Positions 1 through 64,000 of a stretch of DNA of 64,000 nucleotides are shown here, piece after piece. The notes below the pieces were generated by a model. The model worked only from the letters and a program-made list of their open reading frames with translations, did no database searches and was not told where the DNA came from. Positions within the stretch are counted from its first letter, which is position 1. Each line of letters opens with the position of its first letter. Origin of the DNA: Alloascoidea hylecoeti (taxonomy: Eukaryota); the NCBI GenBank assembly GCA_001600815.1, contig BCKZ01000006.1, positions 124,001 through 188,000 of the forward strand. The letters are read 5' to 3'. The position numbers and the translations under genes were made by a program.

Positions 1-1298
1 TAGGCAGTCATTAATTTGTTGTGAATATCAGGATTAGTGTTTTTATTTCTGTTTTTCCAACCTAATTCATATATTTCTTTACCGTGAAATAAAGCTGCAT
101 GCACTATAGTAGCGGTTATAGAAGCGAACGAAAGACCATACGAAAGTGAAAATGTTGTTGAAAGAAACAATGGTGAATAATTTTTATAACCTTCAAGATC
201 AAACGAAAAATCTTTCGTTAGAATTCGTGAAACATTATAAGTCTTTTGATATCTATCATAAGAACCTGAATCAGAAATTGGTAAATATTCAGAATAAAAT
301 GTTTTAGAATAATGGATAATTGGTGTTATAATCCAAAAGAAGCAAACCATTGATGTAAAAATTGTTGCAATTGTTGAAATAGGTGGAATTAATGGAGATC
401 CAACATATCCTGCAACTTGATTCCAGTCAAAAGTAATTGGTAGAATGCCTAAACCAGTTTGAGCTCCAAAAATTTGATTTATAATTACATTATTTGGTTT
501 AATCCACGTCACAAATGAGAAGTATGATAGAAATTGAGCCATGTAACCTGGTATCCAATACCAAATAAAACTTCCTATACATATATATGTAAAGAATCTT
601 AGCTTCGAAATGTTCCAACCGTTTGCTGGAGTATTTGAATTCATATGAATGTTTGTTAAAAATGTCGTTGAGACTAAATTTGACGGCCAAATCATTTGCC
701 CTGGATAAACTAATACAGATCTTGTTAAACCGGCGTACGAATAGCCAATTAACTGAGTTGAAACACAAGCGACCATTCCAAATCCCCATCCAAAATCTAT
801 ACCATAAAAATTATTCATTGCAATAATGATATCAGTAGCATAAGCAGCACCTCCTCCGAATGAAACATTGGCCATGATTGTGATCAATGTATGTTCCTTA
901 ACATTAAAAGGTCCTGGATTCAATGGAACACCAAATATCATGTAGTTTGGTAATAAATCCCATAATCTTCCAAGTGGCCAAGCTAAAATTGAAGAAACAA
1001 ATGTTGAAATGTTGAAAGCAGGCGAATGAAAGGAAAAAAAAGTATTCAAAGCTGAACCAACTGTACACATAACCATCCCAAGTACCCACATTCTTATTGT
1101 ATTATGAGGTGTGCTTGGATCATCTGTATTTGGTACCGCTGCCCTAACTTCGGGATAAGCTGAATTCTCATTAACACTTACTATTGATTCTGCTTGAAAG
1201 ACACCATACGCATTAGCTACTGAAGTTATTTTTTCCGGATGTTTTATATCTTCCCAAACGGGTTCTAGTTTTAGAGATGGTATAGAATTTTTGTCCAT
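1..1298 (-). CDS. OPT-family oligopeptide transporter (Opt1/Isp4-like), 3' end runs off the window
   Basis: ATG at 1298; open frame to the window edge, read by hand: MDKNSIPSLK...SAYPEVRAAVPNTDDP...NPGPFNVKEHTLITIMANVSFG...STQLIGYSYAGL...IWPSNLV...GLGILPITFDWNQVAGYVGSPL. These are the OPT signature motifs. Absent from the ORF track because no stop falls inside the window. Confidence 0.93.
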   Translation of the reverse strand, partial: MDKNSIPSLKLEPVWEDIKHPEKITSVANAYGVFQAESIVSVNENSAYPEVRAAVPNTDDPSTPHNTIRMWVLGMVMCTVGSALNTFFSFHSPAFNISTFVSSILAWPLGRLWDLLPNYMIFGVPLNPGPFNVKEHTLITIMANVSFGGGAAYATDIIIAMNNFYGIDFGWGFGMVACVSTQLIGYSYAGLTRSVLVYPGQMIWPSNLVSTTFLTNIHMNSNTPANGWNISKLRFFTYICIGSFIWYWIPGYMAQFLSYFSFVTWIKPNNVIINQIFGAQTGLGILPITFDWNQVAGYVGSPLIPPISTIATIFTSMVCFFWIITPIIHYSKTFYSEYLPISDSGSYDRYQKTYNVSRILTKDFSFDLEGYKNYSPLFLSTTFSLSYGLSFASITATIVHAALFHGKEIYELGWKNRNKNTNPDIHNKLMTA

Positions 1299-4200
1299 CC
1301 TAACTATTTATTTATTTGAAAACTAATGCCATATATCAACTGGGGAACTAAATATATATGTATTTTGGTTATAGTTAATAGTTATACTACATCCTTACAA
1401 GCGTATACTGATCTGTGGGCCATGGATTTTTGAAAGATATCATGAAAAACCTTATATAAATACAAATTAAAAGTGAAAGAGCGAGTTTAATTTAAGCTAT
1501 TTATACATGTCATATACCTAGGTAAATAAAGTGCTTAACTTTCATTTTACATACTTTTTATAAGTAAAGTAATATTTTTACAATACTTCTAGATCTATCA
1601 ATGAAAAAGCTTTGCTGTAGATTGACTTGAGAATCAAGTGTTAAAGATATGTATTGCCATACATTGGATATAAATTCAGTTCAAATATAACCGAGTATGG
1701 TGTTAAAATCATGGGGTCTTGTACCTGGATATATGCATACACGACACCGATATTCTTATATCCCTGCATATATTTAAGTTCCTGCAGCAGTTTATTATGT
1801 GAAATTTTAAAATTTATAAGATATTTGCAATAGAATTTAAGTAAAGTAAAGATAACTGCTGTCTAGAGTTAAATTTAAGTATGTACCTGTTGTAACTTGT
1901 AATTGCAATTATGAAGCGTGTATATTGTTATCCGGCTATCGTGATCAATGCCTTCATATATCCTACAGTTAACGTCCCAATATTAATATGAATATTAGCT
2001 ATAGTATTATCTAAGACTTAAAATGTAAATGATGCTAAAAGCCATGGTCTGTTACAAAACATATTTATATAATTAGGTGCAACAAATTCTTTAAAAATGC
2101 TTAACCTATGATATCATTGATTTAGTTGGTCAATATAAGCTAAATACATATATGCATGTTAACGGTATCCATATGGCATAGATAGGCATCTTATTTAACT
2201 TTATCTACCTGTTATTCCAATGGCAAGCTTTTACAATTGGGAATGTTACAATTAGCATATTAATACTAATGTGAAATCCATAGGTCTATATAAGCAGCCC
2301 TATAATTACTAATATTAACTAGTACTACAACTAATATTTATAATAGAAACTTCTAATTAATAGTATAGTTTGTTGAAATCGCAAGACATTTCTTAACATA
2401 TATAAATTATGTATTCACCCAAAGAAAGAGGGGTCGATAACTTTAAGTTAAGTAATAGAACTGTAATGCAAATATGTTCCCTATATATCACTTGTCTTAT
2501 ATGTGCTTGTATATCTAACTTGTTCATTGGATCTAGGATAGTACTGGTATACCCAGAGGCTGTGGGGATACTCAGATTCCAGAGTGGTTATCACAGTTAC
2601 AAAGCTGATGCATGACAGCTACAGAAATCATGGACCATAGTTATAAAAAACTACTGGATATCAGACATCGGTGGTAATGGTCAGCTGCAGGTTGTAAAAA
2701 TCCCGAAACCTAATATTAGTGTGTCTCATACCTTATTTGGAATGAAGTTGCAGTTGAAAATTTGAAATTTTCAAACAAAATTAACGAATTCGAACGTCTC
2801 ATAAAATTTTTTTATCCAAATCATTACTGTTAAAATAGAATAGTTAAATAAACTAATATGAATATATCTATAGGCATATATAACCGGAAAAGTTTTACAA
2901 TATCTCCAGAACATTTAAATTCAGCTACAGATATGGATCTTTTAAATTAAATTTTATTTGCAATATTATAAAAGTTTCAAATACCGGTATAGGATCTCAA
3001 TATACATTTATACCATAATTATAATTAGTATTTAATGTTTATTATGTAATTCTAAACTTAACTTATTACGGTTATGTTTAACATCTATGTTGTTGTGGTT
3101 TGGAGGTAAACGCCAGTAGCCTCAAGGACCTCAATTATGATTTTCAAGATTAGGAAGAAATATAGCTACTTTTCAATAGAAGAACTTGAGTCTGTGTGTC
3201 AAAAGATTTTGTCAAACAAATAATAATTATAACCTCGTGGGTATGAGTCCCACAGTTAGTAGAACGAAAGGGAATATTAGTAATTATGGCTACTTATTGG
3301 GGTAACCTAATTTTCCTTTATTCAGAAGAAAAAAGAAAGAAAATTCAATGTTGAGGTGAAAGTTACATCTGTTCTTTATGGGGTAGTCCATCAAAGTTCT
3401 TTGCCATCTTTCAAGGTGGCATCCAAGAGGTTACGTCAAATGCCCGTAAATTGGAATTACAAACCGGTACCGTACCGCACTCGCCGTGTTGTGTCAAATG
3501 CGGCTACTATATAATTAAGTATAGCATTTCCGCAATATCCCAGAAGCGTAGGGCTGTTTCAAAGGATATTTTGATTTTGACTGCAACTAGCGCGATAGCG
3601 ATAAAGATTAGAGCCACATGCGCACCATAAGGACTGAAGTCAATTTGGAAAAGAGGGGTCTTTAATTGAGAGCTTTCATTTTTGCCGATTCTGGAAGGAT
3701 TTATTGTCAATAAGTAGACAAGGATCACAGAAAAAAATATAATAATCAGGGTTCTTCTAGCTAAACGATAAATAGAATAATACACAAGGGTAATTTACAA
3801 AAGAGGCACTGCTTTTCTCATTTCATTTAAACGTAATTATAAGCTTAGCTTTATTAATTATACCTCTATTATCACAGTTCACAAGAGGTCAATTGGCTTT
3901 TTTTTTTTGGATTCATTGGGCTTCTTAATATGTACCATTCATTAATTGATTATAGTTTTAAGCTTATTGACTTATGCATATGCATGTTAAGATTGTTTTA
4001 ATGAATTCACCGGACCTGTATTGTGCTAATGCCACAATTCAATTGATCTAGTGTTTGATCAGAGACACTCGTTATAGTTATATTACAACTTCCTGTAGCT
4101 ATTACTATGTTGAATGTGCCTTATTTCCGTTTAATTTACAAAATTACTATCAATTAAATAAATTTCAGCAGTAGTTAAATTTACTTATATAATTATAGTA

Positions 4201-5369
4201 TTAGTAGTGACTATTAAATATCTTATATTATACACAAAATGTTACAAAGTATTTATGTGATTGATATAAAGTAAAATTTTATATATATATGATAATCTTA
4301 TACTAGTACTAGTTTTGTGAAGAACGGTGATAGCAGTAGTGATACCGAGTTGCAGTTTATAATTATGGAATAGAGAAAAGAAATCCCACATTGTTGGATA
4401 TCATATGGGACACTTGAGCAGTTCATAAGGAGTCAATTGGCTTTTTGGTGTAACTTCAAGATACGGGCTCTTTAATACACATAGATAATAAAAAATCACT
4501 TCTTATAAATGGTCTGTTAACAAATATGGAAAGACTCCGGTCCATTATAATTAGAAGATCTATAGTAACACATGATTTTTAATGCTCTAATTATTACCTA
4601 CTCCCATCTCAGTGAATCAATTATGGATTCTTCCCGATAAACCGCTCCACAAACAAGCTACGTATACTGAATTGAAACAACAATAATTCAGGCATTTGAG
4701 CATTGGTCCAAAAGGAAGAAACGAGAAAGTGAGCTACAAAATTCATTAATTTAACAAATTTATTTACTGTCTTTTAAAGGTATTCATCTTAGTTGAAACA
4801 CAGAATCTGGTAATATTTATTTTTAGATTTTAGAAGCAGTTAGGGTCGTTCCGCAGAGATGATCTTCTAAATTCGTGGTTTTTACAGACATGCACCATAA
4901 GAAACACAAAAGGTAAAACATTTTTTAAAATTTAACAAAATTATTTATTGTTTATATAAAACTAACACATCTTAGGTGAGGCATAAAGGAATCTGGCTGT
5001 TCTTTTATAAACTTTAGAAGTCTTTGCCCATGGTGTCGTTCAGTAGAATATGTCGTAACGATTGAATCGTCTTCAAATAATTAACCATTTCCACGATTTC
5101 ATCAATGTTAAGAATGATGTGTATAATCTTGGAAAGCCCCCACACAATTGAATTAGCGTTGGAAATGGCACATGTAAGTTCTCCAGTGGATTGAGTGCTT
5201 TGTGTGGCTCTGGCACTCTATAAGGTATATGAAGTGGCACCTACATACAGCAGGGCCAATGCACCAATGAGCAGCCTTTTCAACAGAAATCTGATATTCC
5301 TCCACACAAAATCAACCTACCACCTCATATATTGTTTATCATCCTTTTAAGTGAGCAGTCTGTACTCAA

Positions 5370-6085
5370 TTGATGTATTTTCAAACGGCTCAGCTGTGAA
5401 TTTTTCATCTCTGTACTTCTACAAGACTTCTAGATTGAAAGGACCTGATTTCTTGAATCGAGAAATTACGTTTCTGGAGGTCAATGCCTGGTTTCGATAC
5501 ATGTAATCTAGTCTTAAGATGTCAGCTATTTAGGTATCGAACTTCTGTCAGAGCTACTGCCGATTGTCTGAGTTAAATTTCCTGAAAATTGCCATCACAC
5601 TACTATAGCAAGTCGTGATACTAATTGGGCACCTTAAGCTTCTCGTCCGCAGTTATTATTAACACCGGTACCTTATTCAGTGAACTGTAGATTATATTCA
5701 TTTATGTTCCAGATGTTCTTTTTATTATAGTGATATCTGTTGAATAACTATAGTCACCTCTTTTATGTGCGAAGTAGAGAACCTGAGGCATCCAGTGAGT
5801 TTGCACGTATAATTCAATTCAGGATGTCGATTCTTAAATTTTAGGCATATAACTATCCGTTCCCCATATTATATATCTAGAGCGCAGCTAAACTCTGCCT
5901 CCTCCAGAACAGTCAGCTTTGTTCCAACTGATTGAGCGCTGTGTATGTCTTTGACGCTTAAATACAACTCTATTTATTTGCTTTCTCAGTGTGACGAGTA
6001 ACAATGAGTTAGTACTAGCTTGTAATGACGCTTGTGACGCGTACAACTCTTTTCTCGGGAAACATCCAAGCGTGATATTGACCAT
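5370..6085 (-). mobile_element. Degenerate pogo/Fot1-type (Tc1/mariner superfamily, DDE_1) transposase relic with internal deletion
   Basis: Minus-strand fragments in the expected order with stops and frameshifts: TLRKQIN..KLTVLEEAE (~5900-5990), GNG*LY..FKNRHPEL (~5815-5865), KNIWNINE (~5700), LL**CD/AIFRKF (~5575-5612), NQALTSRNVISRFKKSGPFNLEVL (~5425-5495). Boundaries approximate. Confidence 0.72.
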
Positions 6086-7556
6086 TTCGGATTAAAGTTG
6101 AGTATTTCAAAAATGTTAAATTTTACAGATTGCTGGAAGCAAGCAACTTGCTACTACCATTTCTAAAACAAAAACAAAAAACTAACGACCTTTATGAGCT
6201 CATATTGTTCATTTTTTGAAATGGTCCTACGCCCACTTTAGGAAAAAGGTACCATTTTTACATAGTGTACGTATTTATTATCTATAAATATGTTATTATA
6301 TCTTTGTATAATCTTTGGATTGAAACTTGGAGAATTATCGATCGATATCATCAAAGCTAATTATATTATTTACTATTTCGTTAAATTTTACAAAAACGCA
6401 GGCGTGAAATATAAGAAAAATAAAGCAAGCGCGGCAAAAATAGTCAGCAGTTTTTGTTGACTAGCCGTACGATATAAATTATAATCAGCATGTTCAAGCA
6501 CTGACAATTATATTTGTCACGGGGTTTATAGAAGGTTTGTTTCCTAATTTGATATTAAATAGAAAGATTATGTTTGTGGTTCGTGTCGTGAGGCTGTAGA
6601 TAAGTTGTCAAAAATGGACATATGCATGATTACACGATAAGAAACATTAAATCTAAACCATAACTGTCCCACTGGTTATAAGCTAGTTAATTATTGTATG
6701 CCACTAAAATATAAGGTAAATTTACTATGAGTTTATATGATGTAAGCTTAAGTGTAATTAGCGCTAAATGTCGAGATGAAAATGAGTATCGCTATGTTGT
6801 TCGTCGCCCAGGGGACCCCACGGCAGTTGGTGTCTCAAATACATTTCAAACCCACCGCCGTGATAAACCTGCTTTAATTACAAGTAATTATAATTAAATG
6901 TCAAATTGAAATCTTGATTCTCGATGACGATAATTCCGTAGCTTTCTCCTTATAGCTAGGATCTTAAAAATATTTCGACAAAACTTCTAGTTGTCCTCTA
7001 TGAACTAAAATTAAAACATTCCAAAAATGAAACATTATTAGAAAATTTGTGATCTATACTCACAAGTTACAATTAAGAAAAGATAATACAACGAATGTAA
7101 TTAAATGAGTAAGTAAATACATGCAAAAATATTAAATTTAATTTATACTTATATTTAATAAAATTGTTCATCTGATGAAGCTAGCCATACACAATTTTTT
7201 TTAAAAAACTACTGAAACCAGCTTGCTCTTCAGAGATAACCAAAAAAAAAAACATCTTGATTCTAATATAAAGATAAAAAAAAGTAATAAGCAAAACGAA
7301 ACAAAAAAAAGTAAGTCCAAATAATTATATAAAAATAAAAAAAAACAATTGATGATAACAGTTAATAACAATAAATGTTTAATAAATGATCAAATAAGCA
7401 TGGAACAAATTCGTGTAACTTAGTTATGATAAACCAAAAGAAAAAGAAGATTTAAAACAACAAAGCATTCCAATAGGAAGATATCCAAAAAAATTAAATA
7501 TTATTGGAAGCAATACTGTTTCTTTTTTGTAATTACCTATGGCTAGTTATAGCTGA

Positions 7557-9011
7557 TTAATAATTTTTTCTTTCAAGGACATTAAAATCCGAACTTCCTT
7601 CAGAATCCGAATCCAATTCTGATCCACTTGTTCCAACATTATTTGAGAGATTCAAAGCACTGTTTGTGTGTAAGTAAGGATCCAATACACTAAGTTGTTG
7701 TGGCTTGGCGTAATCTATTTTATTGAATGATTTCATATTATATGAATCGTCATCACTTGTATTACTACTGTCATTTATTATAAATTCGTCATCGTCATCC
7801 TGTATTGAACTTGAAGATAGTTGTGTATTCATATAAATATTGTTTTCAACATCATCTGTCATGACTTGAGTGTATCTAGAATCTTTTGCCGAATCCTGAC
7901 GATCAGTTATATAGCTTAAAGAGTTGAAAAATCTTTCAAATCTCGTTCCACTAAATAATCGCATACCACCAGTTTTATGATTTTCACTCACTATTCCACC
8001 AGCATTATTTTTACTAATGAAAAAGTTTTCCTTTTGTGTTAATCTCGGTAAGAAGATGAAGAATGAAAGTAGTGCATATGTAAGTCCAACAATCAAATCT
8101 ATTCTATAATGATGGCTTAGATACATTGTTGCCCACCATTGCCAATTCACATAAATTCCGCCAAAAATGAGATTCATACGCCAATTATCATATCTTGATA
8201 GATATAAGAAGATCAAGCATACAAAAGCTGAATGTAGACTCGGAATTGCTCCAAATACTATAGGAGATTTATGGAAACCATCAGAGTGAATATGTGTTCC
8301 GAGAGCGATATCAACTCTTGTTAGACCAGCAGCATAACCAGGCATCGTGTAATTACCGGGAAGATCACCATATAACTCGTTATACCAAGGTGGGGCGTTG
8401 GGGAAAATTAGATGTGTAAACACACCCATTAGATTCAGCAAACCCAGAGATAGCCCAAATGTACCACATATTCCTGGAGGGCAAAATAGGTATAAATAAA
8501 TTGCAACAACTATTGGAACTGTAATATGACCTAATACATAGGAGACCCAGGCCATGATATCCAGTGTTTTTATGTAGTTATCTTTAAACATGTGGTCGAA
8601 ATTGAGGTAGAACCAAACACTTGCAAAAGTCAGTTGGATAGCAAAATGACGCACACGACCACCGTCAAGGGATTTGACACTTCGGTGTTGAACTCGATTA
8701 CTTGGCATAGATCCCCTGACTATAAGGGTAATATAATAACCTGCTGCTGTTATCAACATGCTAAAAAAAAAACCAGAAACTCCTTCGAAAACAAGGGATT
8801 CGAGAAATGGAAGCAACGAAACAAAAATATGTGGTCGCCATTCATTCGGAATCAACCCTGCATTCTTGAATATAACAAGCCAAAGAGCTACCAGACTAAA
8901 ATTCTTCAGGAAGTTGAGGGCAAACCCTATGATGCCTCGTCCATTAGTTATTGTAGAATATATTCGGTAAATTACCTTGGCATGTAATTCCAGAACTCTG
9001 ATCTTTGACAT
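7557..9011 (-). CDS. IPT1: Inositolphosphotransferase Ipt1 (AUR1/IPT1 PAP2 family)
   Basis: First ATG at 9011 (the track starts at a GTG). NF..VALWLVIFKNAGLIP..RP N-terminus and NAPPW, GLTRVD..LGTH..SDGFHKSPIVFGAIPSLHSA, WATMYLSHHYRIDL match Ipt1 better than Aur1. Confidence 0.88.
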   Translation of the reverse strand: MSKIRVLELHAKVIYRIYSTITNGRGIIGFALNFLKNFSLVALWLVIFKNAGLIPNEWRPHIFVSLLPFLESLVFEGVSGFFFSMLITAAGYYITLIVRGSMPSNRVQHRSVKSLDGGRVRHFAIQLTFASVWFYLNFDHMFKDNYIKTLDIMAWVSYVLGHITVPIVVAIYLYLFCPPGICGTFGLSLGLLNLMGVFTHLIFPNAPPWYNELYGDLPGNYTMPGYAAGLTRVDIALGTHIHSDGFHKSPIVFGAIPSLHSAFVCLIFLYLSRYDNWRMNLIFGGIYVNWQWWATMYLSHHYRIDLIVGLTYALLSFFIFLPRLTQKENFFISKNNAGGIVSENHKTGGMRLFSGTRFERFFNSLSYITDRQDSAKDSRYTQVMTDDVENNIYMNTQLSSSSIQDDDDEFIINDSSNTSDDDSYNMKSFNKIDYAKPQQLSVLDPYLHTNSALNLSNNVGTSGSELDSDSEGSSDFNVLERKNY

Positions 9012-12000
9012 TGAGAATCGCAAAAAGATGAAGCGCACAAGCTGTGGAAATTAAAGAATAATTGGGGTCGCTTTGAAGACAAAAGTGGCATATATCGACG
9101 CTTCACGAGGATGGTATGAAAGAAATGAAATATATGAAAGGAAGGTGAGAAAAGAGGCGGCTTGGAAAGAGGAGGAAAGCAAGAGGAAATATAAGAAAAG
9201 TTGGAGATTTTTGTTGTCTGGGTGTGCTAAATAATTATAATAAAGGGCGTCCTGCAGGGAGACTAAACAGCTAAAATCTATACCACCGCCAAAACTATAT
9301 TATTTTATCGCTGTTTTTTCTGCCAATATTTATATTATCCTGTATAACAATAATTGATGTATCGTTTGATATTGTTCACATTTTTGATAAATGCTGAGAC
9401 AAAAATTTTAGCGTCTTCAGTTAAAAATTAAAAAATTCACAACCGAGCCAATAAACTTACAAAAAAAGAACTTAAAACTGGAGAACTTAAATGATGTTAT
9501 AATCATTGTATTTGTGACTGGCATCATACTAATAAAACAACAGGTGCTTATACCGATATAGTAATATTAATTAACTACACTATATAAGTGACATATGTCC
9601 GTAATATGATAAATGATGATGGTATCAAGTTTGAATTTTTTATTTAATTAATTACCGGTATATAGGTAATATCAACCAGATAGGTATTATAATCACTTAA
9701 ATTTCTTCGTCAATTAAAAATTTTAATTCAATATCCATAGATATAATATGCCAAGTATGGGGACCGCCGTTGCGAAAAGTCGTGTGTTGAATTTTACATA
9801 TGAAAAAACAACAATTATATATAAAAATGTAGTAAAGAAAAAATAATATTAACATTAATAACATATAACAGCTAAGCTTGTGAATTAAAGTGGAAAGTTG
9901 TATAAGATCTTTATGGCGGAGTTTCCCGCGAGCCGTGTTTTTTAATTGCATTACTAACTCTTATAACTACATAATATTCTTTATTAAAATTATGAAGTTT
10001 TCTAACTCCATGGCCTTTAATATAGTATTGCAATTGAGGCTACAATTCAAACTGTTCTTAACCTTAATTAAAAGTCATCGCAATTAAAGCTTTAAATTTA
10101 CACGTTAAACTATCGACTTTCACCCCAATTGCAAAAGAACATCTTATCATTATCAACAACAGACGAATGATGAAAAAGATTCTAATTGTAAACAATCAAC
10201 TAGATCCTTGAATTCGTCGATTGCTAATGATTATAGGCTAAAATTCACAACACTTGAATCGATTATGCATATCACGTTCATTTTTATGCTTGGCACTATT
10301 TTACCAATTATTGCTTCTTCAAGTCGCACCATTTGTTTTATCCTCATAATGGCTCATAATTAGTGCTTAGGCTGAAACGACATTTGTTAAGATTAAAATT
10401 ATAAGATTAGGGTTTAAAATAAATTCAATCTCCGTTGTCTATAGAGTAGGAGAAAAATCAGGGGAAACACGCCCTTGAACAGCTTAATGGTTAGAATATT
10501 TGCTTTTCTTTAAAAAAAAATTCTATTACTTTTTTAAAGCCCAACTATAAGTGCGCTTCCAGTGGGCGGAATTATTTGGCCTATAGTAAGATTTGATCGC
10601 GTTTATCGGGTATTGAAAACATCTCAACGTGTATTAGATCCTCTTTGGTGTCCCAATTTCAATGGAATTGAGAGCGGGACTGTTAAGTTAAACATTACCT
10701 GTAACATTGGGGGCTTTTATTTGAATGTGGCAACAACGACTGCGTCAAGTCTAGAGTTATAATTATGCTTTTTATCTGGAACCCACCCAAAGAAGTAGTA
10801 AGAGCTCGAGCCCTTCTGCAAAGCATGCATGTGGAACATTTTTGTCACCCGAAAGGGTTCTGGGAATGAGAAGAACCAAAGGGACCGAAATATATGGCCT
10901 AAAGATAGATTGGACTCATTGGGTGATCTCAAGAGGTTCGGATGCTGTTGTATATTCGGATGCTACGCGATCCGGCTACTGTAGATAACGTGAAGGGCGC
11001 TAACACTAAATACCGAACTTAGAATGTCATGTTATATAGACGAATAGAATCTCTAGAATTTGCAGAATATTGTATAATAAATATTTTAAGAATAGAGAAG
11101 ACCTTATAAAATACTAACTAGTAACTATAGTTAGTTTAACTTGGTTATAATACTTCCATTTTTATTTGTAGCGATCAAAGATCCAATGTAAGTACATATG
11201 CATATAAGATCTTATAACCAGATATAGTAGTCATCTGATATGCACAAATAGTGACTCCCAATTAAAGTATTGAAAAAAGATAATATTATGAGTTAAAAAT
11301 TATAAAAATTGCAAGTATTATATATTATACATATACTAGAGAAGTTTAAAAAACTATTATAACCATCAAATTAACACTTTTTTCAATCGTACCATTTTTT
11401 TTTTTTTTTTCGCAGTTAAGCTGATTATTAATCAAATATTAATTGAGTTAAAGTGATTATTAATCATATATTAATGGCTTAGGGTTATACTGTTATACCT
11501 TAACAGATTAATAATATTAATCCAATAGTGTTACATAGTAAAAGTTTGGTATGAGATTGTTCATCAACCAGCCCTGATTAAAAAAATAACTAGAATAAAT
11601 AGGCCGATGAATTGTTCTCAATTGTTTAACATACTAAAGTTGAATGTCAGCTTTACATTAAAATGCATAAAGACAAGAAAACTTGTATGTTTTGAGGAAC
11701 GGTAACAATATTCAGATCATTTATCCGAAAATCTTCAAAAGAAAATGAAAAGAATAGTCAGGAATATGCAAATTTAAGACACAGAAACATAAGAAGGTTA
11801 ACTTTGTGCGTCAATAGTGTTTTGGACATGGTTTTAATGACGATTGAAGGCAGGGATGGCATGCACATGCATTTTTTGCTGGATTCTATACTTTTTTTAT
11901 CATCAGAAATTTCAAGTTTGGAAACTTTTTCAAAGAAGTTGAAAAAAAATAGAACACGAAGATGACCAAATAAAATTCAAAGTGAAAACGAGAAATAACT

Positions 12001-12262
12001 ACAAATCCTTTAAACTTCCTTTTTGAATTTTTTGTGAAGTGAAAAGTCTAGGTTGTTGAATGCAAGTCAAATATATCTGCAGATGAGGACATTATAAAAA
12101 ACGTTAATTGTGATAGCTTTGTGGCAATTCTATAATTATATATATAGGCATTGAAGTCACCGGCCATTTCCCTTTGGATATTCACCTAATTATATACATA
12201 GACATCTAAGAAGTCCTTGGTTTTCGGGATCTTGATTATCCTAACTATAGATCTAATAAATA

Positions 12263-12907
12263 ATGATACCTAAACAAAAAAGAGACAGACTAGGCTTTCA
12301 TCACATGTGGCATTTTATAACATATCCCACAAGAATCCATCAGAAAGAGAGATACAGGGGAGATAACTCAGTTGATGTTCTTCAATTCGATATACATACG
12401 GGTGAAAGGTTAAGTCAACCACAGGCTCCACGATCACATTCACATTCACATTCACATTCACATTCATGCCCACATACACCACGATCGCTATCAATGAGTC
12501 GGCGGAATAGTGGTAACATGCATTTTAATGTTGGGCCAACTGGTGAACAAAGATCAAGTACAAGCTCATCCTCAAGCAGGTTGTTATTTACAAAACTTAA
12601 CAGAAAACCAAGTAAAGGAAAGCCACCCTCCAACAGCCCAAGATACTTAACTAGACATGATGATAGTCTAGGTTTATATTCCAATGAGTTTAGGAATGAC
12701 AAGTTAAGATTAAAGCCCAGACCAATGTCAGATATAACACACTTGAGGACCCCTAATGATCATCAAAGAAGTGACATATCAATGTATACAATTGAGAGTG
12801 CTCTGCCAGGAACCGACGAGGATCTGGACGAATTGCGGTCCATCGCAACGTCTGGGTTTGTCCCCACTAACTACCGCGTTGAATACGATACAAGTATTGC
12901 TTTATAA
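12263..12907 (+). CDS. Hypothetical Ser/His/Arg-rich protein, 214 aa
   Basis: 214-codon ATG ORF in ~30% GC DNA, upstream TATATA, (TCACAT)n coding an HS repeat; no recognised domain. Confidence 0.6.
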   Translation: MIPKQKRDRLGFHHMWHFITYPTRIHQKERYRGDNSVDVLQFDIHTGERLSQPQAPRSHSHSHSHSHSCPHTPRSLSMSRRNSGNMHFNVGPTGEQRSSTSSSSSRLLFTKLNRKPSKGKPPSNSPRYLTRHDDSLGLYSNEFRNDKLRLKPRPMSDITHLRTPNDHQRSDISMYTIESALPGTDEDLDELRSIATSGFVPTNYRVEYDTSIAL

Positions 12908-13078
12908 TGTTATGTAATTAAATTAAAGTATCATATTTTTGTAATTATAGTGCCAAAACTAAACTGTAATTGCTTTATCATTGTGGTAATGAGATCGTAG
13001 GTGTAATTATAATTTAAAAGGTTGTTGCCCACCGCGTCGGTCCTACATGTAAACGATGTAGAAAAAATTGGCGACAAA

Positions 13079-13086
13079 TCCGCGGA
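13079..13086. promoter_or_regulatory. PDRE-like palindrome TCCGCGGA upstream of the PDR transporter
   Basis: Exact Pdr1/Pdr3 response element about 300 bp upstream of the ABC transporter ATG, within a CGG-rich promoter. Confidence 0.5.
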
Positions 13087-13383
13087 AGCCATGGATATTT
13101 GCCACCAAACCCCAGAAATAGCTGTCACCTGCAAAAACCAAAGAACGAGCAATTAAAATCTCACAATTACTGCTTTTCGCGGCCTCGGAAATTAGTAATG
13201 TAACGAAACACAGCGAGATCTCCGTTAGCTCCGTCTTTTTATCGAACCTCGTATTTATGCACATCATTGCAAACTTCAACTAAACTAGTACGGCTGACAA
13301 ATGCCAAAATACTCCACCTTTATAAATAAGAGTAGATTTCTTATCTTCCTCACTAAATTGGGGTTTCAAACAGCAAGGTCAAT

Positions 13384-16300
13384 ATGTCCAAGAAAGTTAG
13401 GTCCGACGATATGTCTTCTCACACAAACTCTGCCATTGACAACAGTGACGTTGATAAGTACTATGACCCTGAAGAAACTGCAAACTCTGATAGTCCTAGT
13501 GCAGAGGCTGAAAATTTAGTTAGAATTACTTCAAACCGAAATACTCTAGAGAGACTTGAAACTCTGACTCAACAATTGTCAACTCACACAAGTAGAAATG
13601 GTTCTATAAATCTCAACTTAGATGATTTTGACTTGGAATACCTACTAAAGCATATTATTAGACGGTCTGATAGAGATGGCATAAAATCAAGATACTCTGG
13701 TATTCGTTTTAAAAATGTTACTGCTCATGGAATTGATATCTCCGCCTCTTATGCTGCTACTGTTGGTGACGTATTTAGAATATTTAACGATCTACCAAAT
13801 AAATTGAAATCAGTAAGACACCCCAAAACACGTAAGTTAATATCTGATATTTCTGGTGTTATTAATCCTGGAGAAATGGTTTTGGTGCTTGGACGACCAG
13901 GATCTGGTTGTTCTACGTTTTTACGCTCTTTAGCTGGCGAAACTTCGGAATTAAAGGCAGTTGAAGGTGATATTTCTTTCAATGGAATTCCCCAAAAAAC
14001 AATGATGAAAGAATTTAAAGGTGATGTCATTTATAATTCAGAATGTAAGTTTTTCTTTGTCTTATTTCCTATGTTAATTATACGGCGCTGTGATTAAAAA
14101 TTAAACTTGTAGAGGAGAAACTAACAATATTTTAAATATTCACAGTGGATGTTCATTTCCCACATCTAACCGTTGATCAGACTTTGAAGTTTGCAATCGC
14201 ATGTAAAACTCCAAACATTCGTCCAAAGAATGTATCAAGAAATCAATATATCAATGCTTATCGTGATATTCTAGCAACTGTGTTTGGCCTCATGCATGCA
14301 TTAAACACAAAAGTTGGTAATGACTTTGTACGTGGTGTTTCTGGTGGAGAAAGAAAACGTGTGTCTATTGCCGAAGCACTTTCTGCTAGAGCGTCAGTTT
14401 ATCTTTGGGATAATGCAACAAGAGGTCTTGATGCTTCAACTGCTTTGGAATTTACAAGAGCTGTAAGAAGTTCAACCAATTTATTAAACAATGTTGCTGT
14501 AATTGCTGCATATCAAGCTGGTGAAAATATTTATGAAAGCTTTGATAAAGTTTGTGTTCTATACAGTGGAAGACAAGTCTTTTGGGGACCAATAACAAGA
14601 GCAAGAGAATATTTTGAAGAAATGGGATTTGAATGTTTGCATAGACAATGCACTGCTGAATTTTTAACCGCTGTCACTGATCCAAATGGTAGATTCCCTA
14701 AAAAAGGTATGGAGAATGCAGTTCCTAAAACTGTTGAAGAATTCGTTGATTACTGGACAAAATCAACTGATTATAAAATTATGTTAAATGAAATTAATGA
14801 TTATGATAATCATTATAATCATGAAGAAACTTATCAAACTTTTAAAGAATCAACTTTACAAGAAAAAATGAAAACTGCAAGATCAAAATCACAATATACA
14901 ATTTCATTTTTTGAACAATTAAAATTATTAATTAAAAGATCATTTCAAAGAAAATTAGGTGATAAAGCTTTTACAATAATTGATTGTGTTGCTTCAATTA
15001 TTCAAGCTTTAATTTTTGGTTCATTATTTTATAATATCTCTGATTCAACTTCTGGTGCTTATTCAAGAGGTGGTGTATTAAACTTTTCAATTTTACTTTT
15101 TGCAATTATTGCCCTAGCTGAAATCTCATATTCATTTGAACATCGACCTATTTTATTAAAACAGAAATCTTATATGTTTTATCATCCTGCTGGTGAACAA
15201 TTAGCAAGATCATTGTCTGATATACCATTTAAACTTGTTTCAATTACTGGATTTACTATTATCATTTATTTTTTAACTAATTTAAAGCGAACAGCTGGTC
15301 AATTTTTTATCTTTTTCATATTTGTTTGTCTTACTTCTTTTACAATGAATGCTTTATTCCAGATGGTTGCTTCGTCTTTTCAAACAATGGCTCCGGCAAA
15401 TTCAGTCAGTGGAATTGGCGTTTTGGCAACCGTTGTTTATACTGGCTATATCTTACAACAAGGAAATATGAGACCATGGTTTAAATGGATTAGATTTCTT
15501 AATCCTTTATTTTATTCCTTTGAAGCGTTAATGGCAAATGAATTCCATGGTAGAGAAATGTCATGTGGTGCAGGAACTTTAGTACCAAGTGGCCCCGGTT
15601 ATGGTAATGGAACTTCTTCAGATGGTAGTCAAGTATGTGCTGTTATAGGTGCAAATACTGGCTCAACTGTTGTATCTGGGGATCGATATATTGAACTAAG
15701 TTATGATTATAAGTTTTCTCATGTTTGGAGAAACTTTGGTATAGTAATTGCTTATTGGATATTGTTTTTAGTTGTTGCAATGATTTTTACCGAATTTTTA
15801 AAGCCTGCTAGTGGTGGTGGGGATAAATTAATGTTTAAACGAGGTTGTATTCCAGATGAATTTAAAAAGAAATTGGATAATAATGATAAAGAAAAAGGTG
15901 AAGAGAGTGCCGCTGGTACCAATGAAATTGTTGTTGAAAAGAAAATTGCTAGTACAAAAGAATTATCAAATGTTTTTGAAGAAAATAATACTCAAAGCAC
16001 TGAAGTTTTCTCATGGCAAAATGTTGATTATGTTATACCAGTTAAAGATGGTGAAAGAAAGTTACTTGATAATATTCAAGGATATGTCAAACCTGGTACA
16101 ATCACTGCTTTGATGGGTGAATCCGGCGCTGGAAAAACAACATTATTAAATGTTTTATCACAGAGAATTGATTTTGGTGTTATTACTGGTGGTATGTTGG
16201 TTGATGGTAAACCAATTGATAACTCATTTCAAAGAAGAACTGGTTATGTTCAACAACAGGATTTACATGTCCATGAAGCAACTGTCCGTGAATCTTTAAT

Positions 16301-17924
16301 ATTCTCTGCGAGATTAAGACAATCATCATCAGTACCTGATTCTGAAAAATTAGAGTATGTTGAAAAGATTATTGATCTTCTTGGTATGAATCTTTATGCT
16401 GATGCAATTGTTGGTGAACCAGGTGTTGGATTAAACGTGGAGCAACGTAAAAAATTATCGATTGGTGTTGAACTTGTTGCAAAACCATCTTTGTTATTAT
16501 TTTTAGATGAACCAACTTCTGGTTTAGATTCTCAATCTGCATGGGCAATTGTTTTATTTTTAAGAGAACTTGCGAATGCAGGTCAAGCAATATTGTGTAC
16601 AATTCATCAACCATCAGCTACATTATTTGAACAATTTGATAGACTATTATTATTGAAAAAAGGTGGTAAGACTGTTTATTTTGGTGATATTGGGTATCAC
16701 TCAAATACCTTATTGGATTATTTTGAAAGAAATGGTGCTCCAAAATGTCAAGAGAATGAAAATCCAGCTGAATATATTTTAGAATGTATTGGTGCTGGTG
16801 CAACAGCTCATGTCACTGAAGACTGGAGTGATATCTGGAATAACTCAGATGAGTTTAAAGCAACCACACGGGAAATTGAAGAATTACATGATGAATTGGA
16901 AAAAATCGAAAAACCACATTTAGATGATAAATCTTTAGGTAATAGATTTGCAACTTCATGGTTTACACAATTAATAATTGTTACAAAAAGAACGTATCTT
17001 CAATTTTGGAGAGATACTGTTTATGTAACTTCAAAATTAATGCTTTGTATATTTGGTGGACTTTTTCTTGGTTTTTCATTTTGGGATATTGATAATACTT
17101 TAGCTGGTAATCAAAACACCTCATTTGTTATTTTAATGTCTCTTATTTTATCAGCTCCATTAATGAATCAGATTCATCAACGTGCTTTAGCATCAAGAGA
17201 ATTATATGAAATTAGAGAAAGTGCAAGTAATACATTTCATTGGTCTACATTATTATTAGCACAAATTTTAGCTGAAATTCCATATAACTTCTTGGGAACA
17301 TCACTTATCTTTTGTTGTTTATATTTCCCATTAAGGGTTTCTTTTGAAACAAATATTACGGGCTATTATTATCTTATTTATGCAATTATTTTTCAATTAT
17401 ATTTTACTACCTTTGGATTGTTAACAATTTATATTGCCCCTGATTTACCTTCAGCATCAGTTATCACTTCATTATTGTTCAACTTTATGATTAGTTTTTG
17501 TGGGGTTTTCCAATACTATAGTTACATGCCATCATTTTGGCATTTTATGTATCGTGTTTCACCATACACTTATTTTGTTCAAAGTTTAGTTGGAGATTTA
17601 TTACATGACTTTAAAATTGATTGTTCCACAAAAGAGCTTGCATATTTTGATCCGCCAAATGGAGGAACCTGTTTGGAATATGCTGGTGCATATGTTGAAC
17701 AAGCGAAAGGAAAACTAATCAATCCTGAAGCAACACAAAATTGTGCTTATTGTAGATATTCAGTTGGAGATGATTTCTTATCATTTGTTAATATCTCTTT
17801 TAGTCAAAGATGGAGAAATTTTGGATTAGGTTGGGTTTATATTATATTTAACATATTTGCCATGTTAGGATTATATTGGTTATTGAGGGTTCCAAAGAAG
17901 AAGTTTAAGTTCAAGAAATCTTAA
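13384..17924 (+). CDS. SNQ2: Full-size PDR/ABCG multidrug transporter, Snq2/Pdr12 clade; join(13384..14044,14146..17924), 1479 aa
   Basis: Intron 14045-14145 (GTAAGT..CTAAC..CAG) joins the two ORFs as YNSE-L-DVHFP. NBD1 GRPGSGCST, VSGGERKRVSIAE, WDNATRGLD; NBD2 GESGAGKTT, LNVEQRKKLSIGVEL; two TMDs. Confidence 0.92.
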
Positions 17925-18216
17925 TTGTTAGGAGGAATATGCAATGCTCGGGTACATGAAATATTAGTAACTAATATTTTTTTATTCTTTTTTCCTGTGT
18001 TTACTACTGATTATATATAATTAATTTTGAAAAATATAAATAATGTTCATGTTATTGTAAGGCCCATTTAGGTAATTATAAGGTATTTTTCTGATTCGGA
18101 CTCTATTTACCCGGTGCATATTTAAGTAAGTTCTATTAATATTCTCTCTCCTTTTAAACAATCAAACAGTTTGTAATTGAACTAAATAATAACACACATG
18201 GCATTGATAACATCAA

Positions 18217-20187
18217 ATGTCAGCCCTACTAAACTATTCATATTCCGGCGAATCTTTACAACGTGTTTTGGAAGATCTATTTGTTAGATTTGTTATCAAC
18301 TGTCCTGCAGAAGACTTGTCAAGTGTAGAAAGATTGTTTTTTCAAATTGAAGAAGCACGATGGTTTTATATGGATTATGTTAGACAACAAGAACCTTCAT
18401 TACCAATAATGAATATGAAATTCTTCTCACATAAACTTATAGAATCTTTTCCTTATATTTGGAAATGGGGTGTGCGTGATTCCTCTAACGCTGTAAGACA
18501 ATTTGGCATTTATAAATCTGGAATTCCTGTAAGAGGTGCTGTTTTACTGAATAAACAAATGTCAAAGGTTTTATTAGTACAGGGAATGGACTCAAATTCT
18601 TCATGGGGATTTCCAAGAGGTAAGATAAATAAAAGTGAATCTGATGAAGAATGCGCTATTCGTGAAGTTTATGAAGAAATTGGTTTTGATATTAAACTCC
18701 TATTAAATCCAAATGATTATATTTCAAAAAAAATAAATGGGAAAAATCATAAAATATTTATTATATATGGTATTCCATTGGAAACAAGTTTTGTTCCTCA
18801 AACAAGGAATGAAATTGGAAATATTGAATGGCATTTAATTAAAAGTCTTTGTACAAAAGAAAAATCAAGAAATTCAATCTATTTTTTTGTAACACCATTT
18901 TTACAATCAATAATTAATAAAATAAAAAATAAACGTAATACAGAATCAAAGGTTGCTAATCAATTATTACGTGTGCAAGAAGAACTAAAAATGGTGTTAG
19001 GTGTTGGAAAATATGCTGATCGTGAGTCTCCACAGCCACTAGATGATTCGGGAGGGGATCTAGGCATTATCAATTCATTACATGCCACTGTTCAGACCAA
19101 ATCTAATTGTGATGAACAATCATTATATCGGACTCGGATTGAAAATGATATTACCCAAGATACGCTGGACCAGAGTCGAGATGTGATTGTTGAAACTGAA
19201 AACGAATCTAAAAATATGGTTAATCATAGTACCGGTAATGCTGACGATCATGATATACCCATGATCCAGAATACTATTTCAATTCAATCACACCCGGTAA
19301 ATAATATCTTTTCTAATCCCTCTTTACGATTACAAATGGCCATGTCAAGTATGTATAGCGAACCAATCCCCTCATCAAATCAAGTTATATCTCGTCATAA
19401 TAATTTGATTTCGAGATCCAATACTTCATTTAACAGGCATTCATATTCATATTATATGCAATTGCAACCTCAAATTTTATCAGCTTCTCTTCATAACACG
19501 TCTTCAATTCGCTCCCAATTTCCGACATCAATTAGTGCTACCGGTAGCTTTTATTTATCAGCTGAAGCATTATCACCACCATCGGTTATTTCAACGTCAA
19601 CAAACAATGAAGAACCTCCAATTATAAAGTTTGTAACTTTACCTGCACAAAACCAAGATAACAATTCAAGTAAGGATAAATTAATATCTGGGGAACAAGT
19701 TAAAAAAAGTCATACACATTCAAAATCAGGTGAGTTACTTCATTTGTTAACCCAACAACTTCAGGTTAATCGTTCACCGTTAAAAACACCCGAAATGAAT
19801 AGAAGTAAACAAATTAATAAATTCAAAGACACGTCTAATTCTTCAAAAGAACTTTTAAGTCTATTGGAAACCCCTCAAAAGACAAATTCAAACTCAGATA
19901 AGATAATTAACTCAAATAATGGTTCAAAATTAACTCCCAAACCACAAGAACAGTTTCTATCACAGGCATCGCCATCTGTAGAAAAACCTTTCTATCTTTT
20001 AAAACAACCATTTCATGGAAAACTTTCTTTGCCTGAAATTTCGAAAGCAGCAGCTGCAGAAGTTGAGTTTAAAACTACTTGTCAAATCCCTTCAACATTT
20101 TCCAAGTCACAGCGTGGTTACCAGTCCAAATCTTTATCGGCCTCAGTGAAGCTCCTCAATCGATTAAGGAAGGTCGATGTTCATTGA
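18217..20187 (+). CDS. DCP2: mRNA decapping enzyme catalytic subunit Dcp2
   Basis: Box A (LEDLFVRFVINCPAEDLSSVERLFFQIEEARWFY), Nudix box (GKINKSESDEECAIREVYEEIG), disordered tail with helical Leu-rich motifs (ELLHLL, ELLSLL, KLLNRL). Reb1-like TTACCCGG at 18107-18114. Confidence 0.95.
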   Translation: MSALLNYSYSGESLQRVLEDLFVRFVINCPAEDLSSVERLFFQIEEARWFYMDYVRQQEPSLPIMNMKFFSHKLIESFPYIWKWGVRDSSNAVRQFGIYKSGIPVRGAVLLNKQMSKVLLVQGMDSNSSWGFPRGKINKSESDEECAIREVYEEIGFDIKLLLNPNDYISKKINGKNHKIFIIYGIPLETSFVPQTRNEIGNIEWHLIKSLCTKEKSRNSIYFFVTPFLQSIINKIKNKRNTESKVANQLLRVQEELKMVLGVGKYADRESPQPLDDSGGDLGIINSLHATVQTKSNCDEQSLYRTRIENDITQDTLDQSRDVIVETENESKNMVNHSTGNADDHDIPMIQNTISIQSHPVNNIFSNPSLRLQMAMSSMYSEPIPSSNQVISRHNNLISRSNTSFNRHSYSYYMQLQPQILSASLHNTSSIRSQFPTSISATGSFYLSAEALSPPSVISTSTNNEEPPIIKFVTLPAQNQDNNSSKDKLISGEQVKKSHTHSKSGELLHLLTQQLQVNRSPLKTPEMNRSKQINKFKDTSNSSKELLSLLETPQKTNSNSDKIINSNNGSKLTPKPQEQFLSQASPSVEKPFYLLKQPFHGKLSLPEISKAAAAEVEFKTTCQIPSTFSKSQRGYQSKSLSASVKLLNRLRKVDVH

Positions 20188-20459
20188 TCATGTTCATGGT
20201 GGTAGAGATGGGCACTAATTATAATTGTAGCGTATAAAAAAGTTTCGTACATTATGAAATTATAGTGTTAATAACATATTATCCATATTCCTGAAACCAA
20301 CATCCAATCACAATGAGTATCCGGGTAACTATCGTATTTGGTAAGATTTCTACTCACCCCCTTCTTCCCCTTTATCTAGCAAAATCAAGGCAATTAACAG
20401 ATATCATTCTATAAGCCTTTTCTTGTTTATTTCTTACTCAATTCTTTGAAATATTTACA

Positions 20460-23366
20460 ATGTCTTATAGAGAACATGGCTCTGAAAGGGGTGGTCGTGG
20501 GGGTCGCGGTGGCAGCCGTGGTGGCCGAGGAGACCGTGGAGATCGTGGAGGTTATCGTGGAAGGGGTGGTCATGGTGGAGATCGCGGGGGCTACCGTGGA
20601 AGGGGTGGTGACCATGGTGGTAGAGGTGGAGCTCGTGGGGGTCGTGGAGGCCACAGAGGAGGTAGAGGTGGGTTTGGTCAACAACCATTGCCTGTTTATA
20701 ATCTAAAAGCAGAGTTTGAAACTCCCAATATCGCTTCTGTTCCCGATAATACTAAAGTCCTCGCGAAATTGAAACCCGAGTTAACAAAAACTGGGGTTTT
20801 TAGTGATCAAAAACAGATGATTTTGAGACCTGACTATGGTACCATAGGTACAAAAGTAGACGTTGGCACAAATTTCATCTCCTATGATATTTCTGGAATC
20901 AAAATTTTTACTTACACTGTAACTTTCCCAAACGAATTAGCGACAAAAAGAAGAATTAAAACGGAGTTATTGGTTGAAATAATTGATAAAATTGTAACAG
21001 ATCCCTCGCTCAAAAAGCAGGTTGCACATAATAATGGCAATACTATTTACTCCGTTGACAGACCAATTCCTTTGAATGTCACCTCATTCACGTTTGACGC
21101 TGGAAAAGGTAAAGAGCCATGGGTGGTTACAATCAAGAAAGATGTGGATTTGGACATGAATGAATTCGTTAAACACGTAAGATTGAGTTCTGCAAACTCC
21201 TTCAAATTGGATACCACTACTTATACTAATGCTTTAAATGTTATGCTTGGTTATAAAGCATCTCAACACAAGAACATTGTTCCAGTTGGCCGTAACAGAT
21301 ATTTCGTTATCGATAAACCAGAGAAAACGAACGAAATCATGCAAGGTTTATATTTATGTAATGGTTTCTACACTTCTGTTCGTCCTTCCTTTGATAGAGT
21401 CTTAATTAACTCGAATGTTTGTACCGCTATTTTTTATAAAGCTCATAAGTCTGATGGCACCCCAATGAGCCTTGCAGATTTGTTTTTTGATTATCTAGGT
21501 ACAACCAATATTGATGATGTTAATAATGAATTATCTAGTTTCAGACACCAAAAGTTTTTCAAAGGTTTACGTATCAGTAGACCACATTTGAAGAAATCTA
21601 AACCAAAAACAGTCGTTGAAATCTCTAATAAGTCAGCAAAGACTTACACTTTTGAACAAAATGGTAAAAAGGTATCTGTTCAAAATTATTTTAGAGATCA
21701 ATACAAAGTTCAATTGAAGTATCCAGATCTCCATTTGATCGGTCTTGGTGGGTTCAATTTCATGCCTGCAGAATTAGCAACTGTTATCCCAGGTCAGGTA
21801 TTCAAAGGTGATATCACTGATATGAGACGTGTTTTAGATTTTACATGCCGTATTCCTGCTCAAAATGCTGGTCTTATTCAAAAGAAAGGCCTAACTCAAG
21901 TAATGGGATTTGAAGGTGAGAAAAGAATTGGTAATAAGTTAATGGTTGTACCATCTAGAATTTTGCCTGCTCCTGTTGTAAAATATAAAACCTCTGAAAT
22001 TAGATATAGTCCTGGTTCCGGTAAAGCTGAGAATAAAGGTAATTGGAATTTACGTGATGCTAAATTTGTTGAAACTGGAAAGTCAAAAGGTACTCTTGGT
22101 GTTATATTAGTTAAAGATAATCGCACCAGAACTGATGATCTAACCGACGCAGTTAATTGTTTTATTGGTGAATTAAGAAAATCTGGTCCAGTTTTTACTA
22201 AATATGAAAATAAATCTGTTGAGGCATCTTTTAATTTAAAAGATTTGGAAAGAGATCTAACTGGTGCTTTCAAAACTTTGAAGAGTAATCCAAAAGTTAG
22301 TTTTGTCTTAGTTGTTTTAAACAAAGAAGATACCGGAACTTATTCAATAGTTAAAAGGGTTTCAGATTTAATTGTTGGTATTCCATCATCTTGTGTTATT
22401 ATCAATAAGTTTACAAAGAGAAAATATGATTCCTTTGATTTAATGTATATGGCAAACGTTGCGATGAAAGTTAATTTAAAGCTTGGTGGGTCAAATCATA
22501 CATTATCAGAGCAGGATTCAAGGCCTTTGTTTACTGGCACTCTACCTGCATTAATTCTTGGTGCAGATGTTACTCATCCAAGTGGTTTATCTGAAAAGAA
22601 TCCTTCAATTGCTTCTGTTGTAGGTTCAGAAGATAAATATTTCAATAAGTTCCCTGGTGCCATCAGATTACAAGATGGTCGTGTGGAAGTTATTCAAGAA
22701 ATGGATTCATTGGTTATGGAAAGATTAGATCATTTCTATGCTTTGCATAAAGCTTTGCCAAACAAGGTTTACTTTTATAGAGATGGTGTTTCCGAAGGCC
22801 AATTTTCAATTATATTAGAAAACGAAGTACCTAAGGTCCGAAAGGCTTTAGCTGAAGCAGGGAGAAAATACAAGGCTGGGCCTAAATATAGTCCAAAGTT
22901 GACCTTTTTGGTTGTTGTTAAAAGACATCATACAAGATTTTTCCCATTGCAAGAAACTGTTAAGGGTGCACGTGGCCCTGAAGCGGTTAAATCTCATGAT
23001 AATATCATTCCTGGAAGTGCAATTGATCGTGGTATCTGTTCAGTTTATTCTTTTGATTTCTATATTCAATCTCAACAAGCATTGAAAGGTACTGGTATTC
23101 CAGGGCATTATTATGTTTTATTTGATGAGAATGGATTCACATCAGATTCCATTCAAAAATTAACATTTGATCTTTGTTTTACTTTCAGTAGAGCAACCAA
23201 ATCTGTTAAGATTGTTCCCGCTGCTTATTATGCTGATTTATTGTGTGAAAGAGGTCGTAGATATATTCATGGATCTTCAGCTGATCGTAGTCCAGATAAG
23301 AAAGCAAAGGAAATGCTTGGTTTAGGTATTCATAAGGATGTTAAGAATGTCATGTATTATATTTAA
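20460..23366 (+). CDS. AGO1: Argonaute (RNAi slicer), N-PAZ-MID-PIWI with N-terminal RGG box
   Basis: RPDYGTIG N-domain; PAZ (SVQNYFRDQYKVQLKYPDL..PAEL); KVNLKLGGSN; PIWI GADVTH, GRVEVI, YRDGVSEGQF, KRHHTRFF, GTGIPGHY, PAAYYADLLCERGR; 13 RGG triplets in the first ~75 aa. Reb1-like CCGGGTAA at 20321-20328. Confidence 0.97.
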   Translation: MSYREHGSERGGRGGRGGSRGGRGDRGDRGGYRGRGGHGGDRGGYRGRGGDHGGRGGARGGRGGHRGGRGGFGQQPLPVYNLKAEFETPNIASVPDNTKVLAKLKPELTKTGVFSDQKQMILRPDYGTIGTKVDVGTNFISYDISGIKIFTYTVTFPNELATKRRIKTELLVEIIDKIVTDPSLKKQVAHNNGNTIYSVDRPIPLNVTSFTFDAGKGKEPWVVTIKKDVDLDMNEFVKHVRLSSANSFKLDTTTYTNALNVMLGYKASQHKNIVPVGRNRYFVIDKPEKTNEIMQGLYLCNGFYTSVRPSFDRVLINSNVCTAIFYKAHKSDGTPMSLADLFFDYLGTTNIDDVNNELSSFRHQKFFKGLRISRPHLKKSKPKTVVEISNKSAKTYTFEQNGKKVSVQNYFRDQYKVQLKYPDLHLIGLGGFNFMPAELATVIPGQVFKGDITDMRRVLDFTCRIPAQNAGLIQKKGLTQVMGFEGEKRIGNKLMVVPSRILPAPVVKYKTSEIRYSPGSGKAENKGNWNLRDAKFVETGKSKGTLGVILVKDNRTRTDDLTDAVNCFIGELRKSGPVFTKYENKSVEASFNLKDLERDLTGAFKTLKSNPKVSFVLVVLNKEDTGTYSIVKRVSDLIVGIPSSCVIINKFTKRKYDSFDLMYMANVAMKVNLKLGGSNHTLSEQDSRPLFTGTLPALILGADVTHPSGLSEKNPSIASVVGSEDKYFNKFPGAIRLQDGRVEVIQEMDSLVMERLDHFYALHKALPNKVYFYRDGVSEGQFSIILENEVPKVRKALAEAGRKYKAGPKYSPKLTFLVVVKRHHTRFFPLQETVKGARGPEAVKSHDNIIPGSAIDRGICSVYSFDFYIQSQQALKGTGIPGHYYVLFDENGFTSDSIQKLTFDLCFTFSRATKSVKIVPAAYYADLLCERGRRYIHGSSADRSPDKKAKEMLGLGIHKDVKNVMYYI

Positions 23367-23641
23367 ACATGAAGAGGTAGAATTTTTTTATTTTGTATAC
23401 ATAATTAAATAGTAGAAGTGGCATTTAAGATTTTAACTATGTAATGTTTGTTAGCAAACTAGAATTTATCATTCAATTTTTTTTTTTCATTTAATTAGCA
23501 ATACTTTTAGCAGATAAAAGCATGTCCATCATCTGTCTCGATAATGAGTCATCCTTTCCTTTTACTATATCAAAGGGTCAGAGCTCATAATACATTTCTG
23601 TTATTCACTTAACTTAATTGTATCTAAAACTATTTAAATTA

Positions 23642-23832
23642 TTTCACTTATTTTCAGCCATTCTGACTAAACATTATTGGTCATATCCACGAAAGCTTTT
23701 CGCCTGAATTATTACCGGTATTATCATTGGTAGACGCCATAGGCACCATCGGGGCCAAACCCCGCCGAAATTTAGTTAAGGAGATGATGACCAATAATGT
23801 TTAATCGGCATGGCTGAAAATAAGTAAAACTG
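23642..23832. mobile_element. MITE-like element with 43-bp inverted repeats (Tc1/mariner-type CAGT terminus)
   Basis: 23642-23684 is the reverse complement of 23787-23829 with 4 mismatches; the right end reads TA|CAGTTTTACTTATTTTCAGCCA on the minus strand. Confidence 0.65.
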
Positions 23833-24523
23833 TATACAATGAGGATTTTTCTCGTTGATAATTACCATAAGATTCAGAGCTCACTTTAAAGGTACACCGG
23901 GACGTATGTAAGGGTTGGAATTCAAAAAACACCGCGGCTTATGGCTAAATTAAAAGTGTTAAATATAATATAAAGTCGAAATTCCTAAAAAGCAAATTTA
24001 AATGAGTATAAGCTTACCTTATAATTAATCTGGAACTGTAGCTGAATCCAAAGCTTTGTTACAAAATGTTGTTTTGTTAGGTAATATTAATTATATTTAA
24101 TGATCGATGATTTCTTTATATGATCACTTAAGAAATCGAGTTTCATGTCTATAAGTTAGTTCTATCTCACATTCATTACAAGCTAATTTAAAGATGTAGT
24201 GTTATATGACATTAAAATTATATGTATAGGATCTTATATAGATAAAGCAATCATTATTTATAATTTATATGTATAAAAAGTCGTCGACAATATTGCAATT
24301 GATTTAAAATTCAATAAGTATAAAAAGTAAAAGGAAGTAAAGATCAAAAAAGACACAACAACGATCAAATATTCGTAAAAATATAAACAATGCATTTATA
24401 TACGGTATGTAATTAAGGATATCGCGGGAAATTTCATTATAGCTATCATTTCAATGCAACTGAAAAGCCATGGGTGATAAGAAAAGATAAATGATTTGGA
24501 TTTAAAATGGAGTAGATAGATGA

Positions 24524-26014
24524 TTATGAAGATTTAGAAAAGACTCTTGAACCTAATTCCTTAAGACAATAACCAACCATTTTCCAGCCATTTTCACTTC
24601 TAATTGCATCTCCATTTTCTTCCATTCTTCGAACTAGATATTCTTTAGTTTCGCGAACAGGACCCCAAGGTACATATTTAATAACCTTTCTACCTTGATC
24701 ATTCGCAAGTTGGCTACCTTCATCTTCAGCCATACCCATTAATTGACCAAAAACAACATCACTTTCAAAGTTTTTATTGAAATTTCCAGATGATTTGATG
24801 ACTTCAAGACGGTTACTTGCCATTTGTAAAGAGTCATTGTTATGAGAAGCAACAACTAAATGTCCAAAATTCCCATTATTAATTTCATTAATTGCTAAAG
24901 CAATACCATCATTATAAGACTTGTCGGTATCTTCTTTTGTTAAATGAATGACTTTTTCCCTATTTGGTTCAGAATGAATATAAGCCCCACGGACTAATTT
25001 CATCGAAACGGTATATTTGGAATCACTTTCCTTTGATAGTTTAATCTCATCATTCAATTGTTTTAAAGAGTCTTGTAAATACATTTGAATTGTACCAACA
25101 ACAATATTATGACCATCTACATTAAAACGTTTCATTAATTCTCTTTGTAGTTCATAAACACCTTCTTGTAAGTCTCTTTTTTCAGCATCAAGCACAATTA
25201 TAATTCTTGTACCAGTCTTAATACTTTGATCCTTGGCATGTTGACAAATCTTTGCATTTAATTCAACATAATTATTCCATCGTTCTTTATATTCAGGATT
25301 TTTAAAATTTCTCAAGATATCAGTTGCACCAACCATCATACCTGTTGGTTTTAAAGCGACATAACCAGGACTCAAATCTTTTGCATCGGGGTATTTCTTT
25401 GCTAAATTCATATTATGTGGTACTAGAATGTTATCAATAGATTCAATAATTCTTTGTGGAGCATCTTCAATTAATTTTAAAGTTCTTGAAGAACTTTCGC
25501 CTTCGGCATCTTCAACGGTATAAGAAATCATCATATTTTGAAACCCCCTGTTTAAAAGACGTTTACCGGTTTCAACAACTTCTTTATAATTTTCACCACC
25601 ACAGTAGATTGGGTATACAAGAGCTTTAACCAAAAAGGTGGGCATCATCGCCAAAGCCTTTGTTGCAATTTTGATCAGGAAACCATTTGCAGTGAAAATT
25701 GATAATAAAACATAAGTTGATAAATCACGGTTACTTAAATACTTTAAAAACTTTGGTTCCTTAACAGTGGCGCTAACATCAAAATTTTGTAAGGAACTGT
25801 TTGTAATATCAATAGTTGTGGATTCTCCCCTTTTCAAAAAATGGGTACCTTGAGTCACTCTTGGTTTATATTGAGATTGTTTAAATTTGGGCTGAGCGGG
25901 TTGATTTGAGATGGAGGAAGCATATCGCATACATAGAGGCAGAGCAGTAGCCTTTGTGCATATGCATGGAGCAGATAATGGGGAACGAAGTAGAAGTCTT
26001 GATGTGTTCAGCAT
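24524..26014 (-). CDS. PUT1: Mitochondrial proline dehydrogenase (proline oxidase)
   Basis: Arg/Ser-rich presequence, YCGGE, ALKPTG, LDAE, GTIQMYL, KLVRGAYIHSE, VASHN, FGQLMGMA, KYVPWGP..YLVRRMEEN. Confidence 0.95.
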   Translation of the reverse strand: MLNTSRLLLRSPLSAPCICTKATALPLCMRYASSISNQPAQPKFKQSQYKPRVTQGTHFLKRGESTTIDITNSSLQNFDVSATVKEPKFLKYLSNRDLSTYVLLSIFTANGFLIKIATKALAMMPTFLVKALVYPIYCGGENYKEVVETGKRLLNRGFQNMMISYTVEDAEGESSSRTLKLIEDAPQRIIESIDNILVPHNMNLAKKYPDAKDLSPGYVALKPTGMMVGATDILRNFKNPEYKERWNNYVELNAKICQHAKDQSIKTGTRIIIVLDAEKRDLQEGVYELQRELMKRFNVDGHNIVVGTIQMYLQDSLKQLNDEIKLSKESDSKYTVSMKLVRGAYIHSEPNREKVIHLTKEDTDKSYNDGIALAINEINNGNFGHLVVASHNNDSLQMASNRLEVIKSSGNFNKNFESDVVFGQLMGMAEDEGSQLANDQGRKVIKYVPWGPVRETKEYLVRRMEENGDAIRSENGWKMVGYCLKELGSRVFSKSS

Positions 26015-26249
26015 AAAAGATAAATATTAATAGAGATTATTGAGAAGGAAAAAGGAAAGAAAAAAGAGAAAAGAGGAGAAAATTGACCTGTTTATATAGA
26101 TTTTGAACAAACTGAAGGTTAATAAAGACAAAAAGAACCCGATACAAGGACTCCCCCGGAGACACTTCACTCGGTCCTTCCTTATCATTGTGGCATCTCC
26201 AGCGTAGTGGCTGCCCGCATATCCAACGGCTTAACTGAGACCCGCTTAT

Positions 26250-26327
26250 TCTCGGCCGAGACGATGATCGGCTTGATCAACCAAAGTTAACCCACCAATT
26301 CTTATTTTTGAGTCATCTCGGCCGAGA
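26250..26327. promoter_or_regulatory. PUT1 upstream elements: two TCTCGGCCGAGA palindromes and a Gcn4/AP-1 site
   Basis: TCTCGGCCGAGA at 26250-26261 and 26316-26327; TGAGTCA at 26309-26315 abuts the second copy. Confidence 0.5.
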
Positions 26328-26427
26328 AAAATACCTACATTGTTCTATATTTATAAATTTATAATTATCACTATCATATACTTATAACTAGATGTATAAT
26401 ATATATATAGACCAATGTAGCTTATCA

Positions 26428-29217
26428 CTATAATCGTAGTGTATTATTCCTCCTCTCATGTTGAGTAGACACCCTATTCAATGAAACCATAAAATCTTCA
26501 AGATTTCTTGTGTCCTTTACTCTACTATTAGTCCTTCCATGCATTATGTTATCAAAAGTTTCGGAACCTTTCAACAAGTAATACACACCACTCATAACAC
26601 AAAACACACCAAAGCTGATAATCCAAACATTGATAATAGTAATAATGTTTGTTGGACCCCCACAGAATAGTCCAAACCCTGTAATCAACGAAGCTGCAAT
26701 GGAAACAATGAAAACTGCTAAACCTAATTGCCACGATGGGTAAGAAGACCAAAATGGGCCATTGGCTCTAGTAATGAAAATCAACCAATTTTGGGACAGA
26801 GCAATTTGAAGAAAAATTACTCCATTAATCGTTCCATAATTCTGTACAATTCCATGACCACCCCCATTAACAAGCATTGTTGATAATGTGATCCATGAAC
26901 CAGCAGCCAGAATAGCACCAAGAACAATAGATATTCCCCAAAGAGTGGGTAAGTTCCACTTAACAGGAGTTTGTGAATAAGGTGCGTTATCATAGGCAAT
27001 AGTCAGGGTAGCAATATCAGCAAATATAGCAAGAAACACGGCAAGTTTTGAAGTTATTGTTTCATTTAATATAGCAATCCATAAACCAAAGAATATCTCA
27101 AGATGTATCGATAAAGCTATTCTATAAACAACATATGAGTACATTCTGTGGAATATCTGCCGAGAAGTTTTGATTGCATCGATTATTGTAGATAAACCAG
27201 GTGCTGTAAACACAATATCAGCAGCTGAACGAGCAGCATCTGTAGCGCCTTCAACGGCAATACCAGTATCAGCTTTCTTCAATGAAGGAGCATCATTAAC
27301 CCCATCTCCAGTCATTGCTACCAACTTATTTCTTTCTTGAAGCATTTGAACAACATTAAATTTATGTTCTGGAAACACTTCGGCAAACCCATCAGCAGCT
27401 TCAACAAAATCATAAACTTCAGAACCAGACATGTCGCCATTGCTTCCTCCAAGACCTAATCTCTCAGAGTTATAAATGTTAGTGCCCATACCTAATTGAC
27501 GAGAGGTTTCTCTGGCAATATCTACTGCATCACCAGTTAACATCTTAATAGATAATCCAAGATGCTGTGCTTCTCTAATAGTTTTGGCAGTATCATGACG
27601 AGGAGGATCCATACAAGGCATAATACCTAAGATTTTCCATCTTTTATCGGAACCTTTTTTTGCAACACCAAGTGATCTAAATCCACGAGCTGCAAACTCA
27701 GAAGCCGCTTCCTTGTAACTAATAATAACATCATCTTCAATTGTTTCATCTTCTTGTAAAGCCTTCTCCAGCACAAAAAGTGGAGCGCCTTTAACACAAG
27801 TTGAAATTTCTCCTTCGGGAGATTCAACATCAGCTATAACCATTTTTGAAACAGGATCAAAAGGGCGAAATTCCAGAATTTTGTATGTGCATAAAGCAGC
27901 TTTGGCAATAGGATAATCCTTTAATGATTTTAAAAACACCTTATCAATAGCGTCAAGACCTCTCATCTTTCTAGTAGCAGCCAAACATGCAGTCAACATA
28001 AGTTCATCTGGGTGAACACCCTCAACAGTAAAGGGAGTATGTAAAGATAATTTGTTTCTTGTTAAAGTACCAGTCTTGTCTGAACATAAAATTTCCACAC
28101 CAGCTAAGGATTCAATTGCAGATAATCTTTGTACAATAGCTTTCTTTGCAGACAAATAAGCAGCACCAACTGCCATGGTTGTTGTCACAACAGCTGGAAG
28201 ACCAACAGGAACACCGATAACAGTAATAATCAAGGTGAATCCTAATAATGTAACAATTTTGGTGTTCCTATAAAAACCAGAAATCCAAACCACAACAAGA
28301 GTAAAAATAACCAAAGAAAGTAAAACAATACCAATACCGTTTAAAACTTCAGTGAAATGACCTGGGCCACTTTCGGCTTTTCTTACGAGAGTAGCAGCTC
28401 TACCGACTTCGGTAGCATCTCCAGTAGCAGTAACCACAATAAAACAATTCCCTCTCTTGACTGTAGAAGAAGAGCGTACACCTTCACCAGTAACTATTTT
28501 AGCAGCTAAACTTTCACCAGTGATTGCGGATTGATCAACCTGTAATTCACAATTGTCGCTGATAATTCTACCATCTGCTGGAATGACTGTTCCTTCTTCC
28601 AATTCTAAGATATCTCCTGGGACAACATTTATTGCCTCGATAGGAACCAACTCACCATTACGAATTACAACGGCATTATTAGCCAGTGTTTTTTTCAAAG
28701 CTTCAACGGTGTTACCAGCCTGAAATTCCTGGACAAAACCAACAACGGCATTAAGGACCAACAACGCACAAATAATACCAAAATCAAACCATTGAGTCAA
28801 CGCAGCGGCCAAAATGGCTGCTGCTTCCATGACAAATTGAATAGGACCAACAAAAAACATAAAAAATGTCAATACAAAATTTTTATTTTCGCTTTTTAGT
28901 TCATTTTTACCAAACCTTTTAATTCGTCTTGAAGCTTCTTTGTCAGTGAGACCCAATGTAGGATCAGTTTTTAACAATTCTTCGGGAACTATTTGACCAA
29001 TACCAGTACCATCGTTATCTTCCGAGTAATTTTCTGTTTCGTGTACATTGTCACTCTCATCTGATTGCAACTCGCTGATAAGACCTTCGATGTCTTCTAT
29101 TTCATCTATTTTATTTTCTTCGATTTCGATTACCGTGGAAGTATCAAGCCTTGACGCATTAAGGCTTGAAAGTGAACTTTCTTGTTCAGGTGCAGATGTA
29201 ACTGATTCACCACTCAT
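26428..29217 (-). CDS. Plasma-membrane P3A-type H+-ATPase, divergent PMA1/PMA2-like paralogue
   Basis: First ATG at 29217 (the track starts at a TTG). [67 protein letters not shown]-terminal LEDF...RVSTQHE. Confidence 0.95.
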
Positions 29218-30186
29218 TATCAAATATTGTTAATAAATTAAAATATACTTGGACACAATTTTAAAAACCAAGCAGAACTGTTTTAATTAAAGCAGATGTT
29301 ATTTAGAGAAAAAAAAAAGAGAATATGAAAAATATCTTTCAAATTAAATATATGAATTTCCAAACTCTTGCATATTGTTTTCTGCTTCTTATCCAAAAAG
29401 GAAGGTGTTAACACTGTTTATCCTAGCTACATACAAATATAAACTTTGCGATATATGCATATGCAGTACATGTACAACTTAAATAATTAGTTATTTAAAA
29501 AATTATTTCGGAAACAAATTAAGCTATAGCTTATGTAATTTTAATAGTGATATTTTTTTAAATTTCAAATTATAGGCCGAAAATCACCCATATAAACTGT
29601 CATAGTGACTGAAGTGATAGGTCATAATAATAGCCTTTACATAATTCATACATTTATTAATTGTAAAGAGTAATTATAAAAATATTAATATTGCTATTGC
29701 TGGATTTGATAAATCCCTCAGTAGTGTATTTAGTTCTTATAATAGATAAAATAAGCTCTTTTAATTGAAAACTGTCATTTCAAGGTGTAATTTAAAAATG
29801 CGCCGTACTTCTTTGGTGTTATAATTATACATAGAAAATTCGGTATTATAAATACTATATGCAGAAGTAAATGAATTATAGAGAATTTAACTCTCCTTGA
29901 TAAGTTAGGAATTTGCAATAAAGTTTTCAGATATCTTGTGAAGTACCTAGTATCTTTGGTACCACTATCAAAACCATTCACTGCTAATGAGCATAGGAAA
30001 AATAAAAATTTCAGCGAATGATATATTATGCACGAATCGTTTTTGTCTCATACTTGTATTAGCATTGCTAAAATGCTAAATTTCTCTCAGCTGGGCGTCA
30101 CGTTTTGAAAATCATGTGATGATAGTTACCCGACCTCTTCTCTGATTTTTGTGAATGTTTAAATGTTTAAAGTCAAAAAAACACGA

Positions 30187-30192
30187 ACGCGT
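30187..30192. promoter_or_regulatory. MCB element (ACGCGT) upstream of DUT1
   Basis: Exact MluI cell-cycle box about 50 bp before the dUTPase ATG, as expected for an S-phase dNTP gene. Confidence 0.5.
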
Positions 30193-30239
30193 CTTTTTTC
30201 TTTTTCATTTCTGTTCTATATCATTTTATTATCAGTACA

Positions 30240-30839
30240 ATGTCCTTACAAGTTTTACTCAGATCTGCAACTGCGAAAGCACCAACTCGTGGTTCTGCCT
30301 ATGCTGCTGGTTATGATCTCTATGCGTATGTAATTGTTGTGGTGCTAGAGAAGATAAAGATGAAGTTTCTTGTGTATTCTTTCTCATATCTTTTCCTCGA
30401 GGTTATCTGAATACGATATTATTTCGAAGTGTTTACTAATTTTCATTTTTTTCCCATTAATAGTTCTGCTGCCACTGTAGTTCCTGCTAATGGGCAAGGG
30501 TTGGTTTCTACTGATTTAACTATTATTATACCTCCTGGAACATATGGTAGAGTCGCTCCACGAAGCGGTTTAGCTGTTAAAAACGGTATCAGCACTGGTG
30601 CTGGTGTGGTTGATGCTGATTATAGAGGTGAGGTTAAAGTTGTTCTTTTCAATCATTCGAATATAGATTTTGAAGTCAAACAAGGTGACCGAATTGCACA
30701 ATTAGTGTTAGAAAAAATTATGACGCCAGATGTTGTAATTATTACTGCTGAACAGTTGACGGAAACGGATAGAGGTGAAGCAGGATTTGGATCAACTGGG
30801 ACCGGTTTTCCAATTAAGAAGCAGAAGGTAAAGGCTTAA
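30240..30839 (+). CDS. DUT1: dUTP pyrophosphatase; join(30240..30325,30464..30839), 153 aa
   Basis: Exon 1 [29 protein letters not shown]; intron GTATGT..TACTAAT..TAG; exon 2 [38 protein letters not shown] (all five dUTPase motifs). Confidence 0.96.
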
Positions 30840-31399
30840 ATTATAGCTAAAGGGAAAAAGAAAAGAAATGTACAATATAAAAGAAGTGATAATTATACAT
30901 CAATGCTAGCGCTAATGTTAATACAGATAATCTTTCTTTTTTTATTAGAATTATAGATTTAAAGCAAATGGTGCACTAGAAATGTGTATCTTACGTTATC
31001 ACTTGTACTAAATACTATGATTAATTATATAAATTAATTTACTAATAACATCATGGAGTACCATATATCCATATATATTGAAATCACCAGACTAGTAGCA
31101 ATACATTTGATTTTACCATATAACTCACTGTGGCTGCGTATTCGTTTAATATTAAACATGTAATAGTTATACTTTACAATACATAGTTTTTTTTTGATAA
31201 ATCTTAATGTAGTCTATAGCACACGAGCTATACTATTTCTTATTTGTTGTGAGTGAAACCCCGTTAAATACGTAACCACATGTACTACACATGGCTATTT
31301 AACAGTCAGCGAGTAAGAAAAGTCACGAAGTGTTTTAAAGGATTTTAAATTTTTATAGCAACTCTTCTCGCAGCTGCATTGATGGAAGACATTTTTTCA

Positions 31400-32700
31400 A
31401 TCATTTCTTTTTCTGGATCTTGTGTAATGCAAGGAGAGATTCATACGAGTTAATTACCTTGCGGAAGGGTTTTTCATATTTTTAGGTAAATCACTGATCA
31501 GGCTGTGTTCTGTCAAGTTCCTCCTACAGCTATAACTATAGCCCACATGTTCACCAACTTCATGACATGGGTCTTAGTTGCCTCGTCTTTTTCCGCTGAC
31601 AGTACGCAGGGCTCACACTCTGATTAACTACAAGTATTTGTCAACGATGACTTTATCAAGTATAAGTTACACTAGTGGTACTTCATCTTCTGGGCCCTCT
31701 CATCCGGAATGTTCTTCTTATCATGTAGCTATGGTATATGCCTATATCCCCATCGATCTAAAGCAAGATGTGATATTGTTCTCACTTGAAGCTAAATTTT
31801 TCGCTCTTCTATATTATTTATACCAAGAAAATCATCCTTTTGGAATCTGTGTAATTCCGACTCTTTTAAATAACTCCTGAGGTGCTTCATGTAAATATCT
31901 TTTCAATGGAGAGAAGCAAAAAATTCAAGAACTTGTGATATCCGACGTACTATTATAGTACACTTGCCTATCTTGACCATCCTAGATAGAAAGCGTTCTT
32001 TTATCTTTTTTTAGGAAGCAGTTGTTGATATTCAATAATCAAATTGGTACCAATATAACCATTTTGTGAACAAATAACACACCACTTTTCTCTCCCATCA
32101 TCTTAAAGATTATAATAACATGAATTCTGAACGTTTCTTGATCCAAAAATAATCATGGGGGAAAGGAATCAATCGTGGCATTAACACATTCAGTACAAGT
32201 GACAAGTGACAACTTCCCCTCTACAAGGGATTAATTGTGAAATAGAGGGAAAGCCCACTGGAAGAAGCACTTTTCTGGACCTCAAATGCATTAACCATAA
32301 GAAATTACGTGTTAAGAATACAGCCACTATTAGCCAGTCTCATCTATATTATAAATGTTGCATGCCTTGTGTTTATATTTGACACATAACTATTCAGAAA
32401 TTTGAATAAGTTTTGCTCATTATCTTTATCCTTTGTCCTTTTCCCGCTTTGAATTAAGTTTTTTTTTTTTTGGTATTGTGGTGGCTGATTAAAATGAAAT
32501 TAAGTTTTGTGTGTACAGTAGGTCACATGTGTTTGCGGTCCGTTGAAGCAATTCTCAAGGAAATATTACCAAAGAAAATATAAATAACATTTCTTAACCT
32601 GTCTAAACATCACAGGAGACAATTAGAGTAGTCAATATGCCCTTGCGAAGATACCTTTATGGCCTGTGACTTGGTCGTGTGTTCTACAGTGCAAGATGTT
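31400..32700 (-). mobile_element. Degenerate pogo/Fot1-type transposase relic
   Basis: Minus-strand motifs in order: NIYNIDETG (32333-32359), VT..TECVNA..PP.IIF (~32150-32215), WCVICSQNGY (~32055-32085), RTLSI*DG (~31975-31998), CFSPLKRY (~31895-31918), KDDFL..NNITSCFRSMGI (~31745-31840); many stops and frameshifts. Boundaries approximate. Confidence 0.85.
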
Positions 32701-32878
32701 TTGTAAGGAAGCTAGACGCGTCTCCCGGCAGTTTGAGGAGCGCCTACAATTCTGCCATTTTTGGATACGTATGACAAAAATAAGAGATATTACTTTTGCT
32801 CTCTAGTCAGCCGAGTTATTTATATTTTCAATGGCGTTAATTGCAAAGGACCCCGTATCGCCAAGGAACATACACTCC

Positions 32879-33062
32879 AACTTGAAGATGGGCTCATGTA
32901 TGTAATGAATCAGGTCTGATCATTGACAAGGACTGTTATTGAGGGAACAACCCTATAATAAGAATAATTGTGGTATATGAAACTTGAATATGGGCTCATT
33001 TGTTATGAACCACGTGCGATCGTTTAGGGGCTATTATTGAGGGGAGCGACCCTACGAAAAGA
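32879..33062. repeat. Imperfect two-copy direct repeat, about 102-bp period
   Basis: AACTTGAAGATGGGCTCAT...TTATTGAGGGAACAACCCTA versus AACTTGAATATGGGCTCAT...TTATTGAGGGGAGCGACCCTA. Confidence 0.75.
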
Positions 33063-33623
33063 TGGGGGCCAATATATTTTGTAATAGTATTATAATACTA
33101 AGCATATCTGCTACTGGCCATTGTAATTTCGTTATTCACTTCTACGGATGTTGTGACGAATGTATTATTAAATATAAGGGTAATCATTATAAGGCTATTT
33201 GATAAAAGTTAGAGATTATGAGTTTAACGAGCCGAGTCAACGTTATGACTAGCGCTATATTACTAATTATAGGATCGGGGAATTCGGTAATTGAATTCAA
33301 GCTCTTTATAATTTTGTAAAGAACAAAATTGCATGGAAATTTAATTAATTAGACAAGGGGATCTTTAATTATAATATGAAATTTCTAACGCTTAATGCAA
33401 TTTTATGATATAGTTATCATTATATATAGTTTCTAAGTGCTAGCTATAGTTATAGCGATGTAGACTTTTATGATTAATTGTGGCATTAAATAATATGGCT
33501 ATAGTATTATAAGTTTATTAGGTCTAACCAGATCTTGGATATAGCGCTTAAGGTAAAAGTGTTAAGAATAAATCAGCTAATGACACTAATTGCAGGCAAT
33601 GGCTATGACCAGACGGTTAAGGT

Positions 33624-33865
33624 CGATTAGCCGAATGGAAAGAAAAAACCCAGTGCTGGCTGTAATAGTTAATAATTGTAATGTATTTGAGTCATCTCGG
33701 GATATAATCAGCGGGAAGCTTTAGTTCCGAGGATATGAGCAGATATTTATTATCAGGCCGATTAGCCGAATAGATTTAACATAACTATAATTTTAATAGA
33801 AAGAAAGAAAGAAAATTGTAATGTACTTGAGTCATCTCCAGATTTAGCCAGTGGGAAGCATTAGT
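33624..33865 (+). repeat. Duplicated promoter module, each copy with a Gcn4-type TGAGTCA site
   Basis: CGATTAGCCGAAT at 33624 and 33759; AATTGTAATGTA(T/C)TTGAGTCATCTC..GAT.TA..CAG.GGGAAGC.TTAGT at ~33674 and ~33814. Confidence 0.75.
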
Positions 33866-34276
33866 CAAACCTTCGATAGTATGACAAGGAACTTATTATG
33901 AATTGCAACTATCTGAATAACAAAGCAATACATTAAAAATAATCTCACCATAATTATACAAAACCCTTACCCATCAACTTGTACACAAGGAATTTATTGA
34001 AAGCCCCGAAAGCATTTTAATTGTTCTGTGTGATTTGAAAATGCATACCTTCTATTTTGAAGCATAATTCTTTGAATATTCCTCTTTGTGTCTATTCACA
34101 ATCCCGCATATTTCAGTTTTAAGTTAATAGGTAGTAATGCTTAATTTTCCCTTCATGTCTCCAACTTATGTTGCCCCAATATAACCGAATGACTCTCGAG
34201 AAATGTATAAAAATGGGGCAATGAGGAGACCCCCTCTATATACTCACATAAAATTATTATATTACGCATTAAAACA

Positions 34277-35443
34277 ATGTTATCCCCACAAGTTATAAAT
34301 TCAAGCTTATTGCCCGTCTTACTACACTCTTCTTCTTCACCAGTTATTTCTCGTTGTGCCTTATTAGCGAGTGCCAATATAGTACGATCTCAAGCTCGTT
34401 TTTTTTCATCAACTCAATTTCATAGAATGTCACTTCCAACTACTCAAACAGGGTTTGTTTTCAATCATAAAACAAGTAAATTAGAAAAGAAAGAAATTCC
34501 AGTACCTGAACCTAAGGAAGGTAATATTCTTTTAAAGATTAAGGCAGCAGGTTTATGTCACTCAGATTTACATGTTTTGGATGCAACATTACCTTATTAT
34601 TCTGATTTTGTATTAGGACATGAAATCGTTGGACATATTGCAAAGTTTGGCCCTGGCGTAGACAAAGAGAATTTCGATACAAACAAATTATACTCAGTTC
34701 ATGGATCAAATCCTTGTGGGCAATGCAATTATTGTAGGATTGGTCAGGATAATTTATGTCAACAATTGACTCGCGCTCCATATGGATTAGGTGAAGATGG
34801 TGGTTATCAACAATATGCCCAATTCAAGGTGAGAAATCTAATTCCAGTTCCTGATGGAATTGATCCTTCAGAAGCAGCAGTTGCAACGGATGCAATTTTA
34901 ACACCATATCATGCAATGAAGGTTGCCGGAGTTAAAGGTTTAACAAGGGTGCTAATTATAGGACTTGGGGGACTTGGCATTAATGGCGTTCAAGTCGCTA
35001 AAGCTTTCGGTGCACATGTTATTTGTACAGATTTAAGACCAGAAGCAAGAGAGAGAGCAAAGGAATTGGGAGCCGATGAAGTTCTAGAAACACTACCTGA
35101 GACTTCACTCAATGTTGATGTTGTTACAGATTTCGTCTCAGCTAAAAGTACTTTTCAATTAGCACAAAAGCATGTTCGTGCTAAAGGTGTTATCGTGCCT
35201 GTTGGACTTCATAGTCCGGTCATTGAGTTTGATTTGAATGATTTAGCATTCAGAGAAGTTAAGATTTTAGGGTCCTTCTGGGGTACATCACAGGATCAAA
35301 TTGAATGTTTTGACCTGATTAAGAAAGGCGTTGTTAGACCAGTTGTCGAAAACGCTAAGTTCGCGGATACTGACAAGCTTTTGGAGGACTTAAGAGCTGG
35401 AAAGTTTAAGGCCAGAGTAGTTGTTCAACCAAACGATGAGTAG
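34277..35443 (+). CDS. Zn-dependent MDR secondary alcohol dehydrogenase / carbonyl reductase with N-terminal presequence-like extension
   Basis: GLCHSDLH, GHE, structural-Zn C-x2-C-x2-C-x7-C, ATDAILTPYHA (Asp third ligand), GLGGLG, GSFWG; resembles the Candida parapsilosis SADH type. The 50-aa leader ends RFFSSTQFHR before a second Met. Confidence 0.9.
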   Translation: MLSPQVINSSLLPVLLHSSSSPVISRCALLASANIVRSQARFFSSTQFHRMSLPTTQTGFVFNHKTSKLEKKEIPVPEPKEGNILLKIKAAGLCHSDLHVLDATLPYYSDFVLGHEIVGHIAKFGPGVDKENFDTNKLYSVHGSNPCGQCNYCRIGQDNLCQQLTRAPYGLGEDGGYQQYAQFKVRNLIPVPDGIDPSEAAVATDAILTPYHAMKVAGVKGLTRVLIIGLGGLGINGVQVAKAFGAHVICTDLRPEARERAKELGADEVLETLPETSLNVDVVTDFVSAKSTFQLAQKHVRAKGVIVPVGLHSPVIEFDLNDLAFREVKILGSFWGTSQDQIECFDLIKKGVVRPVVENAKFADTDKLLEDLRAGKFKARVVVQPNDE

Positions 35444-35724
35444 TTAATTAATATTGGATATATAAGTTTAATAGTTATAATGATACAGAATGATTTTGAC
35501 CATTTTAATTTAAAGTTAAGTTTTCCTAATTGATACCATGCAGACGTACTTCGGCAGCTACTCCGCATACGAGCTCGCTATCGATAAACCTACACTGTTC
35601 TAATTTTGATTGTGCATCGCTATCAATCGACCTACGCTACCGTTATTTCTCACCGTTAGCAGTATAAAATGGGTAGATTGTGTTTTATATTTCTTTTGTA
35701 CCTGTATTCTTATCCGTATTAACA

Positions 35725-37215
35725 ATGACAAAAACAGAAATTAATTGGAGACAATATCTTTCCAAAGAGTCTCGCAAGAGAGAGACTTCAGACATGAACC
35801 AGCTCATCGTATCTGCATCCAAGCCAGGGACAATATCTCTTGGAGGAGGTTTGCCTCACCCTTTAAATTTCCCCTTCCGTTCCCTATCCTTTGAGTACTT
35901 ATCTTTGGACTCCGACTTCAAAAAAAACAAGTCTTTGGTTATCAGCAATCAGTCAGATCTCACATCCACAATGCAATATGCTGATAATCAAGGATTGACT
36001 TGCTTCTATGACTTGGTTAAAAATTTCAATCGTTCTTTTAATAAGCCAAATTATGATACTGAAAGCTGGGATGTGACAATTTCTGCTGGAACAACCCAGG
36101 CACTTGAAGCCTCCTTCAGAATGCTATGTAATCCAGGTGATTTTGTATTATTTGAAGAATTATGCTATGCATGTGCAAAAGAATGCGCGGAGCCAATGGG
36201 GCTGGTTCCTTATCCTGTTAAAATCGATAATGAGGGTATAATACCTGAAAATTTAGATTCATTGTTAACAAATTGGAAATATAGCTACTTTGGTGGTGAA
36301 AAGCCAAAGGTTATTTATGTTGTACCGACTGGTCAAAATCCAACTGGTGTTTCAATGAGCAAGGAGAGAAGAATCGAGTTTATGAAAATTGCTGCAAAAC
36401 ATGATTTAATAGTAATTGAAGATGATCCATACTATTGGATTCAACTATCTGATACTAAGCCAACTACTGAGTCATATTTCAATCAAATGAAAAAGTATCC
36501 AACTTTATTATCTCTTGATAAAGATGGTCGTGTCATTCGTTTAGATTCGGTTTCAAAATTACTTGCTCCTGGCTCAAGACTAGGCTGGATAACATCAAAT
36601 TCAACATTTATTAGACAATTAAGTCTTCATAATGAGGTTAATATTCAAACTGCGTCTGGATTTTCTCAAATGCTTGTTTTTCAATTATTAAAACAGTGGG
36701 AATTGGAGTCTAAGACACAAAATAATAATGACAATTCAAACCCTTTCTCAATATCATCAGCATCAGAGTCTGGATTTATAACATGGTTAAGGCATTTAAG
36801 TTGGCAGTATTCAGCAAGATATCATACACTTTCAAAATATTTTGAACAATATATTCCGAAAGATTTATGTTATTGGTCTCCTGTTCATCATGGTATGTTC
36901 TTATGGTTAAATATTAATATTAATAAATTTCAAAAACCATTAAAATATAACAATAAATCAAATCATAAAAAGTGGTGTAAAATTTTAGAACAAAAATTAT
37001 ATTCAAAAATCATTTCAAATGGCCTTGTTTTATCAAGAGGTATTTGGTTTCAAGTTAAAAATCCAATTGATGATGATAGTGATGATTCAATAGCATTTAG
37101 AGTAACATTTGCAAGTGCTGATGTTGATCAGATGGAATTAGCTGCTAAAACTTTAGGTAAATCGTTAGAAAATGTGAAGATAGAATTAGAATCCGAAGTT
37201 GAGAATGAAGATTAG
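35725..37215 (+). CDS. PLP-dependent aromatic amino acid / 2-aminoadipate aminotransferase (Aro8/Aro9 family)
   Basis: First ATG at 35725. ISLGGGLPHP..FPF, MQY, YVVPTGQNPTG, IEDDPYY, DGRVIRLDSVSKLLAPGSRLGW (PLP lysine), GMFLW, FRVTFA. Confidence 0.9.
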   Translation: MTKTEINWRQYLSKESRKRETSDMNQLIVSASKPGTISLGGGLPHPLNFPFRSLSFEYLSLDSDFKKNKSLVISNQSDLTSTMQYADNQGLTCFYDLVKNFNRSFNKPNYDTESWDVTISAGTTQALEASFRMLCNPGDFVLFEELCYACAKECAEPMGLVPYPVKIDNEGIIPENLDSLLTNWKYSYFGGEKPKVIYVVPTGQNPTGVSMSKERRIEFMKIAAKHDLIVIEDDPYYWIQLSDTKPTTESYFNQMKKYPTLLSLDKDGRVIRLDSVSKLLAPGSRLGWITSNSTFIRQLSLHNEVNIQTASGFSQMLVFQLLKQWELESKTQNNNDNSNPFSISSASESGFITWLRHLSWQYSARYHTLSKYFEQYIPKDLCYWSPVHHGMFLWLNININKFQKPLKYNNKSNHKKWCKILEQKLYSKIISNGLVLSRGIWFQVKNPIDDDSDDSIAFRVTFASADVDQMELAAKTLGKSLENVKIELESEVENED

Positions 37216-37734
37216 TAAATTTCAAGATTAACTGAATAGTATTCAATATATTAATAAGAATGAGAAGCCATATATAAGATGTTGCAGCTGTTTTAAAAGG
37301 ATATATAAAATTTTATAAGCTTATAATAGTGTTTTTTATTTGGTTATATACAGGTATAAGTATATACTTACAATACAAAAGAAATATTAAGGGTTAATGA
37401 TGAAGTTAAGAAGTATTGTGTTAGTCTGTGTATATGGTCATTCGCACTATTTACTATAGGAGATCGAATCATGCAATTGCTAAGATTCGCCAGCTTATAC
37501 AGTTTTGTTCGCTTTGTTATTTAAAATTGGACACACTCATATGAGTTAATTTATTTTGTTATTTCTTTTAATAAATCCCTTGATACTTATATTAGTTTAT
37601 TAACTTATGAGACCATTTTTTTATTTTTGCATGGAATTTAGTTTTATAGGGCTTTATGTTGTGCCCTAATATTTACCCGGACAATAATACATTAAAACTT
37701 TTCTGTTCCTTCTCTTGAATTTTCTTTTTCATTA

Positions 37735-37950
37735 AGCAAAGGGATGTTAATTATAGATGTTAATATTTATGATTATTTTCTGATAGATCATCATACTAGT
37801 ATGTTCCTCAATTGCTTGTTGTTCTAATGAGCCGAGGTTTATGTATTTATATGTGATCAACTTTGCTAAGATGAAATTATTGTACCCTTTTTCGCTAACA
37901 ACAACCGTATGATGATTGGTTGTCGTTTGATAGTAGTGGGGCTCACATTA
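37735..37950 (+). ncRNA. Box H/ACA snoRNA, snR82-like (3' pocket targets 25S rRNA U2351, S. cerevisiae numbering)
   Basis: AGCAAAG(37735)/CTTTGCT(37861) closes hairpin 1; H box AGATGA 37869-37874; hairpin 2 AACAACAACC/GGTTGTCGTT; ACA 37945-37947. Pocket strands TTTCGC (37890-95) and GATAGTAG (37929-36) are complementary to conserved 25S CUACUAUC-UA-GCGAAA. Reb1-like TTACCCGG (37673-80) and a T-rich tract lie upstream. Confidence 0.8.
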
Positions 37951-38131
37951 CAACTAATGTATTAATCATTGGCTTGGTTTATAAAATAATATTTTATAAG
38001 TTTATAGATTAAACATTAGAGGTTTGAAAGAGAAGATATATTATATGGTAAACGTATAGAGTTTCAATTTGTATTGGAGATTCACTTTTGAAGAAGAAGT
38101 TTATATATATTAATTTCACAGTTAATTGTAG

Positions 38132-38369
38132 TAGGCCGCGCATCCTCGAGCTTAGACCTTCTGGCAAACATCGAGGTAAGCACCGTAAACTTTGGACCTC
38201 CGAACTCGACTCGACAAAATCACAAAAACATATTTTGAAAACTAAAATTTCCGAACTCATGCCAAGCTCCGCTCAAATTTCCTCAAACTCATTCCGACCT
38301 CGAGCTCTCCTAACCTAAATTTTGGTTTGGTACACCCTCAAACCAAAATATTAGGCGAAGCGCGGCCTA
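38132..38369. mobile_element. Putative non-autonomous hAT-like MITE, 238 bp
   Basis: Terminal inverted repeats TAGGCCGCGC / GCGCGGCCTA; GC-richer interior with repeated CCGAACTC and CCTCGAGCT; no clean 8-bp target duplication. Confidence 0.45.
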
Positions 38370-39271
38370 GGTTATAATTTATTGCCGTGGCACTGTAGCT
38401 GTATCAACATTGATTCAACATCGAGACTAATTATAGGAACATGATCGTGACATATTATATAAATACCAAACTTAAGAATTCTGTGATTCAATCAGAATTT
38501 TATTCTTCTTTAAATTTCTTTTTATTATTATAATTGCAAGGCTTGATGTTATAAATTTAAACTTATAAATTTACTATTTAAGCTAAATATAATTAATTAA
38601 ATTTCTTTGCAAAATTAATCAAAATTGCAGTTGCTATCAGTAATGATTCAGCGTCAATATATATCCTTAGGTTTATCCGTGGCCGCGGATTTACTTCATG
38701 TAATTGAGAGCTACAGCAGGAAGTCACTACATCCGAATTTAACAATGACAAGATGACAACTTTTAAAGCGCCAATTTGTAAATCTGATCATTAACCAAAT
38801 AAAAGGGCTTGTTACAAATATATGTAAATTCTCACTAATTTATGATTATGTTAATCGCTAATGATTGGCTTTAGCTATAGAGTTGCATTGGACTACTTTG
38901 AAAATTAATTAAGCTAGCCTGTTGCAATTAATATTGGAATTCCAACTAAGAAATTAGGTACTATCGATCAGTGTATTGGTTTTTTGAATATATATAAGAA
39001 GTTTTCCTTTAATCTATAGCTAAGCTTTGTATGATTGTATAAAATGTGTATCTATACGTGTAATTATGATATCAGTAAATCTTCAACCTTTCTAAATTGT
39101 TCTCCCCCATTTTCAATAATAATGGAATTCGATGGGTATGCTAAGAGTTTAAATTTAACTAATTGCCTTTTTGAATAAATTACATGAATATAAAATTCCG
39201 ATCCAATATTCAAAAATGTAAATGCCAACAATTGGCTCTTAACCTTAATTTGAAGAGAGTTTTTCTGATAA

Positions 39272-39549
39272 TCATTCCACTTAATTACCGGTATATATAT
39301 AATTTATAATTTAGGCCACCTGAAATAAATCCCACGCAATTTAAGCCCACTTTTCGAACTAAATATTCCACTGGGTGCCTTGAATACAACAAAACCATTA
39401 GTCATATAATCCTTACCTATATTAACTATAATAGAACTTGTTGGGCCGCCAAAAATTATGAATACCAATGGAATAAAAGCACTCGGTTAAAAGCAATACA
39501 TGGCTGAATATTCAGTTCAAAAAGTAACCGAAATTAAGTGGAATGACTG
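39272..39549. mobile_element. MITE-like inverted-repeat element with Tc1-type CAGT end and an interrupted left arm
   Basis: TCATTCCACTTAATT (39272-86) pairs perfectly with 39532-46, and 39349-68 pairs with 39506-25 at 18/20; the right end reads TA|CAGTCATTCCACTTAATTTCGG on the minus strand. Confidence 0.6.
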
Positions 39550-41114
39550 TATTAAAACTGTTGACTTTCCTCGGACTTTCTACTTGTATGTAGGCCTATA
39601 GCGCTAATGAAAAATAGTTTAAGATAAGCAACCGATTTATTTATTTTATAAGCTTGGAACAAATAATTTACAGTAGTTAAGTTTAATATAAAAGTGGACT
39701 CAAATTCACCTTCGGTTTAACGTTTGACCCTTCGCCTTTTTATTATATTACAAACTCTTTACTTAGAATTATTCATTTACCTCTTGTGAAGTACTACTAA
39801 ATTTGTGGAAAAAAACTTCAACCAGTTTATAGAGGCCTATAGCTAATGAACTTGAGCTTTAACGATGCTAGAATAAGTATCACTTTTATATATGGAAAAG
39901 CATTGCAATTGGAAGCTTAAAATTTAAAAATAGAAATAGAATCCGCAGCTTATACCTAGAAAATCGATATCTTAGGGCTGTAAATTATACACGGTATACT
40001 TTTATTATCATCTCTAGGCAATCTCATCATTGATATCGATATTCGCCTTTCTTAATATTAATATATCAATCCATAGGTGGTTGGTTAACGTTTCTTTTAA
40101 TTACGAATTTTTCCGCCATCACCATGTTGTGGCATGTAGTACCTGACGAGCAAATGCAGTTACAGGCTCAAAAAATGTAGAGTTTGCGTAATTTGGAACT
40201 TACTATACATTAGAATTAATATATTAAACATGATTTCTTTCATTGATATCAATTAAATTTATAGGATTTTTATACAGTAGTAAATGTTATAACAACTCTG
40301 AAGGTTTGGTTCAAGTTTATGGTCTATCACTACTCAATGATACACAGCTGATATTGAAATATTAAGCTTAAGGTTAAGCAATAACAATATGGAAGAGCTT
40401 CAAATTTCACACGTACACAACAATTTAAATCATTAATTACATGAATAGCAATGATAATGGTTGATGTGACATACATAATAATTAATTATGGTTTATGGTA
40501 TACACGTTTAATTATAACGTTAATTTATAATATTTCATATTTGCTCCTGGAATATTGAGGAAAATTATTAAATTATATTTTGTATCTTAAGATTCTTAGC
40601 CAATAGTGTACGATTCTGATTCGAAAATTCAAATATTAATAAAAGAATATAAGAAAGCAGGAAAAATTATTCTCATCAAAACACAATCAACAAATAAATA
40701 AATAAAAATAATAATAGTAATAATAAAATAATCATATATATAGTTTAAGTCAATAGTAATTCACGATCGAAACTATAATATAAAATAAAATAAACTTAAC
40801 ATCAAAGACTAAAAAATACTTGAGAAATATGAAGGGATAAAAAATGAAAAAACGTGGAAAACAAAACACAAAAAAAGAATTGTCTTATATATCAAAGGAA
40901 AAGTAGATAAAATGTATTTAAAAGGGATAATTAATCATATCAATTCATGAAACCCAGATTTATATAGTGTGTATTTTTGGAATAATAATATCCAAGAAAT
41001 GAAAAAATGATGGAGCTCGAGTATAAATAATAGTTCCTGTTTGTGATGAACAATCATGTCTTCCCTGTTGTATTTTTTCGTATTTAAGTAGTTCATAATT
41101 ATATATAAATTACT

Positions 41115-42329
41115 CTAAAATTCGGTCTGTAATGGTTGTTGTTGTGATGCTTGTTGTTGTTCCAAATCTGTATAATATGGATCATCTTCATATATATTTA
41201 AATTATGATGTCTATGATAATCAAGTATCTCCGAATACATCATTACTCTCCATGTATCAACGGGCAAGTCCGCTTCATTGAAACTCCAGTCAAATTTTTC
41301 TTCTGCGACAGGTTCATCTGTAGGATCGTGGTATGGAGCAAGGTAGGGATGGGCAAGACCCTCCGCAGCAGTTATTCTCTTTTTAGGGTCAAATACCAAC
41401 ATTCTTTCCAATAGATCGATTGCTTCAGGTTCAACATTAGGGAATCTTGTAGATAATGGAATTCTTTCGCGATGAGGTAATGATCGGACAAATCTCAGCG
41501 TGTTTTCACTGCATATTGTGTCAATTACATCTGGTGGCGGAGATCCAAGTAATTCTGTAATTATGGAAAATTGATGAACGTGGTCATTACCTGGGAACAA
41601 AGGTCTTCCATCAATCATTTCAGCAAAGATACAACCGGCACTCCAAATATCAACTTCCACACCATATTTCTGCCAGGTTAGCATGATCTCAGGAGCACGG
41701 TAATATCTAGTACTAACATATCCAGTCATTTGAGGATCTTGAATTCTTGCTAAGCCAAAATCACAAATTTTCAAATCACAATTTTCATTGATCAGAATAT
41801 TGCTTGGTTTCAGATCTCTATGGATGACACCGGCGGAGTGAACATATTTCAATCCTCTTAATATCTGATATAGGAAATATTGTATAAATTGTTTTTCTAA
41901 AGGTCTTGAAGTTAAAAGTCGATGCAAATCAGTACCTTGTAGTTCAGTGACAAAATAAATATCCTCCAATGGAGATAAAAAAATATCATCCAGACGAATC
42001 AAATTCTCATGTCGTAAGTGCTTCATTAACTTCAATTCTCGGTATGTTCTTTTGGCTAAAACTGGTGTGCTGAACGGTCTCATAATCTTTTTGATGGCAA
42101 CACTTTGTTGATTAAGAGTATCCTTTGCTGAACAAACTAAACCGAAAGCACCCATACCTACTGGGTTAAGATCCGAGTATCTTGTTGTGATCTCAAACAC
42201 AGTGCCAAAAATCTGTGTGCTACATTATGTAAAAAGTAAGAATGTTAGAACCAGACAAAACAAACACAACACAATGGCTGGTAAATTGGGATCTAATACA
42301 AACCGAATGAATTTTTCTTGCGAAGCCAT
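41115..42329 (-). CDS. HOG1: Stress-activated MAP kinase Hog1; complement(join(41115..42219,42304..42329))
   Basis: Exon 1 MASQEKFIR splices through an 84-nt intron (GTTTGT..CTAAC..TAG) to [37 protein letters not shown] activation loop, YHDPTDEP. Confidence 0.97.
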
Positions 42330-45300
42330 ATTGAGCAAAATTGGAAAGAAAAGGTGGTTTTCTAGAAAGAAAGAGAAATAGAAAGAAAGATAATGGTATG
42401 AGGCTGCTAAGCATAACCGTTGCTTCCACCGTGCGCACAGAATAAATTAATATTAATTGTTGCTTAGTCATGTGACCTATACGGCCCTAGCTAGACCTCC
42501 ATCGTGTACTCCGGATCCTAATATGATCCTTCAGAAATAAATTGACGGAAAATTTTGATTATCCCCTGAATCGCAAAGAAAATTTGTGACTTTATACTAC
42601 AATTTTACAAGAAAGCAAAACAAGGTGAAGTAAGTATTTGAAAAATGACAGCTTCAGGTACGGTTTGCAGATCAAGGTGTGAAGAAGATTATCGATATAA
42701 AAAGGTAGACAATGACTCAGGAAAAAACGGACAGGTATATAAGCTTTCTAGTAGAATTTTCTACAAATAAAGCATATAAGCCTTATATAACTAAATCAAT
42801 TGAGTAGCAAGCTATACATATAATTATAAGGGTAAGTTGCGCTACCAACCGCAAGCGTACATGTATATGCACCATAAGAAACTCTGACATTTGCTTGAGA
42901 TTCCGGCTTCCTCCAAAACAGTAAGCTTTTGCTTCAACTGGTTGCTTACTTCTTTGGAAACAGCTCCACTAACTCGGCCTTGCGGTATACTTTCGTTCAG
43001 TCCGTAATATTTTGCAATGCGTGCAGTTTCTTTTATAGGAAATAGCAGAGCGTGTAGAATGGCGTCTTACAAATTTTGAGCCGTTCTCAGTTTTTGAACT
43101 TTTTTTGGGGGGTTCGCTAAAAAAGGTGTGCATTGTGCATAGAAACATTGTGTGTTTCACCCATCAAAATAGTTCACCAGCCGAAAAAGAATGAATTTAT
43201 ATATGTGGTGATATATGAAAAATACAAAGGATTAAGATCTTCTAATATCGTATTGGGGTCGGGAAGATTGCAATTTGGCCATTTTCTAGTACAAATTATT
43301 CCCCAGCTATAAAACCACTACCGGTATCCTAGGCCTTAATTACAGTTGAAATCTGTTTCTATTGATACACGGAGCAGGGTGAAAAAAAAGAATTTCTTCT
43401 AGTTTGAATTAAAAATAAAGGAATATCTATAAATTTTTCAGGAGAATCTATTAGGATAAGCAGTTTATTTATACAGAATATCTAGTGAATTTTTTAGTGA
43501 TGTTGGGCAGAAAATTGTGAAATTTTGGCATTCATAAAATGTTTATATTCGATATATATAGATGGCCAGATTCTACGTAATACGTATGCTAGCACTATAA
43601 CTTATATATTAGCTGTATATTCCATAATAAAATATCTCCTTATACTAACTATTACAATTGGATACTTCTGAGCTAGTCGCACCTTGTGCTAAGATGGAAG
43701 GGATGAATTTCGGCAGAGGCCTCTTTAAGGAAAAAAAAAGGTACACTACTCAGTTGTATTCCGTAAACTATAACCTATAGCTAGAATATATACCGTATTC
43801 TCTTAGCTTAAATATATTCTCATCAGACTTTGACTGGTGCCATGCATGTTCGTATTATTGGAGTATGGTTGTAGCTTGTAGGCTGCACCTAGGTGGAAAA
43901 AACGGATACATGTACTAATCAATTAGCAGTTAAGGTTACATTTATACATACAACATCTTTAATTTTTTATATGATTAATGGCGTTAGCATCAATATGGTC
44001 AACGGTATTATTGTAATTGCAACGTTGACGTTCTTGACGATCAAAAATCAAGATTAATTAAATTAGTTTGTCCGGCTGCGGTATTTGAATTCCAACAGAA
44101 ATATAGGGTACTAGCCGATGTAACGATTCAGAATATCTTCTGTAAACCTTGTTGGTGACAATTTGAAAGAATGCCAGAAGATGTTGCATAACTTTAACGT
44201 TGAACCATTTCAATTCTGGGGGTCGACATTTATCGCTCGATTAGATAAGAGTATAGTTGTAAAATAAGGATCATTAAGCTAGAGATATGGGTGGATTCAA
44301 AATGATTAAGAAGCTCAAGATTCTATTGTCACCAATTGACGGTTTGTAGTATGCATACAGGCAATTATAAAGCCTCCAAAGATAGTAATTAACCGGATAT
44401 AATTGAAGCTTTAGCTACAAATTTAAATGCTTTGCAAATTAAATCAAATGAATCAAAGTCTTGGCTAAACTATTTCTTTGTAGATATTAATGTATATGAC
44501 CTCAGATAGAACAAGTAACAATTAGAATCTATCAATATTATGATCTAAATTGCTCATAAATATTTTCCTCGTCTGCTTTTTCGTATGATTCGATGTGATC
44601 TTATAACGGATGGTCATGGTTATGAACTTATGATGAACTGGAGAGATTATAATTTACAGCTATAGCTAGCGCTAGTGATATACATTAATTATAACTAATC
44701 AACTGTAATAACTTCATTTCAACAATGATTATAACAAGTAATTATAATTAGTTATTATAAAGTTACAATTAATACAATCTGGGGTGCAGAACTCGAATAA
44801 AATAAGAATTATTATTCTTATATTTTATGTATTCTTCTAGATAAATAAAGCTATTCAGCTCTATAGTGTTAATAATTGGATGATCCGCCAATAATGTACA
44901 TGAGGGATATTTATAAATTAGAAATACAAGTATAGTATATGCAAAATTATAATACAGCAAATCAAATATCAAATAAACACCGTATTTTAGAACTTGTATT
45001 TATGTTTGCAATTGAGGTTATGTTAATGTTAAAGATGAAATTCAGAGCTGATAAACCCCGGACGGATAAAATCCCCACTATAGTTACATATGCGCCATGA
45101 TTATGGTTAACTAATATCTGGCAATTGTTACGGAAGAGTTACCTCTTAAGCTTGATATATATTTCATACAATGTGATGCAACATTAAAAATAGAGGTACT
45201 AATTAGAATTAGAAGCTCGAGCTTGGGAATGAAGTTCAAAATATTCCATATAGTGTATATAGAATTTTAAAGGATCTACTTATCACGGTTATCAAGTTCA

Positions 45301-46086
45301 ACAGTGATGATCTTTATAGCTATAGGATCTATAATTAATCATCATTTATAATATATAAATATGATAGTTGAATGCTAAAAAAATATTTCCAACAATTTTA
45401 AAATTTTGAAGAAATAAAAGAAAAGAACGCAATATGCATGCAAATAAATATAGAACGTGTTCTGTAATCCCCCGCATTTTTTAGCCAATAGAAAATAAAC
45501 AGATTAGATTAGAGTACAGTAATATCCCAAGATGTCTCATTTGCTTATAAGTTAGGTTCAGATCTGTAATATATTAATTACATTACATAGACTTGGTCTA
45601 ATTTGCTGATCAAAATTATAAAACATCCACGAGGTGATCGACTCTTAACGTTATCAAACGGGACCGGGGCCGTGATTTTGGTATTCTCGGAAATCAAGAT
45701 CATCAACATACTAAAGGCGGTTATCAATGGAGGATTTGAACGAGTTTCATTAGAAAATGTTGAGTTGAATTCACTAGTGTCATCTTCTATATTATTCATC
45801 AAGAGTAGAGTGAAATATTAATATTGCAATTAATATTGCAATTAATATTAATAATATTTAGCTAGTAGTATAGTAACTAGAATATAGGCTATTACTATTT
45901 ATCGACAAAGAAAAACCGTTAGTAGAAAGTTTGCTGCATATCTTTAAGTATAAGTCATAAGTCTTGATAAAATAAACATAACTTCAGATAAAAAACACGC
46001 GGATCTGGTATAATGTACTCAAAACTTTGTTTCAAGGTACTTCGACAAAGTTAAAGTTGAAATTTATAAATTAAAAATGACACATG

Positions 46087-46108
46087 CCCCACCACCCCAC
46101 TACCCCAC
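46087..46108 (-). promoter_or_regulatory. Three tandem Mig1/CreA-type GTGGGG boxes upstream of the CAT8-like gene
   Basis: CCCCAC at 46087, 46095 and 46103 (8-bp period) with an adjacent AT-rich flank. Confidence 0.5.
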
Positions 46109-46427
46109 GATAATACTTTACTGCATCTATGTAACCACTCGTAATCTACTCGATGGAGCAGAACACTCGAAGGTGTGTGAGAGATAGTGTCCAAGGGTCA
46201 AAACGTACCCACTGGTCATTTGCCAACCGAGAGAAAATAAAATTACTATCATGTATTACCGCATATTATTTGATGCACCCCGGATTCCTTGGATGCAATT
46301 CTTACATATTTCCATGTCGCAAATTATCTTACTTAGCAGGATGTAATCAATCATTATGTCCGTCTATATATATAATTATAAATCCCACTTTTTTCTTTCA
46401 CCTTCTCCTTATATATCCCCAATAAAA

Positions 46428-49400
46428 ATGTCAGACTCAACACAGCCATGGTATGCTCATCCCAACTCACAATTATAAACAATGAAATACTAATTATAAT
46501 GTAGGAAACTCATCAAACCTCCTGGATCTCAAACAGACCGAGTTTCTCAAGCCTGTGATCGGTGTAGAAGCAAGAAGGTATGCTTTTCCCCTATACTATT
46601 TATATATTCTTTTTTGCTAACATCTTTTTAACTTTCAGATAAAATGTAATGGAAAGAGACCAGTAAGTATACGTGCAACTAGTCGTAAATATAGTAATTC
46701 AAAAAACTGACCTGATTTTTACAGTGTTCTAATTGCTGCAATGCTGGAATGGAGTGCAAAACCACAGATAGACTTTCTCGAAGAGCTTACCCCCGCGGTT
46801 ATACAGAAACTTTAGAGGAAAGAATAAGACAATTAGAATCAGAAAATACAAAGCTTAATGATCTTCTTGGCATAAAACAAGAAGAATTAGAAACTTTATC
46901 GAATCATAATCATAATTCAGTAAAGAATCACGTACCTGGAAATGAATCTACTACCCCTTCCACTCCAGTGTATATTTTATCAAATCCTCCCGCAAAATCT
47001 AATCAACAAGTTAAAGATATTGTCAAAGCACACTTCAATGTTATTTCTGAGACTGGTGTCATTAGAGGTTCCTCTACGGGGTTTTCATTCATGGAGGCTT
47101 TTGCTTACAAATTGAAAACAAAAGAGCCGATGATTTCAAACAAACTAATACCTGCATTCATTAGCATGGAACATCAATCACAAACTGTTGATAGTACAGA
47201 GATATACCAAAACAAGCATTGGAGTCAGAATTCAGGTTTTAAATTTCACAATTCGTTCAGTTCTCCATCCTCGTCTTATAATGAATCTTCATTAGATGAG
47301 TTTTCTTTTACTTCCCAATTATCAATTTCATCTGAATCACAGTCATTAAAAAAGCTAAGAGATATAGTCTTTCCAACAAAATCAATAATGGACAAGCTAA
47401 TAACTGTCTTTTTTCAAGAGTGGGGGTCAATACTACCAATATTTGATCAAGACAAATTCTTAAAAGATTACATTAGTTTTATTGCTTTAATTGATCATAA
47501 TTTTGTTATTGATAATATGTTTAACAAAAAAGAGCAAGAGAAAATTGAGTCATTTGCAATTCAATTATTATTATGCATTTCACTCTCATCATTGGTTATA
47601 GATTTAAAAAATCAAAATCAATTTCAACCCATAAACAATAACAATAACAATAACAATAACAATTCTAATAATATCAATTTCTTTTTAAGACATTCTTTAA
47701 AATCTTATGAAAATCAATGGATAAAATTAATAAACCAAAAATTTCAAAATATTCCAACATCAAGAAATTTACAGATATTACTTTTAATACAACTATACTA
47801 TCAATTCACTGGTAATTATCAGCAAATTTGGAAATATAGGATACTATCTGTTAATATGGCTCAAAGATTAGGTCTACATAAATGTCCCAAAACTATTGTT
47901 ACGCCCGATCGTTCGAAGCTGACCATTAATGAACAACAAAAAAGAAGACACCTATTTTGGATTGTTTATTCCTTGGACTGTTTTGCAGCTGCCATCCTTG
48001 GAGCTCCTAGGTTGATCAATGAAAGGGATGTTGAATGTGCATTACCGACAGCAACGATGAAAATCTCTTCTGGCTTAACAGATGACTCATTAGGTCAAGA
48101 ACAAATCATTCATTATGAAGAATATTTCTTTCAATTTTCAAGAGTTTTTGCTAAAATTTTAGATACGGCTCATTCATCGTCGTATTTTGAAAAAACTAAT
48201 TCTTATAAATCAACAATTCAACTTGAGCAATGTTTAGAATCATGGAGAAAAGATCTACCTGAAAGTTTAAAATTTGAGCTTATTAATGGTCGACCTTCTT
48301 CTACTGGCCATCAAAATTATAGAGCTCCCTTGTTTTCATTAATGTATCACTATGCTTTTATTATGATTCATTTACCGGAAGTATCGGTTATTTCAGTTGA
48401 TGAAGAAAATAAAAGTGGCGACTCAAATAAACCTAGCGCTAGAGGTTCTGCTTCTTACTTAGCTGTTGTAAAACATGCAAAAATATACCTTCAAGTTTTT
48501 AATTATATGAATTCTGAAAATATACAATTTACACTGCCATTAAATAGTGTTAGGATGTCATTATTTATGGGGTTAATGACAACTTTTGGTGCTATAGATT
48601 ATTCTAAGACTGGTGCTTTGTTACAAGATGTTAAGAAATGTATAAAAAATACATTAGAGTTTGTATTCAATTATAACAACTCGGATTTTCCTGGTCGTAT
48701 TAGTTTAGAATCTTACCAAGCATTGGAAGAAGTATTTGATGGTCTATTATCTTTATCTCCTAAATCTTTACCTTCTATAATGGATAAAAAGAGAAAATCA
48801 AGGAGCTTTAAACTAAAACAAGAGAGCTTTTCAGGTTGTGATCAGTCGATACTTTTACCTCCTGCATCCAAAAGACCAAGATCTGCAAGTCCTACATTAT
48901 CGCGAAAACCTATTTCAAGCGGAATATTGTTGCAGAATAATGGCGATACAACTTCTACAATAAAGCCTATTTCGAAAGTAAGACTTGACAGTAGTAGTGG
49001 AATCTCACTACAATCTTCATCTCCAAATGCGGATTCACCAGCTTCCGCTCCCGGCGATATATATGCTGGGTCAAGGCTTTCAAAAGGGTTTGATATAAAT
49101 CATTTGCATACTGAGGATTCTTCTCTTGCAATTAATGATCTTTTATATCTTGATACGATCCATGAACTTCATCATAACTCTGGGTTAAATATTACACCAG
49201 CAACTTCTGTAGCTTTAAACACTTCAAATGATATGCATACTTGTACGGCTGAACACTTTAAACTTGATTTGGATTTTGCTGAGTTAGAGTCGTCTTTTTT
49301 ATTTCATAATGATAATAAACAAAAAAGTTCACATTTGAATCCAGACTCATGTTACAATAATGATACTAATGAAAGGCGTGGGTCTTTAAGTAGTTCCATT

Positions 49401-49661
49401 TCTCCTCTTTCAACGGGTTCCGCTGCTTTGTCAGATGTTTCGGAGTCAAATCAATCTTACACTTCTGTTGGCAGTACAACCAGTACGACTGACATACTAA
49501 GTACTATGAATATATCTTCTAAAGATTTTGATGAAAAGAAAATGAATTTAAATCATTCGGAAAGCAGTTTATTTGATGCTTTTCTACATCATGGCCACAA
49601 TGTCAATATTAATGAGAAGAATCATAATATGAAGGAAGCTTCGAAGAGTCATATAAGTTGA
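46428..49661 (+). CDS. Zn(II)2Cys6 transcription factor, Cat8/Sip4/FacB family; join(46428..46450,46505..46577,46639..46662,46725..49661)
   Basis: Three short GT-AG introns reconstitute [59 protein letters not shown]; middle homology region AQRLGLH...RRHLFWIVYSLD..LGAP. Confidence 0.9.
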
Positions 49662-50149
49662 AAGTTGAAGATTTTCTAAATATTATTTTTCTGAATTTAT
49701 GGTTATCACTACATATATTTGATACACATGTTATCTTTCAGCATTTTGCATTTAATTTGTTTTTATCCTACATCTTTCATTTTCCTTTAATTGCTCTTGA
49801 ATTTAGTATAATAATCAGCTAGTACTTTTTATTTTTATTATTGTTATATTTTTACATCTCTGATTTAAAATTTTGTTCTTTGTTAACTTTGCAATTGGAC
49901 TGTCTTTATTTTCCGATTGAGTTTTAATTATAATATGGCTGGAACAATATTGCAATTATTCTCATATTCTTGTTTTTTCTCTTTATTTATTTGATGAATT
50001 TTCAAATAAATTTGAATTATTTTTATATATGTAATCAGCTTTATGTATCACTTGGATTTTGGTGATAAATTATTGGGTATGGATAAATAATAAAAAGAAT
50101 TTTTTTAAAAAGTTGTGTCTTTAAATTTAGCTGTTTAATTTGTAGAATA

Positions 50150-51093
50150 TTACGACAATATCGGTAGCAATCCCAAGCGTGGGCCTACACCGGTACAACC
50201 TGGCCTCTATAATACGCTTTTTTCAGACACCTTCAGTTTAAAATCAGGTTGGGAAATAAAGTGATCGCAATTCCTTGTGATGAACATTTTCGAAGAGATT
50301 CCAAGTGTGCTCATTTGGATTCTAGTCCGGTGAATAAGACAGTCAATCCAACACATCTATCACCTTGTCACTAATTCTTTTGGAAACAATTTCAACATGA
50401 TTCTAGCTTTATGATTCGATATTTTATCTTGCTTGAATATATTATGACACCCTTTATTTGTGTTATTAGTGTTGTAACTTACTTATCCTCAACCACTCTA
50501 TATAGCGAAGTATGATCTCCTTTCCGAATTACAGCCCATAATATAGGACCTACTGACTCAGACATCCTTATATTTTGAGGTTGAAAGACCTGGCCTGACT
50601 ATTACACTGTCGAGCATATACTTTTCTAGTTCGGATCCTTTGACGACCGAACATTCGTCACTGAATACAACACCCCCAAACGTCCTGAGACCACTTCAAT
50701 TCATCTATGTATTTTATATATTTCTGCTCCTTTGGTTTATCTCATTTAGATAAGACGCTTTACACATAGAAAATATCCATATTTATGTTTTCACAGAAGG
50801 TCTTTGATATTCCAATGTTGAATTTGGAACCCAGCTCATCTTCATGGGTGAAGTTCTTACAATCCTCAGAATTTGATTCCCTGTCCTTTTAAAAACTTTT
50901 GTATTCTATTTTGTTCGAGAAGGTGTTACACCAGAAGATTTGTTGATTCCTCATTTTTAACTGTGAACCGCATAGCAGGGTTAATATTAAGCATTCTACC
51001 TATTTCGGCAATTGAGATATATGTTTACTCATGATCAGATTACATCTTTCAATCCCCTTAGCTGGTTGGAAATTACCTAAAATCTCTCTTCAT
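50150..51093 (-). mobile_element. Degenerate Tc1-family (DDxE) transposase relic
   Basis: Minus-strand ISIAEIGRMLNIN (HTH, ~50980-51020), LKWSQDVW..VFSDECS (~50650-50700), IFKQDKISNHKA (~50405-50440), IDVLD*LSYSPD*NPNEHTW (~50301-50360), matching Tc1 FSDES / QDNAPxH / WPSxSPDLNPIExxW. Confidence 0.85.
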
Positions 51094-51697
51094 AGAATGC
51101 TAGAGGTGATTCTATGGTATATTTCAAAGGTTGGAGTTTTTAGGAGGATGTCAGAAAAAAAAAAGTGTAAGTTTAATCGAGACCTGGCTGAAGGTATAGG
51201 CCTAGATATTTAGTAGAAGATAAATTTTGAGTAAAATGGCCATGGATAAGGAAAAGCATCAGTTAATTATAAGGGTCAAATTTGAATAGGTTTTAAGATA
51301 TAACCACGTTATATTATACAATTCTACAATTTAATCACTACTACACTAGCGAATTTTACATATAAGGCTACACTTAATCTCATAGTTCTGATAATCTTTG
51401 TTCAATATTTTTTTTGTGATTTCTTCTGTCCTGTCAGGATTTTTCTAAAACTTGGCACATTGAACTCAGTAGGTCCATTTATGAAACACTGTTTTCATTA
51501 TTCCATGATTGGTTGGAAGCTGCCATATTGATATCGTATGGTGTATATACCATTAGAGAATATTGAAAATGTTTTTCTTAAAACGGGTACCGTAGCGTAG
51601 CGTGAGAATTGAGAAGATCTGTACTACCAAAAAAAGTTCCTAAATCACTGTAACTCAAAAGTTCTACTTTTAAAACAACTACCCGATAGAATTTGAA

Positions 51698-52950
51698 ATG
51701 GCACGTGTACACACAAGGACTATAATGAATGCAAAAGACCATAAGAACAAAACAAGCTGATATGCTCGGATATTTAATATAAGAGACGATAGATGAATAT
51801 GTCGTAATGTGAAAATTTCCAACAAGTTTAGTGTCTCAAAATCGACTTTTCACGACCACTTCCACGGTTAACTATCAAAACAAGACTCCCACCAAATTGA
51901 AGGCTTCCATCCACTCTTGAAGAACAAGAAACAAGATCTCATTTGACCACTTTAAATTCTCTGTAAAAATGGTTGTTGCCGCTATTGTAGAGCGCTTCCG
52001 TGAGCTGGTTTATGATGTTGATTTTCGGAGTCGATGAAAAATTCCGTCTAAAGAATAAACGACCGCTAACAAAACATTATTATTCCGCAAACCACCACAT
52101 ACTCAGTCGTGCTAGTTATTTCAAGACACTATACTTATATATGACGAACCCAAAAAATTTAATGAGCACAGAATTTTAAGCGAGGTTCCAAAATATATTT
52201 GCCAAAGGTATACGTTACTTCGAGTGTCTCTCAAAATTGTAAATCTCTCATATTTGGGACTTTGATGAAACAGGTACACATCTAATGTTTGAGTCTTTGT
52301 TTTATCTGCAGATGCTAGTCAGGAAAGGCAACCAGCTTCGGTGCACTAAAGAAGAGGTTGAAAAAGATCTATGATGAGAAGCCTGTAACAAATCAATCAC
52401 CGCCCTCAAAAAAGGATTCTGTTACAATCTATCAGGATGGAATTATAATGGCTAACCCCTAAGAATATCCTTTCTGTATTTGCAGCGACTAACTAAAATA
52501 TGTCCTTTTGACGATTTCACATAAGTTTGGAAAGATTTATGCGGGTGGAAACGAAGAAGATGAAAGGGAAGAAATAAAGGAAAAATTCATTTGATATGAG
52601 GAATTCGAAATATACCTAGTTTGTAAAACAAATTCTCGAATCATAGTTGGAGAAGCTAAAAAAAGTATGGTATATTTGACGAATTACGCGCCTGAAGAAA
52701 TCACATCAAGGGGACGTTTTATTATCCCATATTTCCATCACGGTGCTCGAAGATCCCTTAAAAGCTATTCGAAATGGAATTCAAACGTCTAAAGAGAGAA
52801 AGCCCCGACTACACATAATCCTGCGGAGATAACAAAGAAAAAGGTGTCTGGATCTAGTGAGCTCACTCAAAAAATCTTACACCACAACAAAAAATACAGA
52901 AAGAGAATAATGAACAGAGATTTTCATAATTATGAGATTACATAGACTTC
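51698..52950 (+). mobile_element. Degenerate pogo/Fot1-type transposase relic
   Basis: ISNKFSVSKSTFHDHFHG*LSKQDSHQ (HTH, ~51815-51895), HIWDFDETG (52249-52275), LSAD, LTPKNILSVFAAT..ICPFD (~52452-52512); stops, frameshifts and an internal deletion. Boundaries approximate. Confidence 0.78.
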
Positions 52951-54918
52951 AGTGATAGCATTTGTAATAATATGTCTTTGATGTTGGTTTGGTAATTCGT
53001 GGTTGCAATAGAATAATGTTGGGGTATTCGAGTGAGGCTATTCGTTTGTGTTCTAGGTATTTGACGGTATAGGCAGTGGGAATGTTAATACAATTAATAA
53101 TTGGTACCACAATTAGTTCTTCCAGAAACAGATCTTCTAGATATAAGTTACACTTATAACTATGGATTAGTTGGAAACAAATTTGTACAGTGTGCATTTG
53201 ACATTCAAAATCATGTAGAATATCGTTAACAACTTAAAATTTTTAAAGCTATAGTTATGATTGATTAGAATTGTCAAACAGAATGTATCCAAGAATATAA
53301 AACTAGTTTGTGCTAGAATACGCGTAAACTTAAATGCTTTTAGAAAAAGAATCTTATAGCTAGCGCTTGTTAATTACATTGTATACACCATTGTTGAACA
53401 AGATTCCAACAAATTCGTATTGACCATTTATTTTCCTTATTTAGAGCTGGAAAAATGGTTTCATTCCAATAAGACATGGGAATTTTGAAAAGTCTTAACC
53501 CATAATTATGCTCGAGTATTGATGACGGAGTGGTGTGTTTCATTTTACTTCTTTGTGGATTTAATTAATTGTTTCACCAATATATGGAAATCGATATAGT
53601 TATATTATAGAAGCCTTAATTATAATCAACTGCACTATTCTTAACATTTCTTATATACATCGCTTTATTTTACGTGTGCATAGCTATAGGTATGTGATGT
53701 GATGAAGAATTGCATAACTAACATTTTATAACATTATACGATATCAACTTATCAACTTACTTTCTACTATTGGCCCTATAGCGTAACGTTGGGTATTAAT
53801 TTTTGAAACTAAAACATCTAAGAAAATGATCAATAACGTTAACTATTTCTGTATAAATAAATTTCCGCCATGGATATATGTGTTATATACGTGCAATTAA
53901 TAATATAAGAATTATAACTGCCTTGTGATTGCAAATTTATATGTGGTACAATTGAAGAAGTGACTGGTAATTATTGCAACTCTCCTATTACACTTAATTA
54001 TTTGCAATTGTTACAAGATTATCATAAATGGCATATTAAAAATAGCTTACATGTTATAGCCTTAGCGGCTAGCCTCAAAATTATGATATGAGGATTCAGG
54101 AACATGATACATTTAACATTAATATTAAGTAATGAAGTAAGTTTAAATTTATTACATGATACAAAATTATTCGCTGACATATTGTTTCACCAATCAAGCT
54201 TCTTCTGTCAATTGACATCGCAATTTAAAATGACCGAACAACCATATGCATTGCAATTGCATTTGATAATGTTAACTCATCTGCAAATGAAATGAAAGGG
54301 TTTTTTTGTAAGGCTTATAGATATATAGCCTTCGATACCCGCGCGCGGTTGGCCGTGGTTATTTTCTTATCATTTAGTCCATAATTGATCACAAGATAAA
54401 AAGTGGCTTTAAGTTTCAGCTGTCTGATTGCAATTGGTCAAGGATTGTTTTATAATCAGGGGCCCAGGATCACAACAATCAAATTTTAAGTATATGATTA
54501 AGAGATATAATATGTGTATCAAATACTATCAATATATTGATAATAAGCGTATAAGTTATAAGAGAATATTAATACTTATAATTAATTCACTATCGCGGTG
54601 GGATTATCGGGACTCGTTAACCGCGATCTGTAGCACTAGCTAGCTATAGTTTGGTATGAGCATTGAGCAACAGCTCAAAGCCAAAATGAGTCATCTGAAG
54701 GAGTCAAGTTGATAAGGAATTTCATCAGCCGCTTTAAAGATTCCATTCTGGTCTGGAATGACCCGGAGATGGTGATTTTCGGAGTGAAAAAAGCGGTTTG
54801 AAGTTTGAGTCATCTCTAAAAACTTCTTATCAAATATAATATTGGATTAGGCTGCATATATAAATTTAAAGATTCCTTACATAACCAACCTCCACGCCCT
54901 TTTTCTTCCTCACACACA

Positions 54919-55656
54919 ATGCCATCTACAATACTGGAAAACTTGTATGTCCATTTACCCACTTTGGTCCCTCCACAAATCGTTCATTTTCTGACTATGT
55001 TGTATTATTTAGCATACGGACCTCTCAAATTCCTAATGTCATTGGAGGAATTGCAATAGATAGGACAACGGGCTTAAGCATAGGAGGTATGTGATTTTTT
55101 AAGTATTTCCATTACATCATCTCGGCTCAATTCACTTCGAGGATCTTTCAATAAATACTAATTGTTTATATTATCTATTTCAGCATTTGGCAAAGCACAA
55201 AATGAAGATGCCCCCTTTCTGAAGCAATCTTCTTCAAAAGCGTGTGACCCTCAAACTGGTTCGGGAGCCGTCGAGTATCATCAAATGTAAGTTGGTGATT
55301 CTTCTTTCTACAATATCTTTTTCTTTAACTTGTTATCAGAACTATAATGCATATACTATATTTGATTATTATAAAAAAACACGGTCAAACAATAAAAATG
55401 AGTTCCATCGTGTTTAATTCATTTTAAAGTATAGAAAGTTTCTCCATAAATCTTTTACTTTAATTAAACATCATTCTCTCATAAAATGATCTCACTATTA
55501 ATTGGATTAGACTTGGTTGTCTCGATAACATGTTTTAAAAATACTACCCTTTCGGATTATTTTTATAATGACGTAATAACAAGTATTTATTATTTTAGGA
55601 GAGTTCTATTGCAAAATACAGAACAGGCATTATTAGGTGTGTATACTTCAGGATAA
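54919..55656 (+). CDS. Small roadblock-fold EGO/Ragulator subunit, Ego2/LAMTOR5-like; join(54919..54944,55013..55086,55184..55286,55599..55656), 86 aa
   Basis: Three GT-AG introns (GTATGT, GTATGT, GTAAGT) give the in-frame product MPSTILENFIRTSQIPNVIGGIAIDRTTGLSIGAFGKAQNEDAPFLKQSSSKACDPQTGSGAVEYHQMRVLLQNTEQALLGVYTSG. Pattern resembles LAMTOR5 (P..VG...D..GL.LG..G) and Ego2 (..LAVYTS). Confidence 0.75.
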
Positions 55657-57308
55657 TATTGACGACATGAAATTATGAATTGAATCCAACTAAATCAAAA
55701 ATTACCAATGTTTACAACTATAACTCTCAAAATCTAAAAGAATTAAACTCAAGGAAGTAAGAAAACAAAACAAAACTGGTACTACTAGTGTACAGAAGTG
55801 TTAAAAATAAATCATTGCATGTTTTTTATTTGCTATTTTCTATTTCTATTTTTATTTTTATTTTTATTTTTATTATAATTCTTATTTATTTATATTTTAA
55901 AATAATAGTATAATCCTCGCGAATTCCGATTGTTTTTCAATATAAGATATAACCCGCATAATCATATAACTTATAATTATAAGATATAACCCTTTTCCTA
56001 CAAAAATAATCAAATAAACACATAATTATACAATCACAAACATATGATAATCGAATAATACAAAAAAAGTTGATAATTTTGATAGGGTGTGAAATATTAA
56101 CAATTTATATTTATAAATTTAAATATAAATTAAAAAATTGGGAAATATACTCAAACATATAATATAATTATAATAAAGTTATGCTTATAGTATTAATATC
56201 CCGACCAATATTGTTCACAAAAAAAATCGATAATAAGGAGATAGGAACTTGCTAGCCAGCTCTACTTAAAAATTGGATATGATCATGATATCGATTCATC
56301 TATAATATATAATTATAGAACTGGCTTAGAGGTATGATTGAATGTCTTCATAATACTAATGTAGATAATTAGTTATAATACATTAATTATAACTTTGCAA
56401 TTGTGATCCCCATTCATTCATTCATTCACTTAATGATTGAGATCATTACATATATCGTATTTCCTGGAAGGTATTCCCCTAAACTCCGCCGGAACCCTCC
56501 TTCTTGCAGCCAGTTTCACGAGCTTTCCGGAAGAGACCAGGCATTCCGAAGGAAGGTTAGTTTTAGTCGTTAAGGGAAGGTCAAAAATTAGTAATTAGAA
56601 TTGGCCAATATATTTAATCCTCATGCGTCTAATATTTTGCTCAAAATAAGGTCATCACGAGGCCAATTATTTAGTTCAAAAGGTGGCTCAAATTAAGTGG
56701 AAACCTTGTGATATTGTTGAAATTCCTCTTAAATAGCTTTTAAAACCTATAAATGACTATGGGATGTACTCTATACTACCAAAAATCATATACCAGTGTG
56801 GCACTAACCTAGTCAGTTTCAGAACACCATTGTCACTAGCGCAGTGGTTGAACGCCAAATCGCCAAATGAGCCATCAGAAATCAAGGTAATGTAATATTA
56901 ATTAACCAAAAAGTGTTATATGATAATTATAGCGGTACTTTTTAAATCCTATTCAGGGACTTTCAAATTCAAAGGTTCCTATTTCATTTGTACTTCTTTA
57001 ATATATATTAACCTATTAAGACGGACAACAATTCTTGATGCACATGATAGAATGATTATCAAGCGTCGGGTAACAGCTATAAGTATAGGTTTTAACCCTA
57101 ATGATAACTTAAAACATATGCGTAAATATCAGAATGGTTAAATTGAAGCACACACCATGAAAGCTTGAGATCTTTGGTAGGAGACAATTGATTTAGCGAT
57201 ATAAGCAAAGAGTATGTATAAATTAAGGTGATGTCAAACTTTCATGTGGAGACATCTCAGGTGAATTAATGAATGACTTTATTAACCAGTTTTTTTTTTA
57301 AGATTACA

Positions 57309-57813
57309 ATGTAAGCATTACTATTAATTCAAATATAAGCGACGTGATGATAAAGGTGCAAGAAATATCACAATCAATTTTCAACCACTATTCGACAATG
57401 TTTGAATCAATTTGGATCAATTTAAACAGCAGAAATGTACTAACCATCAAATTTCAAAAATAGGACTAAAAGAACTAAGAAGGTTGGAATTACAGGAAAG
57501 TACGGTGTCAGATACGGTTCATCCCTCCGTCGTCAGTGTAAGAAATTGGAAATTCAACAACATTCCAGATATACTTGTCCATTCTGTGGTAAAAAGACCG
57601 TTCAAAGAGTTGCTACAGGTATCTGGAACTGCAAAGGTTGTAACAGACAACTAGCTGGTGGTGCATATGCTTTTGCGTAAGTTCTTTATTATTTGTTTAC
57701 TAGACTTTCATTATTTGATTCACTTCACTAACAAGTTATATAATTATAGTACACCTGCTGCTCTTACCGCTAGATCAACAATCAGACGTCTAAGAGACCT
57801 TGCTGAAGCATAA
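57309..57813 (+). CDS. RPL43: 60S ribosomal protein eL43 (L37a); join(57309..57310,57464..57676,57750..57813), 92 aa
   Basis: Start codon split AT|G by intron 1; [64 protein letters not shown]. Confidence 0.97.
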
Positions 57814-59078
57814 TTGGATTAAAAAGAAAACTATCATAGATACGGCTTTAATGAAATCTCATGTATATGTATGTGATGATCATACTTCCCTTTCAACAAA
57901 TTTTGTTTTGCAATTGTAAATTAATGGGTGCACAAATATAATATCTAATAAATAAAAAAGTAGTGTATGCTTATTGCTTCACTATTTTGCATACATGTGG
58001 TATAAGCTTTTAGAAGTAGTTTGGAATCTATTCTTTGACTACATAGCTCAAAAACAATATATTCGAGACCGGACTTCTCTTGAGAACATTTTGACATTCT
58101 TTCCCCACAAATATTTCATGTTTATTTAGTGTATATAAAAAAGACAGTCAGTCTCATTTTTGAGAGTAAATAAATGTATGGGTGTTTACAGGCTCAACTC
58201 CGGGTGAAAACATCCATAACTTCCGGAAAATAATCTTGTAGACTTGCTGCTATAATTTTGAATTGTAATTAGAAGTTTCTTTTATGGAGTTTAGTATATT
58301 TGGAAAAGAGAATTCGGTCTACCTAGTTTTATCTTTAACTTGATATTTTTCTACAGAACTGAGTTTATTTTTAACTTGATTAGAATCTTGGATTCCCATA
58401 CGTCTTAATCATCACATTCCGCGCTTAATGTTATCCTTACTTGTAAATAATACAGCAGCGAGTAATTACACTTATATGATTATCACATATTATTACAAGG
58501 CTTGGTGTTTAGTTGAAGCCGAATTCATTAACCCCCCTTTATACCTTTCTAAGATCCAAAATAAAAGCTATCTTCATTAGAAAACTTTTGTTACTAGTTT
58601 TTCAATATTAGTATTTTTTTATTTTCATTTTGCAGTTTTGATTGATGTTTAAGCTTCCGGAAGGGAAGAGTGCACCACTACATAAATTATGTGGGATGGC
58701 AGCCTGCAACAGCAGTATAAATTACTCGCACACTGTACTTAATTATAATATTATGTGTCACATATGATATTATATATTACTTATATTAATTACTATAGTA
58801 ATGAGTCCTAATATTATATAATGATACTTGGTTATAATTGAGTCTTGTTTATCTGTTTCCAGTTTAGGAGTTTTAATTGTTGTTTCAAGTTCTATAAATG
58901 CTAAAAAATCCTTTTTTTTCTCGTTTTATTATAATTAAAATTTGTAATCGTTGCAGGACCTTCATAATCAAGTATAATTTTTCGGTTTATCATCATAGAA
59001 ACGCAAAGTCCTGTTAAATATAATTTGAGCCTTTCTACTACACCTCACAGAACAACTTTCAAGATACTACAAAAACTA

Positions 59079-60088
59079 ATGAACGATATCAAAAAAGTAG
59101 GTAAAAATATAATATATATTAAATCAAATAACCTCTTTCTAACTTGAAATTTTTAATTGAAAAATAGGACTCATCGCCTATATTTAAATCACCAAAGCTT
59201 GAAAAAAAAGCTCTTGAGAAGGCATTTCACCAGAGACTCACTAGATCTGTTCCTAGAACTTCAAATCAAATACCCTTGATTGTGAACTGTAATGCAAAAT
59301 CGAATTCTCATCAATTATTGGACTCTTCTCCATTATCACGTTCAAGGAAACGACATAGCCATAGAAATATCAATGATGAACCTTTAGAAAGTATAAACGA
59401 TAGATTGAATAAACTAGAAAATCATATAATATCTATTCAAAAACACCAAGAAGAACAAGATGAATTACTTAGAGTTTTGGCCAAAGAACTTATAAGTAAT
59501 AATGAATCTAATACTTATTTAAATATTCAAGCTACAAGCAAGACAAACACTGAGACTGATGTTGTTACTGGTACCAGTCCTATAGCTAGTATTACTAGTA
59601 ATAGTAATAAGGCGAAGGTGAAGGTGAACAGGAAATTAAAATACCACCAAAATAATGCTTGTACTCCATCACCAATTAAAAACATAAACATGGGTACCCC
59701 GGCTACAGATGATACTCCTCCTCCAGTGCCTCCACACTCCAGCGTCCCATCACGTTCTAAGTATATTCTTGAAGAAGCTGATTCAAACCAATCACCACAA
59801 GATGTTCATAAAACAATAGCTCTTTTAAATAAAATTGATAATGAGCCAACCATTTCTGTAATGAAAGATTCATTTAAAGTTATCAAAGAACGTTTAATTT
59901 CATTAAGAGAGGAAAGGAAATTTTATCAAAATCAAGCATTAATGAATAATGAAGTATTTATGAACAGATTAGTTGAAGTTAATAATATAAAAAGAAATCT
60001 GAAACTTAAACATACGAGAGATAGTCCAATTCCTAGTAATTGTAACAGTCCTCGTTATAAAAAGCTTAGATTTCTTTTAGATAATTGA
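59079..60088 (+). CDS. Hypothetical coiled-coil, S/T-P-rich protein; probable join(59079..59096,59168..60088)
   Basis: Long ORF without an early ATG; upstream MNDIKK exon with a GTAGGT..CTAAC..TAG intron is in phase; two heptad-like segments and a C-terminal SPRYKKLR. Confidence 0.6.
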
Positions 60089-60452
60089 TCAATCTTTGGC
60101 AATTAAAATTTGCTTATGCTTCCTATTCTTTAATGACTGCCATTGATGTTAGCTATTTATCTTTTTGTTTTGTGATGAGCATATTTTTGGAACCACATAC
60201 GTACATATATATATATTTATAGTAAGAGACTTTGCAATATGTCATAGTTAAGATTAGAATCGTGAAGGATGAATATACTGTTAATGTTTATCTCCTGCAC
60301 ATTCTGTGGTAATGGTTGCACCCAATAACATAACCTGAAACTAGGTTCATATTTAGTACTTCTCCATCAATCACCCTCTTTTTTCTTGTTGTAATTGTTT
60401 TCATTTCCCACGATTAATCAAGTCTTAGTTATATAAATAAATATTGATTAAA

Positions 60453-61523
60453 ATGCCGCTATTGAAAACAACTGGAGCTCGGATAAATGTGCGTAAGAAG
60501 ACGTCAGATGATCTATCAACCTTCATCCTTAGATCCTTATTTCTAACTTTTAGAAAAGTATTTCTTACCAAATTTATTAAAAAATTCAATAGAACATCAA
60601 TCCCGTTGTATTACTACAAAAATGTCAAATTTTGATTTAAAGAAGGCTAAGATTTTGGAAATCCGAGAGATGGTAAGTATAATAATAATAATAATACAAG
60701 AAAATGAAGGATTATATATCGATTACTAACTTGTTATATCTTTTAAAATATTATAGGGTCCTTCTGAAGCTAAATGGATTCAAGTATGATAATGAATGGT
60801 ATTAATATTACCATTGATATTGTCTAACATTAATGTTTTGATGATTAGTTGGATAAAATCCGTTATCAGGATGCCGTTGGAAATGGTATGATTCCATGTA
60901 TTACAATGCCCTTTCTAAATCATTTAAATGGAAACTAACTAATTCATTTGAACAATTAATTTAGAAAGAGTATGGGAAATGAGTTCCAGAAAAACTAGAG
61001 CCAAAGATTCGAAGGTTGATGGTATGTTTAATTAAGATATATCATTATCTATCATATATTAATTTTTATAGCGGTTGCAATTACTGGCCTGTTAATGAAA
61101 GAAGGAGGGCCTGAAATAATTTTACAAAAACAATTCCGTCCTCCCACAGAAGGTGTCTGTATTGAACTTCCCGCCGGTCTTCTAGAAGCAAATGAATCAT
61201 TTGAAGAATGTGCAATTAGGGAATTAGAAGAAGAAACTGGATATATTGGAACTCCAAGTAAAATTTCATCGATAGCTTACAGTGATCCAGGATTTTGCAA
61301 TACAAATTTAGTAAACGTTCAAGTTAATATTGATTTAAATGATGAAAGAAATCAAAAGTTGAAGGCCAAACCCGAAAAGGGTGAATTTATTGAAACTTTT
61401 ACGATTCCGGTTGCTTCTTTATGGGCTGATTTGGAGAGTTTAGAAAAAGAAGGGTATTTGATTGATGCTCGTCTTCAAAACATTGCCCTTGGTCTTGAGA
61501 TGAGTAAATCCTTGAATAAATGA
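60453..61523 (+). CDS. YSA1: ADP-ribose pyrophosphatase (Nudix, NUDT5-like); join(60453..60492,60554..60672,60757..60783,60849..60885,60965..61021,61072..61523)
   Basis: Splicing yields AKWIQLDKIRYQDAVGNERVWEMSSRKTR..VDAVAI..LQKQFRPP..IELPAGL..CAIRELEEETGY..SDPGF..GEFIE..IDARL. The first exon is less certain; alternative ATG at 60622. Confidence 0.9.
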
Positions 61524-61749
61524 ATAAGAATATATGAATAAATGAATAAGAATAAGAATAAATGTGTTTATATAGATGAACAGAAATAAAGTAGATAAGA
61601 GTAATCAAGAGCAGGTCTAATCTTATAAAGTATGGGGAAATGTGGATAATGGGGTTACCCTGCCATATTGTCACAAAAGGACACGCCTCTTCTGATACTT
61701 TCCATCTTTATCCCCATTTATTAACATTCGACCAGATTATTCACCAATT

Positions 61750-64000
61750 ATGTCCTCAGACAGCCAAAATCGAGGATCCTCTTTATTAGGGATGGCCCTA
61801 GAGCAACAACAACGGGCGAGATCATACTCAACGAATAACGCTCTTTCAAATCCAACTTATCTTCTATCAAATGGTAACTCATTATCTCAGATGATTCAAC
61901 CCACACAAACTGCCTCGCTCCTTGGAAATCATATGACAAGACTACGTGCCCAGACTGTGTCCACCCGACCGGATATGTCTTTGCAGCCTCATAATTCCTC
62001 TGAGGATACTGAGAATCTGAAATGGACGACATCTCTACAAGATACTGCACTAGGTCCCACACGAACCTTATGTATAATGAACTTGCCTAGTTCGGTAACC
62101 GATTCCACCTTACATGATATTCTTAAAAATTTTGGGCTAATCACAAGTATTAAATTAATCCAGCAAGAAGGATGTGCTTTGGTAGAATTTGACACTGTAG
62201 ACTCATCAATGGAAGCTAAAGTCTCTCTCAATCATTTAGAGTTTGTCCCTGGTGTTCCATGTATTACTGCATTTGCGAAATATATTAAGAATGTTCAACA
62301 AAAACAGCAGTTAATACCCCCTGCGTTGGAGACACAACTTGAAGAGAATGATCAAGAAGAATACGAGGAAGAAGAAGAGGAAGAAAAAGAAAAAGACGCC
62401 GTTAAGCATGCCCCAGAATTGTCACAAATTTCTGATGATTTAATAGCAATCTATGAAGAATTAGACTCTGATAATAGGGTTTATATTAAGGACGCAATTT
62501 TGATTGCAGAAACAAACAATTATGAACCAGACTTTCCAGCTTTACCGATAACTAATTCAAGACAGACTGATTCCTCACAACTTCGTGATTTTCGTAGAAG
62601 GCTTGATACTCCGACAGCAACAGAAGAAGATGGTAATGAAATCGCTAATACATTAATGTCAGAAATTGATATTCTAGCAAGTGATTATTTAGGTAATACA
62701 ATTGTTCAAAAATTATTTGAATTATGTTCAATTGACGTAAGATTAAAGATAATTGAAAAATTATCATCATTTATGGCATCTATTGGTATTCATAAAAATG
62801 GAACATGGGCTGTTCAGAAATTAATAAATGTCGCACAATCATCAGAAGAGCAATTATTAATTTCAAAGTCATTACAACCATATACAAAATTATTATTTAA
62901 TGATCAATTTGGTAATTATGTTTTACAAGGATGTCTTAAATTTTCACCTCCATATAACAACTTTATCTATGATGGTATAATGTCTGGTTTCCATGAAGTT
63001 TCACTTGGTAGATTTGGTGCAAGGGCAATAAGAGCATGTTTAGAGAGTTCTTTTTCTTCAAAACAACAAATTTTAACTGTTGTTGCTTTGGTTTCTGTTT
63101 ATTTTGAAACACTTTGTTTTGATAGTAATGGAGGTTTACTTATTTCATGGTTATTAGAATCTGATCTAAAACAAAGCTATACAGTAATTTCTAAGAAACT
63201 AATTAATATGGAAAGGAATAAGTTTATTGATATCTGTACTAATAAAATTGGAAGTGCTGCTGTTTTAAAAGTTATTGGAAATAAGGATGATGTCAATGCA
63301 AGAAATGCAGTTTTACATAGAATATTCCCAACAATATCATTAGAATCTGTTGAAAATACTAAAGATAAAGACGCAGATACAGATAAAGTTGAAGATGAAA
63401 ATGAAAATGAAAATGAAAATGAAAATAAAAATGAGAATGAAGTAAATGAAAGTGAAAATGAAAATGAAGCAGTGTTGGAAACGATTCTTCAAGATGCATC
63501 TCATGGACCTACATTTATATATAAGATTCTTACATCATCATCTTCATTTTGGGATCAAGAGCAAAAAGCACAGGCGATTACATTAATAAGAAATGTGTTA
63601 ATTACCTTGAATGTTAATAATAATTACTATAGAAGACTTTTTGATGAGGTTGGATTACCAAACCAGAATCAAGGCACTGGCCAAGGGCAATCAAAGAGAC
63701 ATCATCATCACCACCATGGATATGGAAATGGTAATGGAAACGGTAATCCAAATGTAAATAATAACAATGGGAATAATAGTGTCAAACATCGAGGAGGTGC
63801 ACGTGGGTATGGAACAGGATATCAAGATTATCAAACAATGCCATATATTAATCAATTACAAGGAAATATTCAACCTCCACAGCTACAACAATATGATTAT
63901 CAGAATCAAGGAGGTGTTGAATTGTCTCAACACTTTGAGCAAATGAATCTAGGACAGAACCTGGGTCAATATTACGAACAACCCTCAGCTCTATTACAAC
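61750..64000 (+). CDS. RRM plus Pumilio RNA-binding protein, Jsn1(Puf1)/Puf2 family, 3' end runs off the window
   Basis: Frame-1 ORF from ATG 61750: RRM (GPTRTLCIMNLP..CALVEF..AFAK), Puf repeats (SDYLGNTIVQKLF, HKNGTWAVQK, DQFGNYVLQ, GRFGARAIRACLE), an EN repeat and a Q/N/G-rich tail; no stop before 64000. Confidence 0.92.
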   Translation, partial: MSSDSQNRGSSLLGMALEQQQRARSYSTNNALSNPTYLLSNGNSLSQMIQPTQTASLLGNHMTRLRAQTVSTRPDMSLQPHNSSEDTENLKWTTSLQDTALGPTRTLCIMNLPSSVTDSTLHDILKNFGLITSIKLIQQEGCALVEFDTVDSSMEAKVSLNHLEFVPGVPCITAFAKYIKNVQQKQQLIPPALETQLEENDQEEYEEEEEEEKEKDAVKHAPELSQISDDLIAIYEELDSDNRVYIKDAILIAETNNYEPDFPALPITNSRQTDSSQLRDFRRRLDTPTATEEDGNEIANTLMSEIDILASDYLGNTIVQKLFELCSIDVRLKIIEKLSSFMASIGIHKNGTWAVQKLINVAQSSEEQLLISKSLQPYTKLLFNDQFGNYVLQGCLKFSPPYNNFIYDGIMSGFHEVSLGRFGARAIRACLESSFSSKQQILTVVALVSVYFETLCFDSNGGLLISWLLESDLKQSYTVISKKLINMERNKFIDICTNKIGSAAVLKVIGNKDDVNARNAVLHRIFPTISLESVENTKDKDADTDKVEDENENENENENKNENEVNESENENEAVLETILQDASHGPTFIYKILTSSSSFWDQEQKAQAITLIRNVLITLNVNNNYYRRLFDEVGLPNQNQGTGQGQSKRHHHHHHGYGNGNGNGNPNVNNNNGNNSVKHRGGARGYGTGYQDYQTMPYINQLQGNIQPPQLQQYDYQNQGGVELSQHFEQMNLGQNLGQYYEQPSALLQ

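Follow-up and report, generated by a model that had tools for sequence, protein, structure and literature searches.

LAMTOR5, LAMTOR4 and Ego4 are described as roadblock proteins lacking helix alpha3, and Ego2 lacks helix alpha1 as well (PMC3747258, PMC5680233 and PMC6722880, each in part). The gap in the incomplete roadblock is filled by a helix of LAMTOR1 or Ego1 (PMC5742854, in part). Within the available text of the structural report on the yeast complex, Ego2 makes no direct contact with the Gtr proteins in the crystal, yet it is required for scaffold assembly (PMC6760929), and loss of Ego2 partly reduces vacuolar Gtr1 and TORC1 activation (PMC4713139). Ego4 is not an Ego subunit (PMC4713139). 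The human proteins HBXIP and C7orf59 were tied to Ycr075w-a and Ynr034w-a by means of HHpred in 2013 (PMC3747258, in part), Ego2 sits at the LAMTOR5/HBXIP position in structures (PMC5742854, PMC5680233 and PMC6760929, each in part), and reviews tabulate Ego2, Lam4 and LAMTOR4/5 together (PMC7828246 and PMC4860963, each in part). Lam4 of S. pombe was discovered by purification and shows, according to the part of the report consulted, no apparent sequence homology (PMC5752196). In a survey of 1154 yeast proteomes Ego2 was recorded in 165 (PMC11836306, in part), and the accessible part of the supplement assigns Ego2 to eight of 17 yeast families, Ltor5 to four, both to one and neither to six. This near-complementarity is read here as one orthogroup recognized by two models, together with missed genes; under one orthogroup and two models, a yeast protein carrying both feature sets is to be expected. 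The earlier note had presented the locus described below as a possible bridge between LAMTOR5 and Ego2. A protein of that composition is indeed expected in yeasts, but the bridge itself is not new, since the equivalence of the two proteins is already established (PMC3747258, PMC5742854, PMC5680233 and PMC6760929, each in part).

The locus was analysed within a 64-kb window, i.e. the whole stretch of DNA under consideration. No ATG open reading frame of at least 100 aa is present within positions 49661-59690, in agreement with the gap in the open reading frame list from which the earlier note had started. Reassembly from the coordinates reproduced four predicted exons and three GT-AG introns that give an in-frame path from ATG to TAA encoding 86 aa, and the TATA-like box and both TGAGTCA motifs reported upstream were present at their positions (Table 1). 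The motif TATATAAA is frequent in the window, with 13 copies on the forward strand and 14 on the reverse strand. Intron 1 (68 nt) belongs to the 50-100 nt length class that is enriched in this genome, and the GC content of the exons (0.36-0.46) compares with 0.24-0.37 in the introns. A DNA search and a protein search both indicated that the locus is single copy in its own genome. A five-exon model combining both last exons was rejected, the rival exon being devoid of a consensus donor before its own stop codon. An automatic harvest of introns returned nine, mostly unconvincing, and was set aside. A search of 49700-54500 for a divergent gene that could use the same TGAGTCA sites disclosed no convincing frame. 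This region of about 5 kb, with a GC content of about 0.35 and neither a convincing coding frame nor an Rfam match, is possibly decayed sequence or long regulatory DNA; the Rfam search extended over 49700-60000 and gave no match.

Table 1. Predicted features of the candidate gene and its flanking region (positions in the window).
Feature	Position	Strand	Remarks
Gcn4/AP-1-type site 1, TGAGTCA	54687..54693	.	232 nt 5' of ATG; putative function
Gcn4/AP-1-type site 2, TGAGTCA	54806..54812	.	113 nt 5' of ATG; putative function
TATA-like box TATATAAA	54857..54864	+	62 nt 5' of ATG
Exon 1	54919..54944	+	8 codons plus 2 nt; A at -3 of the ATG; helix alpha1 predicted to begin here
Intron 1	54945..55012	+	68 nt; GTATGT donor, branch-like CTGAC at 54991-54995, TAG acceptor
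Exon 2	55013..55086	+	74 nt; roadblock-like beta1-beta2 hairpin motif
Intron 2	55087..55183	+	97 nt; GTATGT donor, branch-like TACTAAT (CTAAT at 55158-55162), CAG acceptor
Exon 3	55184..55286	+	103 nt, GC content 46%; helix alpha2 and strand beta3 predicted; codon score about +6.8
Intron 3 (86-aa model)	55287..55598	+	312 nt; GTAAGT donor, weak ATGAC at 55568 and ATAAC at 55576, TAG acceptor
Rival last exon	55340..55427	+	preceded by 53-nt intron with TTAAC at 55325 and CAG acceptor at 55339; product 96 aa
Exon 4	55599..55656	+	TAA stop at 55654-55656; predicted strands beta4-beta5; codon score +3.9
AATAAA, possible 3'-end signal	55806..55811	+	150 nt 3' of stop; weak in AT-rich DNA

Chance seldom produces in-frame splice chains of this kind, which makes a real gene likely. 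Chains of three introns encoding at least 80 aa occurred at two loci in 2,000,120 simulated bases (about one per Mb of simulated strand), and none was detected in the window (39,565 non-coding bases) or in 188,034 unmasked bases from 40 other stretches of the same genome. Three same-study metatranscriptomes contained a fraction of 0.00 of the sequence words, a result that is neutral as to expression. The branch rule of this test was relaxed until the locus passed; a stricter rule yields no chain at the locus and thus rejects it, so the comparison is post hoc. The four exons together reached a codon score of 7.2, as compared with -9.4 +/- 8.2 in non-coding draws, of which 3.1% of 5000 scored as high; an equally low value was seen in 25% of 77 true coding chunks, and exon 2 by itself was slightly negative. 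The description of the gene as hidden was fair, because the set of 5.8 billion proteins apparently contains no protein of 75-2000 aa with exon 3, while Ego3 of the same genome has a 99%-identical record.

The family assignment was approached by means of interface residues numbered in the available parts of PMC5742854, PMC6722880 and PMC6760929, with five families compared against shuffles; this test is post hoc, as the N-terminal match had been noticed by eye beforehand. The seven N-terminal residues of LAMTOR5 that contact LAMTOR1 align at offset 0 with two identical and three conservative residues (LAMTOR5:candidate pairs T4:T4, L5:I5, H8:N8, T12:T12, I18:V18, V21:G21 and C23:A23), and 60 of 5000 shuffles were as good. 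The five C-terminal residues, placed at offset -4, were equalled by 1927 of 5000 shuffles and are not significant alone. When all 15 LAMTOR5 residues of the LAMTOR1-binding face (alpha1, beta1 and beta3-5) were used, an equally good fit was reached in 33 of 3000 shuffles and in 8 of 571 windows of real proteins, the best result of the five families; the corresponding numbers of shuffles out of 3000 were 166 for LAMTOR2 (14 of 571 windows), 246 for LAMTOR4 and 391 for LAMTOR3. The Ego1-contacting residues of Ego2 (I32, I35, L38, Q50, V51, Q52 and V58) remained at chance level (1767 of 3000), with the low power of a seven-residue set. As five families were tried and the N-terminal match had been seen in advance, the LAMTOR5 register is suggestive only. 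Provided that it is right, the 86-aa frame ends 2-4 residues past the positions aligned to LAMTOR5 V86/K88, and a chain of less than about 100 aa lacking the C-terminal helix alpha3 would fall into group II of the roadblock proteins. The 17 residues that precede the first predicted strand align with residues of LAMTOR5 alpha1 and may likewise form a helix. Accordingly, the LAMTOR5-like character that the earlier note had ascribed to the N-terminal half finds suggestive support in the seven residues at offset 0, whereas the proposed Ego2-like C-terminus found no counterpart in the tested Ego2 residues, which span positions 32-58 and stop short of the extreme C-terminus. As for overall likeness, we take the N-terminal half to resemble LAMTOR5 and the last 20 residues to resemble Ego2/Lam4.

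Profiles built from archaeal proteins gave borderline scores for the candidate, about as weak as those of the genome's own, true roadblock domains. A profile of 34 proteins chosen by the LAMTOR5 model scored the 86-aa product at -0.4 bits (403 of 2000 shuffles as good), one of 27 Robl_LC7 proteins at 1.8 bits (52 of 2000) and a roadblock profile of 45 proteins at 1.3 bits (54 of 1000). The aligned part was each time the first beta-hairpin in exon 2 only. As positive controls for the 45-protein profile, Ego3 reached 4.8 bits (7 of 1000 shuffles), the C-terminal part of Gtr1 3.6 bits (12 of 1000) and that of Gtr2 -0.4 bits (215 of 1000). The proposal of a LAMTOR5/Ego2-type protein has modest support from the LAMTOR5 register, at about 1% by shuffle, and from the borderline roadblock profiles; HH-align lent none, the 86-aa product being matched or beaten by 16-42 of 60 shuffles.

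Further searches were carried out with single exons. These yielded no accepted match in Pfam, no candidate for PF16672 (LAMTOR5, cut-off 27 bits) or PF11503 (Ego2, cut-off 25 bits), and no match among PDB sequences or 1.84 billion representative proteins. In the set of 5.8 billion proteins none of three and none of nine candidates held, the best value in the ESM Atlas was 0.82 for bacterial hypothetical proteins with nothing found in a second search, and in metagenome contigs none of 597 pattern matches was confirmed and none was exact. Used as a control, Ego3 of the same genome found one match among 341 candidates and retrieved no Ego3 structure from the PDB; since this true subunit is nearly blank too, the blank exon searches carry little power. 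A match to EAR (Pfam, E 0.05) was below the family cut-off and was dismissed. Three archaeal stretches picked by PF11503 share the short exon 2 motif (7.8 bits, 0 of 2000 shuffles) but do not look roadblock-like. They were rejected as true homologues, and the result of the pooled profile that included these stretches (6.6 bits, 0 of 2000 shuffles) was disregarded. Likewise discarded as reference sequences were the archaeal proteins picked by the LAMTOR5 model, which proved to be dynein-type roadblocks and retrieved no LAMTOR5 from the PDB. Eukaryotic LAMTOR5 was looked for in contaminated prokaryote assemblies and appeared in one of 19 genomes, an archaeon, under the cut-off.

Two observations were made in passing during these surveys. 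In a sample of 201 genomes from an Asgard phylum, 84 contain proteins above the cut-off of the Pfam LAMTOR5 model, and what these proteins match best are dynein roadblock chains; the closeness of the archaeal matches to such chains indicates that the model cross-reacts with generic roadblocks. Moreover, bacterial assemblies include contigs, mostly short, with near-eukaryotic Arf1 sequences that share 46-92% identity with yeast Arf1 and are likely to represent contamination.

A profile search of the genome identified two intron-split Rag GTPase genes (Gtr1_RagA PF04670, 203 and 198 bits) and one SLM4/Ego3 gene (53 bits on Pfam SLM4). The genome of the candidate hence encodes both Rag GTPases and a subunit of the Ego3/LAMTOR2 type, as expected for an EGO/Ragulator complex. 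Exon-by-exon reading of the genome gave no match to PF16672, PF11503, PF15454, PF03259 or PF08923, from which absence does not follow; it likewise disclosed no LAMTOR2/3-type or Robl_LC7 gene by profile and no second LAMTOR5 or Ego2 candidate. For Ego1, which would be the obligatory partner and whose lack speaks against the assignment, the exon-by-exon search with PF15454 was a weak one and found nothing, and the N-terminal pattern matched 18 times versus five times in controls, with a convincing Ego1-like frame at none of the 18 matches. The Ego3/SLM4 gene (L010:1405-2040 in G000:C3, with Ego3 at G000:C3:371235-371756) differs from the database protein in the length of an Asn-Gly repeat (211 versus 213 aa), and an ATG inside the gene, at 1504, agrees with where the Pfam model begins.

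When compared with the described systems, the candidate is close in size to human LAMTOR5/HBXIP (PF16672), a roadblock domain of 91 aa as against 86 aa, and this size fits a roadblock without alpha3. The human system differs in its other subunits, as the genome analysed here contains an Ego3-type subunit instead of LAMTOR2/3-type proteins, as judged by profile. The likeness to S. cerevisiae Ego2 (Ycr075w-a, PF11503) lies in the proposed place within an Ego1-Ego2-Ego3 scaffold, beside Ego3, Gtr1 and Gtr2. Ego2 lacks helix alpha1 (PMC3747258, PMC5680233 and PMC6760929, each in part), while in the candidate 17 residues precede the first predicted strand; its agreement with the Ego2 interface residues is at chance level. 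In view of the apparent alpha1 and the unmatched Ego2 residues, the candidate should not be filed as a strict Ego2. S. pombe Lam4 (SPAC23D3.16), a small subunit for which LAMTOR5 or Ego2 is given as the equivalent (PMC11836306 and PMC7828246, each in part), was likened to the candidate by description only; its partners are the Lam2-Lam3 pair, whereas the proposed partner of the candidate is Ego3. S. cerevisiae Ego4 (Ynr034w-a) and human LAMTOR4/C7orf59 are incomplete roadblocks with alpha1 (PMC6722880 and PMC3747258, each in part), as proposed for the candidate, but the LAMTOR4 register is weaker than that of LAMTOR5 (246 versus 33 of 3000).

On the whole, the locus fairly probably is a single-copy, intron-split gene for an incomplete-roadblock subunit of the EGO/Ragulator type, i.e. 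the counterpart of LAMTOR5, Lam4 and Ego2; such a subunit is the best reading of the sequence and a plausible one, although weakly tested. The protein would retain enough residues at its N-terminus to form helix alpha1, like LAMTOR5 and Ego4 and unlike Ego2, and would follow the LAMTOR5 layout in that 17 residues lead to the first predicted strand and the chain ends just after the last one. It could then bind the C-terminal helix of Ego1 and brace Ego1-Ego3, so that Gtr1-Gtr2 would be held at the vacuole, as transferred from the described pathway (PMC6760929, PMC5742854 and PMC4713139, in part). Both this kind of protein and the equivalence of Ego2 and LAMTOR5 are already known, and the candidate is most likely an unannotated member of that kind.

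The motif TGA(C/G)TCA occurs 14 times in the 64-kb window and 33 times in 400 kb elsewhere. At 14 copies per 64 kb, the Poisson probability of two copies within 300 bp upstream is about 0.002 for a motif that was chosen post hoc. Genome-wide, eight same-strand pairs of TGA(C/G)TCA spaced 20-50 bases apart were counted, as compared with one for the reversed control; the pair of the candidate itself, with a spacing of 119, lies outside this set. Six of the eight pairs adjoin frames for an aconitase-family protein, an AlaDh_PNT-domain enzyme, a tetrahydrofolate synthase, an SNO glutaminase, a class I tRNA synthetase and an MFS transporter, and the remaining two are located inside unrelated open reading frames; the tetrahydrofolate synthase case may be intragenic. 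We take the first five of these frames to resemble members of the Gcn4 regulon, namely LYS4, LYS1, ADE3, SNO1 and the tRNA-synthetase genes. Because the pairs adjoin frames of this kind, the motif appears to be functional in this genome, and the Gcn4-type sites look credible, although bZIP factors besides Gcn4 may bind TGAGTCA. The putative link to amino-acid starvation through Gcn4, as put forward in the earlier note, is thereby supported indirectly. A regulon comprising the whole complex is disfavoured, as no site is present at Gtr2 or Ego3 and the only one at Gtr1 lies downstream. Titles and abstract openings in the literature contained no report on Gcn4 control of an EGO subunit. It is rather doubtful that a single LAMTOR5/Lam4/Ego2 orthologue, working in a mixed scaffold as an alpha1-retaining protein with an Ego3-type partner, is under Gcn4 control alone among the scaffold genes examined. 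If this were true, amino-acid starvation would feed back through transcription on how the TORC1 platform is assembled, possibly with fine adjustment by the two alternative last exons, and annotation gaps caused by tiny exons would partly explain why the subunit has been reported as lost in yeast families. Within the window, a second TGAGTCA pair is present at 33688 and 33828, upstream of the open reading frame at 34277, presumably of an alcohol-dehydrogenase-like protein, and a single TGAGTCA at 26309 lies 295 nt upstream of the open reading frame 26014 on the reverse strand, which we assume to be proline-oxidase-like.

The gene model itself has to be weighed against two alternatives. The absence of any functional gene, with a splice chain arisen by chance or a gene decayed within a gene-poor stretch of 10 kb, would account for the modest codon signal with its 3.1% tail, the negative exon 2 and the need to loosen the splice rules in order to admit the locus. 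It would have to be reconciled with a rate of about one chain per Mb of simulated strand, with the lack of any such chain in 228 kb of real non-coding DNA and with the joint occurrence of an intact frame, a GC contrast between exons and introns, and promoter motifs, and is regarded as very unlikely; the four-exon locus, as far as can be judged from its sequence, is very probably a real gene. A different end of the gene, with intron 3 closing at 55339 after 53 nt and yielding 96 aa, or the use of both last exons, would leave gene and role unchanged and overlaps with the favoured explanation rather than excluding it. The short intron falls into the enriched 50-100 nt class, unlike the 312-nt intron of the 86-aa model, and donor-acceptor spacings of 250-350 nt showed no excess (8.8% versus 9.5% in controls). 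Among branch-like motifs counted after 351 strong donors and at 1834 control positions, CTAAC was enriched 3.5-fold, CTAAT 1.9-fold, TTAAC 1.4-fold, ATGAC 1.2-fold, CTGAC 1.0-fold (four counts) and ATAAC 0.8-fold, which ranks the TTAAC of the rival above the ATAAC of the long intron. On splice signals the acceptor at 55339 is therefore preferred. The 96-aa form has in addition a clear pyrimidine tract before its acceptor, a higher register score on LAMTOR5 (26 versus 20) and a higher roadblock profile score (2.8 versus 1.3 bits). On the other hand, the rival exon (23% GC) has non-coding-like codon usage: its score of -8.9 is reached by 82% of 3000 non-coding draws and is as low in only 0.7% of 1799 coding stretches, whereas the +3.9 of exon 4 is reached by 2.9% of 3000 non-coding draws and lies at the coding median (54% of 2816 coding stretches as low). 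The coding signal thus favours exon 4. The hydrophobic run of the rival exon would be typical of AT-rich DNA and would inflate matches to beta-strand residues. The 86-aa product is accordingly judged likely and the 96-aa product unlikely, and the same low probability applies to the broader alternative including joint use of both last exons.

With a real gene accepted, its family can still be questioned in two ways. The product may be a different small roadblock, such as the equivalent of LAMTOR4/C7orf59, a paralogue of the Ego4 type that does not belong to the core complex, or a roadblock light chain of dynein type, given that the profile matches span the generic hairpin only, that the LAMTOR4 residues ranked second among the plausible families (246 of 3000) and that Ltor4 is recorded for three yeast families (PMC11836306 supplement, in part). 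The LAMTOR4 register, however, is not significant and overruns the C-terminus, and a dynein-type protein is unlikely because the archaeal profile matches dynein roadblock chains at 45-81 bits, while a profile from the same set gives the candidate -0.4 bits; altogether this group of explanations seems improbable. Similarly improbable is a genuine small gene whose function is unrelated, for instance one for a Gcn4-induced starvation protein, whose roadblock likeness would be coincidental. Evidence for the gene is stronger than evidence for the family, no homologue was found in the protein sets searched, and TGA(C/G)TCA is missing from the Gtr2 and Ego3 loci and occurs once, downstream, at Gtr1. 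The blank homologue searches are nevertheless expected, as the true Ego3 has only one 99%-identical record and no relevant PDB match, and the agreement of the LAMTOR5 register at offset 0, the hairpin motif and the size argues against coincidence.

If the assignment to the LAMTOR5/Ego2/Lam4 type is right, a missing subunit of the TORC1 scaffold is filled in this yeast, and surveys based on proteomes undercount the subunit. A yeast member retaining alpha1 would also aid the sequence alignment of LAMTOR5 with Ego2, and a Gcn4-driven scaffold subunit would join two amino-acid sensing routes.

Among the other open reading frames of the window are some that we take to be Argonaute-, Pma1-, Hog1- and Put1-like, as in an AT-rich yeast. 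The intact 968-aa open reading frame at 20460-23366 on the forward strand has an RGG-rich N-terminus; it is presumably the Argonaute-like one and suggests that this yeast retains RNAi. On the same strand, the region 57444-57680 contains a frame for the ribosomal protein eL43/L37ae (PF01780, 111 bits) with a GTATGT donor at 57212 and no ATG open reading frame of at least 100 aa, probably a second intron-split small gene located 1.8 kb downstream of the candidate. A forward open frame of 306 codons at 59168-60088 reaches far upstream of the ATG open reading frame at 59690, which again suggests an intron-split gene.
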